NCBI GenBank assembly: GCA_963833985.1
Contig: CAWIAD010000002.1
Span: 992,001 to 1,056,000 of the forward strand
Direction of reading: 5' to 3'
Source: an uncultured Planctomycetaceae bacterium
GTDB lineage: Bacteria > Planctomycetota > Planctomycetia > Isosphaerales > Isosphaeraceae
DNA length: 64,000 bases
A program made the position numbers and the translations under genes. Below the pieces are notes generated by a model that saw only the letters and a program-made list of their open reading frames with translations, did not search any database and was not told where the DNA came from. Positions 1 through 64,000 of the stretch are shown here, piece by piece (positions within the stretch are counted from its first letter, which is position 1; each line of letters starts with the position of its first letter).

Positions 1-463
1 CGGCGTCAGTCCACCAGGCCCAGGCCCAGGCCCAGGCCAGCCCGGCTTCCCTGTAAGCGAAGTACCGGCAGCATGCGGGCAAGACTCTCTCAACTTGCGG
101 GAAAGATCCGTTTCACAACGAACCTCTTGCCGGCAGCAAGCTCCCATCATGATAGCCGGTAACTGCAATTACCAGGCCGAGGGCCGGCCCCAGGCCAGCT
201 CCGCCGGCAACCGAAGCGTCAGGAAATGGATCGGCAAGCAGGCGCCCAGCGTCATCAGGTCGTCGGGGCCCATGAGCTCCATCCCCATGCCCAGGAAATG
301 GGCGAAGTGGCATAATGAAAAATCCGTCGAGGGAGCGATCGCGATGTCGATCGTTCCTCGCGGAGCTTGCAAATCGTCGACGACCCCGCGTGTCGGCGGC
401 TGGCCCGGGCCGACGCCTGCATACCCGGACCCATCCGGACCGCGAACGTCCGGAGCCTTCAGC

Positions 464-2080
464 ATGGACACTGTTGCCACGACCACGAGCGTCCCGTTCA
501 GGAACCTGGAGCAGCTGGCACACCGCAGCCAGGCCTTCCTGCTGCGCTGGGAGACCGAGTTCACGCCCTGCACGGGGATCACCGCGGTCACCCGCCAGGA
601 GCGGCACTCATTCCGGCACCGGGGCGTGATGATCGCACCCTGGCAGGCGCGCATGCCGGCGGCGAGGGCCGCACTGGAGAAAGGCCACGTCGTGGACGCG
701 GGTGCGCCGTTCCTGATGACCGGACCCTGCGCCCACGGCACGATGGTCCAGGTACTGATGACGCCGCCCGGTGAGCTGATGCCCGTGGTTTACCTGGCGG
801 TCGAGGGGGCGTTCCAGGGCTTGCCGACGCCCTATGCCACGCCCGGCCTGGCGTGCGACACGCTGGTCTTCGGAGCCGCGGTCGCGGAGCTTTTGTACCG
901 GATGGGCGCCTCGAGCCGCCAGTTCGTTTGGGGTGCGGACTGGCAAACGGTGCCGGCCTTGATCCGGCTGCACGGGCGCCACCATACCGTGCTGACCCTG
1001 CATAACGAGTTCGACGCCTGGCTGGCACGTGAGGCGGAGGAGCACGGGGGTGGGCTCTATCCTCAGCTTCGCGGCAAGGAGACGGCGCTGCGGATCGGGC
1101 TGAAGCTGGTCGATGTGGCGACCACCGTGAACCGAGGCTATGCGCGTGGGCTCCGCACCGAACCCATCCACACCCAGGTCATGGCCCATCACCTCCAAGA
1201 CCTGGTGCGGAGGATCGTCCCCGTCGAGAACGCGAATTTCCTCTCGCTGAGCGCGGAGCACCGGTCGCTCGAGGCCCTGCTGGCGAGCGATCAGGGGGCG
1301 GGCCTGAAGTCGCTCGAGGCCAGCCAGCGGCAGGCGCGCTCCGGGCTTCCGGAAGCGGTCCGGGCGCGCCTGGGCGATGGCGTGCTCATCGTGGCGATGG
1401 GACGGCTGGCCGCCCAGAAGCTCCACGAGGTCATCACTGAGGGGGTGCGCCTGCTGCTCCGCCGGCACCCGGACCTGCCGCTCTTCGTCTTCTTCGCGAC
1501 TGTGTCGGGAGAGTCCGGCGATCTCAGCCGGCTGGAACGGATCCGCTTCCTGGCCCAGGAGTTTCCGGACCAGGTGCACTTCACGGACGGACGCCTGGAG
1601 TATTACGAAACGCTCATGCGCGCAGCGGATTACAACGCGATGACAAGCCTCTACGAGCCGCACGGGGGGGCCTTCGAGGGCGCGGTGGTGCCGATCGTCC
1701 GGCTCATTGACGGCCTGGCCTGCCAGGTGAATGCCCTGGAGCCGACGGGGCGGGCCGTGCCGGTGAACACGATCTGGCACGACCCCTGGGAGCTGCCCTC
1801 CGGCCTCGGGTTCCGCGAGCCGATCACGCCGACCGAGGTGGAAGACCTGCGTGCGCTACTGACCGGCGCGCTGGCGCCGGACAACCTGACCTTCCGCGCC
1901 ATGGTCGCCTCGTTCGCGGAGGTGCTGCACACCGCGGTGCTCATTCGCCGCCAGCGGCCCGAGGCTTACGCCCGGCTCGTCCAGGGCGCGCTGCGGGCGC
2001 AGATGGATCGCGACTGGATCGTCCAGCTCGGCGGCATTCTGGCCCTGGTGGAAGAAGCGCGCCTGCGACGGACGCTCTAG
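464..2080 (+). CDS. Divergent glycogen/starch synthase-like glycosyltransferase (GT5-like)
   Basis: Motifs ADWQT, TLHN, TTVNRGYA, MGRLAAQK and TSLYEPHG parallel the GlgA motifs HDWH, TIHN, TTVSPTYA, SRLxxQK and PSRFEPCG. ATG at 464 chosen as start within ORF 95..2080. Confidence 0.7.
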   Translation: MDTVATTTSVPFRNLEQLAHRSQAFLLRWETEFTPCTGITAVTRQERHSFRHRGVMIAPWQARMPAARAALEKGHVVDAGAPFLMTGPCAHGTMVQVLMTPPGELMPVVYLAVEGAFQGLPTPYATPGLACDTLVFGAAVAELLYRMGASSRQFVWGADWQTVPALIRLHGRHHTVLTLHNEFDAWLAREAEEHGGGLYPQLRGKETALRIGLKLVDVATTVNRGYARGLRTEPIHTQVMAHHLQDLVRRIVPVENANFLSLSAEHRSLEALLASDQGAGLKSLEASQRQARSGLPEAVRARLGDGVLIVAMGRLAAQKLHEVITEGVRLLLRRHPDLPLFVFFATVSGESGDLSRLERIRFLAQEFPDQVHFTDGRLEYYETLMRAADYNAMTSLYEPHGGAFEGAVVPIVRLIDGLACQVNALEPTGRAVPVNTIWHDPWELPSGLGFREPITPTEVEDLRALLTGALAPDNLTFRAMVASFAEVLHTAVLIRRQRPEAYARLVQGALRAQMDRDWIVQLGGILALVEEARLRRTL

Positions 2081-2262
2081 AACGCTTGGTAGGCTGTGAG
2101 AAGATTTCCTGGAGATGGACCGCCAGCTATGCCAGAATTGGCATGACATGAATCACGGCGAGACCGAGCAACCAGAGCCGCTTTTTCGCCGCGTTGCGGC
2201 TCGGAATCGAGGAGGTGCATCGGAAAACTGCTCTTAGAATCGCTAACAGATCGACATCTGTA

Positions 2263-2323
2263 GGGAGGGCGAGGCTCCTGCCGAGCCGGATGAGAACGGG
2301 CTCGGCTGGAGCCTCGCCCTCCC
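2263..2323. repeat. REP-like palindrome (25-bp stem, 1 mismatch)
   Basis: GGGAGGGCGAGGCTCCTGCCGAGCC (2263-2287) pairs with GGCTCGGCTGGAGCCTCGCCCTCCC (2299-2323). Lies between convergent genes. Confidence 0.8.
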
Positions 2324-2515
2324 GAAAACTCCTTTTGCTACTGTTTCTAAGCAACCGTGGTTCCCCGATGCCGACGCCTGAGCGCGACCCTTCATCAGTG
2401 AGTTTCTAAGCCTTGTAAGGGTAATACTGATCGTGCAACGCTGTAGCTCTACGGCTGCGTCGGGTGGGCGCCGCGTCCGCAAGCGCGTCCGGTTCGCCGA
2501 TGCCATCGGCTCTTA

Positions 2516-2869
2516 TCAAGGTGCTGGAGAGCCGTGCTCGCCAGATTGTGACGATTTATGCCGGAGGGGCATGAAGCGAATCTCAACCCGTCGGCCGAGG
2601 GCGGCGGCGATCCGGCGGAGCATCGGCAGGGAATGGCCTTCGTAGTCGGCATCCTCCAGGCGGCAGATGACGGAGGCGGTCGTGCCGACCAGCTTGGCGA
2701 GTTCCCGCTGGCTGAGGCCCGCCTGGGTGCGGAGCTGGAGAATCTTACGGGCTACTTCGTCATCGGCCCTGGCCTCTTCCAAGGCGGCGATTCGCTCCGG
2801 CTTACCTTCGTAGTAGCCGCGATGCATGATTTCGATAGCATCGCTGGTCGGTAGGCGTTTCTTCGACAT
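2516..2869 (-). CDS. XRE-family HTH antitoxin (HigA-like)
   Basis: LRTQAGLSQRELAKLVGTTASVICRLE is a Cro/C1 HTH. Lies directly downstream of a RelE-like gene. Confidence 0.85.
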   Translation of the reverse strand: MSKKRLPTSDAIEIMHRGYYEGKPERIAALEEARADDEVARKILQLRTQAGLSQRELAKLVGTTASVICRLEDADYEGHSLPMLRRIAAALGRRVEIRFMPLRHKSSQSGEHGSPAP

Positions 2870-2871
2870 AA

Positions 2872-3240
2872 TCAATCCTCCTGATACGTATGACGGCGAG
2901 GGTTCTCGACAAAGCGCTCCTTGGCTGTGACGGCTCGGTCAATGTCCTTGGGCGGAACTCGTTTCTCTTTCGTGAGGCCGTGGGAAACCACGGCGGCTAT
3001 ATTTTCATGAAAAAAATAAAGCATGCGATAATTCAGGCTCCCGACGCGGACGCGAAGCTCGTAGATGCCGTCCCGCAGGTAATCGGCCTCGGGTCGGCGC
3101 AGTTCATGGCCGAGATCGCGAAGCCGCTCCAACTTGACGCGGCATTTATCGAGCGCCTTTTCCGGTAGCAGCCCGAACCATTCCAGGATGGGGACAGACC
3201 CATCTTCATCCTGGTAAAAGATCACTTGAGTTTGAGGCAT
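2872..3240 (-). CDS. RelE/HigB-family toxin (phage Gp49-like)
   Basis: G..LRRPEADYLRDGIYELRV...YRMLYFF...SHGLTK motif. Toxin-first gene order. GGAGG RBS upstream. Confidence 0.85.
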   Translation of the reverse strand: MPQTQVIFYQDEDGSVPILEWFGLLPEKALDKCRVKLERLRDLGHELRRPEADYLRDGIYELRVRVGSLNYRMLYFFHENIAAVVSHGLTKEKRVPPKDIDRAVTAKERFVENPRRHTYQED

Positions 3241-3371
3241 CCTTACCTCCCTCGCCATTGTTCGCAGATTTGCGAACGGCGGTCAAGCCGAAAGTTGTTT
3301 GCACCATCCTTGCGGCCATGCTATAAGCATCGTCCCGGGATGGTCGTTCCACGATTATGTGAATGAGTTTA

Positions 3372-3674
3372 TTAAATCGAATGAACGAGATGGCGGAAGC
3401 GTCTTGGGTTGAAATCCGGCTGGGTTCCGAAGAAGGTTTCATCCAGAACCACCAGTCCGGTGATCTCATCCACATGGAAGTTCTTCCAACCCGGTAGAAC
3501 GCCGGAATTGCTGCCTCCATACGTCTGCCAAGTGTAGAGCACCAGTCTGCGGTGCTGCGCCTCATGATAAAGAGCGTGAGGATTAACCGTGCGGGATTGG
3601 CCATCGTAGGTGAATGACAGGACGCGGCGGTGATCGAGAGCGGCGGTGATGTCGTCTTCCACAGTCAACTCCAT
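3372..3674 (-). CDS. Stand-alone WYL-domain protein
   Basis: 100 aa. The pattern AALDHRRVLSFTY..RTVNPHALY...LYTWQ...WKNFHVDEI matches a WYL fold. Confidence 0.65.
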   Translation of the reverse strand: MELTVEDDITAALDHRRVLSFTYDGQSRTVNPHALYHEAQHRRLVLYTWQTYGGSNSGVLPGWKNFHVDEITGLVVLDETFFGTQPDFNPRRFRHLVHSI

Positions 3675-3941
3675 CGTTGAGAATCACGCTGCGAAGTGCG
3701 GGCCGCAACAGCGCTGGCCCTATGTCCATTATGCCGTCAAAGTCAACCAGAGCCAAGAATGTAACTTTCCCCAGTAAATGTCACCTTTTCTCCCGAGCTA
3801 TTTGTCACCCCCGGAGCGTCGTGTCACTTAACCGGTCGGTCCCACTGAGCGATTCCCCGGGGCAAGCACGAACTCAGCAGGTGGCCACGGTTCTGTTTCG
3901 TTTCTCGTCTGGCCAGGGCACGTGGGCCAGGGGTTTCCGGC

Positions 3942-4050
3942 GCCCCCTCATCCGGCCTTCGGCCCGACCCCGCGCGGGGGGGGGGGAGGATCGAGCCCCC
4001 GTCCTTCTCCCCCCCGGGGAGGAGGTGCCCCGCAGGGGCGGATGAGGGGC
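3942..4050. repeat. Degenerate REP/REPIN-type palindromic element
   Basis: CCCCTCATCCG (3944-3954) pairs with CGGATGAGGGG (4039-4049). Internal GGCCTTCGGCC and CCTTCTCCCC..GGGGAGGAGG hairpins. Confidence 0.6.
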
Positions 4051-4120
4051 ACGACGAGCAAACAAACCACGGCCAGCCGCCGGGACATGGGCCAGGGCGT
4101 GCCGCCGCTTCGATGCGTGT

Positions 4121-4435
4121 TCAGTAAACGTCGCCGCCACTAACCTCGCCCCCGGCGCGGGTCGAGAGGGCTTGCCAGACGCCGGCTGGCGGCAGGTTGA
4201 TCCAATCGCCCTGGCTATCCTGCGACGATCCCGCCGGGTTGCCGGAGATCGGGTCGAACGGCCAGGACTGGATCGAATCTTTGATGAACCGAACCGAGCC
4301 GTCGCCCATCAGCACGTTGAGCCCGCCGGGGTGCATGCTCGACGCGGAATTGGTCCATGCGGTCATGGACGCGCCGGCGACCTTGTCGCAGGCATTGGGC
4401 GGGTAGAGGGACGTGATCAGCGTATCGCCCCAGTT
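4121..4435 (-). pseudogene. 3' fragment of a DUF1559 (H-X9-DG-CTERM) gene truncated by an IS
   Basis: SSMHPGGLNVLMGDGSVRFIKDSI ... VWQALSTRAGGEV. Homology starts exactly at the IS end (4436). Confidence 0.85.
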
Positions 4436-6175
4436 GGGTGTAAGACACGGTTCGTTTTTCTGAGGTTCTACGCCGCTTTCCCAGTTTCCCTGGCTTTGTA
4501 GTTGCGGAAGGGGCTGCTGGGCCTCTCTTTGAGGTACCGATCCAGGCGTCCGTCCTCCGAGAGGAACGACGCTCGAAGCTGAAGCATCGTCTCGGCACCG
4601 GCGTCGCTCCAGAATTTCTCCGACCCCTTGACCCGCCGGTTGAAGATCTTCACGGTCGACTCCACGTGACTGCTCGTCCACGGCAATCCCCCGCGTCGAT
4701 AAGCAGGGTAGTCCATCCGCTCTCGATTATGCTCCAGGTAGCCGAGTTCTTGGGCGATGATCTTGCGCGGGTCATCGTCGGCCAGCCGTTCGAGCTCGTC
4801 TCCGGATAAGGACGCCTGGGCATCTCGCAGGGTACGGAGTTCCTCGATCACCTGGCCCACGCGTCCCTTCCAGCAGGCCTCTGCCCATGCCTGGAACAAC
4901 TCCCAGCGGCCTTCGGTCTCGACCGCCGCAGCCTTGGCGGCCGCGAACAGGTGACCCAGGGCGTGGAGAAAATCAACGATGGCCAGAAAGGTCGGAAAAT
5001 GCCGTTGCTGCAATTTCCAGATCCAGGCCGAGCCGTCCCCCAGGAACGCCCGATGAGCCGCTTTCATGAGATTGCGTCGCCACGCCTCCGCGGCCACCAT
5101 CGGCCCGAATTGCTCGCTGGAGCAGGTGCTCGCCACGTAAGTCCGCACCACCAGTTCGGGCCTTTCCCTCGGCTCGGACCGATCCCCGGGGGACGGCAGA
5201 GATGCTTCGTCGATGTTCTCCGCCGGGGCCTCCTGTAGGCCCATCGAGCTCGCCCCGCTGATCCCGCCGACAAGCTTCTCGACGTATCCCCGGTCGCGGT
5301 AGCAGGCGGGCAACTCCGGCTCCGGATCGCATTCCGAGACGACATTGGCCATGGTGGCCAGAATCGCGATCTTGTCCTCACGCCAGGACGCATCATGGGC
5401 ACCGGGCCCTTCCCCCTGGCCGCGAATCTGCAGCCGGCCGCCGTCAACCTCGACCACTGCCAGAGCCGGCCGTGTCTCGACTCGCGGCTCGAGCTTATGG
5501 GCTTGAAGTTCGCTCACATGCTGATCTCTCTCGGCCTGCAATTGTTGGCCGACCTCCTGGGCGATGCGGCCGATCTGCCGACTGCCGATGGTCACCTCGG
5601 CCAATTCCGCCATCGCCTCGGCCGCCTCCCGGAAGGAGGGCTCCCGGGCACCGCAACGGACGATCTTGCGCAGCACCGAAGGGCTGTAGTCATGTGGCGT
5701 GAGGCGCAAGGCCGGACGCTGAGGGAAAAAAATCCCGGCGACATGCCGGGCAGTGGCACTTCGGTTCGGCGTAGGTGACCTTGCCTCCCCAGAATTCAAT
5801 GGTTCGATCGTTGCGTTGCACCGGACAGAGCCGCTTGCAGTTGGGGCAAGGCTGCTCGGCCCCCAAGAGGGAGGCTTTCTGCTTCAGGAGTTCCTCGATG
5901 GTTCCCTGGGCCACGGCACAGGCCGCGGTCATGGCCATTTGTTCCATGTCGTCGGCATCGAGGTCTAGGTCAGGCCCAACTTCTTCGTGGACCCGTCGCG
6001 CCACAATTTTCCCCCACCCTTTGGCCATCTGCTCGACTCCGGTGCGATCCATCGATGGTGACTTACGGAAAGGCATAGCAGGTCCCTCCTTGGACTTCCG
6101 GTGACGGACAATTTGGGAAACTTGACTTGACATGCTACCACCGGCCTCGGACGGCGCGAACCGCGTCTTACACCC
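4436..6175 (-). mobile_element. ISKra4-like insertion sequence (1740 bp)
   Basis: 19-bp terminal IRs GGGTGTAAGACACGGTTCG (4436-4454) and CGAACCGCGTCTTACACCC (6157-6175), 18/19 match. Encodes a DDE transposase. No target duplication. Confidence 0.85.
4468..6076 (-). CDS. ISKra4-like DDE transposase (orfA 6076-5690 + orfB, -1 frameshift at T7)
   Basis: orfA has CPNC and CPAC Zn motifs ending in RRDFFP. orfB has EVDGG, FLGDGSAWIW, DFLHA and SSHVES. The frames overlap at A7 (5726-5732; T7 on the coding strand). Confidence 0.8.
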
Positions 6176-6258
6176 CCAGGGAACAGGCGGAAGGCGATCG
6201 CCGTTGCGATTTACTTCATCTATATGTTACCATATGTCATAGTATCATACTATGTGCG

Positions 6259-7989
6259 TTACACGGTGCCCTTGCTGCTGATCAAACTCCTTTTTGTCTT
6301 CTGGGGGATCGAGTCGGCTTGGGCTCTCCGCCGGCCATCGGGTTGGCTGCTCGCCTGTTTCGCCTCCACGCCGAATCCGTCAGGATTAAGTTTCCATGGG
6401 CGCCGGCTTTCCGCGACGGCCCACAGGTTGTCAGTCGCCAGCGGCCTGGCCATGGCGTTTTCCTGCGGGGCGTGCGTCCTGATGACATGGCCCGCGATCT
6501 TCGTGGCTGAGGTTCCTGTACCAGAGGCTGAAGTGGGACGCTCCGAGAACGACGCTGAAGGAGTGACTGGCTGGTCGCTGGCGAGGGCGCCTCGGTCCAG
6601 TACGGTGTGACCCAGCAGGTAGAGCCCCGCGGCCAGCACCATGGCGCCGGGGAGGGTCAGCACCCAGGCCAGGCCGATCCTGCGCACGGTGTTCATCTGG
6701 ATGCCCGCGTTGTTGGCCCACATGGTGCCGGCCACGCCAGAGGAAAGGACGTGGGTCGTACTCACGGGCAAGCCGGCGATGTCGGCCAGGCCGATGGTCG
6801 CCATGGCGACGAGCTCGGCACAGGCCCCCTGCGCGTAGGTCAGGTGGGTCTTGCCGATCTTCTCGGCCACGGTGACCACGATGCGCTTGTAGCCGACCAT
6901 GGTGCCGATGCCCAGGCAGAGGGCCACGGTCACCATCACCCAGGTGGGAACGTACTCGATCGCCTTGCGCAGATCGTCGCGCGCGTCGTCCAGCTCGGGA
7001 TCCCTGGACTGGTTGTGGGATGCGTGCTGCTTGCGCAGCAGGATCTCGAGCTGGAAGATCGTCGAGCGCACCTGGGCACGCTCCTTGAGTGGCACCTCCT
7101 TGAGCGAGCTCTTGCCGTCGAGAGTCTTGATGAGCTGGTCGACATCGCTCCGCGCCCGATCCGGGATCGGGATGTCGCGCGATTGGAGTATGTCTCTGAT
7201 CCGCTCGACAGCCGATCGGGCCGTGCGTGCGCCCTGGGGTTCGTGGAGGTTCAGCGCGTAGCTCGTGGGCATGAGCCCGATGAGCACGAGCATGATCAGG
7301 CCCATGCCCTTCTGGCCGTCGTTGGAGCCGTGTGCCAGGCTGACTCCGCCGCAGGTCGAGATGAGGATGGCGCGGATCCACTTCGGCGGTCGCGCTTCCT
7401 TGTCTTCGGGTGGCGGCTCGTAGAGTTGAGGGTCGTCGATGGTTCGTTTCGCCAGCCAGAGCAGCGCCGCGGCGGAGAGAAAGCCGAGCAGGGGGGAGAT
7501 CAAAAGCGCCAGCCCGACCTCGCCGGCCTTCTCCCACTGAACGCCCCCGAGCACGCCCTGCCCGGTCAGGTATCCATTGGCCATGCCGATCCCCAGGATG
7601 GCGCCGATGAGGGTGTGGGAGCTGGAGACCGGCAGACCGAACCACCAGGTGGACAGGTTCCAGGTGATGCCCGCGGTGAGCAGGCCAAGGACCATGACGA
7701 TCGCGGATTTCGACGTCCCATGGATGAGCAGGTCCACCGGCAGCAGGTGGACGATGCTGAAGGCGATGGCGGTTCCACCCACCATGACCCCCAGGAAGTT
7801 GCAGATTCCCGAGTACACGACGGCAGGTATTGCCCGCAACGTCCGCGTGTAGATCACGGTGGTGACGGCATTGGCCGTGTCGTGGAACCCGTTGACCACC
7901 TCGAACCCGAACGCAATCACCAGAGCCACGACCAGAACAATGGCGCGGTGCGGCTCGAGCTGGCCGATCGCCTCGAAAAGTTCGATCAT
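6259..7989 (-). CDS. pitA: Inorganic phosphate transporter, PiT family
   Basis: NGFHDTANAV, GLPVSSSHTLIG, AHGSNDGQK and GLPVSTTH signature motifs. Confidence 0.9.
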   Translation of the reverse strand: MIELFEAIGQLEPHRAIVLVVALVIAFGFEVVNGFHDTANAVTTVIYTRTLRAIPAVVYSGICNFLGVMVGGTAIAFSIVHLLPVDLLIHGTSKSAIVMVLGLLTAGITWNLSTWWFGLPVSSSHTLIGAILGIGMANGYLTGQGVLGGVQWEKAGEVGLALLISPLLGFLSAAALLWLAKRTIDDPQLYEPPPEDKEARPPKWIRAILISTCGGVSLAHGSNDGQKGMGLIMLVLIGLMPTSYALNLHEPQGARTARSAVERIRDILQSRDIPIPDRARSDVDQLIKTLDGKSSLKEVPLKERAQVRSTIFQLEILLRKQHASHNQSRDPELDDARDDLRKAIEYVPTWVMVTVALCLGIGTMVGYKRIVVTVAEKIGKTHLTYAQGACAELVAMATIGLADIAGLPVSTTHVLSSGVAGTMWANNAGIQMNTVRRIGLAWVLTLPGAMVLAAGLYLLGHTVLDRGALASDQPVTPSASFSERPTSASGTGTSATKIAGHVIRTHAPQENAMARPLATDNLWAVAESRRPWKLNPDGFGVEAKQASSQPDGRRRAQADSIPQKTKRSLISSKGTV

Positions 7990-8089
7990 GTGAATCTTTC
8001 ATGAAGGTGGACGGCGACGCCGGGCGGACCGCCATTCTGCGTCCTCTGGCGCAAGGCGTGCCAAGCATACGGATCCGCCGCGATTCGTT

Positions 8090-8929
8090 TCAACCCTCGA
8101 TCCGGACGCCCGCAGCCTTGAGGGCGTCAAGCTGTTTCTGGCGGACCGCGGCGTCCAGGGGGTTGCCGCCCAGGAAGACCCGCAGGTAGGGTGCGAACCG
8201 CTTGGGTCCGGCCGCATCCTGCGCGGCCATGTCGACCAGGGGCTGCAAGCTCTTCACCCTGTTCCGCTCGATCAGCAGCAGCTTCAGGTCGGTCTGCGTG
8301 CCCAGCGGCTTCAGATCGACGACCCGGTTGTCGCGCAGGTCCAGTTCCGAGAGCCGGTTCACCTTCTCAAGCCCCTGGATGGTCTCGATCTGGTTGCGGG
8401 CCAGAGAGAGGGTCCAGAGCTGCCCCAGCCCCGACAGCGGGACGATATCGTTGACCGCGTTGCCCTCCAGGTAGAGGGCACTCAGATGGGTCAGCCCGGC
8501 CAGAGGCACCAGGTTGTCCACCTGGTTGTTCGAGAGCTCGAGGTACTGTAGCCCTTTGAGTTTTGCCAGGGGGGCGATGTCGCGGATCGCGTTGCTGGAC
8601 ACGTCAAGCAATTGCAGGTTGGTGAGGTCCGCAAGCGGCTTGAGGTCGGCGATCCGGTTCCTGGAGAGCACGAGCTGAGCCAGGTTCTTGCACTTCTCGA
8701 GACCGGTCAGGTCCTTGATCTCCTTGCCGGGGGCTTCCAGGACGTAGACGTTCTGTAGCTTCTCGTCGGTGAGCTCGACCTTGGGCTCGTGCTTGAAGAC
8801 CGCAAGGACGGCGGCCTCGAGGTTCTTGTCGGGGAAAGGAGACGCGGCCGTCGCGGGCCTGGTGAGAGGAAGGAGGGTCAAGGCAGGTGCCAGTACCAGG
8901 AGCGCGGTACGGTGGGTGCGTTGAATCAT
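8090..8929 (-). CDS. Secreted leucine-rich repeat (internalin-like) protein
   Basis: Signal peptide, FPDKNLE cap, and about 8 LRRs of 22 aa (LxxLxLxxNxIxDLxPL). Confidence 0.85.
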   Translation of the reverse strand: MIQRTHRTALLVLAPALTLLPLTRPATAASPFPDKNLEAAVLAVFKHEPKVELTDEKLQNVYVLEAPGKEIKDLTGLEKCKNLAQLVLSRNRIADLKPLADLTNLQLLDVSSNAIRDIAPLAKLKGLQYLELSNNQVDNLVPLAGLTHLSALYLEGNAVNDIVPLSGLGQLWTLSLARNQIETIQGLEKVNRLSELDLRDNRVVDLKPLGTQTDLKLLLIERNRVKSLQPLVDMAAQDAAGPKRFAPYLRVFLGGNPLDAAVRQKQLDALKAAGVRIEG

Positions 8930-9239
8930 TGTAGGTTCCTCCAGCCATCTTGCCAGCAGCGCCGCGGGAGTGAGGATCTCCCGTACGCTGGTGTCTTGGG
9001 GACGGTGGGTCGTGCAGCTCGCGAGCAACTGGGCTGCTGGCGAACACTTTCTGAGGATACGCCGCGCTGGCCTGCAAGAGAAGCGACTGGGCCGCGGAAA
9101 AGCGAGCGCCCGGGTGAGGGTCGGGTTCTTTGCGAAGCGGCGCTCTGCACGTAAGATGAATACACCGCCGAGGGGGGCCGGGCGCCCGGCCTTGCCTTTC
9201 AGGGCTCGGCAGGACCATTTGACCAGGAACCTTCGCGAC

Positions 9240-10118
9240 ATGCCCCAGCCACCCGCGACTCCCGGAGCCCCGGAGCACAGCATCGAGGCCACTTCGGAGA
9301 CGTTCGCCCTGGAGGTGATCGAGCGCTCGTCGAGCGTTCCGGTGGTGGTCGATTTCTGGGCCCCCTGGTGCGGCCCGTGCCGGATGCTCAGCCCGGTCCT
9401 GGAGAAGCTGGCGGCCGACTACGGCGGCAAGTTCCGGCTCGCGAAGGTGAACATCGACGAGCACCCGGACCTGGCCAGCCAGTTCGGCGTCCGGTCCATC
9501 CCCGCGGTCTTCGGCATCCGCGACAGAACGGTGATCGACGCGTTCATGGGGGTTCAGCCCGAATCCGCGATCAGGAGCTGGCTCGACCGTCTCCTGCCCA
9601 CCGAGGCCGAGGCGCTGGCCGAGGACGCAAGCCGCCTGGAAGAGAGCGATCCCTCGTCGGCCGAGGCGAAGTACGGCCAGGCGCTGGAGCTCCAGGCCGA
9701 CTTGCCGCAGGCCGAGATCGGCCTGGCGCGGATTGCCCTGGCAGCCGGCCGGATCGACGAGGCCACGGCACGCATGGCCGCCCTGGAGCGGCGCGGGTTC
9801 CTGGAACCGGAAGCCGAGCGGCTGAAAGCCGCACTGGTCCTACAGGTCCAGACTCAGGACGCAGGCAGCGTCGAGTCCGCACGCGCCAGCGCGGCCGCTC
9901 ATCCCGACGACCTGGCAAACAAGCTGGCGCTGGCGGAATCCCTCTCCGCCGCCCGCCAGTATGCCGAGGCCCTGGCGATTGGCCTGGAGCTGGTGGAACG
10001 CGATCGCAAGGGCACCGGCGAGCAGGCCCGGCAAATGATGATCGCCATCTTCCGGCTCTTGCCGCCGGGCGATACGCTCGTCACCGAGTACCAGCGGCAA
10101 CTCTCGCTCGTGCTTTGA
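9240..10118 (+). CDS. cnoX: Thioredoxin-TPR chaperedoxin (YbbN/CnoX)
   Basis: VDFWAPWCGPC thioredoxin domain, TPR-like C-terminus, and YQRQLSLVL ending. Confidence 0.85.
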   Translation: MPQPPATPGAPEHSIEATSETFALEVIERSSSVPVVVDFWAPWCGPCRMLSPVLEKLAADYGGKFRLAKVNIDEHPDLASQFGVRSIPAVFGIRDRTVIDAFMGVQPESAIRSWLDRLLPTEAEALAEDASRLEESDPSSAEAKYGQALELQADLPQAEIGLARIALAAGRIDEATARMAALERRGFLEPEAERLKAALVLQVQTQDAGSVESARASAAAHPDDLANKLALAESLSAARQYAEALAIGLELVERDRKGTGEQARQMMIAIFRLLPPGDTLVTEYQRQLSLVL

Positions 10119-10229
10119 GATTCAAATCCGCAAGCGTCGTATCGCTCTGACGCAAGTCCCCCCTCGACGTCGCCCCTACAATGCGCTGATGACCGGCATA
10201 CGCTGAGGTGCTTTGCGAGAAGGGTCGCC

Positions 10230-11571
10230 ATGGCTGCCATCATGAATTCACCCGTGATCACTGAACAAGCCGCGCCAGCGCCCGTGGCCAGTCCCGGAAC
10301 CGGCGACTGGCGCCACCGCCTGGCACTGATCACCGAGACGATGCGCGAGATGAGCTTGCAGGACGATCCTCAGTCCATGGTGCAGCGCTATGGCGAACGA
10401 ATGCAGAAGCTGATGTCCAGGGACGCGTGGATGTCATTGAGCCGGCGCGGACTGGAGGCGCCCTGGTATCGCATCACGCGCTCCAGCTTGTGGAAAGAGC
10501 CCATCGATCCGTGGAAGCAGCCGGACCGGCTGCCCCTGCTCCAGGGGGGATTGCTTGGTGAGCTTCTCTATGGGGACGAGCCGCGGATCATCGACGACAT
10601 CCAGCCTCTGCTCAAGCCCGACGACCCCGCGCGAGAGTACCTGGAGGGACATCGGTCGCTCCTGGCGGTGCCCCATTTTGACCGGGGTATCGGTATCAAC
10701 ATGGCAATCACGTTGAGCCAGCAGCCGGCGGCCTACGATCCTGAGCAGTTCCCCGAGCGGTACTGGATGAGCAGCCTCTTCGGCCGGGCGACCCACAACC
10801 TGGTTCTCCGGGAGGAGCTCAAGCACGCCTACGAGATCGTCGAGCGCGAGCTCAACGTGGTTGCCGATATCCAGCGCCTCCCTGCTGCCCAAGAAGCTGC
10901 CGACGATTCCGGGCCTGGACATCGCGGTGCATTACCAGACCTCGCAGTGGGCCGGGGGCGACTATTACGATTTCTTCGAGCTGCCCGGGGGCCGCTGGGG
11001 CATCCTCATCGCGGACGTGAGCGGGCATGGTACGCCGGCCGCCGTCATGATGGCCATCCTGCACAGCCTGGCCCACGGCCACCCCGGCCACCCGGAACCG
11101 CCTTCAGCGCTGCTGGAACACGTCAACGCGCGGCTCTCGGCCAGCTACACCACCGAGAACGAGGTGTTCGTGACGGCCTTCTACGGTATCTACGATCCGG
11201 CCGAGCGCCTTTTCACCTACAGTTGCGCCGGGCACAACCCGCCCCAGCTCAAGCGGTGTTCCCTGGGCCGCGTCGATTCACTGGAGGACGTGGGCGGCCC
11301 GCCGCTTGGGGTTTTCCCTGGCGTCGACTACGCCCTGTCACGGCTCACCCTGAACCCGGGCGACATCCTGGTGCTTTATACCGACGGCGTCACCGAGGCC
11401 ATGAACGCCGACAACAAGCAGTTCGGCCTGGAACAGCTCAACGGGGTGCTGCGACGGTGCAACCTGGGTGCTCAGGAAATGCGCGACGCCATCCTGGGGG
11501 CGGTGGACCGCTTCACCGAGAGCAAGTCGGCCCTCGACGACCGCACGCTGCTCGTGGCCAAGGTCCTGTAA
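10230..11571 (+). CDS. GAF + SpoIIE/PP2C phosphatase (1-nt frameshift near 10878)
   Basis: ADIQR|SLLP junction, plus GGDYYDF, IADVSGHG, YTDGVTEA and DDRTLL PP2C motifs. Confidence 0.85.
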
Positions 11572-11583
11572 GAGGAACGCATC

Positions 11584-12267
11584 ATGCAGCCGTTTCATCC
11601 TGGATCGAGCGTGGTCAAGATCGCCCCATCGATTCTCTCGGCCGATGCGTCCCGGCTGGCCGAGGAGGTCTCGAAAGCCCAGCAGGCCGGCGCCGATCGG
11701 ATCCACGTCGACGTGATGGACGGCCACTTCGTGCCCAACCTGACGTTCGGTCCGGTGATCGTCCGCTGGCTGCGGCCCGTGACGCAACTTCCCCTGGAAG
11801 TTCATCTCATGATCGCCCACCCCGACCAGTTTCTGGAAGCCTTCGCCGAGGCGGGCGCCACGACGCTGATCGTGCACCAGGAAGGCGCGGTCCACCTCAA
11901 CCGGACCGTCCAGCACATCAAGTCCCTGGGCTGCCGCGCGGGAGTGGCCATCAACCCCGCCACGCCCGCGGTCATGTTGCAGGAGATCCTGCCCGACCTG
12001 GACCTGGTGCTGGTGATGACGGTGAACCCGGGGTTCGGCGGCCAGGCGTTCTTGCCCGGTACGCTGCCCAAGATCCGGTCGATCCGTGAGAGGATTGATG
12101 CGCTGGGGACCGCTTGTGAGCTCGAGGTGGACGGCGGCATCGATCACGAAACGGCGCCCCTGGTCGTCGCGGCCGGCGCCCGCGTGCTGGTGGCCGGCTC
12201 GTCGATCTACGGTGCCGAGGATGGTGTGGCTGCGGCGCTGGAGCGGCTGCGGAAGTTCCCGGTCTGA
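11584..12267 (+). CDS. rpe: Ribulose-phosphate 3-epimerase
   Basis: IAPSILSAD, HVDVMDGHFVPN, MTVNPGFGGQ and EVDGGI. Confidence 0.95.
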   Translation: MQPFHPGSSVVKIAPSILSADASRLAEEVSKAQQAGADRIHVDVMDGHFVPNLTFGPVIVRWLRPVTQLPLEVHLMIAHPDQFLEAFAEAGATTLIVHQEGAVHLNRTVQHIKSLGCRAGVAINPATPAVMLQEILPDLDLVLVMTVNPGFGGQAFLPGTLPKIRSIRERIDALGTACELEVDGGIDHETAPLVVAAGARVLVAGSSIYGAEDGVAAALERLRKFPV

Positions 12268-12353
12268 CCGGCTGCGAGTGCCGGTCAGAACCAGCAACGG
12301 TGGATCTCAGTCCCAGGCCGGTGCTGCTCCGCTTCACTCCAGGCACTTCGCCT

Positions 12354-13856
12354 TCACGCCATGATTCCCTGGACCAGCTTGCCGGCAATGTCCGTGAGGC
12401 GGTAGTAACGGCCCTGGTACTTGTAGGTCAGGCGCTCGTGGTCGATGCCCAGGAGCGACAGGATCGTCGCGTGGAAGTCGTGCACGTGCACGGGATCGGC
12501 CGTGATGTTGTAGCCGTACTCATCGGTCTGGCCGAAGGTCAGGCCCGCCTTCATGCCGCCGCCCGCGCCCCAGACGGTGAAACAGCGCGGGTGGTGGTCG
12601 CGGCCGTAGTCGGTGGGGGTCAGCTTGCCCTGGCTATAGTTGGTGCGGCCAAACTCGCCACCCCAGAGCACAAGCGTGTCGTCGAGCATTCCACGCTGTT
12701 TCAGGTCCTGGACCAGTGCGGCGGAAGCCTGGTCGGTCTCGCGGCAGAGGTAGCGGATCGACGACGGCAGGTTGCCGTGGTGGTCCCAGCCGGGGTGGTA
12801 AAGCTGGATGAACCGGACGCCGCGCTCGGCCAGACGTCGGGCCAGCAGGCAATTGGCCGCGAACGTGCCTGGCCTGCGCGCGTCGGGTCCATAAAGATCG
12901 TAGATATGATCTGGCTCGGATGCCAGGCTGGTTGCCTCCGGTACCGACGTCTGCATCCGGTACGCCATCTCGTACTGGGCGATCCGCGCCTGGATGGCCG
13001 GATCAAGCTCGGCGTCATGCTCGATCTGGTGCAGCTCGCGCAGGCGGTCGAGCATCTTCCGCCGTCCGCCCGGGGAGATGCCTGGCGGGTTGTCGAGGTA
13101 GAGCACCGGCTCGGCCCCGGCGCGGAACTGGACGCCCTGGTGGACCGAGGGCAGGAAGCCGTTGCCCCAGAGCCGCGAGTAGAGCGGCTGGTCCACCGGG
13201 CGCTGGGTGATGAGCACGCAGAACGCAGGCAGATTCTGGTTCGTCGAACCCAGGCCGTAGCTCAGCCAGGCTCCCATCGACGGGCGGCCGGCAATCTGCG
13301 ATCCCGTCTGGAAGAAGGTGATGGCCGGGTCGTGGTTGATCGCCTCGGTGTAGAGCGAGCGGATCACGCACAGGTCGTCGACCACGCGGGCGGTGTGCGG
13401 CAAGAGGTCGCTGACCCAGGTTCCCGACTGACCGAAGCGGGCGAACGGGAAGATCGACCCGGCCAGCGGCAAGGTGGCCTGGTTGCCCGACATGCTCGTC
13501 AGCCGTTGCCCCATCCGGACCGATTCCGGAAGGTCCTGGCCGTTCATGCGGTTGAGCAGAGGCTTGTGGTCGAACAGGTCGAGCTGCGACGGCCCACCGC
13601 TCATGAACAGATAAATGACCCGCCTGGCCCTGGGCGGATGGTGAGGCGCCGCCAGGATCCCGCGGTAGGCCGGGTCAGCCTTGGCAGCAGGCTGCCGCGC
13701 GACGTCGGCAGCTCCCTCGTTCTCGCCCGCGCCCGCCTCCCCGGCCAGCAGGCTGGCCAGGGCCATCGAGCCCAGGCCCAGGCTGGTCCGTCCAAAGAAG
13801 TGCCGGCGGTTGAGCTGCAACGCGCCCTCGGCGGGTGTGGGGTCCGGGCCGTTCAT
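12354..13856 (-). CDS. DUF1501 domain protein (Tat-exported)
   Basis: NRRHFF Tat motif, FMSGGPSQLDLFD, GWDHH, GEFGRT and GRDHH. Confidence 0.9.
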   Translation of the reverse strand: MNGPDPTPAEGALQLNRRHFFGRTSLGLGSMALASLLAGEAGAGENEGAADVARQPAAKADPAYRGILAAPHHPPRARRVIYLFMSGGPSQLDLFDHKPLLNRMNGQDLPESVRMGQRLTSMSGNQATLPLAGSIFPFARFGQSGTWVSDLLPHTARVVDDLCVIRSLYTEAINHDPAITFFQTGSQIAGRPSMGAWLSYGLGSTNQNLPAFCVLITQRPVDQPLYSRLWGNGFLPSVHQGVQFRAGAEPVLYLDNPPGISPGGRRKMLDRLRELHQIEHDAELDPAIQARIAQYEMAYRMQTSVPEATSLASEPDHIYDLYGPDARRPGTFAANCLLARRLAERGVRFIQLYHPGWDHHGNLPSSIRYLCRETDQASAALVQDLKQRGMLDDTLVLWGGEFGRTNYSQGKLTPTDYGRDHHPRCFTVWGAGGGMKAGLTFGQTDEYGYNITADPVHVHDFHATILSLLGIDHERLTYKYQGRYYRLTDIAGKLVQGIMA

Positions 13857-13882
13857 GCGAACTCCTGATCCGTCTGGTGACT

Positions 13883-16800
13883 TCATCGCTTCATGACCGT
13901 CTCGTCGTGGTTCATGACCGCCTGTGCCAGGACCGTCCACGCGGCCAGCTCGGCAGGGTCGATGGCGGGATCACGCGGGGCGTCGCCCACGCCAAGCAGC
14001 TTGCCGGCGTCGGATCGTCCGGCGCGGAACTCGTCGTAGGCTTCTCGATACAGCGCCTCGAGCACCGGCAGCTCGCGCTCGTTCGGGCGGCGTCCGGTGA
14101 GGAGACGGAAGATCATGACAGCGCGCTGGCCGGGCGAGGAGCCGCCCTCGTGCACGGCACGCTGCGCCACCGCCCGGGCCGCCTCGACATACTGCGGATC
14201 ATTGAGCAGGACCAGTGCCTGGAGCGGCGTGGCCGTAGGGAGCCGCTTCACGGCGCAGACCTCGCGGCTGGTGGCGTCGAAGGTGAGCATGGACGGCGGG
14301 GGCGACGTCCGTTTCCAGAACGTGTACAGGCTGCGGCGGTGCGAGCCCTCGCCGACGTCGCGGACATACTCGATGTTCGCCTTCTCCTTCCAGAGCCCTG
14401 CCGGCTGGTACGGCTTGACAGGCGGACCGCCGAGCCTGCCGGCAAGCAGCCCGCCAGCGGCCAGCGCGGTATCGCGGATCATCTCGGCGGGCAGCCGCAG
14501 CCGCGGGCCGCGCGCGAGCAGGATGTTGTCGGGGTCGCGTGACAGGAGCTCGGGCGCGGCTTCCGACGCTTGCCGGTAGGTCGCCGAGGTGACGATTTGC
14601 CGCCAGAGGGCCTTGACGTCCCAGCCGGAATCGATGAACCGGCGCGCCAGCCAGTCGAGTAGCTCGGGATGCGAGGGCAACTGGCCCTGGCTGCCGAAAT
14701 CCTCGGGGGTGGCCACGATCCCCCGGCCGAAGATCGATTGCCAGTAACGGTTGACCGTCACCCTTGCCGTCAGGGGGTTGCTCGGGTCGGTCACCCAGCG
14801 CGCCAGGCCCAGCCGATTCCGTGGCCACCCGGAGGCGAATGGCGGCAGGGCCGCGGGCGTGTTCCGCGCGACCCGCTCGCCGGGCGCGTCGTACGCACCT
14901 CGACGGAGCACGAACGCCGGCCGCGGCTGCGGCAGCTCCTTCATGACCATGATCTCGGGCACGGGGTCGACCAGGGCGCTGCGCTTCTGGCGCAGCACCT
15001 TGAGATCGGCCAGGCGTGCCTGATACGCGGCGTCGTAGCTGGCAAGGTAGTAGGCGAACAGACCCTGGCGCTGCCGCGCCGTGAGCCTGGCCGGATCGGT
15101 GTGCAACGCCTCGCTCAGGCTCTTGCCGTCGGCAAGCTGTGCGGCCTCCAGCGGCGTGATCGACCGCTCGAAGATATGGAGTTCGTCGACGAGCCCATTC
15201 TTGAAGCCGCGATCGCGGAACCGCTGGCCGACGGTGAGCGCGTCGCCGCCTCCGCCCGTGATGTTCTTGGTGAGCTTGTCGCGCACGACCTCGCAATCAG
15301 CCCGCCGGCCGTCCACATAAAGGACGAGGCCGCTGGCCCGGCTCGAGCCATCGTAGGCCATCACCACGTGCACCCAGCGGCCGGTTGGCAGGTCCGCCTG
15401 CGTGGTGATGCCGATGGCGTTGCCTGGCCAGAAGTGAACGAGATGCGCGCTCAGCTTGCCATCCTCGATCAGGAGCTCGTATCCGCGGCTGCCGGCATCG
15501 GTCCAGGCGCGCGAGCGATGCAGGATCACCGCGCGGTCCTTGCGGTCGGGAGTCTGGATCCAGAGGCCAATCGAGAACGGTTCGAAGCGGTCGAAGTTCC
15601 CCAGCGGAAGCTTGATGTTGTTTTCTCCGCTGAGCTTCAGGGCCTTGCCGGCGCGGCCCTCCACCAGCTCCGGGTCCTCGACCACCTGGCCGGGCTTCGT
15701 GGGGTCGGCACGGTTCTCGACCTTCAGGTTCTTGATGGCATCGAGCGGGAACTCGCCGATCTTGCCGTTCATGACCGGGGGCGCGTGGCCCTGGCGGTCG
15801 AGCACGCGGAGCCAGGCCTCGAACATCCGCGACCGTGCCGCGGCGAGCGTGCTCAGCCCCTGCTCCGCATCGTCGATCTGCCGCTCGACGGCAGCAATGG
15901 CCCGGTCGGTCTCGTCGCTGGAGAGCAGCAAGGTCGGCGTGGGCATCGCGTCGGTGAAGTGCGAGTAGAGCCCGGATTCGTCGATGCTGTTGAAGAAGCT
16001 CGAGAGCGAGTAGAAGTCCTTCTGGGTGATCGGGTCGTACTTGTGGTCGTGGCAACGGGAGCATTCGACCGTGAGCCCCAGGAACGCCGCGCCGAAGGTG
16101 ATGGTGCGGTCGGCGACGTATTCATTGCGCCATTCCTCCTCGATCGAACCTCCCTCGTTGGTCTGGCGATGATGGCGGTTGAAGGCCGTGGCCAGGGTCT
16201 GCTCGCGCGTGGGGTGGGGCAGGAGGTCGCCGGCAAGCTGCCAGGTGATGAAGGTGTCAAAGGGCAGGTTCGTGTTGAAAGCCCGGACCACCCAGTCGCG
16301 CCAGGGCCAGGTGGCGCGGTAGACATCGGCCTGGTAGCCGTGGGTATCGGCGTAGCGGGCCACGTCGAGCCAGTCGACGGCCATGCGCTCGCCGAACCGG
16401 GGCGAGGCGAGCAGGCGATCCACCAGGTGCTCGTAAGCGCCGGGCCGGTTGTCGGCCAGGAAGGCGTCGATCTCCTCGAGCGAGGGCGGCAGCCCCGTGA
16501 GGTCCAGCGTGACCCGGCGGATGAGGCGTTCCCTGCTCGCCTCAGGAGCCGGCGAAAGCCCCTCGGCCTCGAGCCTGGCCAGCACGAAACGGTCGATCGC
16601 GTTGCGCGGCCAGGCCGCGGTCCGCACGTCGGGAAGCGGGCCGTTGGCGGGAGGCAGGAACGCCCAGTGCTTCTTCCACTCGGCGCCCTCGGCGACCCAC
16701 CGCTTCAAGAGGTCCACCTCGTGCGGCGTCAGGGTTCGCCCCAGCGACCTGGGTGGCATGCGCTCGGTCTCGTCCTCCGCCGTGATCCGCGCCACCAGCT

Positions 16801-17125
16801 CGCTGGCATCGAGATCTCCCGGCACGATGGCGCGGCCGTCGGACTTGAGCCTGGCGAAGGCCCCCTCCTGCGTGTCCAGCCGCAGGCCGGCCTTGCGACG
16901 ACGCGCGTCCGGCCCGTGGCAGCTATAGCACCTGTCCGAGAGGATCGGGCGAATGTCGTAGTTGAAGTCGACCCTTCGAGCAGGGGCGCGGTCGGCCGCT
17001 TGGGCCAGTGAGGCAGCCAGCACCGGCAACGCGGCCAGAGCCACGCGCAGGATCGTTGCCTTGCCCACTCCAGGAACACTCCAGCCCGCCGCCGGTCGCG
17101 TCATGACTTCTCCCGATGCACTCAT
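13883..17125 (-). CDS. Planctomycete cytochrome c / DUF1549 / LamG / DUF1553 protein
   Basis: CYSCH and CSRCH haem motifs, RRVTLDLTGLPP, HPELLDWLA, TPLQAL, and a central LamG-like domain. Start codon uncertain (17125 or 17104). Confidence 0.9.
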   Translation of the reverse strand: MSASGEVMTRPAAGWSVPGVGKATILRVALAALPVLAASLAQAADRAPARRVDFNYDIRPILSDRCYSCHGPDARRRKAGLRLDTQEGAFARLKSDGRAIVPGDLDASELVARITAEDETERMPPRSLGRTLTPHEVDLLKRWVAEGAEWKKHWAFLPPANGPLPDVRTAAWPRNAIDRFVLARLEAEGLSPAPEASRERLIRRVTLDLTGLPPSLEEIDAFLADNRPGAYEHLVDRLLASPRFGERMAVDWLDVARYADTHGYQADVYRATWPWRDWVVRAFNTNLPFDTFITWQLAGDLLPHPTREQTLATAFNRHHRQTNEGGSIEEEWRNEYVADRTITFGAAFLGLTVECSRCHDHKYDPITQKDFYSLSSFFNSIDESGLYSHFTDAMPTPTLLLSSDETDRAIAAVERQIDDAEQGLSTLAAARSRMFEAWLRVLDRQGHAPPVMNGKIGEFPLDAIKNLKVENRADPTKPGQVVEDPELVEGRAGKALKLSGENNIKLPLGNFDRFEPFSIGLWIQTPDRKDRAVILHRSRAWTDAGSRGYELLIEDGKLSAHLVHFWPGNAIGITTQADLPTGRWVHVVMAYDGSSRASGLVLYVDGRRADCEVVRDKLTKNITGGGGDALTVGQRFRDRGFKNGLVDELHIFERSITPLEAAQLADGKSLSEALHTDPARLTARQRQGLFAYYLASYDAAYQARLADLKVLRQKRSALVDPVPEIMVMKELPQPRPAFVLRRGAYDAPGERVARNTPAALPPFASGWPRNRLGLARWVTDPSNPLTARVTVNRYWQSIFGRGIVATPEDFGSQGQLPSHPELLDWLARRFIDSGWDVKALWRQIVTSATYRQASEAAPELLSRDPDNILLARGPRLRLPAEMIRDTALAAGGLLAGRLGGPPVKPYQPAGLWKEKANIEYVRDVGEGSHRRSLYTFWKRTSPPPSMLTFDATSREVCAVKRLPTATPLQALVLLNDPQYVEAARAVAQRAVHEGGSSPGQRAVMIFRLLTGRRPNERELPVLEALYREAYDEFRAGRSDAGKLLGVGDAPRDPAIDPAELAAWTVLAQAVMNHDETVMKR

Positions 17126-17205
17126 GCGGATGTCGCTGGCTCAATCCCTGGATTTTATCGCAGTCCGGGTTCGCGGACAAACCGTGATCCCTCGACCCGA
17201 CGGAA

Positions 17206-17278
17206 CCACACACGGCATGGGCCGATCGGGGCTGGTTCCACACACGGCATGGGCCGATCGGGTCTGATTCCACGCGGC
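17206..17278. repeat. 32-bp tandem repeat (2 full copies + partial)
   Basis: CCACACACGGCATGGGCCGATCGGG(G/T)CTG(G/A)TT at 17206 and 17238, with a partial CCACGCGGC at 17270. Lies between divergent genes. Confidence 0.8.
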
Positions 17279-17420
17279 TTTCCGGATTGCGGATCTTGAC
17301 ATCCAGTGCTTTGTGCCGCAAAGTAATTGTCGCCCATTCGCTTTGTTATGCAAAGTCAGTCAGTTGGCTCCCTCTTTTATTCGATTCCGGGATCATTACC
17401 CCTCAGAAGGCAGGTTCCTG

Positions 17421-18941
17421 ATGAAGACGCTTTGGATTCCCAAGGACATGCAGGAGCCCCCGCTACTGGACAAGGGTATCAGGCCCGCGTCTCCGGTCCC
17501 CAGGCACGCCCTCCTGATCAACCCGTTTTACGCCAAGGATCCGCATGCCAGCTTCGGCAAGCACGTGCTCACGCCGTCGCTGGCCTTGACGAGCATCGCG
17601 GGGGCGACACCCGCGGAGTGGACCGTGGACTACTGGGATGAGAACCTGCTACAGGGCCCGCCGCCGTGGCAGCCGTTTCCGCAGGTGGTGGGCATCACGG
17701 TCCATCTCACATTCGCCGAGCGGGCCTACGAGCTGGCGGCCTGGTATCGCCAGCGCGGGGCAGTCGTGGTCATGGGGGGCCTGCACGTGCTCTCCTGCCC
17801 CGAAGAGGCCGCGCCGCATGCCGATGTGCTGGCCATCGGTGAAGGGGTGCAGATCTGGCCCCAGATCCTCCGCGATGTCGCCGACGGAACGGTGCAGCAG
17901 GTTTACCGGGGAGACTATCGCCGTCCTTACCGCGAGGAGCCGGCCCCCCGGCGCTCGCTCTTGCCCCGCCGGGCCTTCCTGACCACGACCAGCCTGATCG
18001 CCACGCGCGGCTGCCACAACCGCTGCGGCTTCTGCTACCTCAGTACCCGGGGCCTGATGATGCCCTACCAGGTGCGCGACGTCGCTCAGGTCGTCGCCGA
18101 GTTCCAGGCGGACGGCCAGCCCTACGGCGTCTTCATCGATAACAACCTGGGGTCCCGCCCCGACTACCTGCGTCAGCTCTGCCGCGCGTTACGGCCGCTC
18201 GAGAAGATCTGGAGCGGCGCGGTCTCGATCGACGTGACCGATGATCCTTCCCTGGTTTGTGAGATGGCGCTGGCGGGCTGCACCGGGGTCTTCGTGGGGT
18301 TCGAGTCGCTGTCCGATCGCAACCTGATCGACGCGCAGAAGAAGACGCCGCTGGCGGCCGACTACGCGCACCGCGTGGCCATCTTTCACGACCATGGTAT
18401 CCAGGTCAACGGAAGTTTCGTGCTCGGCTTTGACCATGACCACCCGGACGTCTTTGGCCGGACGGTCGAGTGGATCGAGGCTAACCGCCTGGAGTGCGCG
18501 ACCTTCCACGTCCTCACGCCCTATCCGGGCACCCCGCTGTTTCGCCAGTTCGAGAGCGAAGGACGCCTGCTGCACAGGAACTGGTCACGCTATGACACGG
18601 CCCACGTCGTGTTCCGCCCGCGTCACATGACCGAACAGCAACTCGCCGAGGGCTACGCCTGGTGCTACGAGCGGCTCTTCTCGCACGGGTCGATCTGGCG
18701 GCGCAGGCCTGCACAGTGGCAGGCGGTTGCTCCCTACCTGGCGATGTCCTACCTCTACAAGCGGTCCAACCGCTGCTGGGACGTGCTCATACGCAAGCAA
18801 TGGACGCATGCGGTGTGGAGGCCCCTGGTCGAGCTCTCCCGGCGCAGGCACGTCCGCCTTCGCAAGGAATTGCGCATCCGGGCCATGCCATCCGGCGAGC
18901 CGCTCACTCTCCAGGGGCCGGTGATGTCCCCCGGAGTTTAG
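17421..18941 (+). CDS. B12-binding radical SAM protein
   Basis: VVMGGLH cobalamin-binding region, RGCHNRCGFC (CxxxCxxC), and TPYPGTPL. Confidence 0.9.
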   Translation: MKTLWIPKDMQEPPLLDKGIRPASPVPRHALLINPFYAKDPHASFGKHVLTPSLALTSIAGATPAEWTVDYWDENLLQGPPPWQPFPQVVGITVHLTFAERAYELAAWYRQRGAVVVMGGLHVLSCPEEAAPHADVLAIGEGVQIWPQILRDVADGTVQQVYRGDYRRPYREEPAPRRSLLPRRAFLTTTSLIATRGCHNRCGFCYLSTRGLMMPYQVRDVAQVVAEFQADGQPYGVFIDNNLGSRPDYLRQLCRALRPLEKIWSGAVSIDVTDDPSLVCEMALAGCTGVFVGFESLSDRNLIDAQKKTPLAADYAHRVAIFHDHGIQVNGSFVLGFDHDHPDVFGRTVEWIEANRLECATFHVLTPYPGTPLFRQFESEGRLLHRNWSRYDTAHVVFRPRHMTEQQLAEGYAWCYERLFSHGSIWRRRPAQWQAVAPYLAMSYLYKRSNRCWDVLIRKQWTHAVWRPLVELSRRRHVRLRKELRIRAMPSGEPLTLQGPVMSPGV

Positions 18942-18972
18942 GGTTCGTGAGTCATGCTCGCCGGGGTTTCGG

Positions 18973-19284
18973 TCAATCATGAATGGCCTTGGTATCGACG
19001 ACGCGGCCGATGCGGGCGAGACGAGTTTCCAGGGCTCGGAAGAGTTCCCGGTTCTGTTCCTTCGCCTCGTGATGCTCCATGGCGAACCTGCAACCGGCAA
19101 TCGCAAAGCAGGCGCCCAGGCAGCCTCCCATCATGCCCACTTCCTCGGTTGACAGTAAGATCCGCACGGGACCGGCCAGCGCGCCGACCAGCGCGCCTGA
19201 GACGGTCCCGCCGAACACGATGGCCGCGTAGGTCACAAGCTTGGAGATCATCTGAACGGTCTTTCCTCTGCCAGGGTATTTCAT
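18973..19284 (-). CDS. Small membrane protein (glycine-zipper-like)
   Basis: Two Gly-rich hydrophobic helices followed by a charged tail. Confidence 0.5.
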   Translation of the reverse strand: MKYPGRGKTVQMISKLVTYAAIVFGGTVSGALVGALAGPVRILLSTEEVGMMGGCLGACFAIAGCRFAMEHHEAKEQNRELFRALETRLARIGRVVDTKAIHD

Positions 19285-20575
19285 GAGTCGTCTGCTCCGG
19301 TCCACAAGGGAACCGGTTCACGAAGAAACAAGATCGAAGGCACAGGGCAGCGTGCCTCACAGGGGTTGGACGTGCATGGCGTTCGACATGAACCCCTATC
19401 AGGTTCCTAGCTCGGCGGCTTGCCACTGTCAAGAACGACCCCACAGGAGGCCTGGCTAAGCAGATCCGTAGAAGTCATTGGACGGGATTCCAGTGCGCCG
19501 TGGAAAGGTGTTGGTCTTCAGTGGGTGTAACTCCCACCCGGCAACTGGGTCGCTCCAGCCGGTAGCTATCGGAGCGGCGGTGGAGGAGACGAAACCGTCG
19601 GAGCCTTCGAGACAGATGTGTCGCTTGGCGATGCAGCGAACCGACAGGCCGTAACGCGAGTGAACGTTGAGCAGGCCTCGAAAAGTCCAATGTGGTCGCC
19701 GACCTTGCTGGAATATGGGGAAGGCCGCCGTCGCTGGGGATGAAAGGGAAACGGTTGGAATAGGCCGCCCCACGAGCGATCAGAACCCAGCGGGCCACCG
19801 GGGTATTGACGACGGCATGTCGGCACACGGAGATCAACACAACACGGGAAACCCCAAGCGGTGAGGGCGCGTGACCCTCAACCGGACGCCCGCGAGGGAC
19901 CGGCCGGGCTGCCTGGGGTGGCGGAGAGGCCCGTAGTACCGTCGACGCCGGGTAACTCCGGTCGAGGGAAGGGGCCTTGGTTCAAGGTCAACGCAACAAG
20001 CGGCAGACAGCCGGGAGATTGGCGTGAGTCTATCACCTCCACTGAAGGTCGGGAAGTTGCAGACGGCGTTGCACACCAAAGCGAAGAACGCGCCCAACTA
20101 TCGGTTCTACGTCCTGTACGACAAGATTTATCGACGTGACGTTCTGGGATTCGCCTACGAACGCTGCCGTGCCAACGGCGGCGCGCCGGGGATCGACGGC
20201 CAGAGTTTCGCCGACATCGAGGCGTCCGGGAAGGAACGATGGCTGGACGAACTGGCGGAACAACTTCGTAAGGAGACGTATCAACCCCAGGCGGTGCGGC
20301 GCGTGTACATCCCCAAAGGGGACGGCAAGCAAAGGCCGCTGGGCATTCCTTGCATCAAGGATCGTGTGGTGCAGATGGCTGCGGTGCTGGTCTTGGAGCC
20401 GATCTTCGAGGCCGACCTGGAGCCGGAACAACACGCCTACCGCCCGGAGCGCAGCGCCCTGGACGCCGTCCGCGAAGTCGAACGGCTGCTCAAGACGGGG
20501 CACACCGAGGTGGTGGACGCGGACTTATCTGGATATTTCGATAGCATACCCCATTCCGAGTTAATGAAATCGGCG

Positions 20576-22372
20576 TCACGGCGCATCAGCGACGGTCGCG
20601 TCCTGCGGCTGATCAAGATGTGGCTGGAAACACCGGTGGAAGAAACCGACGGGAAGGGGCAGCGCCATCGAACGACCCGGAATAAAGACCAGGGGATGGG
20701 TACACCGCAAGGTGCACCGATCACGCCCCCAACAATGTTGCGAACTACGTTGTTGGGGGCCTTTCTCAAAAGGGGACGGACTGACCCGATACACGATGCG
20801 GACCTCCTGCTCGTCGATCTCGACCTTCTTCACCAAGGCCCGAACCACCTCCCGTCGCGTGGCCCAGTCCGGCTCTTGCAACCCTTGCGAGACGCGACGT
20901 GCGAACTCCTCCAACTGACCGATCACCAGTCGCAATTCCGCCTCTTGGGCGGCCTCGCCGATTCGTTGTCGATGCTCCTCCGCCAATCTCGAGAGGCGCG
21001 TCCTTGCCGCCGAGATCCGGGGCTCGAACTCCGATTTGTCGAGCAACCCGTCGCCGTAAGCATCGATTAATCGAGAAATCATCTTTTTCACATTATTTAT
21101 CAATTTGCCGAGATGCTCCACCTCCTGATTCGGCCCGCCCTGGGCACCCTGCAGCCGCCGCTCGTACTCCTCCCGGACCCGCTCCGGCTCGGACAGGAGA
21201 CCTCGTAAGTCCTCCCAGACGGCAGCGTCAAGGATATCGGTGCGGATCTGCTTGTTCCAGCAGAGGCGCTGCCCGCCGAAACGATAGGCGTCAGAGCCCG
21301 TGCAACGGTAGTACGCGTAGCGGACCCTACCCTTGCCCTCGAACGCGGCTCGGCTCGTCGGCTTGCCGTAGCAGCCGTAGCCGCAGCGCTTGCAGACGAC
21401 CAGGCCCTGGAGCAGATATCGGCCACCGCCGGGCCGGTCGCGACGGCGTTGCCGGTTCTCTTCAAGCTGGGCCTGGACAGCCAGGAAGAGGTCTTCGCTC
21501 ACCAGCCCGGGGACTTCAATGAAGATTTGATCTTCCGAGGATGTATCAACCCGTGAGACCGGTCGCCGGGAGTGTTCGGGGCGGCCTCGCTGCGGGCGGA
21601 GGCGTTGAGGTTTGAACTCACCTGAGCGCGTCTTGCCGAAGGCCGCGGTCCCCTTGTAGGCAGGGTTCTTGAGGATCAACCAGACCGTCGCGCGATCCCA
21701 GGCCGATTTCCCGGTCCGCGTCGGGATACTGTCGCGCCGGAGGCGTCGGCACACCTCGCCGATCGAGCACCGTTCCTGACCCACCCATTCGAAGATCTTC
21801 CGCACGACCCGGGACTCTTCAGCGAGGACCTGATAACGCGCCTCGCCACCTCCCTCGTGCTTGCCGATGTAACGGTAGCCGTACGGCGCGCCGCTGAGGA
21901 CGTTGACCGAACCGCGGCGGGCGGCGTGTTGCTTGCCCCTGCGGCAACGCTCCATGATCTTGGCGCGCTCGTATTCCGCGATCATTCCCTGGACCTGAAG
22001 CAGCAGGTCGGCTTCCGGACTGCGGCCGACGGGGTTGCGCAAGAAGACGACCTCGACACCGCACCGGATAAGTTCCTCAAGGATCAAGACCTGATAGGCA
22101 TACTTGCGTGAAAGTCGATCCGGATCGAGCATATAGAGGCGGTCGATGGCTCCAGCGGCGGCTTGGTCCCGAAGTCGCTCGAGTGCCGGTCGGGCCAGGA
22201 TGTAACCGCTGACGCCGTCGTCCACGAAGTGCAGTTCGGGCTCGCATTCCAAGCCATCAGTGGCGATCCGCTGAGTGACCGCCTCGAGCTGGCTGGCGAT
22301 CGTGTCCTCCTTCTCCTGCTGCTCCCCCGAAACCCGGGCGTAGAGCGCCACGCGGAGATTGTCCGTGATCAT
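20576..22372 (-). CDS. Large serine recombinase (resolvase + recombinase + Zn-ribbon/coiled coil)
   Basis: ALYARVS catalytic Ser, DDGVSG, DRLSR, PYGY, LKNPAYKG, and CKRCG...YYRC..C. The last ~48 codons lie outside the element, antisense to the RT. Confidence 0.92.
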   Translation of the reverse strand: MITDNLRVALYARVSGEQQEKEDTIASQLEAVTQRIATDGLECEPELHFVDDGVSGYILARPALERLRDQAAAGAIDRLYMLDPDRLSRKYAYQVLILEELIRCGVEVVFLRNPVGRSPEADLLLQVQGMIAEYERAKIMERCRRGKQHAARRGSVNVLSGAPYGYRYIGKHEGGGEARYQVLAEESRVVRKIFEWVGQERCSIGEVCRRLRRDSIPTRTGKSAWDRATVWLILKNPAYKGTAAFGKTRSGEFKPQRLRPQRGRPEHSRRPVSRVDTSSEDQIFIEVPGLVSEDLFLAVQAQLEENRQRRRDRPGGGRYLLQGLVVCKRCGYGCYGKPTSRAAFEGKGRVRYAYYRCTGSDAYRFGGQRLCWNKQIRTDILDAAVWEDLRGLLSEPERVREEYERRLQGAQGGPNQEVEHLGKLINNVKKMISRLIDAYGDGLLDKSEFEPRISAARTRLSRLAEEHRQRIGEAAQEAELRLVIGQLEEFARRVSQGLQEPDWATRREVVRALVKKVEIDEQEVRIVYRVSPSPFEKGPQQRSSQHCWGRDRCTLRCTHPLVFIPGRSMALPLPVGFFHRCFQPHLDQPQDATVADAP

Positions 22373-22737
22373 GGTTTGTCAAACCCCCCCGACCTTGGAC
22401 TGGATAGTGTGGACCACAGTCGCGTGGTTGCGGCTGGGTCGCGGCCGATCCAGGCGCTGCGAAACGACCGGGATCAAGACCTGATATGCACGCGCGATCA
22501 ATTGCTCCTGAAGCCGAGTGAACTCGAAGTGGCGGGTGACAGGAGGACTGAACGTGGGCCTCCGTGGGGACGTGATCATGTCGACTCCTCCTCTCCGAGA
22601 GCGCGGCCGCCAGCCTGCCTTGGATCGGGATCGAGTCGGGGCTGCCATCCGTGCCCGTACTTCGGTCGAAGCCGCGATCTGGAAATGACAGAGTCAGGAA
22701 TCAGGGACGATTTTGCAACATTGTTGGGGGCGTGATC
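20719..22737 (-). mobile_element. 2.0-kb large-serine-recombinase element with 23-bp perfect inverted ends and GATC core
   Basis: GATCACGCCCCCAACAATGTTGC (20719-20741) is the exact reverse complement of 22715-22737. GATC occurs once in the reconstructed target and at both junctions. Confidence 0.9.
22379..22579 (-). CDS. 66-aa basic accessory protein of the recombinase element
   Basis: GAGGAGG RBS. Stop lies 6 nt before the recombinase ATG. Core FEFTRLQEQLIARAYQVLIP. Confidence 0.6.
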   Translation of the reverse strand: MITSPRRPTFSPPVTRHFEFTRLQEQLIARAYQVLIPVVSQRLDRPRPSRNHATVVHTIQSKVGGV

Positions 22738-25057
22738 TCACCATTGTTGTCAAACATCTACATGCGACGATTTGTGAAGGGATGGAAGACTGGTGGACAC
22801 GAGCGGCGTCTGGTCGCGCGAATCGTCAACTATGCGGACGACTTCGTCATCTGCTGTCGCGGCACGGCCGAAGAGGCCATGACGGTGATGCGGAAGATGA
22901 TGTCCAGGCTGAAGTTAACGGTGAACGAGACCAAGACGCGGCTGTGCCACCTGCCTGAGGAGACGTTCGACTTTCTGGGTTATACCCTCGGCCGGAACTA
23001 CGACCGACGAACGGGCCGATCCTACATAGGGTCACGCCCATCGCGGAAGAAGATCATTCGGCTGTGCAGCGAGATCAGTGCGATGACGACGCGCCAGACC
23101 ACTGGACAGGACGTCGAGATGCAGATTGGTCGGATCAATCGCAAGTTACGCGGTTGGTCCAACTATTTTCGCATCGGAACGGTGAGCCCAGCCTATCGCC
23201 AAGTCAACCACCACGTCCGCTACCGGGTACGTCAGTGGTTGTGTGCGAAGTTCAAGGTGCCGGGTCAGGGGCTCAGACGCTACCCTGACAGATACCTGCA
23301 CCAGGAGTTGCATCTTTACCAGCTGCAACGAACCTAGCCGCGATGGTTTCGTGAGCGAACGTGTGAACTCAACCGATGAGACAAGCCTTGTCCGAAAGCT
23401 GGATGCGGGAAAACCGCCCGTCCAGTTTGATGAGCGGGGTGTGGAAACGAGGCCCAGCCGAGCCATCGACTCGAGCCCACCGCGCCACACCTCGACTCTA
23501 CGTTCGCCTGCCCGGGGCTAAGAGCCAGGCGTGGCCGCCGTCCTCGTGGGGTACGATTCCAGTCGTGCCATTCCTGGTCCATCAACTAGTAGCCGTTCAC
23601 GGGCCTATGGTGACTCCCGTTCAGATCTGAACCAGCAACGGCATCCGTTGGGCAACCTGTCTGCAAGATGCTCATGGCTTTCCCGAAAAGGCATCGGTGT
23701 CGTCGGACCGACGCGCACAATCCCGTGCTCGATGCTTCGGTTGAGTCGACCGAAGCCATTATTCCCAATTGACCCATGTCTCTCTCGATCGCCTTTTTGT
23801 GGCTCTCAAGACCCGCCGCACCTCGGCGGAGGCCGGCGCCCGGCCGGCCGTCGTCCTCGGCTGAGGGGTGACCCGGGCTCTGGCCGCCGAGCTGCTGGCA
23901 GTGCCAGAAGCGGCCATGGTCACGCTGGCGGAGAAGCAACGTATTGCTAAATTGCAAAAGTTATAAATAGCACTGAGTGTTGGCAGATGGAGCGAGCCCG
24001 TCGACGGGGAGCTGCGCCTGGCCGGCAGACTGGCGCAATACGAAACCCGGTGCCGCCCGATGGTCTGCTACGACCCACGAAGCAACCACCGGCGACTCTT
24101 CGAGCAGCCGCGGTGCCCGTGCGCCGAGGGACTCGATGCCGAGGTCCCGACCGCCGAGGCGGGCGGATCGCTTCACCTCGCCGATCATCCGACGGCTGGC
24201 CTGCCGAGGGAACCTGCCCCGGCGTGGGCGCCGCGGGAGCCCGACGGCGCCGGGCCGGGACGCGTACCGCCCGATGGGCCCAGCGAATCGCTTGGGGTCC
24301 CACGGGACAGGGTCAGGGTGCGGCGGTGGCCGGGATCAGTCTGCTTGATGGGTAGGAGGATACCGAGTGCCATCATGAGATCCCGGTCCGGCCGTCGGGG
24401 CCACGGCGATTGAGACCCGCCGCCGCCTTTATTCGCCATTCGGAAGACCATTGGCCCGACCATTCCGGCAGCGGCCTCGCGGCGAAGGACGCATTCCTGT
24501 TTTCGCACTGCCTCTCCCATGACATGAGAGTGCATCGCTGTCCGCTCATTCTCGCGTTCAGCGTCTCGCCGGCGCAGACGTACCACTTCGAGCCGATGTC
24601 TTCCACGACGTAACCGACGTCATGCCGGAGTATGTTGACCTGATCGGCCGCATCGAAGCGATTCGCACCGGGCGAGCGCTCAAGCAGGAGATCCGTTGGG
24701 AATTCCGAACGCTCAGCGGCGGGCCGACACTCCCGTTGACCCAGCACGGCATGATCCGGCTGGCCGAGGTGCTGCGCTGGGGCGATATGGCGGGCTGTCA
24801 GTTCGCGATTGGATTCAAGACCGTATGGGGCCGGCGCCGCGGGCCATAACTCTTTTGACGACGTGAGCCGGCGGGGACTCTGACGATCACCAGGGATTGG
24901 CTCCTGCTGCCGCGCCGGATTCGCTGTGGCCCGCGGCGCTAAGATCCTCGGGTGAATCGAGGCGCCGCCATGGATCGCCCCCGACGAGCCCCCCCAGAGA
25001 GGGATGCGGCATGAGCGCCGGCCGGGCCCACGCCGATCGGTCGAGCCGTCCGGATCC

Positions 25058-25369
25058 TCAATCGGGAGCGGGGACCTCGAGGTCGAGGATCAGCGAGCTG
25101 AGGCACTTGCCGTGCGCGTCCAGCGCCAGCGACCGCGTGACCCCGCCACCCAGGGCGCGGTGGAGCACGAAGTTCAGGGCCCCGAGTTTCGGCAGGGCGT
25201 AGCGGACGACCTCGCCCGCGACGATCCCGGTGAGGTGGGCGCGCACGAGCTCGGCCGTGACGTGCCGCTCCAGGTGCGGATAGTGCGCCGGGTCGTACGC
25301 GATTACCGAGACGTTGGACGTATCGCCCTTGTCGCCGGCGCGCGAGTGGGCCAGGGTGCCGAGCCTCAT
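25058..25369 (-). CDS. AtuA-related small protein
   Basis: AHSRAGDKGD ... ALGGGVTRSLALDAHGK. Confidence 0.8.
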   Translation of the reverse strand: MRLGTLAHSRAGDKGDTSNVSVIAYDPAHYPHLERHVTAELVRAHLTGIVAGEVVRYALPKLGALNFVLHRALGGGVTRSLALDAHGKCLSSLILDLEVPAPD

Positions 25370-25370
25370 G

Positions 25371-26709
25371 TCAGGTGACCTCGTAGTGGACGACCGGCCG
25401 GGCCAGGTCCCGCGGCACGAGGGCCGAGAACATCGCGATGACCTCCCGGGCCGACTTCGTCACGCCGCCACCGGCGGCGGGCCCGTTGGTGTACAGCGCC
25501 TCCACCTCGTTGCCGATGCGGACGGCGTCCCGGTGCGTCGACGTCCTGGCCGCCACCCGCGCGGACCTCGGAGGGGCGGGCATCGGCCGCGGGCGGACGT
25601 GGGCCCGGGATGGCGTCGAGCCCGATCAGGTCGCAGCGGATCTCCTCGGCGGCCACGCCGGCCAGCTCCAGCCGGCGGACGACGACCTCCAGCGCGAGCC
25701 GGCCGCGCACCGCCGCGTCGGGCCCGGCGTAGGAGATCTGGCCCTCGCCGATGAACCCGTCCCGGCAGCCAATCGACGCCTTCAGGCGCTCGGGCCGGGC
25801 GCGGCCGGCGCCACCCCGAACCAGGACGCGGTCGGGGCCCGCCTCGGTCAGCGTCACCCCGGACAGGTCGGCCGTCGCGTCGGGCGTGAGGTACGCGGTC
25901 GGGTCGTGGATCTCGTAGAGGAGCTGCTCTTTGCAGGTCGCGAGCGTCACCCGCCCGCCCGAGCCCGGGACCTTGGTGATGACGGCCGAGCCGTCCTCGC
26001 CGACCTCCGCCAGCGGGAAGCCGAGCCGCGCCAGGTCGGGGACCCGCTTCCGGGCGAGGTCGGCGAAGTAGCCGCCCGTGACCTGGCCGGCGCACTCGAG
26101 GAGGTGGCCGACGACCGTGCCCTGACCGAGCCGGTCCCAGTCGTCCAGGGACCAGCCGAACTCGTGGACGAGCGGGGCGAGGAACAGGGCCGGGTCAGCC
26201 ACCCGTCCGGTGATGATGACGTCGGCCCCGCGGCCCAGGGCCTCGAGCAGCGGCGGGATGCCGAGGTAGACGTTCGCCGACACCAGCCGGTCGCCGAGCG
26301 CGGCGACGGGCTCGCCCGTCTCGAGGAGGGTGAAGTCCCCGCCCACGACCTCTCGCAGGACGTCATCCCCGGTGACCGCGGCGATCGCCAGCCCGCCCAA
26401 CCCGTGGCGTCGGGCGACTTCCTTGATCACGGCCGCGCCCGCGAGCGGATTGGCCGCTCCCATGTTGGTCAGGATGGTGATGCCCTTGCGGGCGCAGGTG
26501 GGAAGGACCGCCTCCATCCGCTCCTCCAGGAGCGGGTCGTAGCCCCGGGCGGGGTCCCGCAGCCGCTCCTGCTGGGCCAGCGCGATGGTCCGCTCGGCCA
26601 GGCACTCGAAGGCCAGGTACCGGAGGTCGCCCCGCTCGGCCAGTTCGACCGCCGGCTCGATGCGGTCGCCCGAGTACCCCGCGCCCGAGCCGATCCGGAT
26701 CGTCTTCAT
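25371..26709 (-). CDS. Acyclic terpene utilisation AtuA-family (DUF1446) protein, frameshift near 25560
   Basis: GAGYSGDR, ECLAERT, GHLLECAGQ, EQLLYEIHDP. The C-terminus (LYTNGPAAGGG) is in another frame. Confidence 0.85.
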
Positions 26710-26742
26710 GGGGATGGTTCCTGGCCGCGAGGCTGGCCATGC

Positions 26743-28041
26743 TCAGGGGGGGAAGACGCCGAGGGCGACGCACGCGAAGGTCATCAGGACCGACGCGCCG
26801 AGGAGATAGGGCGCGGCGAACTTCTGATGCTCCGCCAGGTCCACCCGGGCCAGGCCGACGACGAGGAAGGTCGCCGGGGTCAGCGGGCTGACCGGGAAGC
26901 CGGTGGTCATCTGGCCCAGCAGCGCCGCCTGCCCGAGCTGGACCGGGGGCACCCCCCGCAGCTCGCCGGCCTCCGCCAGCACGGGCAGGATCCCGAGGTA
27001 GAAGGAGTCCGGGTCGAACAGCAGGCTCAGGGGCATCGAGGCGATCCCGAGCAGGAACGGCAGGTGATGGGCGTGCCCCGTGGGCAGGAGCCGGACGGAG
27101 GCCTGGGCCATCGCGCCGAGCATGCCAGTGCCCTGCATGATACCGGTGAACGCGCCGGCGGCCAAGAGGATGCTCGCCATCAGGAGTGCCGCCGACGCGT
27201 GCGCGTCGACGCGTGCGCGCTGGAGGGCCGCGCCGGGATAGTTGATAACCAGCGCCAGGGCGACCCCGGCCATGAACCCCACGACGGGCTCGAGCGTGCC
27301 CGCCACCATCGCCCCCATCAGGACGACCGTCAGGGCCAGATTCACCCGGAAGAGCCGCGGCCGTCGGAGGGCCCGTTCCGCCTCGGTCAACTCGCGTCGG
27401 CAGGCCGGGGCCTGTCCAAGGCGACCCGCCAGCCCGAGCCGACGCGCCTCGCGCCGGCCGAGCCGGTAGGCGACCGCGAACACGTAAGCCAGGCCGATCG
27501 CCTGCACCGGGATGAGTGGGCGGAACAACTCGGCCGCGGGGATGCGCAGGGCCGCCGAGGCGCGGATCATGGGCCCCGTCCAGGGCAGGAAGTTGACGCC
27601 CGCGGCCATCGAGGCGACTCCGGCGAGGATGCGCCGGTCCATCCCGAGCCGCTCGTACATCGGCAGCATCGCCGGGATCGTGACCAGGAACGTCACCGCC
27701 CCGGAGCCGTCGAGGTGGACCAGCAGGGCCAGCAGCGCCGTGCCGGGGACGATCCGCGTCGGCCGGCCGCCGGCGGCGCGGAGGATGCGATCGATGATCG
27801 GGTCGAGCAGGCCGGCGTCGGCCATGATGCCGAAGTAGAGGATCGCGAAGACGAACATGCCCGCCACCGGGGCGACCTCGCGGATCCCGCCGACGATGAA
27901 GGCCCCGGTCTTCGCCCCGAAGCCGCCCAGGAGCGAGGCGGCCGTCGGGACCGCGATCAGCGCTACCAGCGGCGACATCCGACGCGTGAGGACGGACGCC
28001 AACAACGCCAGGATCGTCAGTAGGCCCAGGGTCGCGAGCAT
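26743..28041 (-). CDS. Citrate:H+/metal symporter, CitMHS family
   Basis: [34 protein letters not shown] and [10 protein letters not shown]. Confidence 0.88.
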
Positions 28042-28094
28042 CGCTTCGTCCGCCTCCATCGCCGGGAGCTTCCCGGGCCGCCAGGGGTGTACGG

Positions 28095-28352
28095 CTATCG
28101 CAGCACGTCGCCCGTCTCCGCGGCGGCGGCGATGCGGTCGCGGTCGTCGGGCCGGAGGAACCCCGCCAGGAGGAGGGCATCGGCCGCATCCCGGACCGCG
28201 GCCGCGTAGCCGGCATGGGTCCCGTATCGCTCCTCGAGCGCCGGGCGACTGTCGCCGGCTGGCCGAACCGTGAGCACGGCCAGCGCCGCGAGCCCGAGAA
28301 GTCGAAGGCGGGACCTGCCTCGGCCATCCACAAGAGATCGGTAGCGCATCAT
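28095..28352 (-). pseudogene. Internally deleted secreted alpha/beta-hydrolase-domain gene (signal peptide joined to extreme C-terminus)
   Basis: An N-terminal signal-like segment is followed directly by [17 protein letters not shown]....[14 protein letters not shown], which resembles the C-terminus of a much longer protein family. Confidence 0.55.
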
Positions 28353-28405
28353 CGCTCGTTCCTGGTCGAGTGGCGTTGGCGAAGCCGCGCGGGCCGGAAT
28401 CCCGA

Positions 28406-29578
28406 CTAATCCTGGAACAGCAGCGGCGCGAACTGGTAGAGGCTCCGCCGCCAGGTCTGCCACTCGTGCGCCGTGTTCGGGGATTCGTAGTAGGTGTTCT
28501 TGATGCCCAGCTTTTCTAGCGCTTCGTGGTTCGCCTTTGCGGCGGCGGTGTTCTCCTTGCTGCCGTAGCTGACGAACAGCACCTTGACCTTCTGCTTGAA
28601 GGCCGCCGGGTCGGCCAGCGCGGGATCATTCGCTGCGATGCTGCCGCCGCTGAAAAGCCCGATGTGCGAGAACTTGTCGAGGTTGGCCAGCGTGATCTGC
28701 CTGGTCTGCCCGCCGCCCATCGATAGCCCAGCCATGGCCCGATGCGGCTGGTCGGCGAGCGTGCGATAATTGGCATCGATAAAGGGGATCAGCTCGTCGG
28801 TCATGATCTTCGCGAAGGCGGAGAAGTCAAATCTCGGGCGGCCGGGGACCCTGCCGGCCCCGCTAGCCCCGCCGGGGGCGGGGGGAGCAGTACGTCGCGG
28901 CCCGCTGGCGAAGTTGTTGCCGCCGTTGTCCATCACAATGATGAACGGCCTGCACTTGCCCTCCGCGATGAGGTTGTCCATGATCAGGGTCGCACGCCCC
29001 TGATTCCCCCACCCGGTCTCGTCTTCGAACGCGCCGTGCTGCAAATACAACACCGGATACCGTGCGCCGGTGTCCTTGTCATAATCGGGCGGTGTGTAGA
29101 CGAAGCAGCGGCGCGTGGTGTTGGTGCTCCTGGAGAAGTACAGGCTCTGGCGGAGCTGGCCGTGCGGGACGTCCTTGACGGCATAGGAGTCCTCGTCCTG
29201 GGCCGGGATCTCGATGGCGCTGCCCCAGCGGCCGGCGCCGTAGAAGGACTTGCTGCCGGGGTCCGGAACGTCGGCGCCGTCGATGTTGATCCGGTAGTAA
29301 TGAAACCCCTCGTCCAGGGGGCGCGTGGTGCCGACCCAGGCGCCGTCTTCGCCCTTTGTCAGAGTGATTCCGCCCCACTCGGGCACCCGTACACTCTGGG
29401 CCTGAGGCGCGACGATCCGGAAGCGGGCGCGGCGCTCGGAGTTGACCTGGGGGTACTCCTTGCCGCCCTGGTTGGAGGACGCCGGCTTGAAATCCTCCAC
29501 CGCCGGCGCGGTCTGGGCCGGCGCGATTTGACCACCTAGCAGGGGCAGCAACACGAAACCCAGCGACGCTGCTCTCAT
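28406..29578 (-). CDS. CE1-type esterase with N-terminal Ig-like (CBM48-like) domain
   Basis: Signal peptide, [23 protein letters not shown] nucleophile elbow, and HEWQTWR. Confidence 0.88.
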
Positions 29579-29701
29579 AACGGTGCTCCTCGGTCCTGAA
29601 ACAAAGGTCGGGCCAACGGACTCAAGATGATGGGGTAGCTGTCCCGTTACGCCGGATGCGGTGCGCGCTGCGGGTCGCAGCGCGCAATGCGAGCAACTCG
29701 G

Positions 29702-30832
29702 TTACACCGGGAACTGCCACGGGTCGCGGCGCGGCCGGGACAGCATCTGGTTGGCCTCCGCGTCATCGAATTGATGCTTGACGGGGTCCCACTTCAGCTT
29801 CTTGCCCGTCCGCAGCGCGATCATGCCGATGTGGCTTTCGATCACCGAGCCGCCACCGACCGTGGCGTTGCAGATCGGCGGCTTGCGGCTCTTGACGCAA
29901 TCGACGAAGTTCTGCATCTGGTTGGAGGGCTCGGACGCCTTGAGCACTTCCACGGCGATGGGACCGCTGCCGTCTTTGTTCAGGGCCCACTGCGCGACGT
30001 CCAGGTGGTGGGCGCCCCAGTCGGTCATCTTGCCGCCGGAGTAGTCGTACCACCAGCGGAATTCGTAGTGGCAATTCGACTGGTTGCCCTTCTTGCGACA
30101 GGGGACCTTCGGGGTCAGGCCAAGCCAGAGGTCCCAGTCCAGTCCTTCGGCGACGGGCGTTTTCGGGAGCGGACCGCTCGTCGGCCTGCCGTTGAGGCGG
30201 CGCTCGATGCTCCGGATCTTGCCGAGGCGGCCGGCGCGGACCTGCTCGACCGCCAGGCGGAACAGGCCGCGGAAGTCGGTGCGCTGCTGGCTGCCGGTTT
30301 GCAGGATGCGGCCGGTGTCCTTGACCGCCTTCTGGACCGCCAACGACTCTGCGACGGTCAGCGTCAGCGGCTTCTCGCAGTAGACGTCCTTGCCGGCCTT
30401 GAGTGCCTCGATGGCCACCTGGGCGTGCCAGTGGTCGGGCGTGGCGACGAGCAGGCAGTCGAGGGACTTGTTGCCCACGAGGTCTCGGAAGTGCTCGGTG
30501 CTGGCTTCGAAGTCCTTGAACCCTCTCTGGCGCATCACATCAGTGGAGCGCTTGCGATGGGCGGCAGTCACGTCGCAGCCGAGGGTAAATGTCAACTGTC
30601 CGGCGTCCACAGATGGGCGCGACTCGCCGACGACCTGCAAGCCGCGGCTCTGCGGACTGCCGATGCCGACGATGCCCATGGCGAGGCGATCGTTGGCTGA
30701 CGACTTCTTGACTGCACCCTCCTCCTGGGCGGCCAGAAGCTGCTGGGCATACCAGGTCGGCAGCCCCGCGATGGCGAGCGCTGCCAGCGATCGCTCGGGG
30801 AAACCCCGCCGAGATAAAGGCCTCCTTTCCAC
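29702..30832 (-). CDS. Tat-exported Gfo/Idh/MocA oxidoreductase, probably internally deleted
   Basis: SRRGF Tat motif, [13 protein letters not shown] and DWGAHHLD. The C-terminal domain looks short at [12 protein letters not shown]. Confidence 0.75.
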
Positions 30833-30913
30833 GTTCCACCTCCCTTTATTACTGGTCCTTGACCGATGGGGGATATAGGCGTCGCCGATCGCCCGGCGGG
30901 CCGGTGTATCCCG

Positions 30914-31222
30914 CAGCTTGAACTCGTTCTCGCCGGTGAGGCAGTCGAACTGCCGCGCCACCAGCGCGGCGAGCCCGGGATCCTGAAGCTGCCGGGATAT
31001 GACCGCGGCGCCGACGAGGAACCGGCCCTTCGCGGCGTGCCGCAACGGCTCCGTCGGGGCGGCGGCCGTCGCCGGCTGGCCTAGCACGACGGCCGCGTCC
31101 TTTCGCGGCGCCGCGGATTGACCGAGCGCCCGGAATTCGCCGGCCGCGATCGCAGGGGCCAGGAGGAGCGTGAGCCTCAAGTGATTCAATCGATGCGGGC
31201 ATGGGCCGTTCAGGACGCTCAC
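30914..31222 (-). pseudogene. 5' fragment of a GH10 endo-xylanase
   Basis: FLVGAAV...[15 protein letters not shown] matches the GH10 N-terminal motif, then similarity stops. Confidence 0.7.
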
Positions 31223-31417
31223 CTCGAACCTCTGTACAAATGGGTGCTCAGACAAGCGAGAGCCGACGCATCGGGCGCCCTGGCATCCCCTTCCCGGAGT
31301 TCGACCCGAGGCTGCCAAACCCGCGGTGATCGGGCACGAGTTCAAGTCTATGGCGACGGCCCGTCGTTTTAAATAGACTCCACTCTGTGCTTCGGCCTGG
31401 AGAACTGGTGGAGGCTC

Positions 31418-31801
31418 ATGCGGCCCATTCTGCTGTGGATCGTGGCGATTCTGCCGTTCATGTCGCCCGTGGGCGCTCTCGCCCAGGACAACGGGGATGG
31501 GATGTATACCAACCCGCCGCTCTACGCCGACTACCCGGATCCGGACATCATCCGCGGGCTCCGCGCACGAGGCGGTTACCTGGTGGACGTCGCCTGGAAG
31601 GACGGCAAGCTGGCTCTCGCCGTCCTGCATTCCGAGCTGGGGAACCCCGCGAGATCGGCTTCGGAGACAAGCTTGAGAAGATGGCCATCCCGGCGAGTCA
31701 GGACGTGGTACCCGGACCGACTCTTCAGCGAGTCCCGAGGTGACGCGGCAGGCCGGCGCTCGCCCTCGGATCGCATCCCCTCCGTCCTCCGCGCCCCGTA
31801 A
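31418..31801 (+). pseudogene. Chimeric GH43 N-terminus / GH95-like C-terminus remnant
   Basis: Signal peptide plus [24 protein letters not shown] is fused in frame to [19 protein letters not shown]. Confidence 0.7.
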
Positions 31802-32103
31802 AGCCACCCCGACCGAGCGAGCGACGGCTCCACCACTTCCAGATTGACGGACTTCACCTCGGTTGAGCTCCCGCCGAACATCAGACGAAAGCGGGACTGT
31901 GGATGGTCGTGATCGCGGAGTAGGCCGCCTGCAGCCGTGCCCGAGGGTGCTCACCTCTTCGATCCCCACACGCCCCATCCCGATCCGCTCACGAACGGTG
32001 GTCGGTGGATTCCATCACCTTCGAATCCTCCTCCGCACCGTGCTTCGGTCTGTTCGACCGAAGTAGCGGGGAAGTAACTTCATCGCTCGGTCTTGCTCTG
32101 CAC

Positions 32104-33004
32104 GTTTGTCAGTTCCGGCCCGTGAACGGGTACATCAACTGGAAGTGACACGATTGGAATCGTGTCCGACGAGAAGCTCGGAGAGGTGACACGATCAGAA
32201 TCGTGTCCTTGCGTCAGGAAAGCTCTGGAAAGGAGGAAGAGACTCGAACTCGGAAACCTTTCGTTGAAACCCTGAAACCCTGCGGGTACGGATCCCGCCT
32301 GGCAAAGCTGGACCAGCAGCCAGAAGCGAGTCTTGCGTGGTGATGGGGCAACCCATCCTGCGAAGCGTGGACAGCCAGGTCAAAGGTCGTGTGATTGAGC
32401 CCCGAAAAATTCTTGACCGCGTGGAGCCTTCGTCGTGGACACAGGCGGGGACCGTGTCAGGCAACTGACTCGTGGTCCACTCAGCCTGGCTGATCCTGCT
32501 GGGGTCGAAGAGCACGGACAATGACCACCAGGGTTTCCAGGGAACCTTACTTAGAGCCCCCGACGTCTCCATCGACATTCCGGACGAGGAGCCCGGAACC
32601 CCAGATCTCTTGGCCTCCGGTGGGCCGCCCACCACCGAGGGGAGCGAACGACGGGAGGAACGACGGTATCGGCTCGTGAAGATATCGAAACGAGCTGAGA
32701 ATGACGGCGGCGAGTCGGAGCGTCCATCGTATCGCCGAAGCAGGGGAACCATCCCGAGGGACCCCGTGGAGAGAAGGGGACGCCATGTCATGACACCGTT
32801 GGAGAGAACCATGGCGGGTGCATCGAAACCCTTAACCGTGCCAACAAAACAACAACGGATCGCGGAGTCGGGTACGAGATGGGGCGCTGATTCACTCAGG
32901 GAGCCGTCCCGTAGCGATTTCATGATATGACGAGCCGTATGCCCGAGAGGGCACGTACGGATCCGTGGGAGCCCCGGGGGAGCAATCCCCTGGGGCCACC
33001 CGGC
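32104..33004 (+). mobile_element. ORF-less (internally deleted) group II intron
   Basis: Domain V GAGCCGTATGCCCGAGAGGGCACGTACGGATC (32932-32963). Domain VI CCCGGGGGAGCAATCCCCTGGGGCCACCCGGC. RT remnant PTKQQRIAE near 32840. The 5' end (GTTTG, 32104) is tentative. Confidence 0.7.
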
Positions 33005-33219
33005 CACAAAGAGCGGCCTCCCGGGCATCCACGATCGCATCAACCTGCCGAATGCCTGTCAAAGAATGATTGCGAACCTGCTTGGCTGGCGGCCCGATCC
33101 CGGAGGGCAGGGGCCACGGCTGGTGTTTGAACACGGCGGGCGTTAGCTTAGCTCTCTGCGCGGTCCCTTTTCCGCCGGCCGCGCTGGAAACGGAAGTCTT
33201 GCGATTCGAGGAGTATACG

Positions 33220-36200
33220 ATGAGGCAATGCCGTAGCTGGTGGCCATTGGCGCGGATCACGGACGCGTACCTCTGTCTCGGCCTGTGCGTATCCGTGGTG
33301 GCCTCGCCCGCTGCCCGGGCCATCGACACCAGTGACACGCGGCTGCTGGGATCACCAGCGATCACGGTGGGGAAGATCGCCTTTGTGTATGCGGATGATG
33401 TCTGGACCGCCCAGCCCGATGGGAGCGGTGCGCGCCGGCTCACGTCGCATCCAGGACAGGAGAGCAGCCCCTACTTTTCGCCCGACGGCAGGCACGTGGC
33501 GTTCACGGCAAGCTACGATGGCAATGTCGATGTTTACGTCGTGCCATGCGAGGGCGGCGAGCCGAAGCGGCTCACCTGGCATCCCGGCGAGGATATCGTC
33601 CGCGGCTTCACGCCCGACGGCAAGGTCCTTTTCAGCTCGCAGTGCGCGGTGTTCTCGCGCAGGCATGCGCAGTTCTTCACCGTCGGCATCGCGGGCGGCG
33701 TGCCGCAGGCCCTGCCGGTTCCCTCCGGCGACAAGGGCGCGATCTCGCCGGACGGCAGCTCCCTGGCCTACACGCCCCTGGGCGAGCGCTTTCACCAGTG
33801 GAAGAACTATCGCGGAGGCACGGCCTCGCGGATCTGGGTGCTCAAGCTGGCTGACCTGTCGCACGAGGAGATTCCCAAGCCTTCCGGCGGATGCAACGAT
33901 ACGCAACCCATGTGGATTGGCCAGACCGTTTACTTCCTCTCCGATCGCGATGGTGAGTTCAACCTCTACGCATACGACCTCAAGACCCGGAACGTGGTAC
34001 GCAAGACCAGGCACGAAGCATTCCCGGTCGAAAGCGCCTCGGCGGGCGCAGGGCGGATCATTTACGAGCAGGCCGGATACCTGCACGTCTTCGATCCCGG
34101 CGTGAACGAGTCCAGCCGACTGAAAGTGGCCGTGGCGGCCGACCTGGCGGAGACGCGCCCGCGCTACGTGAGCAATCCCAAGACGATTCGCTCGGCCGAT
34201 CTCTCACCTACCGGCAAGCGTGCGGTGTTCGAATACCGCGGCGAGATCGTCACGGTTCCCGCGAAGAAAGGAGACCCGCGCAACCTGACCGAAACCGCCG
34301 GCGCGCACGAGCGTTCGCCGGTCTGGTCGCCTGACGGCAAGGCGATCGCCTGCTTCTCCGATGCCTCGGGCGAATACGCGCTCCAGATCCTTCCCCAGAA
34401 TGGACGGGCGCAGGGGCAAATCCATCGCCTCAAGGGCGCTGGTTTCTTCGAACGCCCGGTCTGGTCTCCGGATAGCAAGAAGCTGGCCTTCAGCGACAAC
34501 TCCCGTACCCTCTACTGGACCGACCTGGGTTCGGAAACCGTCCAGCGCGTTGCCGCCGAGCCGGTTTACAGTCCCATCAATACACTGCAAGCGGTCTGGT
34601 CGCCCGACTCGCGCTGGCTCGCGTACACCAAGACCACCAGGGCGGGCATCCAGACGATCCAGCTCCACTCGCTCGAGCAGGACCGCTCGTTCCAGGTGAC
34701 CGATGGACTGGCCGAGGCGGCAGAGCCGGTCTTCGACAAGAGCGGCAAGTACCTCTTCTTCCTGGCATCCACGAATGCCGGGCCCGTCAAGAACTGGTTC
34801 GATCAGTCGTTCACGGATATGCCGCTATCCATGTCCATCTACGTGCTCACACTCCAGAAAGCGACACCAAACCCGCTTCTGAAGGAAAGCGATGAGGAGG
34901 GCGCGGAGGCAGCGGACAAGACGAAGGAAGAGTCCAGGCCCGAGACCAGACCGGATTCCGACTCGACGAAGAAAACCGACTCCAAGGAGGCCGAGAAGAA
35001 AGACCCAGGCGCATCCAGAGATCAGGCCTCGGGGAGCGAGAAGCCGGCCGGCGGCAAGGAAGTCGCGAAGGGCAAGAACGTTGAACCAGTCAAGATCGAC
35101 CTTGCGGACATCGCTGACCGCATCATCGCCCTGCCGGTGCCGGAAGGGATGATCAGCAATCTCAACGCGGGGGAAGGCGGCGAGCTTTACTATCTGCGGC
35201 GTCTGACTGCACGACCCGGGCGCGGTGAGGAAGGGATGGGCAAGCCGTCGCTGCGCCGCTTTACCCTGAAGACACTAGAGGAAGAGACGCTGGCCGAGGA
35301 GATCGATGAGTTCCACCTCTCCGCCGATCACAAGAAAATCCTCTACCGTTCCGGCGAAGGATGGGGCATCGTCGATGCCGGCAAGTTCCACAAGGGGGAC
35401 GGAACCCTGGCATCCCTGGGCGCGATCTCTATCCGCATCGACCCCCGGGCCGAATGGGCCCAGATGTTCCACGAAGCCTGGCGCATCAATCGCGATTACT
35501 TCTACGCCCCCAACATGCACGGCGCCGACTGGGACGCCGTGCGCCGGAAGTATGACGCGCTGCTGCCGCACCTGGCAAGCCGCGGCGACCTTGACCGCGT
35601 GATCCGCGGAATGCTCAGTGAGCTTGCCGTGGGCCATAGTTTTCTGGGCGGGGGCGAGCGGCTCTACGAGCCCAGGACCGTACCTGTGGGCTTGCTCGGG
35701 GCCGACTACGAGGTGGCCGACGGGCACTTCCGGTTCAAAACCGTCTACGGTGGAGCCTACTGGGACCCGAGCCTGCACGCGCCCTTGCTGGCGCCAGGAG
35801 TCAATGTCCAGCAGGGCGACTTCCTGCTCGCCGTGAACGGCAAGCCGGTCAGCACCGGCACCGAGGTCTACAGCGCCTTCGAGGGGACCGTCGGCAAGCG
35901 TACCGAGCTCAAGGTCGGGCCCCGGGCCGACGGCACGCAGGCGCGCAGCGTCGTGGTCGAGCCGATTGCCGACGAAGGTGCACTACGAAACCGGGCCTGG
36001 GTGGAGAAGAACCTGCGCACCGTGCACGAGCGGACGAAAGGGCAGGTCGCCTATGTTTACGTGCCGAACACGGCGGACTCCGGCTATGACTACTTCAAGC
36101 GCTATTTCTTTCCCCAGGCCGACAAGGCGGCAATCATCGTTGACGAGCGGTTCAACGGGGGCGGCCAGGTCGCCGATTACTACATCGAGTTGCTGCGCCG

Positions 36201-36681
36201 GCCACTGGTCAGCTACTGGGCCACACGCCACGGCGCGCCCATCCGCACGCCGAACGCGGCCATCCTCGGGCCCAAGGTCATGATCATCGACGAGACAGCC
36301 GGCTCCGGAGGCGATCTCTTGCCCTGGATGTTCCGGAAGTTTCGTCTCGGGCCCCTGGTCGGCAAGCGAACCTGGGGCGGCCTGGTCGGCATCCTGGGGT
36401 TCCCCGTGCTCATGGACGGGGGCCAGGTGACCGCACCCGACCTGGCCATCTTTACCGACGAAGGCTGGGTGGTTGAGAACGTCGGCGTGGCGCCCGATAT
36501 CGAGGTCGAGCAGGACCCTGCCGCCGTTGCCGCCGGCAAGGACCCTCAGCTTGATCGTGCCATCGAGACCGTCCTCGAGGCGCTGGCCAAGAACCCGCCC
36601 CCCCCAGCCCCTGAGCGGCCACCCTTCCCCATGCGCGTCCGCCCCGGTTCGGACATCCGTGCACGAGGGAATGGTCCCTGA
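33220..36681 (+). CDS. Tricorn protease homolog (S41, PD40 propellers + PDZ)
   Basis: PD40 repeats, WKNYRGG, DERFNGGG, AGSGGD catalytic Ser, RTWGG and ENVGVAPD. Confidence 0.92.
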   Translation: MRQCRSWWPLARITDAYLCLGLCVSVVASPAARAIDTSDTRLLGSPAITVGKIAFVYADDVWTAQPDGSGARRLTSHPGQESSPYFSPDGRHVAFTASYDGNVDVYVVPCEGGEPKRLTWHPGEDIVRGFTPDGKVLFSSQCAVFSRRHAQFFTVGIAGGVPQALPVPSGDKGAISPDGSSLAYTPLGERFHQWKNYRGGTASRIWVLKLADLSHEEIPKPSGGCNDTQPMWIGQTVYFLSDRDGEFNLYAYDLKTRNVVRKTRHEAFPVESASAGAGRIIYEQAGYLHVFDPGVNESSRLKVAVAADLAETRPRYVSNPKTIRSADLSPTGKRAVFEYRGEIVTVPAKKGDPRNLTETAGAHERSPVWSPDGKAIACFSDASGEYALQILPQNGRAQGQIHRLKGAGFFERPVWSPDSKKLAFSDNSRTLYWTDLGSETVQRVAAEPVYSPINTLQAVWSPDSRWLAYTKTTRAGIQTIQLHSLEQDRSFQVTDGLAEAAEPVFDKSGKYLFFLASTNAGPVKNWFDQSFTDMPLSMSIYVLTLQKATPNPLLKESDEEGAEAADKTKEESRPETRPDSDSTKKTDSKEAEKKDPGASRDQASGSEKPAGGKEVAKGKNVEPVKIDLADIADRIIALPVPEGMISNLNAGEGGELYYLRRLTARPGRGEEGMGKPSLRRFTLKTLEEETLAEEIDEFHLSADHKKILYRSGEGWGIVDAGKFHKGDGTLASLGAISIRIDPRAEWAQMFHEAWRINRDYFYAPNMHGADWDAVRRKYDALLPHLASRGDLDRVIRGMLSELAVGHSFLGGGERLYEPRTVPVGLLGADYEVADGHFRFKTVYGGAYWDPSLHAPLLAPGVNVQQGDFLLAVNGKPVSTGTEVYSAFEGTVGKRTELKVGPRADGTQARSVVVEPIADEGALRNRAWVEKNLRTVHERTKGQVAYVYVPNTADSGYDYFKRYFFPQADKAAIIVDERFNGGGQVADYYIELLRRPLVSYWATRHGAPIRTPNAAILGPKVMIIDETAGSGGDLLPWMFRKFRLGPLVGKRTWGGLVGILGFPVLMDGGQVTAPDLAIFTDEGWVVENVGVAPDIEVEQDPAAVAAGKDPQLDRAIETVLEALAKNPPPPAPERPPFPMRVRPGSDIRARGNGP

Positions 36682-36727
36682 TGAACAGGGTAGAAAATGG
36701 CCATACTCCACATGCATGGCGGAATTG

Positions 36728-36790
36728 GCCACAGATGAACACGATTCACAAGCAATGTGGCTCATTGCCCGAGTTTTGTTCATCCGTGGC
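36728..36790. repeat. Intergenic inverted repeat (REP-like / possible bidirectional terminator)
   Basis: GCCACAGATGAACA (36728-36741) pairs with TGTTCATCCGTGGC (36777-36790), 13/14, between convergent genes. Confidence 0.55.
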
Positions 36791-36831
36791 TCATTCGCCG
36801 GATGTGTGGCTCACGGAACGTTCCATGGGGA

Positions 36832-39800
36832 TCAGCGTTTTCCGTGGCTGGTGTGGAACAGCGCTGGCCTGATCGCGGGCGTGTGCACGGCGGCAGGCCT
36901 GGATACGACCTTGATGACCTTCTGCAAGTGCGCTGGCTTCGCTACCGTGGCGCGCACCGGCGTTGCCGCAACCAGGGGATAGGGCTTGAGCTTGCCGTGT
37001 ACTGGGAAAACCTTGATGGGCCTGGTGGCAAGGGTAGGCACCCAGTAGGTCGCCAGCGGCGCGTGCGGGAAGGGGGCTTTACCCCAGGGAACCTGGCCGG
37101 CCACGATGCTCGACACCAGGCTCGGGTAATGCTTGGCGAATGCGGTCGGATCAGTCTGGTACGCGCGCTCGAAGTGATAGAAGACGTTGCCAACGTGGAG
37201 TGCCAGGTCATGCAGCCGGCAGGTCGGCTTCTGGTACTCACCGAAGAGGTAATTCGTCCCGGTGGCACAGCCCGCGACTGCGATATCAACGATTGCTTCC
37301 TTGGTGGCGGTTCCGCCCAGGCTGCCGGCCGTGTTCGTGGAGGCAATGAAGATGGAGGGTTGCGTGCGGATGACCTCGTAGGTGCCCGGACGGAGGCCGG
37401 TAAAGGAATAGACTCCCTCGCTGCTGGTCGTCGTGGTCATCTGGACCGACTGCCCGAGGTCGTTGGTGCCGTCGAGCGAGACCGTCACGTGGGCGATTCC
37501 AATATCGGAGGAATCCATCACCCCGTTCTGGTTGAGGTCGTAATAGACGACTCCGGATATCGAGCTCGGCTTCAGATCGGCGAAGTTGTAACCCGAGGCC
37601 GTCACGCCCGCGGCCAGCGTGATACCGGAAATCACATTGCCGGAAGCTGTGCCACCCGAGTTGCCAGGGATTGTCTTACCCTGAAAATAACCGGCCGGCA
37701 CACTCTCGATGACCGTGTACGTGCCAGCCGCGAGCAGGCTGAAACTGTACGTGCCGTCACTGCCCGTGGTCGTCACCACGTGCACGGGGTTGCCGAGTGT
37801 GTCCATTCCGGCCAGGGTGACCGTCGCACCGGCGATGGGCGTCTCGGTGGCTTGCTGAAGCCCGTCGTTGTTGCAATCACAGAACACCGTGCCACCGATG
37901 GAGCTCACCGATGGACCCGGCGATGGGTTCAGCAGCTCCCCGAAGTTGTAGCTGACCCCGCTGTTGTCGGAGGCAAGGACAATGTGGCTGATGACGTCGA
38001 CGCCCGGGCCGAGCTGACCGACGGCGGTGCCGCCCACCGTGCCGACCGCGTTCGTCCCTTGCAGGTAACCGGCAGGCTGCGTCTCGGTCACGGAGTAGGT
38101 GCCGGGCCGCAGGTCGCCGAAGGAGTAAGCCCCGGTGCTGTCCGTGGTGGTGGTGAGCGGGGAGATGACTCCCTCGTCGTTGCTGCCGGTCAATGTGACG
38201 GTCGTGCCGGGAATCGGCGGCTCACCGCTATCCTTCAATCCGTTGTTGTTGAGATCCACGTAGACGAAGCCGGCGATACTTGCAGGCAAGAGCTCGTCGA
38301 AATTGTAGTTGATACCGCTGCTGCCTGACACCAGCGAGACGTTGCTCAGCACGTCGACGCCCGGGCCGAGCTGACCGACGGCGGTGCCGCCCACCGTGCC
38401 GACCGCGTTCGTCCCTTGCAGGTAACCGGCAGGCTGTGTCTCGGTCACGGTGTACGTGCCGGGCCGCAGGTCTCCGAAGGAGTAGGCTCCGGTGCTGTCG
38501 GTGGTGGTGGTGAGCGGCGCGATTGCGCCCTGGTCGTTCGTACCCGTCAACGTCACCGTCGTTCCAGGGATCGGCGATTTCCCGCTGGACTTCACGCCAT
38601 TGTTGTTCGCGTCGACGTAGACGAAACCGGCGATGCTTGCCGGCAAGAGCTCGCCGAAATTGTAGTTGATGCCGCTGTTTCCAGAGACCAGGGAGACGTT
38701 GCTGAGCACGTCGACGCCCGGGCCGAGCTGACCGACGGCGGTGCCGCCCACCGTGCCGACTGCGTTCGTCCCTTGCAGGTAACCGGCAGGCTGCGTCTCG
38801 GTGACGGAGTAAGTGCCGGGCCGCAGGTCGCCGAAGGAGTAGGCCCCGGTGCTGTCGGTGGTGGTGGTGAGCGGAGAGATCGCGCCCTGGTCGTTCGTAC
38901 CCGTCAAGGTCACCGTCGTTCCGGGGATCGGGGCCTCACCGCTGTCCTTCACGCCATTGTTGTTCGCGTCCACGTAGACGTAGCCGCTGATCTGTGCGGC
39001 CGCCAGATTGGTGAAGTTCAGGCTCTCGGGAACAATCAGCCCCTGAGTCCCGCCGGGAACATTCGTGGATGGCAACCCGTTAAGGTACACGGCCATCTCG
39101 TTCTGGCCCTGTGCCTCGGACAGGAAGTTTGCCGCGTACTGGACCTCAGCGGAGCCGGCGCTCAGCCCCTGAACCGAGAAGCTCCCATTCAGAACGTTGT
39201 AGGTGCCCGAGGTCTCGTACTCGAGCTCCCAGATGGCAAGCTGAAGCCCAGCCTGGAGCGCTGGGGCGTTCGGGCCGGGGTTCGCGCTCAGGACACTCCC
39301 GTAGTGGTTGTACAGGTAGGCGATTTCGCCGGCGTTCTGCGGGTTCTTGACCAGGGGATCGTTTGCCAGCCCCGCACTGAGCGGCTCCATCGCATACGGC
39401 AGGTTGGTATTGCCGGTGAAGATGTCGCGGTAAAAGTCGACACAGAACGAGGGGAAAAGCGGGGAAGTGTAGTTGATTCCCGCCTCGCTGACGGTGACGT
39501 TGAGCTGGCCCACCAGCCCGGTCTGCGTGGTCCCATTTGCCGTGAGCGTGAGCTGTTCCTTGATGTGCGAGGGGTAGGAGAGCTGCAACGCGGACGCGTC
39601 GCCAATCTGCACATTGATCGTGCTGGCGGTCTGACCGAGGATCGGCGTGAGCGGCGAGTTGGGCTGGCTGGCGTAGTTCACGTAGCCGGCTGGGGGCGTT
39701 TCCGTGATCTGGTAGCTGCCGGCGGGGAGGTTCTGGAACAGGTACGCGCCGCTGGTGCCCGTGGTCACCGTCTGGTCCGGGATCGAGGGAGTATCCAGCT

Positions 39801-40038
39801 TGTGGAGCACGACGGTGGCGCCTGCCAGATCCTGCCCGGAGCCGGTCACCGTGACGACTCCCTGGAGGAAATCGGTCGCGGCGAGCAGGATGCGCTGCTC
39901 GCAGAGTTCCAATCTCGGTGCCTCGCTCCGTCTTCGCAAACGCGCTTCGCGGCTGCCCCGCCGCGGGTTGAGATCCGCAGTCATCATCAAACGTGTCCTT
40001 TGCCGGCTCGGTGGCCGGTTCATCGCGAGGAGACTCAA
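36832..40038 (-). CDS. Large surface protein with SdrD-B/CnaB repeats and a putative thioester domain
   Basis: Planctomycete N-terminal motif LELCEQRILLA. FCVD...LQLAIW domain. About 6 SdrD-B-like domains (GxVYxDxNNNG..TTDSTGAYSF). Start codon uncertain. Confidence 0.85.
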   Translation of the reverse strand: MSLLAMNRPPSRQRTRLMMTADLNPRRGSREARLRRRSEAPRLELCEQRILLAATDFLQGVVTVTGSGQDLAGATVVLHKLDTPSIPDQTVTTGTSGAYLFQNLPAGSYQITETPPAGYVNYASQPNSPLTPILGQTASTINVQIGDASALQLSYPSHIKEQLTLTANGTTQTGLVGQLNVTVSEAGINYTSPLFPSFCVDFYRDIFTGNTNLPYAMEPLSAGLANDPLVKNPQNAGEIAYLYNHYGSVLSANPGPNAPALQAGLQLAIWELEYETSGTYNVLNGSFSVQGLSAGSAEVQYAANFLSEAQGQNEMAVYLNGLPSTNVPGGTQGLIVPESLNFTNLAAAQISGYVYVDANNNGVKDSGEAPIPGTTVTLTGTNDQGAISPLTTTTDSTGAYSFGDLRPGTYSVTETQPAGYLQGTNAVGTVGGTAVGQLGPGVDVLSNVSLVSGNSGINYNFGELLPASIAGFVYVDANNNGVKSSGKSPIPGTTVTLTGTNDQGAIAPLTTTTDSTGAYSFGDLRPGTYTVTETQPAGYLQGTNAVGTVGGTAVGQLGPGVDVLSNVSLVSGSSGINYNFDELLPASIAGFVYVDLNNNGLKDSGEPPIPGTTVTLTGSNDEGVISPLTTTTDSTGAYSFGDLRPGTYSVTETQPAGYLQGTNAVGTVGGTAVGQLGPGVDVISHIVLASDNSGVSYNFGELLNPSPGPSVSSIGGTVFCDCNNDGLQQATETPIAGATVTLAGMDTLGNPVHVVTTTGSDGTYSFSLLAAGTYTVIESVPAGYFQGKTIPGNSGGTASGNVISGITLAAGVTASGYNFADLKPSSISGVVYYDLNQNGVMDSSDIGIAHVTVSLDGTNDLGQSVQMTTTTSSEGVYSFTGLRPGTYEVIRTQPSIFIASTNTAGSLGGTATKEAIVDIAVAGCATGTNYLFGEYQKPTCRLHDLALHVGNVFYHFERAYQTDPTAFAKHYPSLVSSIVAGQVPWGKAPFPHAPLATYWVPTLATRPIKVFPVHGKLKPYPLVAATPVRATVAKPAHLQKVIKVVSRPAAVHTPAIRPALFHTSHGKR
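37930..39000 (-). repeat. Three near-identical 357-bp (119-aa) intragenic tandem repeats
   Basis: ACGTCGACGCCCGGGCCGAGC recurs at 37994, 38351 and 38708 (period 357). Boundaries approximate. Confidence 0.9.
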
Positions 40039-40145
40039 CGTGGCCAGAGGACGTATCGGAAAGTCCGGCCGCCAGGACCGGGGATCAAGTCGTAAGCTCA
40101 GGGGAAGATGTCGGGCCTTTAAAAAAGGTGCGTGTTCCTCGACGG

Positions 40146-41806
40146 TCAGGTCCAGAGCGACCAGCCTCCGGTGATCAGGACGTATCCGGCGATCAGAGCA
40201 TTGGTTGTTGCATGCGCCAGCACGGCATGGCTGAGCTGCCCGCTGCGGCGCAGGGTCAGGGCGTAAAGCAATCCCGCGATCGTTCCAGCCAGCCAGCGTT
40301 CCTGATGCATGGCGCCAAAGAGCAGCGAGGAAATCAGCACCGACAGCAAGGAAAGCCCGGTGGCCGGCACGCGCTCGAAATCGGCGTTCATCAGGCGCCG
40401 CGCCAGGTAGCCGCGGAACGCCAGTTCTTCCGCCAGCGGCACCGTGACCACGGAACCGAACACCCGAGCCGCCAGCCAGCCAGCCGCGGCTGGCACGGAC
40501 ATCCCCGCGAGCGCCTGGCCGAGGGCTTGCCCGGGATCACCTGCCTGGCCTTGGTGAACGGGCTCCAGCGCCATCCAGATGAGGAACGTTGCGGCACCGG
40601 CGGCGACGGCGAACCAGGACCACGCCCCGCTCCAGCAGGCATAGGCGCGGCGAAACACCAGCAATGCGCCCAGGGCCACGACAATCCGCACGGGGTAGTA
40701 CGCATCGAACGGGCCGGCGGAAAATGCCCCGGCGGCCATCGTGACGGCCGTGATGGCCAGTAAAGGGCTCAGGTATGCCGCCGTGGGGTTGGCGATGACC
40801 AGCGGGTAGTCTTCCTCGGGCCGCTCGAGCTTCGAGAACAGGCCCATGCCGCGCGAGGCTGCCACCAGCCCGAGTGCCACCAGGTTGAAGGCCAGCCATC
40901 CGGCCTGGGAGTGGAACCCCCCCAGCGCGACCTCAGGCTGACCCCAGGCCCCCAGCAAGACCAGGCCGGTGATCCTGAGCACATTGAACACCCAGATGAC
41001 CGCCGTCCCTACCGGGATGAGCCAGAGCGCCTGGGGGAACCGGAGGCTGCGCCTGTAGAGCACCAGGTAGCCAGCCAGGAACGCCCAGATCAGGCCGATT
41101 CCCTCGAAGCCGGAGCACTCCGGCGCGATCGTCACCGTGAAACCGCGCATGCCCAGTTCATGGGTACCGGGATTGCAAAGCACGCCGCGGTCGAAAAGAC
41201 TCAGGAGCCGACCGGCGGCGAGAAACGTGCCGTCATGGAACGTGTCCCAGAGACGCCCTGTCGAACCTCCGATCCGGAGGGCCGCGACGCCGACACCGAT
41301 GCCGAAAAGCAGCACCGTCCAGACGCGCCGTAGCAGACCAATCCAGAAAATCGCCGGCCTCAACGCCAGCGCCCAGGTTGCGCCCGTGGCCGCGCCGGTT
41401 CCGATCCAGAGCAGGACCGGCAGGCTCTGCGGCGATGGCCTTCCGAGGCCGCCGATCAGCCAGCCGGTCGCGCCGAAGAAGAGCCCGTAGGCTGCCAGGT
41501 GTGCCCCGACCCATGGTGTTCGCAGCGCCTGAGGAGAACCCTGCTGGAAAAGGCTGGCCAGGTCCTGGCGATACCGTGACGAGCTGAGCAAGACCATACT
41601 CGCCGTGGCCGCGACGCACATGGCCAGCCGGAGCAATGCCGAGGAGTGGCCGATGAGCCGCACCAGCGGGTTGGGATGGCCTGCGACCGCCGGGATGTTC
41701 GTATCGAACGAGAGCGAAAGGGCGATGCCTCCCCCACCAGGATCGCCAGCCAGAACAATCCCCAGGCCATGCGTCCGGGGTATCGACCTCGAACCGGCGA
41801 TGCCAT
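40146..41806 (-). CDS. xrtE: Exosortase E / CAAX-protease fusion (VPEID-CTERM system), frameshift near 41727
   Basis: IAPECSG (Cys), FNVLRI (Arg) and FHSQAGW (His) exosortase triad. C-terminal AEELAFRG/LFGAMH/HATTN CPBP motifs. Adjacent to a VPEID gene. Confidence 0.85.
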
Positions 41807-42010
41807 TTTCAGAACGCAAGGTGACTCGGCGCACGACACGATGAGGTGACCCAGTAAGCAAGCTTGAAAGAGGGAACGAAGGGTCGCGGCCTGATCCACA
41901 CGAAGCAACAGCGCGCACTGTGAGCCTGGTGGTTCCGCGACCCGGATTCGACCGGCACGATGAACCGTCTGGAAGACAACCAGGGGGCGAAAGCGAGTCG
42001 CCCTGGCGGC

Positions 42011-42223
42011 CTATTTCCGGCCGCGACGGCCGGTCAGGATCAACACGCCACCGCTCAAGAGCATGAGAGCGCTGGCCATCGAGCCGGGATCAATTTCCGG
42101 CACGGACACCGGCTCAAACGCCCCTGCGCCGGTGCTCAGGCCGGCAACCACCAGCGCACAGCCCAGGGCCATGGAAAGCCCTCTCAGGACCGAACAGAAA
42201 CGACCGCTCAATGTTCCTGTCAT
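42011..42223 (-). CDS. Minimal VPEID-CTERM sorting-signal protein (70 aa)
   Basis: Signal peptide ending AGA, then FEPVS-VPEID, a TM helix and a basic tail RRGRK. Confidence 0.85.
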   Translation of the reverse strand: MTGTLSGRFCSVLRGLSMALGCALVVAGLSTGAGAFEPVSVPEIDPGSMASALMLLSGGVLILTGRRGRK

Positions 42224-42545
42224 TCGTAACCCCTCTCGGAAGACCAAGCGTTTAGCTCCCAGCCCCGAATCATGCCGATGGAAAGCGCGATCAAGACTCC
42301 GTCGGGAGCAGGAGGCCCGATGCCGTACGTTTTGCGTACCGAGCATGAGTGAGTTGATGTGCCTGGTGTTTTCTCATCTTACGACCGAATCCCTGGGAAA
42401 TCCATGAATTCATGGCCTATGATGGCTAAACTCATCGGCAATCTCGTCGTTGCTGCTTAAAGTAGACATCACGTCGTGATCGGGCGCTCTTACATAAGGG
42501 AAAAGGGCCTACGCTGACCGTGCGCCGCCCATGACGCTCCCAGCA

Positions 42546-42914
42546 CTACCGGAGCGGGGGATAATAGTATCTCGCCAGATATCGGGTGCCTCCACCCATG
42601 TAGTACCAGGACCATCGATCGTTGGGACTGCCGTAAGGCTGGCCCGTAAAGAAAAACTGGTCACCGGGACCGTACGGCACATAGGTTCGCGCCGGGGCAG
42701 ACGCTGAAACGTAATAGCTGTAAGGCGGGGGCTGTCCCTGTCCCGGGGACATTGTGGAGCCAGAACTCGATGGGGTGAAGCCGCTGCCCGCGCTTCGCAT
42801 GCTCACCGCGGAACCCGTCGTCGGGTTTGTCGGACAGCAATCCTGGGCGCTGGACCGGCAGCTCAGGATAGCAAGTCCCACGAGGACCGCAACGCCTGTT
42901 TGTAGCCGCTTCAT
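42546..42914 (-). CDS. Secreted Tyr/Pro-rich hypothetical protein
   Basis: GGAGAGGAG RBS, signal peptide and aromatic-rich C-terminus. Confidence 0.6.
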   Translation of the reverse strand: MKRLQTGVAVLVGLAILSCRSSAQDCCPTNPTTGSAVSMRSAGSGFTPSSSGSTMSPGQGQPPPYSYYVSASAPARTYVPYGPGDQFFFTGQPYGSPNDRWSWYYMGGGTRYLARYYYPPLR

Positions 42915-43276
42915 CAATTGCTCCTCTCCTGATTGCAATCGCCAGTCGAATTCACGCTTCGCCGCACACGCACGGCAAATCTTTTCCTGAACCGCATCCC
43001 GACATGCCTTCTGCACGAACCAAAGGTTCGACTGGTATATCCTAGCGAATTTGACTGAACTGCGTAAACTGCCCAGCATGGCGATTTCCGATGTGTCCGG
43101 CGTGAACGAGGTGCCGATCGTCCGGCCTTCAACCTGGATGGACGGCCGGCGTGGAGTCACGGGCATGCCATACCCTGGCCGCGCGTGGTTTTCTCTTGGA
43201 CTGGCGTTTAGGATGAGGGTCGCGAAGAGGCTGCGGTGCGTGGCCGTGACGATCTTCCGCCGATGGTGAGGATGGG

Positions 43277-45138
43277 ATGCTGGGACTTGACTCGCGTGGC
43301 CGGTGTCTTCTTGCGGGATGGATCTGGATGCTGATGATCGTGACTTCAGGATCTGCCGAGCCTGCCGAACCCGTCCGCTACCGCCTCCGCTTTCCGGCGC
43401 CCAGACGCACTACGTCGAGGTGGAGGCGCGTCTCCCGGCTGCCGGACGAGCGGACGTTGAGCTCATGATGCCGGTCTGGACCCCCGGTTCGTACCTGGTA
43501 CGCGAGTACGCGCGTCATCTCGAGGACTTGCGGGCGGTGGCCCGTGGCGGCAAGACGCTCGATGTCGCGCGCGTCAACAAGAACCGCTGGCGGGTTACTA
43601 CTGATGGGGCGGCCGAGGTCATCGTGACGTATCGCATCTACGGGCGAGCCATGTCGGTCCAGGGGAACTGGATCGACGCCTCGTTCGCGCTGCTCAATGG
43701 CGCGGCGACTTTCTTGACGCTGGCCGACCAGGCGCCGCGGCCCCACGAGGTGTCGCTCGAGTTACCCGCTCCATGGCGAACGAGCGTGACCGGTCTTCCC
43801 CGGGCGGCCGGCGAGGCACCCCACCACTACGTTGCGGCCGACTATGACATGCTCGTCGATTGCCCGATCTACGCGGGCGATCCCGCCATTTACGAGTTTC
43901 AGATCGACGACATACCGCATTTCCTGGTCAACGAGGGCGAGGGAGGCGTGTGGGACGGACCGCGCTCGGCGCGCGATGTCCAGGCGATCGTCCGCGCCCA
44001 GAAGGCGTTCTGGGGCTTCTTGCCGTACGAGAAATACGTCTTCTTCAATCTCCTGACCGAGAGCGGAGGAGGGCTGGAGCACAAGAACTCGACGGTCTTG
44101 ATGGCCAGCCGCTGGGCCACCCGCACCCGCAATGGCTACCTTTCCTGGCTGAACCTGGTCAGCCACGAGTTCTTCCACACCTGGAACGTCAAGCGGCTGC
44201 GGCCCGCCGAGCTGGGACCGTTCGATTACGAGAACGAGACGTACACCACCAGCCTGTGGATCGCGGAGGGAATTACCAGCTATTACGACCGGCTGCTGGT
44301 GCGCCGCGCGGGGCTTTGCAGCGTCGAGGAATACCTGGCGGGCGACCCTCCCGCGCCTGGTGCCGATTCCGAGAAGAGCACCAACGACATCGAGCGGCTA
44401 CAGACCACGCCCGGCCGGCTGGTCCAGCCCCTGGAGGCCTCGTCCTTCGACGCCTGGATCAAGTTCTACCGCCGCGATGAGAATACGCCCAACAGCGGCA
44501 TCAGCTATTACGTCAAGGGCGCGGTGGTCGCTTTCCTGCTCGACGCCAGGATCCGCAAGGCAACCGCAGGCGCGAAGAGCCTGGACGATGTGATGCGGCT
44601 GGCTTACAGCCGCTACTCCGGTACCCGCGGATTCACTGCCGCCCAGTTCCGTACGGCCGCTTCCGAGGTGGCCGGGCTCGATCTTTCCTCCTGGTTCCAC
44701 AAGGCGCTCGAGACGACCGAGGAGCTGGATTATACCGAAGCGCTCGACTGGCTGGGCTTGCGCTTCGCCAGGGATGACAAGAAGAAAGACGCGAACAAGC
44801 CACCAAAGGCCTGGCTGGGTCTGGTGACCAGGAACGAGGATGGACGGCTGGTGGTCAGCCAGGTGAAGCGCGGCACCCCCGGGTACGCGGCCGGCTGCAA
44901 CGTGGGCGACGAGATCCTGGCGATTGGTGATGACCGCGTCCACGCCGATGGCTGGAACCGGCGGCTGGAATTCTACCAGCCCGGGGAGAAGGTCTCCCTG
45001 CTCATCTCGCGGCGCGATCGGCTGCGACGGCTGGAGGCCACCTTCGGGCAGGAACCCGCCCGAGAGTGGACGCTGGAGGTCCGTCCCGAAGCCACGGACG
45101 CTCAGAAAGCCGCGCGCAAAGCGTGGCTGGGCGAATAG
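43277..45138 (+). CDS. M61 glycyl aminopeptidase with PDZ domain (frameshift near 43400)
   Basis: MPVWTPGSY, GGGLEH, HEFFHTWN and YYVKG, plus a C-terminal PDZ. Confidence 0.9.
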
Positions 45139-45186
45139 CCAGAAACGGCGACGGACTCAGTCCGGCTGGCATTTCCTGGCGCGAAG

Positions 45187-46005
45187 TCAGCCTTGCTTGC
45201 GCAGCAGTGGTAGCGGTACATAATAGGTGAGGTAGCGCCGGCCGTCAGAGAAGGGCTCGCCGCGGGGGCTTTCGATCAGCACCGTGGCGCGGCGGGTGAT
45301 GCGGTTGACGCGGCCGTGATAGGTCGAGCCGTCGAGATCGAAGCTGACCTGGTCGCCCACCCGGACGTCGAAGGCAACGGCAGCCTGCTCGCGGGGTGTG
45401 ACCAGGTCGTGCGAGACGCCCTCGTGGGCGAAGATCCGCCGCGACAGGGCATGGAAATTCTCGGCCGAGCAGCTTGATCGGCCCCAGCCCAGGAACTCGG
45501 CGAGGTGCAACAGCTCGTGTTCGAAGATGCGCTGCAAGGCTTCGAGTCGGTCATGGCAGAGCAACCCGCCGACGATCACGTCGCGCTCCACGTTCTGGAA
45601 CGTACTGAACAGGAGTGTGGTGGACACCGAGATCTCGTACTCCACGCGGTGGTTCGTCCTGCCGTCGAGCCGGACCTTCCGAACCTGCCGCATGGTCTGA
45701 CCGGCGGCGCGGGTGAGCCTGCGTGAGAGCCGGAAGCCCATGGGATGGGCCCGGTCCTCCATGAGCATCTCGCCCAGCAGGCCGCGGAAGAATTCCCGGT
45801 CATAGAGTGCGAAGAGGCGCTCGAGGTCATCGCTGCCGATGACCGTGAAGTTGCCGGTGCGGATCTGGGCGGAGTGCTCCAACATGGCCTCGTACACCCG
45901 CCTGCTGCGGGCCAAGACCTCCGGCGCTGGGAACAGCAGCGACGCGAGCTTGGCCTGGCGTTCCCGCCCCGGTCCCGGGGCATCGATCGACATCACGTGA
46001 TTCAT
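45187..46005 (-). CDS. SprT-like zinc metalloprotease domain protein
   Basis: RLTRAAG, HELLH and an SH3-like C-terminus. Confidence 0.6.
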   Translation of the reverse strand: MNHVMSIDAPGPGRERQAKLASLLFPAPEVLARSRRVYEAMLEHSAQIRTGNFTVIGSDDLERLFALYDREFFRGLLGEMLMEDRAHPMGFRLSRRLTRAAGQTMRQVRKVRLDGRTNHRVEYEISVSTTLLFSTFQNVERDVIVGGLLCHDRLEALQRIFEHELLHLAEFLGWGRSSCSAENFHALSRRIFAHEGVSHDLVTPREQAAVAFDVRVGDQVSFDLDGSTYHGRVNRITRRATVLIESPRGEPFSDGRRYLTYYVPLPLLRKQG

Positions 46006-46011
46006 CCGTCA

Positions 46012-47088
46012 TCACCTTGCGACGCCCCCCCGGACACCTGGCGTCAGGTCGTACAGGAAGATGCCGTATCCCACACCGGCGGCGTCGCGGGACCGCGCCA
46101 TCTGAAAGGCCATGAAACGACCGTCGTCGCTGACCACGGGGTTGGAGGCCTTGTACCCCGGATAACGGGTGAACGCGGTGAGGCGCTCGGAGCGTCCCGT
46201 CCCGTCGAGAGCCAGCTTCCAGAGGTCCACGTACCCGGCGCCCGCCTTGCCGGCGGGGTGGTCGCGGTCCGACTCGACGCAGGTGAACCGGCCGTCCGGG
46301 AAGATCCCCTCGGGCTCATCATACTGGCCGGCAGCCACGGAATAATTCGTGACCTGGCCGGTCGCCAGCTCGATGCCGCAGACCTCCGTGCCCTGGTAGC
46401 CGTACGCACTGAAGGTGAGCTCGCGTTCTTCCGGAGGGCGGAAGTTCTGGGCTTCGAGCGTGCATCGAAACGGCAAGGTCCGGCTGTCGAGAACCAGCCG
46501 GCGGTTCGCCAGCCGAAAAGTCTTGCCATCATCCTGGATGTCGGCCTCGTAGATCCGCGAGCTGCCCGCGGGCATCTCCGCCGGGTACTGGGCACTAACG
46601 TGTGCCCACGCGATGTGCATACGCTTGCGCGAGACCGCAGGGCCCTCGGAGCATTTGGTGCCCAGGGGGATGGGGGGCTCGTTGCCTCCCTTCCTCAGCA
46701 CCGACAGAAAGCACTGCACGCGAGCATCGCCCGGATGCTCCGGATCAAACTTCAATGGTCCAGACAGCAGGACGTCGCCACTGGCCAGGTAGAGCGCCCG
46801 GGTGTAGCCATGATGCGGGTAGAAGCCGGTCAGGAGGCGAGGCACACGCGTCTTGATCTCGACCTCGTAAACATCGCCGAAGGTCTTCTCGACGAACAGC
46901 ACGCGCTGGCCGTCGTGCGAGAAATCGGCCCGTTCTCCGAAGCGCGTCAGCCGCGTGATGTGAGATGGCAGCTCGTGGTCCGGAGATCGTTCCGCGGTTC
47001 CCGGCGGCTCGGCTCCGTGGGCGGGCATGTGCACAAGGGCGGCGAGTACGAAAGCGATCACGCAAGGCATCCACGTGTTCATTTCCAT
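46012..47088 (-). CDS. Secreted TolB-like beta-propeller protein
   Basis: Signal peptide and PD40-like FSHDG, FPDGR and VSDDGR repeats. Confidence 0.7.
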   Translation of the reverse strand: MEMNTWMPCVIAFVLAALVHMPAHGAEPPGTAERSPDHELPSHITRLTRFGERADFSHDGQRVLFVEKTFGDVYEVEIKTRVPRLLTGFYPHHGYTRALYLASGDVLLSGPLKFDPEHPGDARVQCFLSVLRKGGNEPPIPLGTKCSEGPAVSRKRMHIAWAHVSAQYPAEMPAGSSRIYEADIQDDGKTFRLANRRLVLDSRTLPFRCTLEAQNFRPPEERELTFSAYGYQGTEVCGIELATGQVTNYSVAAGQYDEPEGIFPDGRFTCVESDRDHPAGKAGAGYVDLWKLALDGTGRSERLTAFTRYPGYKASNPVVSDDGRFMAFQMARSRDAAGVGYGIFLYDLTPGVRGGVAR

Positions 47089-47397
47089 GAACCTTTCCAG
47101 GTCGGTTCGACCCGATGCCCGAATCTAGCATGACGGCCAATGCGATTTCCAGAACGCAGTGCCCGTACGTCCCATCAGAGGCAGAGTCCCGGACTCTTGA
47201 AGCGCGGAACAGTCCCGGTGGCCCCGGTCGGGCTGGATCACCGGGTCGCCGCACGGCGCGGGGAACCATCAGGGTCGGCCCAGTGGAACGCCCCAGGGAA
47301 TCACGGCGCGGGCCGCACCGATGCGGGACCAGGCTCCAGATGGCCCACGCGGACGCGCACGGCGTGAGCGGCGAATCCGCGTCTCGGCCATTCCGGG

Positions 47398-48621
47398 TCA
47401 TTCCCCTGCGCCGGGCCTGGGCATCATCTGGATGCAGACCGGCATGGGGATCTGCAAGAGGTCGCCTACCTGCGCCAGGGCACCGCTTGCGGGGTCGATG
47501 CGGAAGACAGCGATCGAGTCGGAGTCTTGATTCTCGGCCAGAAGGTAAGAGCCGCTCGGGTCCATCGCGAAGTTGCGCGGGTTCTTCCCCAGCGTGCGTT
47601 GATGGCCCGCCGCCGTGAGCTTGCCGGTGGCCGCGTCGATCGTGAAGATCGCGATGCTGTCATGGCCCCGGTTCGAGCCGTAGAGGAACTTGCCCGAGGG
47701 ATGCACGTGCACGTCGGCGCAGTAGCTCTTGCCGCTGAAGCCCGCCGGCAACGTGGAGATTGACTGGAGCACGCTCAACGTGCCCCTGGTCGCATCGTAC
47801 GCGAAGGCAGTCACCGTGTTGGCGAGCTCATTGATCACGTATCCGTAGCGGCCGTCGGGATGAAACGCGAAGTGCCGCGGGCCAGACCCCGGAGCGACGG
47901 TGGCGAACCGGGGTTCGCTGGGTGCGAGCACTCCCTCGCCGGCGTCAAACCTGTACACGAAGACCCGGTCCAGACCGAGGTCCGCCACGATGGCGAACCG
48001 GTTGGCGGAGTCGAGATTGATCGAATGCGCGTGCGGCCCTTCCTGCCGGCCCGCGTCGATGCTCTTGCCGTCGTGCTGGAGGAACGACGAGGCCGGCTTC
48101 AAGGATCCGTCGGCCTGGATCGGCAGGCAGGCCACGCTGCCACTGCCGTAATTGGCCACCAGGACGTTCTTGCCGGTCTGGTCCACGGTCAGGTGGCACG
48201 GTCCGCTGCCCATGGAAGACTGCTGGTTGAGGAGAGTCAGCATCCCGCTGGACGCGTCGATCGCCAGCGCGCTCACGCCGCCCCCTTTCTTGCCTTGGAA
48301 CCGGTCGAGCTCGTTGACCGCGTAGAGGAACTTGCGGCCGGGATGGATGGCCAGGAACGAGGGGTCGGGCAGCCTGGCGGCGGCACCCCTGGACGTAAGA
48401 CGGCCCGAGGCCAGGTCGAGCTCCAGCAGGTAAACCCCCGCGCTGGGCGTCTTGCCGTGGGTGTACGTGCCCACATAAAGCCACATCGTCCCGGAGGCTG
48501 CCGGTTCGGGTGCCATGTCGTTCCCCTGGGCTGGGGTTGTGCTCGAGAACGCCAGCGCGGTCAGGACCAGCAAGACCGAAGGCAGGACCGCGCGGCTCTT
48601 GTCATCGCGTGTTGTTTTCAT
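47398..48621 (-). CDS. pgl: 6-phosphogluconolactonase (7-bladed lactonase family)
   Basis: YVGTYT, ANYGSG, PHAH, GSGPRH, SNRGHDS and PRNF. Confidence 0.88.
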   Translation of the reverse strand: MKTTRDDKSRAVLPSVLLVLTALAFSSTTPAQGNDMAPEPAASGTMWLYVGTYTHGKTPSAGVYLLELDLASGRLTSRGAAARLPDPSFLAIHPGRKFLYAVNELDRFQGKKGGGVSALAIDASSGMLTLLNQQSSMGSGPCHLTVDQTGKNVLVANYGSGSVACLPIQADGSLKPASSFLQHDGKSIDAGRQEGPHAHSINLDSANRFAIVADLGLDRVFVYRFDAGEGVLAPSEPRFATVAPGSGPRHFAFHPDGRYGYVINELANTVTAFAYDATRGTLSVLQSISTLPAGFSGKSYCADVHVHPSGKFLYGSNRGHDSIAIFTIDAATGKLTAAGHQRTLGKNPRNFAMDPSGSYLLAENQDSDSIAVFRIDPASGALAQVGDLLQIPMPVCIQMMPRPGAGE

Positions 48622-48647
48622 GATCACTCTCCAGGGCCTGAAGCGAA

Positions 48648-50765
48648 TCACGGGTTTCCGGTCCTGACCTGGTACGCCCGTGCGTGAATGGCCCGCGCGG
48701 CCGCGACGAGCTCGGGATACGGCGTGTCGGTGACGGTCAAGAAGCCGATGTTGTAGTTCTCGCCGTCCCAGGCCCGTCCGGTCAAGGGTTCGTCGATGTA
48801 CTGGAACCAGTGGCAGCCCACGAGCGCGGGGTTTTTCAGAACGCTGGAGACATAATCGGCGTAAATCGCCGCACGTTCGTGCTGATCGGCCGCCGAGACC
48901 AGGCCGGGGTGAAACATGCCGCGATCCAGCGCCCCGACGTGGAACTCGCCGATGATCACGGGCCGGCCCAGGTCCTTGAACAACGACCACTTGCCCGGAT
49001 CGACGCGGCGGTCGTAGATGTTGAAGCTCACGACGTCGCAGAACTCGGCCGAAGCCGCGACGGCCTCCTCGGTCCGCCAGGCGAACCGGCAGCCCAGGTA
49101 GAGGTGATCGGGATCGGCGGCCTTGAGGCGGTCGCGCACCGTCCTGAAGTAGGTGCGGGCGAATTCCTTGACGAACGCGCCCAGGTCGGCTTGCAGCGCG
49201 GCTGTCCATGCCGATTGCCGTCCGCCTGGCTGCCACGCGGCCTCGAGCGTGGACCAGCCGGAGAATTGCGTCTGCCAGGCGTCATTGAGCTTGCCGATCG
49301 AGGTGTATTTTTTCTGGAGCTGGTCCAGGAGGGCGCGCTTGGCGGGCGAGCTCGCCGCGGGCAAGTTGAGTGCGCCCAGGGCCAGGCCGTAGCGCCCGTT
49401 CTGCTCACCGAAGCTCCCCCAGCTCAGCTCGTTATCCACGAAGTAGCCCACGCACCAGGGATCTCCCTTGCACCACTGCGCGACCCCGCGGACGCTCCGG
49501 TCCACGTCCTCCGCGAAGCGGGGATCGAATGGGTCGTGCATCTTGCTCCAGTAGTCGGATCCGCTGCTCACGCGCGCATGGCTGCCGCCGATGGAGACGG
49601 TGGCCACGTAGGGAACCTGGCGGGCGCGCCCGACGGGTGTGTTCGACCAGTTGCCGATGGTGTTGAATCCCCAGGATTTCAGGCGGTTCAGGGTGGTGTC
49701 GCGCCAGCGCGTGAGGTACTCGGGGCCGTACGTCCGCTCCAGGTTGGCCGCGTAGAAATTGAACGTCCGGCCTTCCTTGACGGGGCCGGAATGCATGCCG
49801 CGCACCGTGCCGAAGTGCCGAGCCAGGGGGTCGCCGGGGCCGGGCAAGCCCGTGAACATCGACTCGCGTCCGGTGAGGATGGTCGACTCATCGGGCGTGA
49901 CGACGTCCACGCCCAGCGAGAAGAAGAGCGCGCCGTCGGGATCGACGAGCCACCACTTGCCGTTCTGCTGTACGGTGCGGAAGAAGCCCGCGGCCTCGAG
50001 CCTGGGGCCGTCGCGCCAGCCGCCGAAGCGGTCGCGATCGGCAGGTGCGGGGTGGGCCTTCAGGTCGGCGGCCTCGAGCTCGTGCCGATGGACCATGTCC
50101 GATTCGGACAGGACCTTCCCGGGCCAGTCGGCGCTGGCGTACTGCCCGAGCGCATCGACGATCCCCTCCAGCGGCCGCGCCGGCGCCAGTGCGGCCTGTA
50201 CGATCTCCAGCCGGCAGGGACGATCGGGCCGGTGCACGAAGAGCTGGAACGCCACGATATGGCCCAGATTGAACGATCCCTGACCGGCCGCGCTCAGCCC
50301 CCGGGTGCCGGGATACGGGGGCAACCCGCGCATCCCCAGGGCCATGGGGTCCGCCTTCGAGAGCGGAATGGACAGGGTGGTTGACTCGCCCGGATTGAGC
50401 CTTGTCTGGGCGGTCCGGCAATCGCGGCTGCCATCGGACGAGATGTCATCGTCGATGCGGATGCCCAGCTCGAGCGCGTGGCGTTCCGGATTACGTACGG
50501 TGAGCAGCAAGGTTCCGTGATCGTGCCAGTCCCACGCCTGGCCCTCGGGTGCTGCGAGCTTCACGTTGGGCCATTCCGCGCGGTCGAACGTGACGCGGAT
50601 AACGCCGGATCTTCCTGGCAGATGCTCAACCCTGGCCGCGAAGCCAGTGAGCGAGCGTAGATCCAGGGGGCTGGTCTTGAGGTCGGCTCCCGGCGACTTC
50701 GCCGAGGCAAGGCTCGTTCCCAGAAGCGCCCAGGTGGCGACCGCGATGAACGATGGACGACGCAT
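48648..50765 (-). CDS. GH50 family glycoside hydrolase (beta-agarase-like)
   Basis: WWLVDPDG, WGFNTIGNWS, FVDNELSWG, IGEFHVGALDRG and ENYNIG. Confidence 0.85.
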   Translation of the reverse strand: MRRPSFIAVATWALLGTSLASAKSPGADLKTSPLDLRSLTGFAARVEHLPGRSGVIRVTFDRAEWPNVKLAAPEGQAWDWHDHGTLLLTVRNPERHALELGIRIDDDISSDGSRDCRTAQTRLNPGESTTLSIPLSKADPMALGMRGLPPYPGTRGLSAAGQGSFNLGHIVAFQLFVHRPDRPCRLEIVQAALAPARPLEGIVDALGQYASADWPGKVLSESDMVHRHELEAADLKAHPAPADRDRFGGWRDGPRLEAAGFFRTVQQNGKWWLVDPDGALFFSLGVDVVTPDESTILTGRESMFTGLPGPGDPLARHFGTVRGMHSGPVKEGRTFNFYAANLERTYGPEYLTRWRDTTLNRLKSWGFNTIGNWSNTPVGRARQVPYVATVSIGGSHARVSSGSDYWSKMHDPFDPRFAEDVDRSVRGVAQWCKGDPWCVGYFVDNELSWGSFGEQNGRYGLALGALNLPAASSPAKRALLDQLQKKYTSIGKLNDAWQTQFSGWSTLEAAWQPGGRQSAWTAALQADLGAFVKEFARTYFRTVRDRLKAADPDHLYLGCRFAWRTEEAVAASAEFCDVVSFNIYDRRVDPGKWSLFKDLGRPVIIGEFHVGALDRGMFHPGLVSAADQHERAAIYADYVSSVLKNPALVGCHWFQYIDEPLTGRAWDGENYNIGFLTVTDTPYPELVAAARAIHARAYQVRTGNP

Positions 50766-51079
50766 GGTCCATTCCTTTCCAGCATGACGAGAGGGGGGAG
50801 GGTCTCGCTGAGCGAGCCAGATCGCCGGGCACGTGCACCAGGCCCTTTGCCCGCTCGAGGGTGGGTGAGACTCCAGAACTTTCCACGTTCATGATAACCC
50901 GACCCGGAGGGCGATGTGAGAAATCAGGGTCTCCCGAACAGGAATCCGTCCTGCACCCGGCCCTTGCGAGGGCTGGCGGGCTCTGTTTCCATGGAACCAT
51001 GCGCGACGCTTCCCCCGCCGAAGCCGGAACGGCCGCGCTGCGAATCAGGATTCCAGCCGATTCCGAGGGAGTGCCTCTG

Positions 51080-53139
51080 ATGCGATCACACCATGGCAGA
51101 CAGAACGTGCACCCCGGGCTCGTGAGGCTGGCCATTCTCTCCGCCTTCCTGGCACCGGCACCAGTACTCAGGGCCGCGGACGAGACCGTCACCGTCGAGA
51201 GCCTCCTGCACAAGATGACCGACACGCGCTGGCTGGCGGTGCCGCCTGCCGCCGGTGAGCGTACGGTCCAGTTCTCCAGCTATGATCGGGCCAGCCGGCT
51301 GGAGAATGGCACGATGATCCAGCCCTTCGCCAACGGCGACCGCGGGCATTATCTGCGCGTGGAAGACGCGGGCGGGCACAAGGAATGGGTTCTGGCCGAA
51401 TCCCAGGGGCCGGGGTACGTGTCGCGCATCTGGAGTGCCAATCCTGACGGCGAGCTGCGCATCTACATCGACGGTGCTCCTGCCCCCGCGCTGGCGGCCC
51501 CTTTCGCCACGATCACCAACGGGGAGATTGCTCCCTTCGGTGCGCCATTCGGACATGATGCGTCGCGCGGCGCAATCTCTACTTCCCGTTCCCGTTCGCC
51601 CGCTCGATCAAGATCACCACAACGAAGGGAGACCAGTACTTCCAGGTGAGCGTGACGACCTTACCGTCTGGTACCCGGGTCGAGAGCTACAGCCCGGATG
51701 TCCTGAACCGCGCCCGATCCGTGCTGGAGCAGACGCGGCGCGCGCTTTTGAACCCGCAGCCGCGTGCCTCGAAATCGCAGAGCCGGCGCGACTTTCGCTT
51801 CGCGGCTGCCGCGGGTGTGACGGCGGAGTCCGAGCCCGGCTTCTTGCCCGCGGATCGGCCGGGCTCCATCGAGTCGTTGAGCCTGCGGGTCGACTCGCCC
51901 GACCGCGAGGACGCCCTGGCGCGGACGCTGCTCATGATCACGTTCGACAACGCCCGCGAGCCGCAGGTTGCCCTGCCGCTCGGTGAGTTCTTCGGCTCGG
52001 GCCCGGGCCTCAACGCGTTCCAGTCGGCCATTCACGAAGTGCGCAGCGACGGTACCATGGTGGCGTACTGGCACATGCCTTACCACAAATCGGTCAAGAT
52101 CGGGCTGAGGAACTTCACGGGAAAAACCACCTTCTACACGGGCAGCGTCACCTATGATGATACCGAGCCGCCCGCCGGCGCGCTTTACTTCCACGCCCGC
52201 TGGCGCTACCAGGACGGCCTCCAGACGCGCAAGGCCGCCGGCACCCTCGACTGGCCGGCGCTGCGGGTTGCGGGGTCGACCGGCCGGTACGTCGGGCTCT
52301 TGCTGAATGTCTTCAACCCCACGCCCGGCTGGTGGGGCGAGGGCGATGAGAAGATCTACGTCGATGGCGAGAAATTCCCCAGCACCTTCGGCACCGGAAC
52401 CGAGGACTTCTTCGGTTATGCCTGGGGTGATAATCGCCCTTATATGAATGCATTTCATGCCCAGACGCGGTGCGACGGCCCGGGGGCCAAGGGGAACACC
52501 AGCAACATCCGTTACCAGATCCTCGACAGCGTGCCCTTCCACCAGTCGCTGGGGTTCGACATCGAGGTCTGGCACTGGGAAGCCGTGCCCATCCAGTACG
52601 CCACGGCCGCCTTCTTCTACGCCGGCCCGGGTGCGGCCATCGAGCCGGGCATCCCCGACCTGTCCGACCGGAGGGTGCATGCCAGACCGCCGCTGACGCG
52701 CGAACCGAACGCCATCGAGGCCGAAGACCTGAAGGTGCAGGCCGTCACCTCCGGCGAGGTGCCCAACCAGGACATGCTGCCCTTCGGCGACGCCTGGTCC
52801 GGGGGCCGGCAGCTCTGGTGGCTGCCGCGCGATCCGGGAGCAAGGCTGGATCTCGAGTTGCCCGTGGTGGCCGCGGGAACTTATGCCGTCTCGGCGGCGT
52901 TCACGAAGGCAGGCGACTACGGGACGGTGCAGCTTGCCATCGACGGCATGGACCTGGGCGGGCCGATCGACCTCTTCGAGCCAGCCCCCGCCGTGGTCCA
53001 CACGGGGGCCATCTCCCTGGGAACGGTGAGCCTGGGCGCTGGTGCGCATACGCTGAGCATCCGTCTTGCGGGCAAGAACGAACGCAGCAGCAACTCGCTG
53101 GTCGGCATGGACTGGATCAAGCTGGCGCCGCGGCGCTGA
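51080..53139 (+). CDS. DUF2961 (GH172-like) protein (frameshift near 51570)
   Basis: FSSYDR, GPGYVSRIW, WWGEGDEK and GTGTEDFF. Confidence 0.85.
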
Positions 53140-53151
53140 GCCCGCAGCTTC

Positions 53152-54402
53152 TCAGTACGGGGGGTGCGAGGCCGGGCCGTACCTCCTGTTCAGCAGCTCC
53201 TCGTAAAAATCGACCGTGCGGCGCGCGATGCTCGTCCAGGAGAAGAACTCCTCCACGCGCTTGCGGGACTGCACGCCCATGTCATGCAGCAGCTTGGGGT
53301 TCTCGAGAAGCTGGTTGACGCCGGCGGCCAGGTCGCTGGCGAACCGCTCCGGGTCGCGCGGTTCGAAGTCGATGTTGCTCACTGGCTGGAACGGCACGAG
53401 CACGCCGGTCTCTCCCGGGATCACGACCTCCCGGATCCCGCCCACTGCCGATGCGACCACCGGCGTGGCACACGCCATGGCTTCCAGGTTGATGATCCCG
53501 AACGGCTCGTAGACCGACGGGCACACAAAGACCTTGGCCTGGGAATAGAGCGGGATGATGTCTTCCCTGGGAACGATCTGGGCAATCCAGTTGATCGGGA
53601 CATGCGCCTCGCGCCTGGCCCGCTCGACGCGCGCTTCCATCTCGTGCCCGATCTCGGGCGTATCCGGGGCCCCGGCGCAGAGCACAACCTGCACACCGTC
53701 GTGAATGTATTTGAGAGCATTCACCAGGTGAATGATTCCCTTCTGCCGAGTGATCCGGCCAACGAAGAGGATGTACGGCTTGGCGGGGTCGATCTGGTAT
53801 TTCGCCAGCACCGCGAGGTCGGATGTCGGCCGGTACTGGTCCAGGTCGATGCCGTTATGGATGATCCGGATCTTCTCGTAGGGCACCCCATAGAGCGAGT
53901 GAACATCTTCACGCATCGCCGCGGAGACCGCGACGACGCCGTCGGCGTTCTCGTAGGCGGTCTTCTCAACCCACGAGCTGGCGTGATAGGCAGAGCCAAG
54001 CTGCTCGACCTTCCACGGGCGATGCGGCTCCAGCGAGTGCGTCGTGAGCACGAGCCGCGCGCCGGTGAGCTGCCGGATCAGGCAGCCGGCCAGGTGGCTG
54101 TACCAGGTGTGGCAGTGGATGATGTCGGCGTCGTGCACCATCCCGGTCATGACCAGGTCGCGCAGCATGGTCTCCAGAAACCGCTTGTGCCTGGGGTCCT
54201 GATACGGCAGATCGTACCTCGGCTCGATTCCCCGGACGGTCAAGTTCCGCTCGCGGATGTCCTGGTCGCCGAAGCAGATGACCGTGACCTCGTGAGCACC
54301 GTCATCAATACGGGTGAGCTCCCGCGTGAGGTATTCGACATGGACCCCGGCGCCTCCGTAAACGTGGGGCGGATACTCGTTGGTGAGGATGGCAATCCGC
54401 AT
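53152..54402 (-). CDS. glgA: GT4 glycogen synthase / maltose-1-phosphate synthase (actinobacterial GlgA/GlgM type)
   Basis: TNEYPPHVYGGAGVHV, HCHTWY, HSLEP.RPWK, GRITRQKG and YEPFGIINLEAMAC. Confidence 0.9.
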   Translation of the reverse strand: MRIAILTNEYPPHVYGGAGVHVEYLTRELTRIDDGAHEVTVICFGDQDIRERNLTVRGIEPRYDLPYQDPRHKRFLETMLRDLVMTGMVHDADIIHCHTWYSHLAGCLIRQLTGARLVLTTHSLEPHRPWKVEQLGSAYHASSWVEKTAYENADGVVAVSAAMREDVHSLYGVPYEKIRIIHNGIDLDQYRPTSDLAVLAKYQIDPAKPYILFVGRITRQKGIIHLVNALKYIHDGVQVVLCAGAPDTPEIGHEMEARVERARREAHVPINWIAQIVPREDIIPLYSQAKVFVCPSVYEPFGIINLEAMACATPVVASAVGGIREVVIPGETGVLVPFQPVSNIDFEPRDPERFASDLAAGVNQLLENPKLLHDMGVQSRKRVEEFFSWTSIARRTVDFYEELLNRRYGPASHPPY

Positions 54403-54689
54403 GCGCGAGCTCCTGCATCGGGCACGGTCCGGAGAGCGGGCGAACCGTTGGCCAGAGACCCGACATCGATCGCCCAGGGTCTCAAGACCTGGACAAGACT
54501 CACCTTGCAAGCTACGAGGCGCTCGGGGGGAAGTCAATGATTCGACGATGCACTCGCCTGGAAGCGTGATTCCGCTGTTTCCTTGCCCAGTAAGCCAGGA
54601 CCGGCAGCTGAACCGATGAGATCCGACCTCTGAAAAGTTCCCCGGGCAACCTGGATACGACGCAGCTCCAGGGGACGATGACCTGCGAC

Positions 54690-55286
54690 TCAGGCCGTGT
54701 GAGCGAAGCGCTCGTGGAGTATGAACGATGGCTGTTCGTCGCCTCCATCGGACGCCCGGATTGCTGCGAGATATTCCTCCCGAATCACGCTCTTCGATCC
54801 GATCGCCTCCTCGGGCCATTGAATGACCGCGTGCCCGTGCCGCTAGAGCCAGATGTTCGCGAGCATGCGGGCCCAGCGACCGTTGCCATTGAGAAACGGA
54901 TGAATCCCCACCGCCCGGTAATGCAGCCTCACAGACTGGTCCAGAAGGGTGTCCTCCCGCATTTCCCAGAAGACGAGATCTTCAAGAAGAGCCTGGAGTT
55001 GCATCGGAACCTGGTGCCAATCACAGCCGAGGTTCAGGTTTGCCTGCCGGAATTCACCGGCCCATTTACATACATTTCAAAACATTTGACAGTGCAGCCG
55101 CTTCGTCCACGTCAGATGAAAGGGCGCAGAGCGCTTGGAGGGCTTCGCCGACAGGTACTTCACCACGACCTTGCGAATGTTCTCGGCTTCTGCCTTGTTC
55201 AACTCCGCACGGGTGTGGATGTCTTTTCGCTTCAATCCAGATCGATCGATGGGGGTTTCACCGGGCTGAAGGATCCAGTCGCTCAC
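54690..55286 (-). pseudogene. Fic-domain 'mobile mystery protein B' pseudogene
   Basis: PGETPID...ELNKAEAENI and IHPFLNGNGRWAR in one frame, with internal stops at ~55077 and ~54843. Confidence 0.8.
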
Positions 55287-55675
55287 TCGTCGCTCCAAAG
55301 CCTTCGCTTCGAGCCTGCAAGAAGCTCGTGCGTCGTTTGCTCAACCATCGACTCAAACTCTTCCTGTCAACTGCCTGACCTTCGAGCCCGGATGTCCCCT
55401 GGACCATTGCAACGAGCTTCTGTGCCTTCCGCCCGCACCGCCTGCTCGCGTTCCAGATCGCGGGGGTCGACCTTGGAATCAATACGGAGGCCCAGGCCCA
55501 GAGCATCTGCAATGGCCAGGACGCTTGAAAAACTCGCTGCGGCGTGGCGGCCAGACAGGATGCGCTGAACCGTCGGGCGAGAAACCCCACACCGCCTCGA
55601 GAGCATTGCATAGCTAGGTCCCAGGTCCCAGCGGCGTTTGTTCAGGTTCTTGAACAGTTGTGTGTCGCCTGGCAC
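55283..55675 (-). pseudogene. XRE-HTH 'mobile mystery protein A'-like pseudogene
   Basis: HTH (LSRRCGVSRPTVQRIL), then a frameshift to RKAQKLVAMVQGTSGLEGQ. Directly upstream of the Fic gene. Confidence 0.7.
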
Positions 55676-55896
55676 CTTTGCCCCCCGCCACGAATGCCGC
55701 GGACAAGACCGATACGATCGTATCATTTGAGAGACGTTTCCAGAGTTTTCCTACATCATATACGATACGAAAGATGCCAGTACAGATCCATAACCCCTGT
55801 GGGGGAATCCACTTAACGTGTTCCAATCGAATCACGAAGTGCCGCCTGAGACCTGTTGTCCCTGCGGACGTTCCACATGGGAGGTAGGAAACTCGA

Positions 55897-57370
55897 TTAC
55901 GCTGCCGCGGCGTCCTCTTGCACGGCCGACAGCGGCTGCGCGATGTCTTCCAGCGAGCTGCGCTCTGCCTTGACGCCGAAGACTGCAACCACGCCGACAG
56001 TGGCGAGCAGCAGCACTGCGCCGAAGAGGTCGCCGTAGAACAGGTAGCGCGGCTGGCCCGAATCGACGATCGCCCCGAAGAGCCAGGGGGCCAGGGTACC
56101 GCCTATGAGCGTGCCGCAGGCGAAGAAGAGCGCGATCACCATGCCCCGCAGTTCCACCGGGAAGATCTCGCTGACGGTCAGGTAGGCGGAGCTAGCCGCC
56201 GAGGACGCAAAGAAGAAGATGGCCGCCCAGAGCACCGTCTGCGAGGTCGCCGTGAGCTGGCCCGCGGCAAAGAGGTAGCCGGTCAGGGACAGAAGCACGG
56301 CCGAGACGGTGTACGTTGATCCGATCATCGGCTTGCGGCCGACCGTGTCGAAGAAACGGCCCAGCAGCAGAGGGCCCATGAAGTTCGAGAGTGCGAAGGG
56401 GAGCAAGTACAGGCCGGCGCGGTCCGGGTGCACCCCGTAGAACTTGCGGAGTACCAGCGGAAACGTGAAGAAGACGCCGTTGTACAGGAACGCCTGCGAG
56501 ATGATGAGCGCCAGGCCCAGGATCGTCCGCCGCAGGTATTTCCGGACCATGACGCCGGCCAGCTCTCCAAACCCGATCGGATCGCGTGGGCGGATGGTGA
56601 TCCAGTGGTCGGCCTCCGGCAGTGCCCCTGCGCCGAGATCGTCCTCAATCTTCCGCTCCAGCTCCTCCACGATCCGTTCGGCCTCGTCGGGTTGTCCGTG
56701 GGTCAGAAGCCAGCGCGGGCTCTCGGGCACGTGCTTGCGCAGGACGATGATCACCAGCCCGAGCGCCGCGCCCAGGCCGAAGGCCAGCCGCCAACCCAGA
56801 TCGACGGGGAGCAGGCTGCGGTCCAGCAGCACCACGCTGGCCAGCGACCCGGCTGCCGAGCCCAGCCAGAAGGTGCCGTTGATTGCCAGGTCCGCCCAGC
56901 CGCGTACCCGCGCGGGTATCGAGCTCGTCGATCGCCGAGTTGATGGCCGAATATTCGCCGCCGATGGCCGCTCCCGTCAGGAAGCGGAAGCAGGCGAAAC
57001 TGAGGAAATCCCACGAGAGCGCGGTCAGGAAGGCGGCCACGAGGTACAGGCCCAGCGTGACGGTGAACAGCTTCTTGCGGCCCAGCCGGTCGGTGAGATA
57101 CCCGAACACGAGCGCTCCGAGAATGGCTCCACAGAGATAGGCCGTGCCCAGAAGGCCAATCTGCGTGCTGCTGAAGTGCAGGCTCTGGGGGTCCTCGATC
57201 ACCGTGCTGACTGCACCCATCATCGTGACCTCGAGGCCATCGATGATCCAGGTGATGCCCAGCGCCGTGATCACCAGCCAGTGCCAGCTCGACCATGGCA
57301 AGCGATCCAGGCGGGCCGGCACGTTGCTCCGGAAGCTCTGACCCGTCGCGTGATTGGTTACCGCCATCAT
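55897..57370 (-). CDS. MFS transporter (frameshift near 56920)
   Basis: RLDRLPW, TDRLGRKK, GGEYSAINSAIDE, PESPRWL and SEIFP. Confidence 0.88.
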
Positions 57371-58502
57371 TCCGTCCGCATACCCCCAGGAACCCCATGT
57401 CCGTATTGGAGTTCCGGTGCAAGCACGCCCCATGCCGCGCCCTGTTCCCCCGCGCAGAAGGACCAAGGCGCTTTCATTTTCAGGTTGGCAGGACCTGGTA
57501 TTCGCTGTCGCCCCTCCCTCGGTGGGCTCGCCGCCCGTGCGATCAATGCATCGGTTCTTTGTTCGATCGTTTGGGGCGATAGCGCCTCTGGTATTTCCAG
57601 GGCTTGCCTCAGGTCAGCCCGTTCCCGTCCAGCTTCAGGGGCCAAGACGGTACGAAAAGCCTTGGCAAGAAAACTGGGAAAATGTGTCCAGGATAATCAC
57701 AGAGCTTGTAGGAGGCGCCGGATCGTCGCGCGCGGCTCCCGGATTCAGTGCTGATATGGAAACTCAGATCCGAGCATGGCCTGGCAGTGGACGATTTCAG
57801 ATGAAGCTCTGACATCTCATATCCGGATCAGGCCGCATCGAGGTCAAATTCGTTGAAGATGCACATCATAAACGCAGCCGGATCAGCAACTTGGCGGCCG
57901 CCAGTCTCCTCTTCGGCGAGGGTTTCCAGAATCGCAAAAAAAATCAGGAGCCGGGTGCAAGGTTTCGAGCAGAGCAGCGTAGTTTGTCGTGGATTCAGCA
58001 ATTCTATGCTCGTCTTCGCTGGTACGCATCCAAGAGCCCCTCGCCATGACCGGGAAAGAATGCTGGTTTTATCTTTCTTCGTTCGAGTCACTGCTGGAGC
58101 CGAAGAGCCACAGTGCGTGGAAGGGATAGTGTTGTGGTTACTTGCTCACGGCCACGGACGGAAACGTCGCGTGGAGCAGACCGAGCGAACCATTCACGAT
58201 CAACTCGGCGGCGGTCTTTGAAAGATAAGCACGAGCCAATGCTCGCGGACCACGCTGGTCGAGTTCTTCCGCTACGACGTCGACAGGGTTCCTGGGGAAA
58301 TCGGCACATTTCCAAGAGTCGATCCTTCGACAGCTCTTTTGCTCGGCGGGAGCATGAATTCTTTAAGAGTGTTGCATTGAATTTGCGCGCTGGATCATGA
58401 AGTACCTTCATGGGAACCAGAGCTTGAGGGTATCCTGTTGTGCCAGTGCTTGACGCGGTTTCCTTTCGTGCCGAGTGTTCTTCTCTCGAGGGGAGATATC
58501 CG

Positions 58503-61058
58503 GTGATTGGCTTGGGCACGACGCTGGGCGAGCGATTCACCCTCGACGAGGAGCTCGGCCGGGGCGGAATGGGCACCGTCTACAGGGCGACCGATCGGTT
58601 GCTCGGAAGGAAGGTGGCCATCAAATTCCTCAAGGAATCTTGCGCCCGTGAGGACGCCGAGCAGATACGCCTCGAGGCCCAGATTCTCGCCCGGTTGGTT
58701 CACGACAGAATCGTGCGACTGTACGATTTCGGTGAGTCGGAGGGGACCTACTTCCTGGTCATGGAAGAGGTAGTCGGACCGAGCTTCGCGAATCGCTGGG
58801 CGGATCTTTCCCTCCCGGATCGGCTACGGATCTGTGGTCAGGTGGCCGAGGCGCTCCACTACGCACACCTTCAGGGGGTGATCCACCGCGACATCAAACC
58901 GAGCAACGTCTTGCTCACATCGGGCGACCAGGCAAAGCTCTCCGACTTCGGAATCTCTCTGCTCACCGGCGGCCCGGGGGACGAGAGAGGGACGATCCAG
59001 GGCACGCCTCTCTACATGAGCCCAGAGCAGGCGCAGGGCCTGCCGCTGGACCATCGCACCGACCTGTACTCCGTGGGAGTGATGGTCTACCAATGCGCGA
59101 CTGGCGAACTTCCGTTCGACGGTGATGCGCTGGCGGTAATCTCCCAGCACAAAAGCGCAGCACCCACTTGCCCGCGGCACAAGAACCCCGAGATCTGGCC
59201 GACGCTGGAGAACTTGATCCTCTCGCTCCTGCGGAAGCAACGAAGCCGAAGACCGGCCTCGGGAAACGTGGTGGCACTCGAGCTTTTCGACGAAGCCGAT
59301 CGCGCGCTGAGGCTACAGCGAATCAATCCGGGACTCAGACGGTCGGTCACTCCCGATCCGCTCTGCCCGCCGCCATCGAGCACGTCGCCTGTCGATAGCC
59401 CGATCACTGGGCATGATGGGGCGAGCAGGTCGGAGCGTAGCGACCCGGAATCCCTGATACGGTTATCGACTCCGCTTCCTCCGTCGTTGCTTCGCCGCAT
59501 CTGGGACGCCACGGGTTTTCCGTCGTCCCCCCATGAAGAGCACCCCAAGTCGTCGGAGAACGGCCGAAAAGCCGGATTGGGATGGCACAGCCACCCGATT
59601 GCCCGGGACATGCTTTCGAAGGTTCTCGGGACGCCGATCGTCGTCTCACCGGAAGAGCGTTATCTCTGCGGTCATTACCTCGCGTACCTCCTGGGGGGCT
59701 CGCACTGGCGGGGAATTCTTTCCCGGCGTCATCTCGACGCGAGGAACGCGGACCGTGCGCGGCTGCTGCTGGCGATGACCTGGCTGTTGAGCGTTGAGCC
59801 GACCCAGGACGAAATCTCGCGCGCTGGTGCATTGCTCGATGAACGCCCCGACGTTCGCGCCGTGCTGAGCCCCGTCGTGGTGATGAAGTACCTGGCCTGC
59901 CGAGATACGCTGGGCAAACGCAGGCGATTTCGCGAGATCCGTGCGCGGCTCAAGGAAGCGAGTTCTCACGCGCGGAAGGCGATGCTGAACGCCAAGGGCG
60001 AGCTGAATCCCGGCTTGATGCCCCGCACACTCAACGATCTCGCGCTGATCGCCCCACCTCGTGATGCGCTGGACGCACACCGAGTCTCCCTCTGGAACCG
60101 CGTCGCGGAAGTCTGGCATCGGGAGGACAGGTTCCGCCAAGCTGTCCTCCGCTACACCACGCGGTCGGACCAGCTCGATACGGTCAGCGCCGATCTTTGG
60201 CCAGAGGTTGTCTATCCATTGATCGAGCGTGCCCACTGGCAGCGCAGATTTCGGCCCCGGTTTGAAGCGCTCTGGGACTATGTTGCGGGCAAACTGCTGC
60301 ATGTCCCGGTACCGGGTGTCCGGCTTGACCAGATGCTGATCATTGCCATCCCGCTGGAGGTTGCCCGGCAACTGCACGAGGATCTGTCCGCGGTCGTCGA
60401 CGAACCTCTCTTCGACGACGGCCCCTCCGCGGTCGTGGAAGCTTTACGGCTTGCCGAGGAAGAGGCAAAACCTCCCGAGGGCCAGGTGAGCCAGGAGCGG
60501 CGACCGATTTACGTCGGCGGCGTGATCCCCCGAGAAAAGGAATTGCGTGACGACGACAACCCTCAGCCCAAGGAGCGGATCCCCCTCTGCACACCCGATC
60601 CTTTCTTGTTCACTCAGGACGCCCTGAGCAAACTGTGGCAAGAGGCGATGAACGCGCGAGACAACTCCACGGCCCCGCGCGTGCGACATCGGACGATCCC
60701 CGTTGGCCCGTACGAGCTGGCCATCGTACCTTCAGGACGTGGTTGGTCGGCCATTCGAGCGGGGTCGGCTATTCGAGCGGTCTTGCAGGGTATGCAGCAG
60801 CGGGGAAAGCAGATCGAGATGTTCACGCCTCCGGTTGTTGCAACGGAATGTGCCTCGCGACCCGTGATCGCCATCTGGATCTATCAGGACGGCAGCATGG
60901 CGATCATCTACGTCGACTTTCAGTACAGAGAACGGTACATCCTCTGGGACGCGCCGGATTCCCGCCAGTTCAACTACGGCTATGCCGAGGAGTTGAGACT
61001 CGCTCTATCGACCATGAACCTGGAGGTCTCCGGACAACTCAAGCAGATCCTCTCGTAG
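58503..61058 (+). CDS. Ser/Thr protein kinase with uncharacterised C-terminal region
   Basis: LGRGGMG, VAIK, HRDIKPSN, DFG, YMSPEQ and DLYSVG. Confidence 0.9.
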   Translation: MIGLGTTLGERFTLDEELGRGGMGTVYRATDRLLGRKVAIKFLKESCAREDAEQIRLEAQILARLVHDRIVRLYDFGESEGTYFLVMEEVVGPSFANRWADLSLPDRLRICGQVAEALHYAHLQGVIHRDIKPSNVLLTSGDQAKLSDFGISLLTGGPGDERGTIQGTPLYMSPEQAQGLPLDHRTDLYSVGVMVYQCATGELPFDGDALAVISQHKSAAPTCPRHKNPEIWPTLENLILSLLRKQRSRRPASGNVVALELFDEADRALRLQRINPGLRRSVTPDPLCPPPSSTSPVDSPITGHDGASRSERSDPESLIRLSTPLPPSLLRRIWDATGFPSSPHEEHPKSSENGRKAGLGWHSHPIARDMLSKVLGTPIVVSPEERYLCGHYLAYLLGGSHWRGILSRRHLDARNADRARLLLAMTWLLSVEPTQDEISRAGALLDERPDVRAVLSPVVVMKYLACRDTLGKRRRFREIRARLKEASSHARKAMLNAKGELNPGLMPRTLNDLALIAPPRDALDAHRVSLWNRVAEVWHREDRFRQAVLRYTTRSDQLDTVSADLWPEVVYPLIERAHWQRRFRPRFEALWDYVAGKLLHVPVPGVRLDQMLIIAIPLEVARQLHEDLSAVVDEPLFDDGPSAVVEALRLAEEEAKPPEGQVSQERRPIYVGGVIPREKELRDDDNPQPKERIPLCTPDPFLFTQDALSKLWQEAMNARDNSTAPRVRHRTIPVGPYELAIVPSGRGWSAIRAGSAIRAVLQGMQQRGKQIEMFTPPVVATECASRPVIAIWIYQDGSMAIIYVDFQYRERYILWDAPDSRQFNYGYAEELRLALSTMNLEVSGQLKQILS

Positions 61059-61639
61059 AGGCAACCGTAACGGCGTGCCGTCTGAAGGCGAGGCCCAGGC
61101 GAGGGTCGCAAAAAACGCGTGGGTGTCCACGCCCGGGAAGCAGGACGCGCGAACAGGACCTGGCTCATCCTCAGCAGGTCGCGCACCCGTCGCATGCCGT
61201 CGGGGCCATATTTGGGGTACGGCGAAGTCAGCGCGATAGGTTCGCGCTGTCAGCCTGGCGGGACCGTGACCGCCCGAGCGCATGACGTCGATCGCCTCAT
61301 CGAAGGCCGCGACGATCTTCGCCCCTCCCGGTGAGAGGGACCGGTTCGGCCCGCCGACGCCTCACGCTGGACGCGTCCCTGAGGCGGTGAGTCCGACGAG
61401 CTGTTTTTTCGGTCCGGTGTATCCCGTCTCACGTCGGTTCCTCCTTTCAGCCACCACGCCACCCCCGCTCCAACAGCCCGAACCGTTCCCAGTCGCGGGT
61501 GAAAGCGGGAAAGCACACAAACCGCGGCAAGTCCTCGGGATTGAACGCCTCCACGCAACTCTCTTTACCTGCGCGTCACAGACTGGTTCATGTTCATGAT
61601 GACTCTACCACAGAGTGGTAGAGAATGGTAGAGATGGCA

Positions 61640-61821
61640 ACCGTTTCGTAGTGGTGCAAGGCCAGGCCAAGCTGCTTCATGTTGTTCGAGCACTGGATGC
61701 GGCGCGCGGACTCTCGAGCCGCTTGCACGGAGGGCAACAGCAGGGGAATCAGCAGGGCAACGATCGCAATCACCACCAGCAGCTCGATCAGCGTGAAACC
61801 ACGCCGGGCAATCCAGGACAA
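61640..61821 (-). pseudogene. 5' fragment of a DUF1559 prepilin-type gene
   Basis: [14 protein letters not shown]...[26 protein letters not shown], then abrupt loss of similarity. Confidence 0.85.
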
Positions 61822-62066
61822 GGCGCGCCACCTCTGGACGATGATGAATCTCTGACAGGTGTCATGGTTCCAGTGTCCCCGGTCCTGAATGCCGTGACAA
61901 CCGATGATTCTGGGATTTTCGCCTCGCGCGCTTAGTCAGCGGCCTGATCTCCGGGCACTGCCAGCAGCCTGGCTGCGAGGCATGGCCGGGCCCCTGGCTC
62001 CCCGCAGATTCTCTGCGTCCCTGTTCCCGTCACTCTTTGCCCCTGTTCCGGATACCCTGTTCCGGC

Positions 62067-64000
62067 TCACCGAGCGAACGGGTCGGCGGGGAATCCAAGA
62101 TCCATCATCAGGAGCTTGAAGTCGTCCCGGCCGCGCAACGAGTCAAGATCGTGGTCTCTGTTCATGAGATCGAGGTTGCGATAGCCGGCTGCGACGGCGC
62201 CACGAAGCAAGGTCATCGCCCGGTCGGCCTCCGCTTGCGCCTCCCTGGCGCTCATCTTCGAGCTAGGCATGGTGGCGACGCGGGCGAGCAGGGCGCACTT
62301 GCAGGCAAGGTTATAGCGATCCTGCGCGGTGAGCGCGGTGAGCCGCTGGAGAATCGCTTCGGACTCGCGAATGGCCGCGACCCCCTGAGCAAGCCCGCCT
62401 GACTCCAGCTGGATCCCTCCGATCGAGTTAAGGGTGAATGCCAGCCGGCTCTGGTACCGCATGACACCGGGATTGGCGTCGGCCAGCTTTCTGAGCGTGA
62501 CGGCCGCCTTCTCGAACTCCGCCAGCCCAGTCTGCGCCTGGCCGCTCTGGCGCAGCACCCAGCCGATCATGTTGCTGCACGTCGCAAGGTCAAACTGGAA
62601 TTCGGTGACATTGGGATTCTCGTCAACCAGCCGTTGCAGGACTGCCTGTCGCTCCCGGAAAATCTCCAGGGCGGCAGCGGACTCTCCGTTGGACTGGAGG
62701 GCATAACCGAGCATATCATAACACCACGATAGATCGGCCCGGAGCTCGATGAGTTCCGGGTGCTTGTCGGCGAGTTGACGCCGCAGCTCCACAGCTCTTT
62801 GCAGGAACCCCAGCCCTTCGGCCCTTTTCCCCGCGACGACACAGTGACCGCCCGCGACGGCCAGGGTGCGGGCCAGGTCAGCCTGGCGCTGGATGCTCTC
62901 GGGGTGAGCCTTGACGAGCCTTTCCTGGATGGTCAGCGCCTGGCCGAAGGAACCGATCGCCTCGTCCAGCTTGCCGACATCCCTGAGGACAATGCCAGTC
63001 CGAAGGTGGGTCTGGCCAAGCAGGACCTGGAGCTTGTCCTCGATTCGCGTCGCGAGCAGCTTCTCGAGCGTCCGCTGCGCTTCCACGAGCGACTTCAGGG
63101 CCTCGTCCGGATTGCCGCTATCCTGTTGCGTGGAGCTCACTGCCATGAGGCTGCGGGCCAGATCCGATTGCGGCGACAGCTCGGACTGCGGCCCCATCGC
63201 CAGATCTCGATAGACGGCCAGCGCCTTGAAGCGAAGGCCAAGTGCGTCCGAAATCGTGCCGGTCTTCTCGGTCAACTCGGCCAGCTCGTCGTAGGCGGTG
63301 GCCAGTGCCCGGCGTGAGAATGGATCGGTCTGTCCAGCCAGAAGCGCTTCCAGCTTGATGTAGAAATCGGCTGCGCCGCGGAGCAGCCTGGTACGCAGCG
63401 CCTTGAAAGGCTGCTCTTTGAGCAGGAAATCCCTGCTCGCCTCGCCGTGGAAGAGCCTGACGGCGTCCATGGCCAGGGCGAACCGCGCCCGCTCTCGTTC
63501 ATTGGCGGCAGCCAGGGCCCTGTGGAACGCTCCATCTCGACATTCGCCTTGGCCTGGACACCAAGGACGGCGGTCAGTCCCACGAACGCCATCAGACCTG
63601 CGGCGATGGCAGCCGTGACCGCCGTGCGATGTCGCCGCGCCCATCGCCGCGCTCGTCGAGCCCAGGGCTCGCGCCAGGCCGATACCGGCTCGTCGGCCAT
63701 CCAGTGTTCGATATCCTCCGCCAGCCCACGCACTGTGGCATAGCGGTCGCCGGCTTTCCGGGCCATGGCCCGCAGGCAGATCGCTCCGAGCGCTGGGTCG
63801 AGTGACGGATCAAGCCCTCGTGGGGCCGCGAAATCCCCCTTTTGCACCGCGGCAAGCACCGCGCCCGGGTCGTCGCCCTCAACCGGTGGCCGTCCGATGA
63901 GCAGGCAGTAGAGCGTGGCGCCCAGGCTGTAAACATCGCTGCGTGGCCCAAGGATTTCGAGGTCCCCCACGGCCTGTTCAGGGCTCATGTACGCCGGCGT
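62067..64000 (-). CDS. Ser/Thr kinase with TPR repeats (5'-partial; frameshift near 63523)
   Basis: TPAYMSPEQ, SDVYSLG, RWARRHR TM segment, TPRs and a YNLAC...DLDSLRGRDDF C-terminus. Confidence 0.88.

Follow-up and report, generated by a model that had tools for sequence, protein, structure and literature searches.

A 2-kb serine-recombinase element with a preference for the RT4 motif of group II intron reverse transcriptase genes

Results

The window analysed here, a stretch of 64,000 nucleotides from an uncultured Planctomycetaceae bacterium, contains a group II intron at 19493-23501, delimited by Rfam matches and by the boundaries of its other copies in the genome. All of its parts lie on the plus strand. 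The 5′ part (19493-20719) begins with GTGCG, a boundary set by 12 copies with different exons, and holds ribozyme domains D1-D4 (19519-19659; Rfam RF02003, 98.9 bits). The 3′ part (23338-23501), also bounded by comparison of the copies, ends with CTCTAC and holds DV/DVI (23394-23476; Rfam RF00029). The reverse transcriptase (RT)/maturase gene is present as two halves: the N-terminal half (20024-20722; Pfam RVT_1, E 4.5e-17) ends in motif RT4 as GTPQGAP-I, and the C-terminal half (22738-23337; Pfam RVT_1 and GIIM) resumes with SPLLSN and continues through YADD and a maturase domain. With its GTGCG start, both sets of ribozyme domains, and an RT carrying YADD and a maturase domain, the host has the features of a group II intron. 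Cutting out 20723-22737 restores, as an earlier note on this DNA had stated, an uninterrupted RT/maturase of 432 amino acids with GTPQGAPISPLLSNIY and YADD, and the split halves are a 100% protein match to the intact RT encoded by one of the genome's empty intron copies.

The homing site of the host intron is a REP-like palindrome, GGACAcGATTCCa / aTCgTGTC (window 19479-19492 and 23502-23512; 12 intron copies), and 25 unoccupied strict-pattern matches to it are left in the genome. Elsewhere in the window, at 32290-32514, is the 5′ region of another group II intron (Rfam D1-D4-6, 95.5 bits); it has neither a DV/DVI match nor an adjoining RT and looks like a truncated remnant.

The element proper occupies 20722-22734 (2,013 bp) and is flanked by a 2-bp AT crossover core, on the left at 20720-20721 and on the right at 22735-22736. 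Its ends are 26-nt inverted repeats, complementary at 25 of 26 positions, and no inverted repeat within 8 kb ranks higher. The repeat at the recombinase 3′ end (20722-20744, plus strand) codes for the last recombinase residues, and its partner lies at the small-ORF end (22712-22734, minus strand); both are putative P-type half-sites. These terminal repeats are conserved across phyla, with an outer motif offset by 4-5 bp from the target arms. The net insertion of 2,015 bp given in the earlier note holds in its coordinates, while the GATC named there reduces to AT, and the inverted repeats had been overlooked. A 4-bp GATC core is ruled out because off-target copies of the element keep only 2 bp (AT/AT; AA/AT), the AT being the sole bases that recur there; since both off-target copies lack the outer G and C, these belong to the host.

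Coding content within the 2,013 bp is limited to a large serine recombinase and a 66-amino-acid ORF, the two genes already recognized in the earlier note; ORF and Pfam analysis of the element found no mobilisation or cargo genes, and no sigma-70 promoter match was found. The recombinase has 550 element-encoded codons (20723-22372, minus strand) with Resolvase, Recombinase and Zn_ribbon_recom domains (Pfam PF00239, PF07508 and PF13408), which place it among the large serine recombinases, and its structural model shows a long helical hairpin. There is no stop codon for it inside the element, and here the frame reads on to 20576. The 598-amino-acid ORF at 20576-22372, previously assigned wholly to the element, is therefore made up of the 550 element codons followed by codons read from the antisense strand of the RT gene. 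Among 120 database homologues inspected, recombinases mostly carry unrelated host-derived tails, and none carries the tail described next.

Joining the element ends in silico extends the recombinase frame by 53 residues to a TGA. The added tail comes from a 52-codon stretch at the other end of the element (22576-22734, minus strand), which has no start codon of its own, becomes the C-terminal tail of the recombinase on end-joining, and has a TGA overlapping the ATG of the 66-amino-acid ORF. Its frame is stop-free over 33 codons in 86 of 90 distinct homologue ends, compared with 6 and 28 of 90 in the other forward frames and 59, 30 and 42 in the reverse frames. In the part of 31 close ends that lies outside the repeat, codon position 2 varies least (0.036) and position 3 most (0.139), and pN/pS is 0.40 in the tail frame against 1.06 and 1.59; the mirror reverse frame gives 0.49. 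A tail-profile search recovered a natural metagenome protein, P0145, in which recombinase and tail are fused as predicted, and P0129, a fusion of the same kind that is one codon longer. Among 179 proteins with the tail that were examined, these two show the fusion, and each is a single-member cluster; P0145 comes from a 1.5-kb contig, and its exact joint is known from the protein alone. The joined form exists, and a circle, a tandem dimer or a mis-assembly would look alike.

Joined ends were found neither in 217 loci nor in the source genome, the joined-end pattern had no matches in viral contigs, and no circle joint or exact empty site occurred among the 15 of 34 joints listed for the assembled contigs of four runs, where the cover was mostly that of relatives, so that this last result speaks neither for nor against a circle. 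In an AlphaFold2 model of P0145 the tail has pLDDT <50, with almost no alignment depth over it. No sequence likeness was detected between the tail and the 66-amino-acid ORF. Taken together, the reading frames suggest that the circle and the integrated copy would make different forms of the recombinase.

The 66-amino-acid ORF (22379-22579, minus strand) is conserved in 60 aligned homologues, with R22 and Y32 invariant. Pfam gave it no convincing family, only scattered weak matches. Prediction of a complex with the C-terminal 260 residues of the recombinase scored 0.71, compared with 0.00 for the best of three controls; the mark for this score is reached by 116 of 157 solved pairs and by 2 of 215 mismatched pairs, and, integrase complexes with recombination directionality factors (RDFs) having already been solved, the score may partly reflect likeness to those complexes. 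At least 80% of contacts recur between runs, and the partner pLDDT is at least 58. The model places the contacts at the base of the coiled coil, at recombinase residues of about 376-406 and 490-536; passages of PMC11722253 predict that RDFs bind there. On the strength of this model, the protein is a predicted RDF.

The source genome (10.16 Mb) holds 11 full copies of the element at 99.95-100% identity. Nine lie at the RT4 site of copies of the host intron, seven in sense and two, including that of the window, in antisense; the antisense placement pointed out earlier is thus correct for the window and incidental to the element. The other two copies are off-target, outside introns. Genome-wide, two intron copies are empty, a twelfth intron copy is cut at the element by contig ends, and a decayed and diverged intron-element composite lies at C2:4627760. 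The RT4 target site occurs about 13 times in the genome, and the two off-target sites, which rank in the top 0.07% and 1.1% of positions, score far below RT4 sites. The RT gene of a different intron type, intact and with CT as its core, carries no element.

The two empty intron copies may never have carried the element. In one of them (C2:2152285-2154278) the N of SPLLSN, which falls within the predicted outer binding motif, is replaced by S, possibly an escape from the element. One occupied intron copy carries a second insertion in its 3′ part (C2:2147542-2148836), a 411-codon transposase ORF that is presumably ISAs1-like and is present in three copies in the genome.

Sequence differences among the intron copies bear on how they arose. 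A synonymous site 15 nt to the right of GATC is C in all seven sense copies and A in the two antisense and two empty copies, a split that simple arithmetic puts at 1 in 330 if the copies are independent. Across the family, the base at arm position 16 was considered as a determinant of orientation and rejected, as it shows no association (73 right and 61 left junctions). Because the linked C is common to the sense copies and has no effect on orientation elsewhere, the occupied intron allele was probably copied within the genome, though the linked-SNP pattern could also come from an assembly effect. In the seven sense copies, 9 sites vary in the intron part against 2 in the element, which is of equal length (binomial p 0.065), and the SNPs form a mosaic over sense, antisense and empty copies; for this combination, gene conversion fits as well as retrohoming. 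Each intron copy has its own exons, and flank homology is below 320 bp.

Homologous elements were recovered from at least 79 loci in genomes (best 80 of 548 confirmed; 31 of 64 database parts) and from at least 138 loci in metagenomes (end-motif scan; 16 of 64 parts). Elements were scored if the recombinase match was at least 40%, the end score at least 12 and the flank at least 24 nt, with duplicates removed. By peptide motif, 48 of 70 scored genome elements and 56 of 81 scored metagenome elements adjoin the exact RT4 codon, and a Pfam scan of 53 of the remaining junctions added one and three elements with RT flanks, respectively. A group II-type RT is therefore adjoined by 49/70 and 59/81, nearly always at RT4, and by 40 of the 52 closest elements, which bears out the proposal in the earlier note of a family whose favoured insertion point is the RT4 codons of group II RT genes. 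Among the listed genome loci, carriers include Planctomycetota, Chloroflexota, Pseudomonas, Burkholderiales and Acidobacteriota.

The flanking RT halves of these homologues are about 24-83% identical to the source-genome RT. In one genome (G007), copies that are 97% identical to the element of the window sit in RT halves 32-52% identical to the source RT and at one non-RT site; because near-identical copies lie in divergent RTs, the element moves apart from the intron. A single ancestral insertion is ruled out by the same divergence of RT flanks, both family-wide and in G007. Where both RT halves could be assigned (41 loci), orientation is nearly even, 21 antisense and 20 sense. At eight loci the same RT half lies on both sides of the element. 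Two copies on one contig of G007 (C63; L232 and L248) lie 15 kb apart in opposite orientation with the RT halves of two introns swapped, an arrangement that implies an inversion producing chimeric introns.

About 3 in 10 homologous elements sit outside RT genes, some of them in sulfatase, Fic, response-regulator and transposase genes. Such unrelated sites, which according to the earlier note would mark a chance hit by a multi-target recombinase, do exist (2 of the 11 copies in the source genome as well), but a chance hit does not describe an element with 9 of 11 copies at a site that occurs about 13 times. From the distribution of junctions, RT4 targeting appears to be real and not exclusive. 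Distant relatives (about 48-54% identity) lie in transposase genes of IS256 type (L057, L061, L062), IS3 (L032) and IS200 (L034, L084); the three IS256-type insertions have a similar position, two by Pfam and one by motif. These inserters are perhaps sub-clades with other mobile-element targets. Three further loci (L006, L010, L011) share a recurring site outside RT genes, the flanks of which are palindromic and GC-rich.

The DNA of RT4, coding for PQGxx-[I/L/V/A]-SPxLxN, is quasi-palindromic (GGnGTG-AT-CTCnCC). Read outward from the core, its arms are CACnCC and CTCnCC, compared with CACGCC in the element arm. Identity between the inner 6-bp host arm and the element arm is 0.61/0.62 at RT sites, where conservation of the target arm is confounded with that of the RT protein, and 0.50 at non-RT sites, which have no RT protein constraint; shuffling gives about 0.3. 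The outer motif matches best at a 5-bp shift in the right arm (0.54; non-RT 0.31) and a 4-bp shift in the left arm (0.43). In serine integrases, attP and attB arms are offset by 4-5 bp, as described in part of PMC11722253, and the arms of the element and its target appear to have the offset known from phage serine integrases. Left and right cores match in 29 of 41 loci and differ in 12, with 13.3 matches expected by shuffling. Among close relatives the core varies (AT, CT, GT, GC and others), so occasional crossover between unlike cores is needed; such crossover is unusual for serine recombinases in the account given in passages of PMC11722253. Some core mismatches may come from recombination between copies, as in the eight loci with one RT half on both sides and the swapped halves in G007.

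Discussion

These observations are probably best explained by a minimal, multi-copy element that prefers RT4 and is excised by its serine recombinase as a circle, which then integrates. The recombinase, with the 66-amino-acid protein as predicted directionality factor, would excise the element, joining its near-identical inverted arms around the 2-bp core into a symmetric attP. The joint is seen in sequence to complete the recombinase gene with the conserved tail and to couple it to the small ORF; what this does for recombination can be proposed from the gene layout. The circle would then integrate at another RT4 site, the quasi-palindromic, arm-like DNA there serving as attB, and a palindromic core would let it do so either way round. 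Integration would usually take place at a matching core, sometimes across a mismatch, and less often at look-alike sites. Loss of the maturase would be a by-product, with a multi-copy selfish gene offering a cheap and renewable landing site. Since conservative excision alone adds no copies, a rise in copy number needs replication timing or gene conversion.

It is possible, if on balance doubtful, that the copies spread mainly as passengers, the intron-element composite being retrohomed in trans by an intact RT or copied by gene conversion. The C linked to all seven sense copies, a base that does not predict orientation across the family, fits this, as do the intact ribozyme domains and the separate exons of each intron copy with their short flank homology. 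The element nevertheless looks younger than the intron part, the mosaic of SNPs cannot result from clonal, tree-like descent by retrohoming, two copies are found where there is no intron, and the distribution across the family needs independent insertion. Passenger spread could add locally to movement by excision and integration; it cannot replace it.

The RT4 enrichment might instead be a matter of survival at harmless sites more than of targeting, the element being a recombinase transposon of relaxed specificity. The share of elements elsewhere and the low scores of the two off-target sites agree with this, but survival bias would leave insertions spread over the length of RT genes and over other DNA that can be spared, whereas a single codon position is hit in RTs of 24-83% identity, and we consider the explanation improbable. 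A regulated, reversible switch, invertible or excisable, by which the host or the intron toggles its RT, was suggested in the earlier note and seems very unlikely. The inverted ends and the presence of both orientations in one genome might recall such a device, as might the two empty copies and the fact that precise excision would restore the RT frame. Yet the RT is broken in either orientation, so inversion switches nothing; the element also sits in sulfatase, Fic, response-regulator and transposase genes; decayed hosts are common, as with the truncated intron of plasmid pDK1 and the composite at C2:4627760; halves of different introns are exchanged between copies; and no observation links excision with a benefit for intron or host.

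Compared with known systems, the element appears to work like Tn4451-type transposons and phage serine integrases and to lack defining features of each. Myxococcus phage Mx8 and Sulfolobus SSV1 have integrase genes split by their own attP, so that integration changes the C-terminus, as it would in the recombinase here; theirs are tyrosine integrases of viruses that target tRNA genes, whereas the element has a serine recombinase and an RT4 target. Phage integrases such as those of phiC31, SPbeta, TP901-1 and Bxb1 share the three Pfam domains, the 4-5 bp offset between P and B arms and, with their RDFs, a small partner at the coiled-coil base (predicted in our case), and are distantly alike in sequence (best E 4e-8). 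Unlike them, the element has no phage genes, reaches many copies per genome and inserts in both orientations, not at a single oriented site; its end motif had no matches in viral contigs.

Tn4451/Tn4453 (TnpX) and Tn6104 have a large serine recombinase, a circular intermediate, a 2-bp core at both ends and several targets, as set out in parts of PMC3158075. The present element shares the large serine recombinase at one end, the 2-bp core at both junctions and the several targets, but it is 2 kb long without cargo or mobilisation gene, has inverted-repeat ends, varies in core (AT/CT/GT/GC and others) where theirs is fixed, prefers one RT codon and has a recombinase gene that crosses the joint; TnpX matches its recombinase weakly and in the catalytic domain only (E 6e-5). 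Multi-targeting large serine recombinases, in which one recombinase cluster likewise has several target genes, form a clade (Cp36) with DUF4368 in 63%, according to passages of Durrant et al. (PMC10083194). The recombinase of the element has no DUF4368 match in Pfam, and one target dominates. In the passages searched in the main text of PMC10083194, its eight supplements and the preprint, neither reverse transcriptase nor maturase nor group II introns come up. IS607 elements are also IS-sized, with a serine recombinase and crossover at a 2-bp core; as described in part of PMC6188088, they have no terminal inverted repeats, an N-terminal DNA-binding domain and an invariant GG. The present element has terminal inverted repeats and not the IS607 domain layout.

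The element is likely a parasite of another selfish element, apparently undescribed in print: searches of the open literature found no published description. Known pairings, in which introns home into mobile elements, run in the opposite direction. If our reading is true, a cross-phylum knock-out of RT at its most conserved motif would help explain broken group II introns and rearrangements between them, thousands of recombinases come with a readable attB, attP and candidate RDF, the ability of a large serine recombinase to cross unlike cores is put to a natural test, and the joint-encoded tail is a possible new way of setting recombination direction. We advance more tentatively, as something that could well prove otherwise, that these elements are a widespread, unnamed IS-sized class specialised on RT genes and tolerant of mismatches. 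Direction would be set by rewriting of the recombinase, the tailed circle form integrating and the tail-less inserted form acting with a new family of RDFs, and occupied introns would be spread by intact ones, giving a three-tier parasite of REP-like repeat, intron and element.

Two named plasmids, pDK1 and Cupriavidus KK10 p1, carry RT4 insertions. The pDK1 homologue (L218:3203-5171) is frameshifted and occupies a truncated RT4 site, with benA on one side and xylS on the other; pWW53 has the same match. ISPpu2 is a name associated with pWW53, under which no papers were found. These TOL plasmids are well studied, and older papers may have named the homologue.
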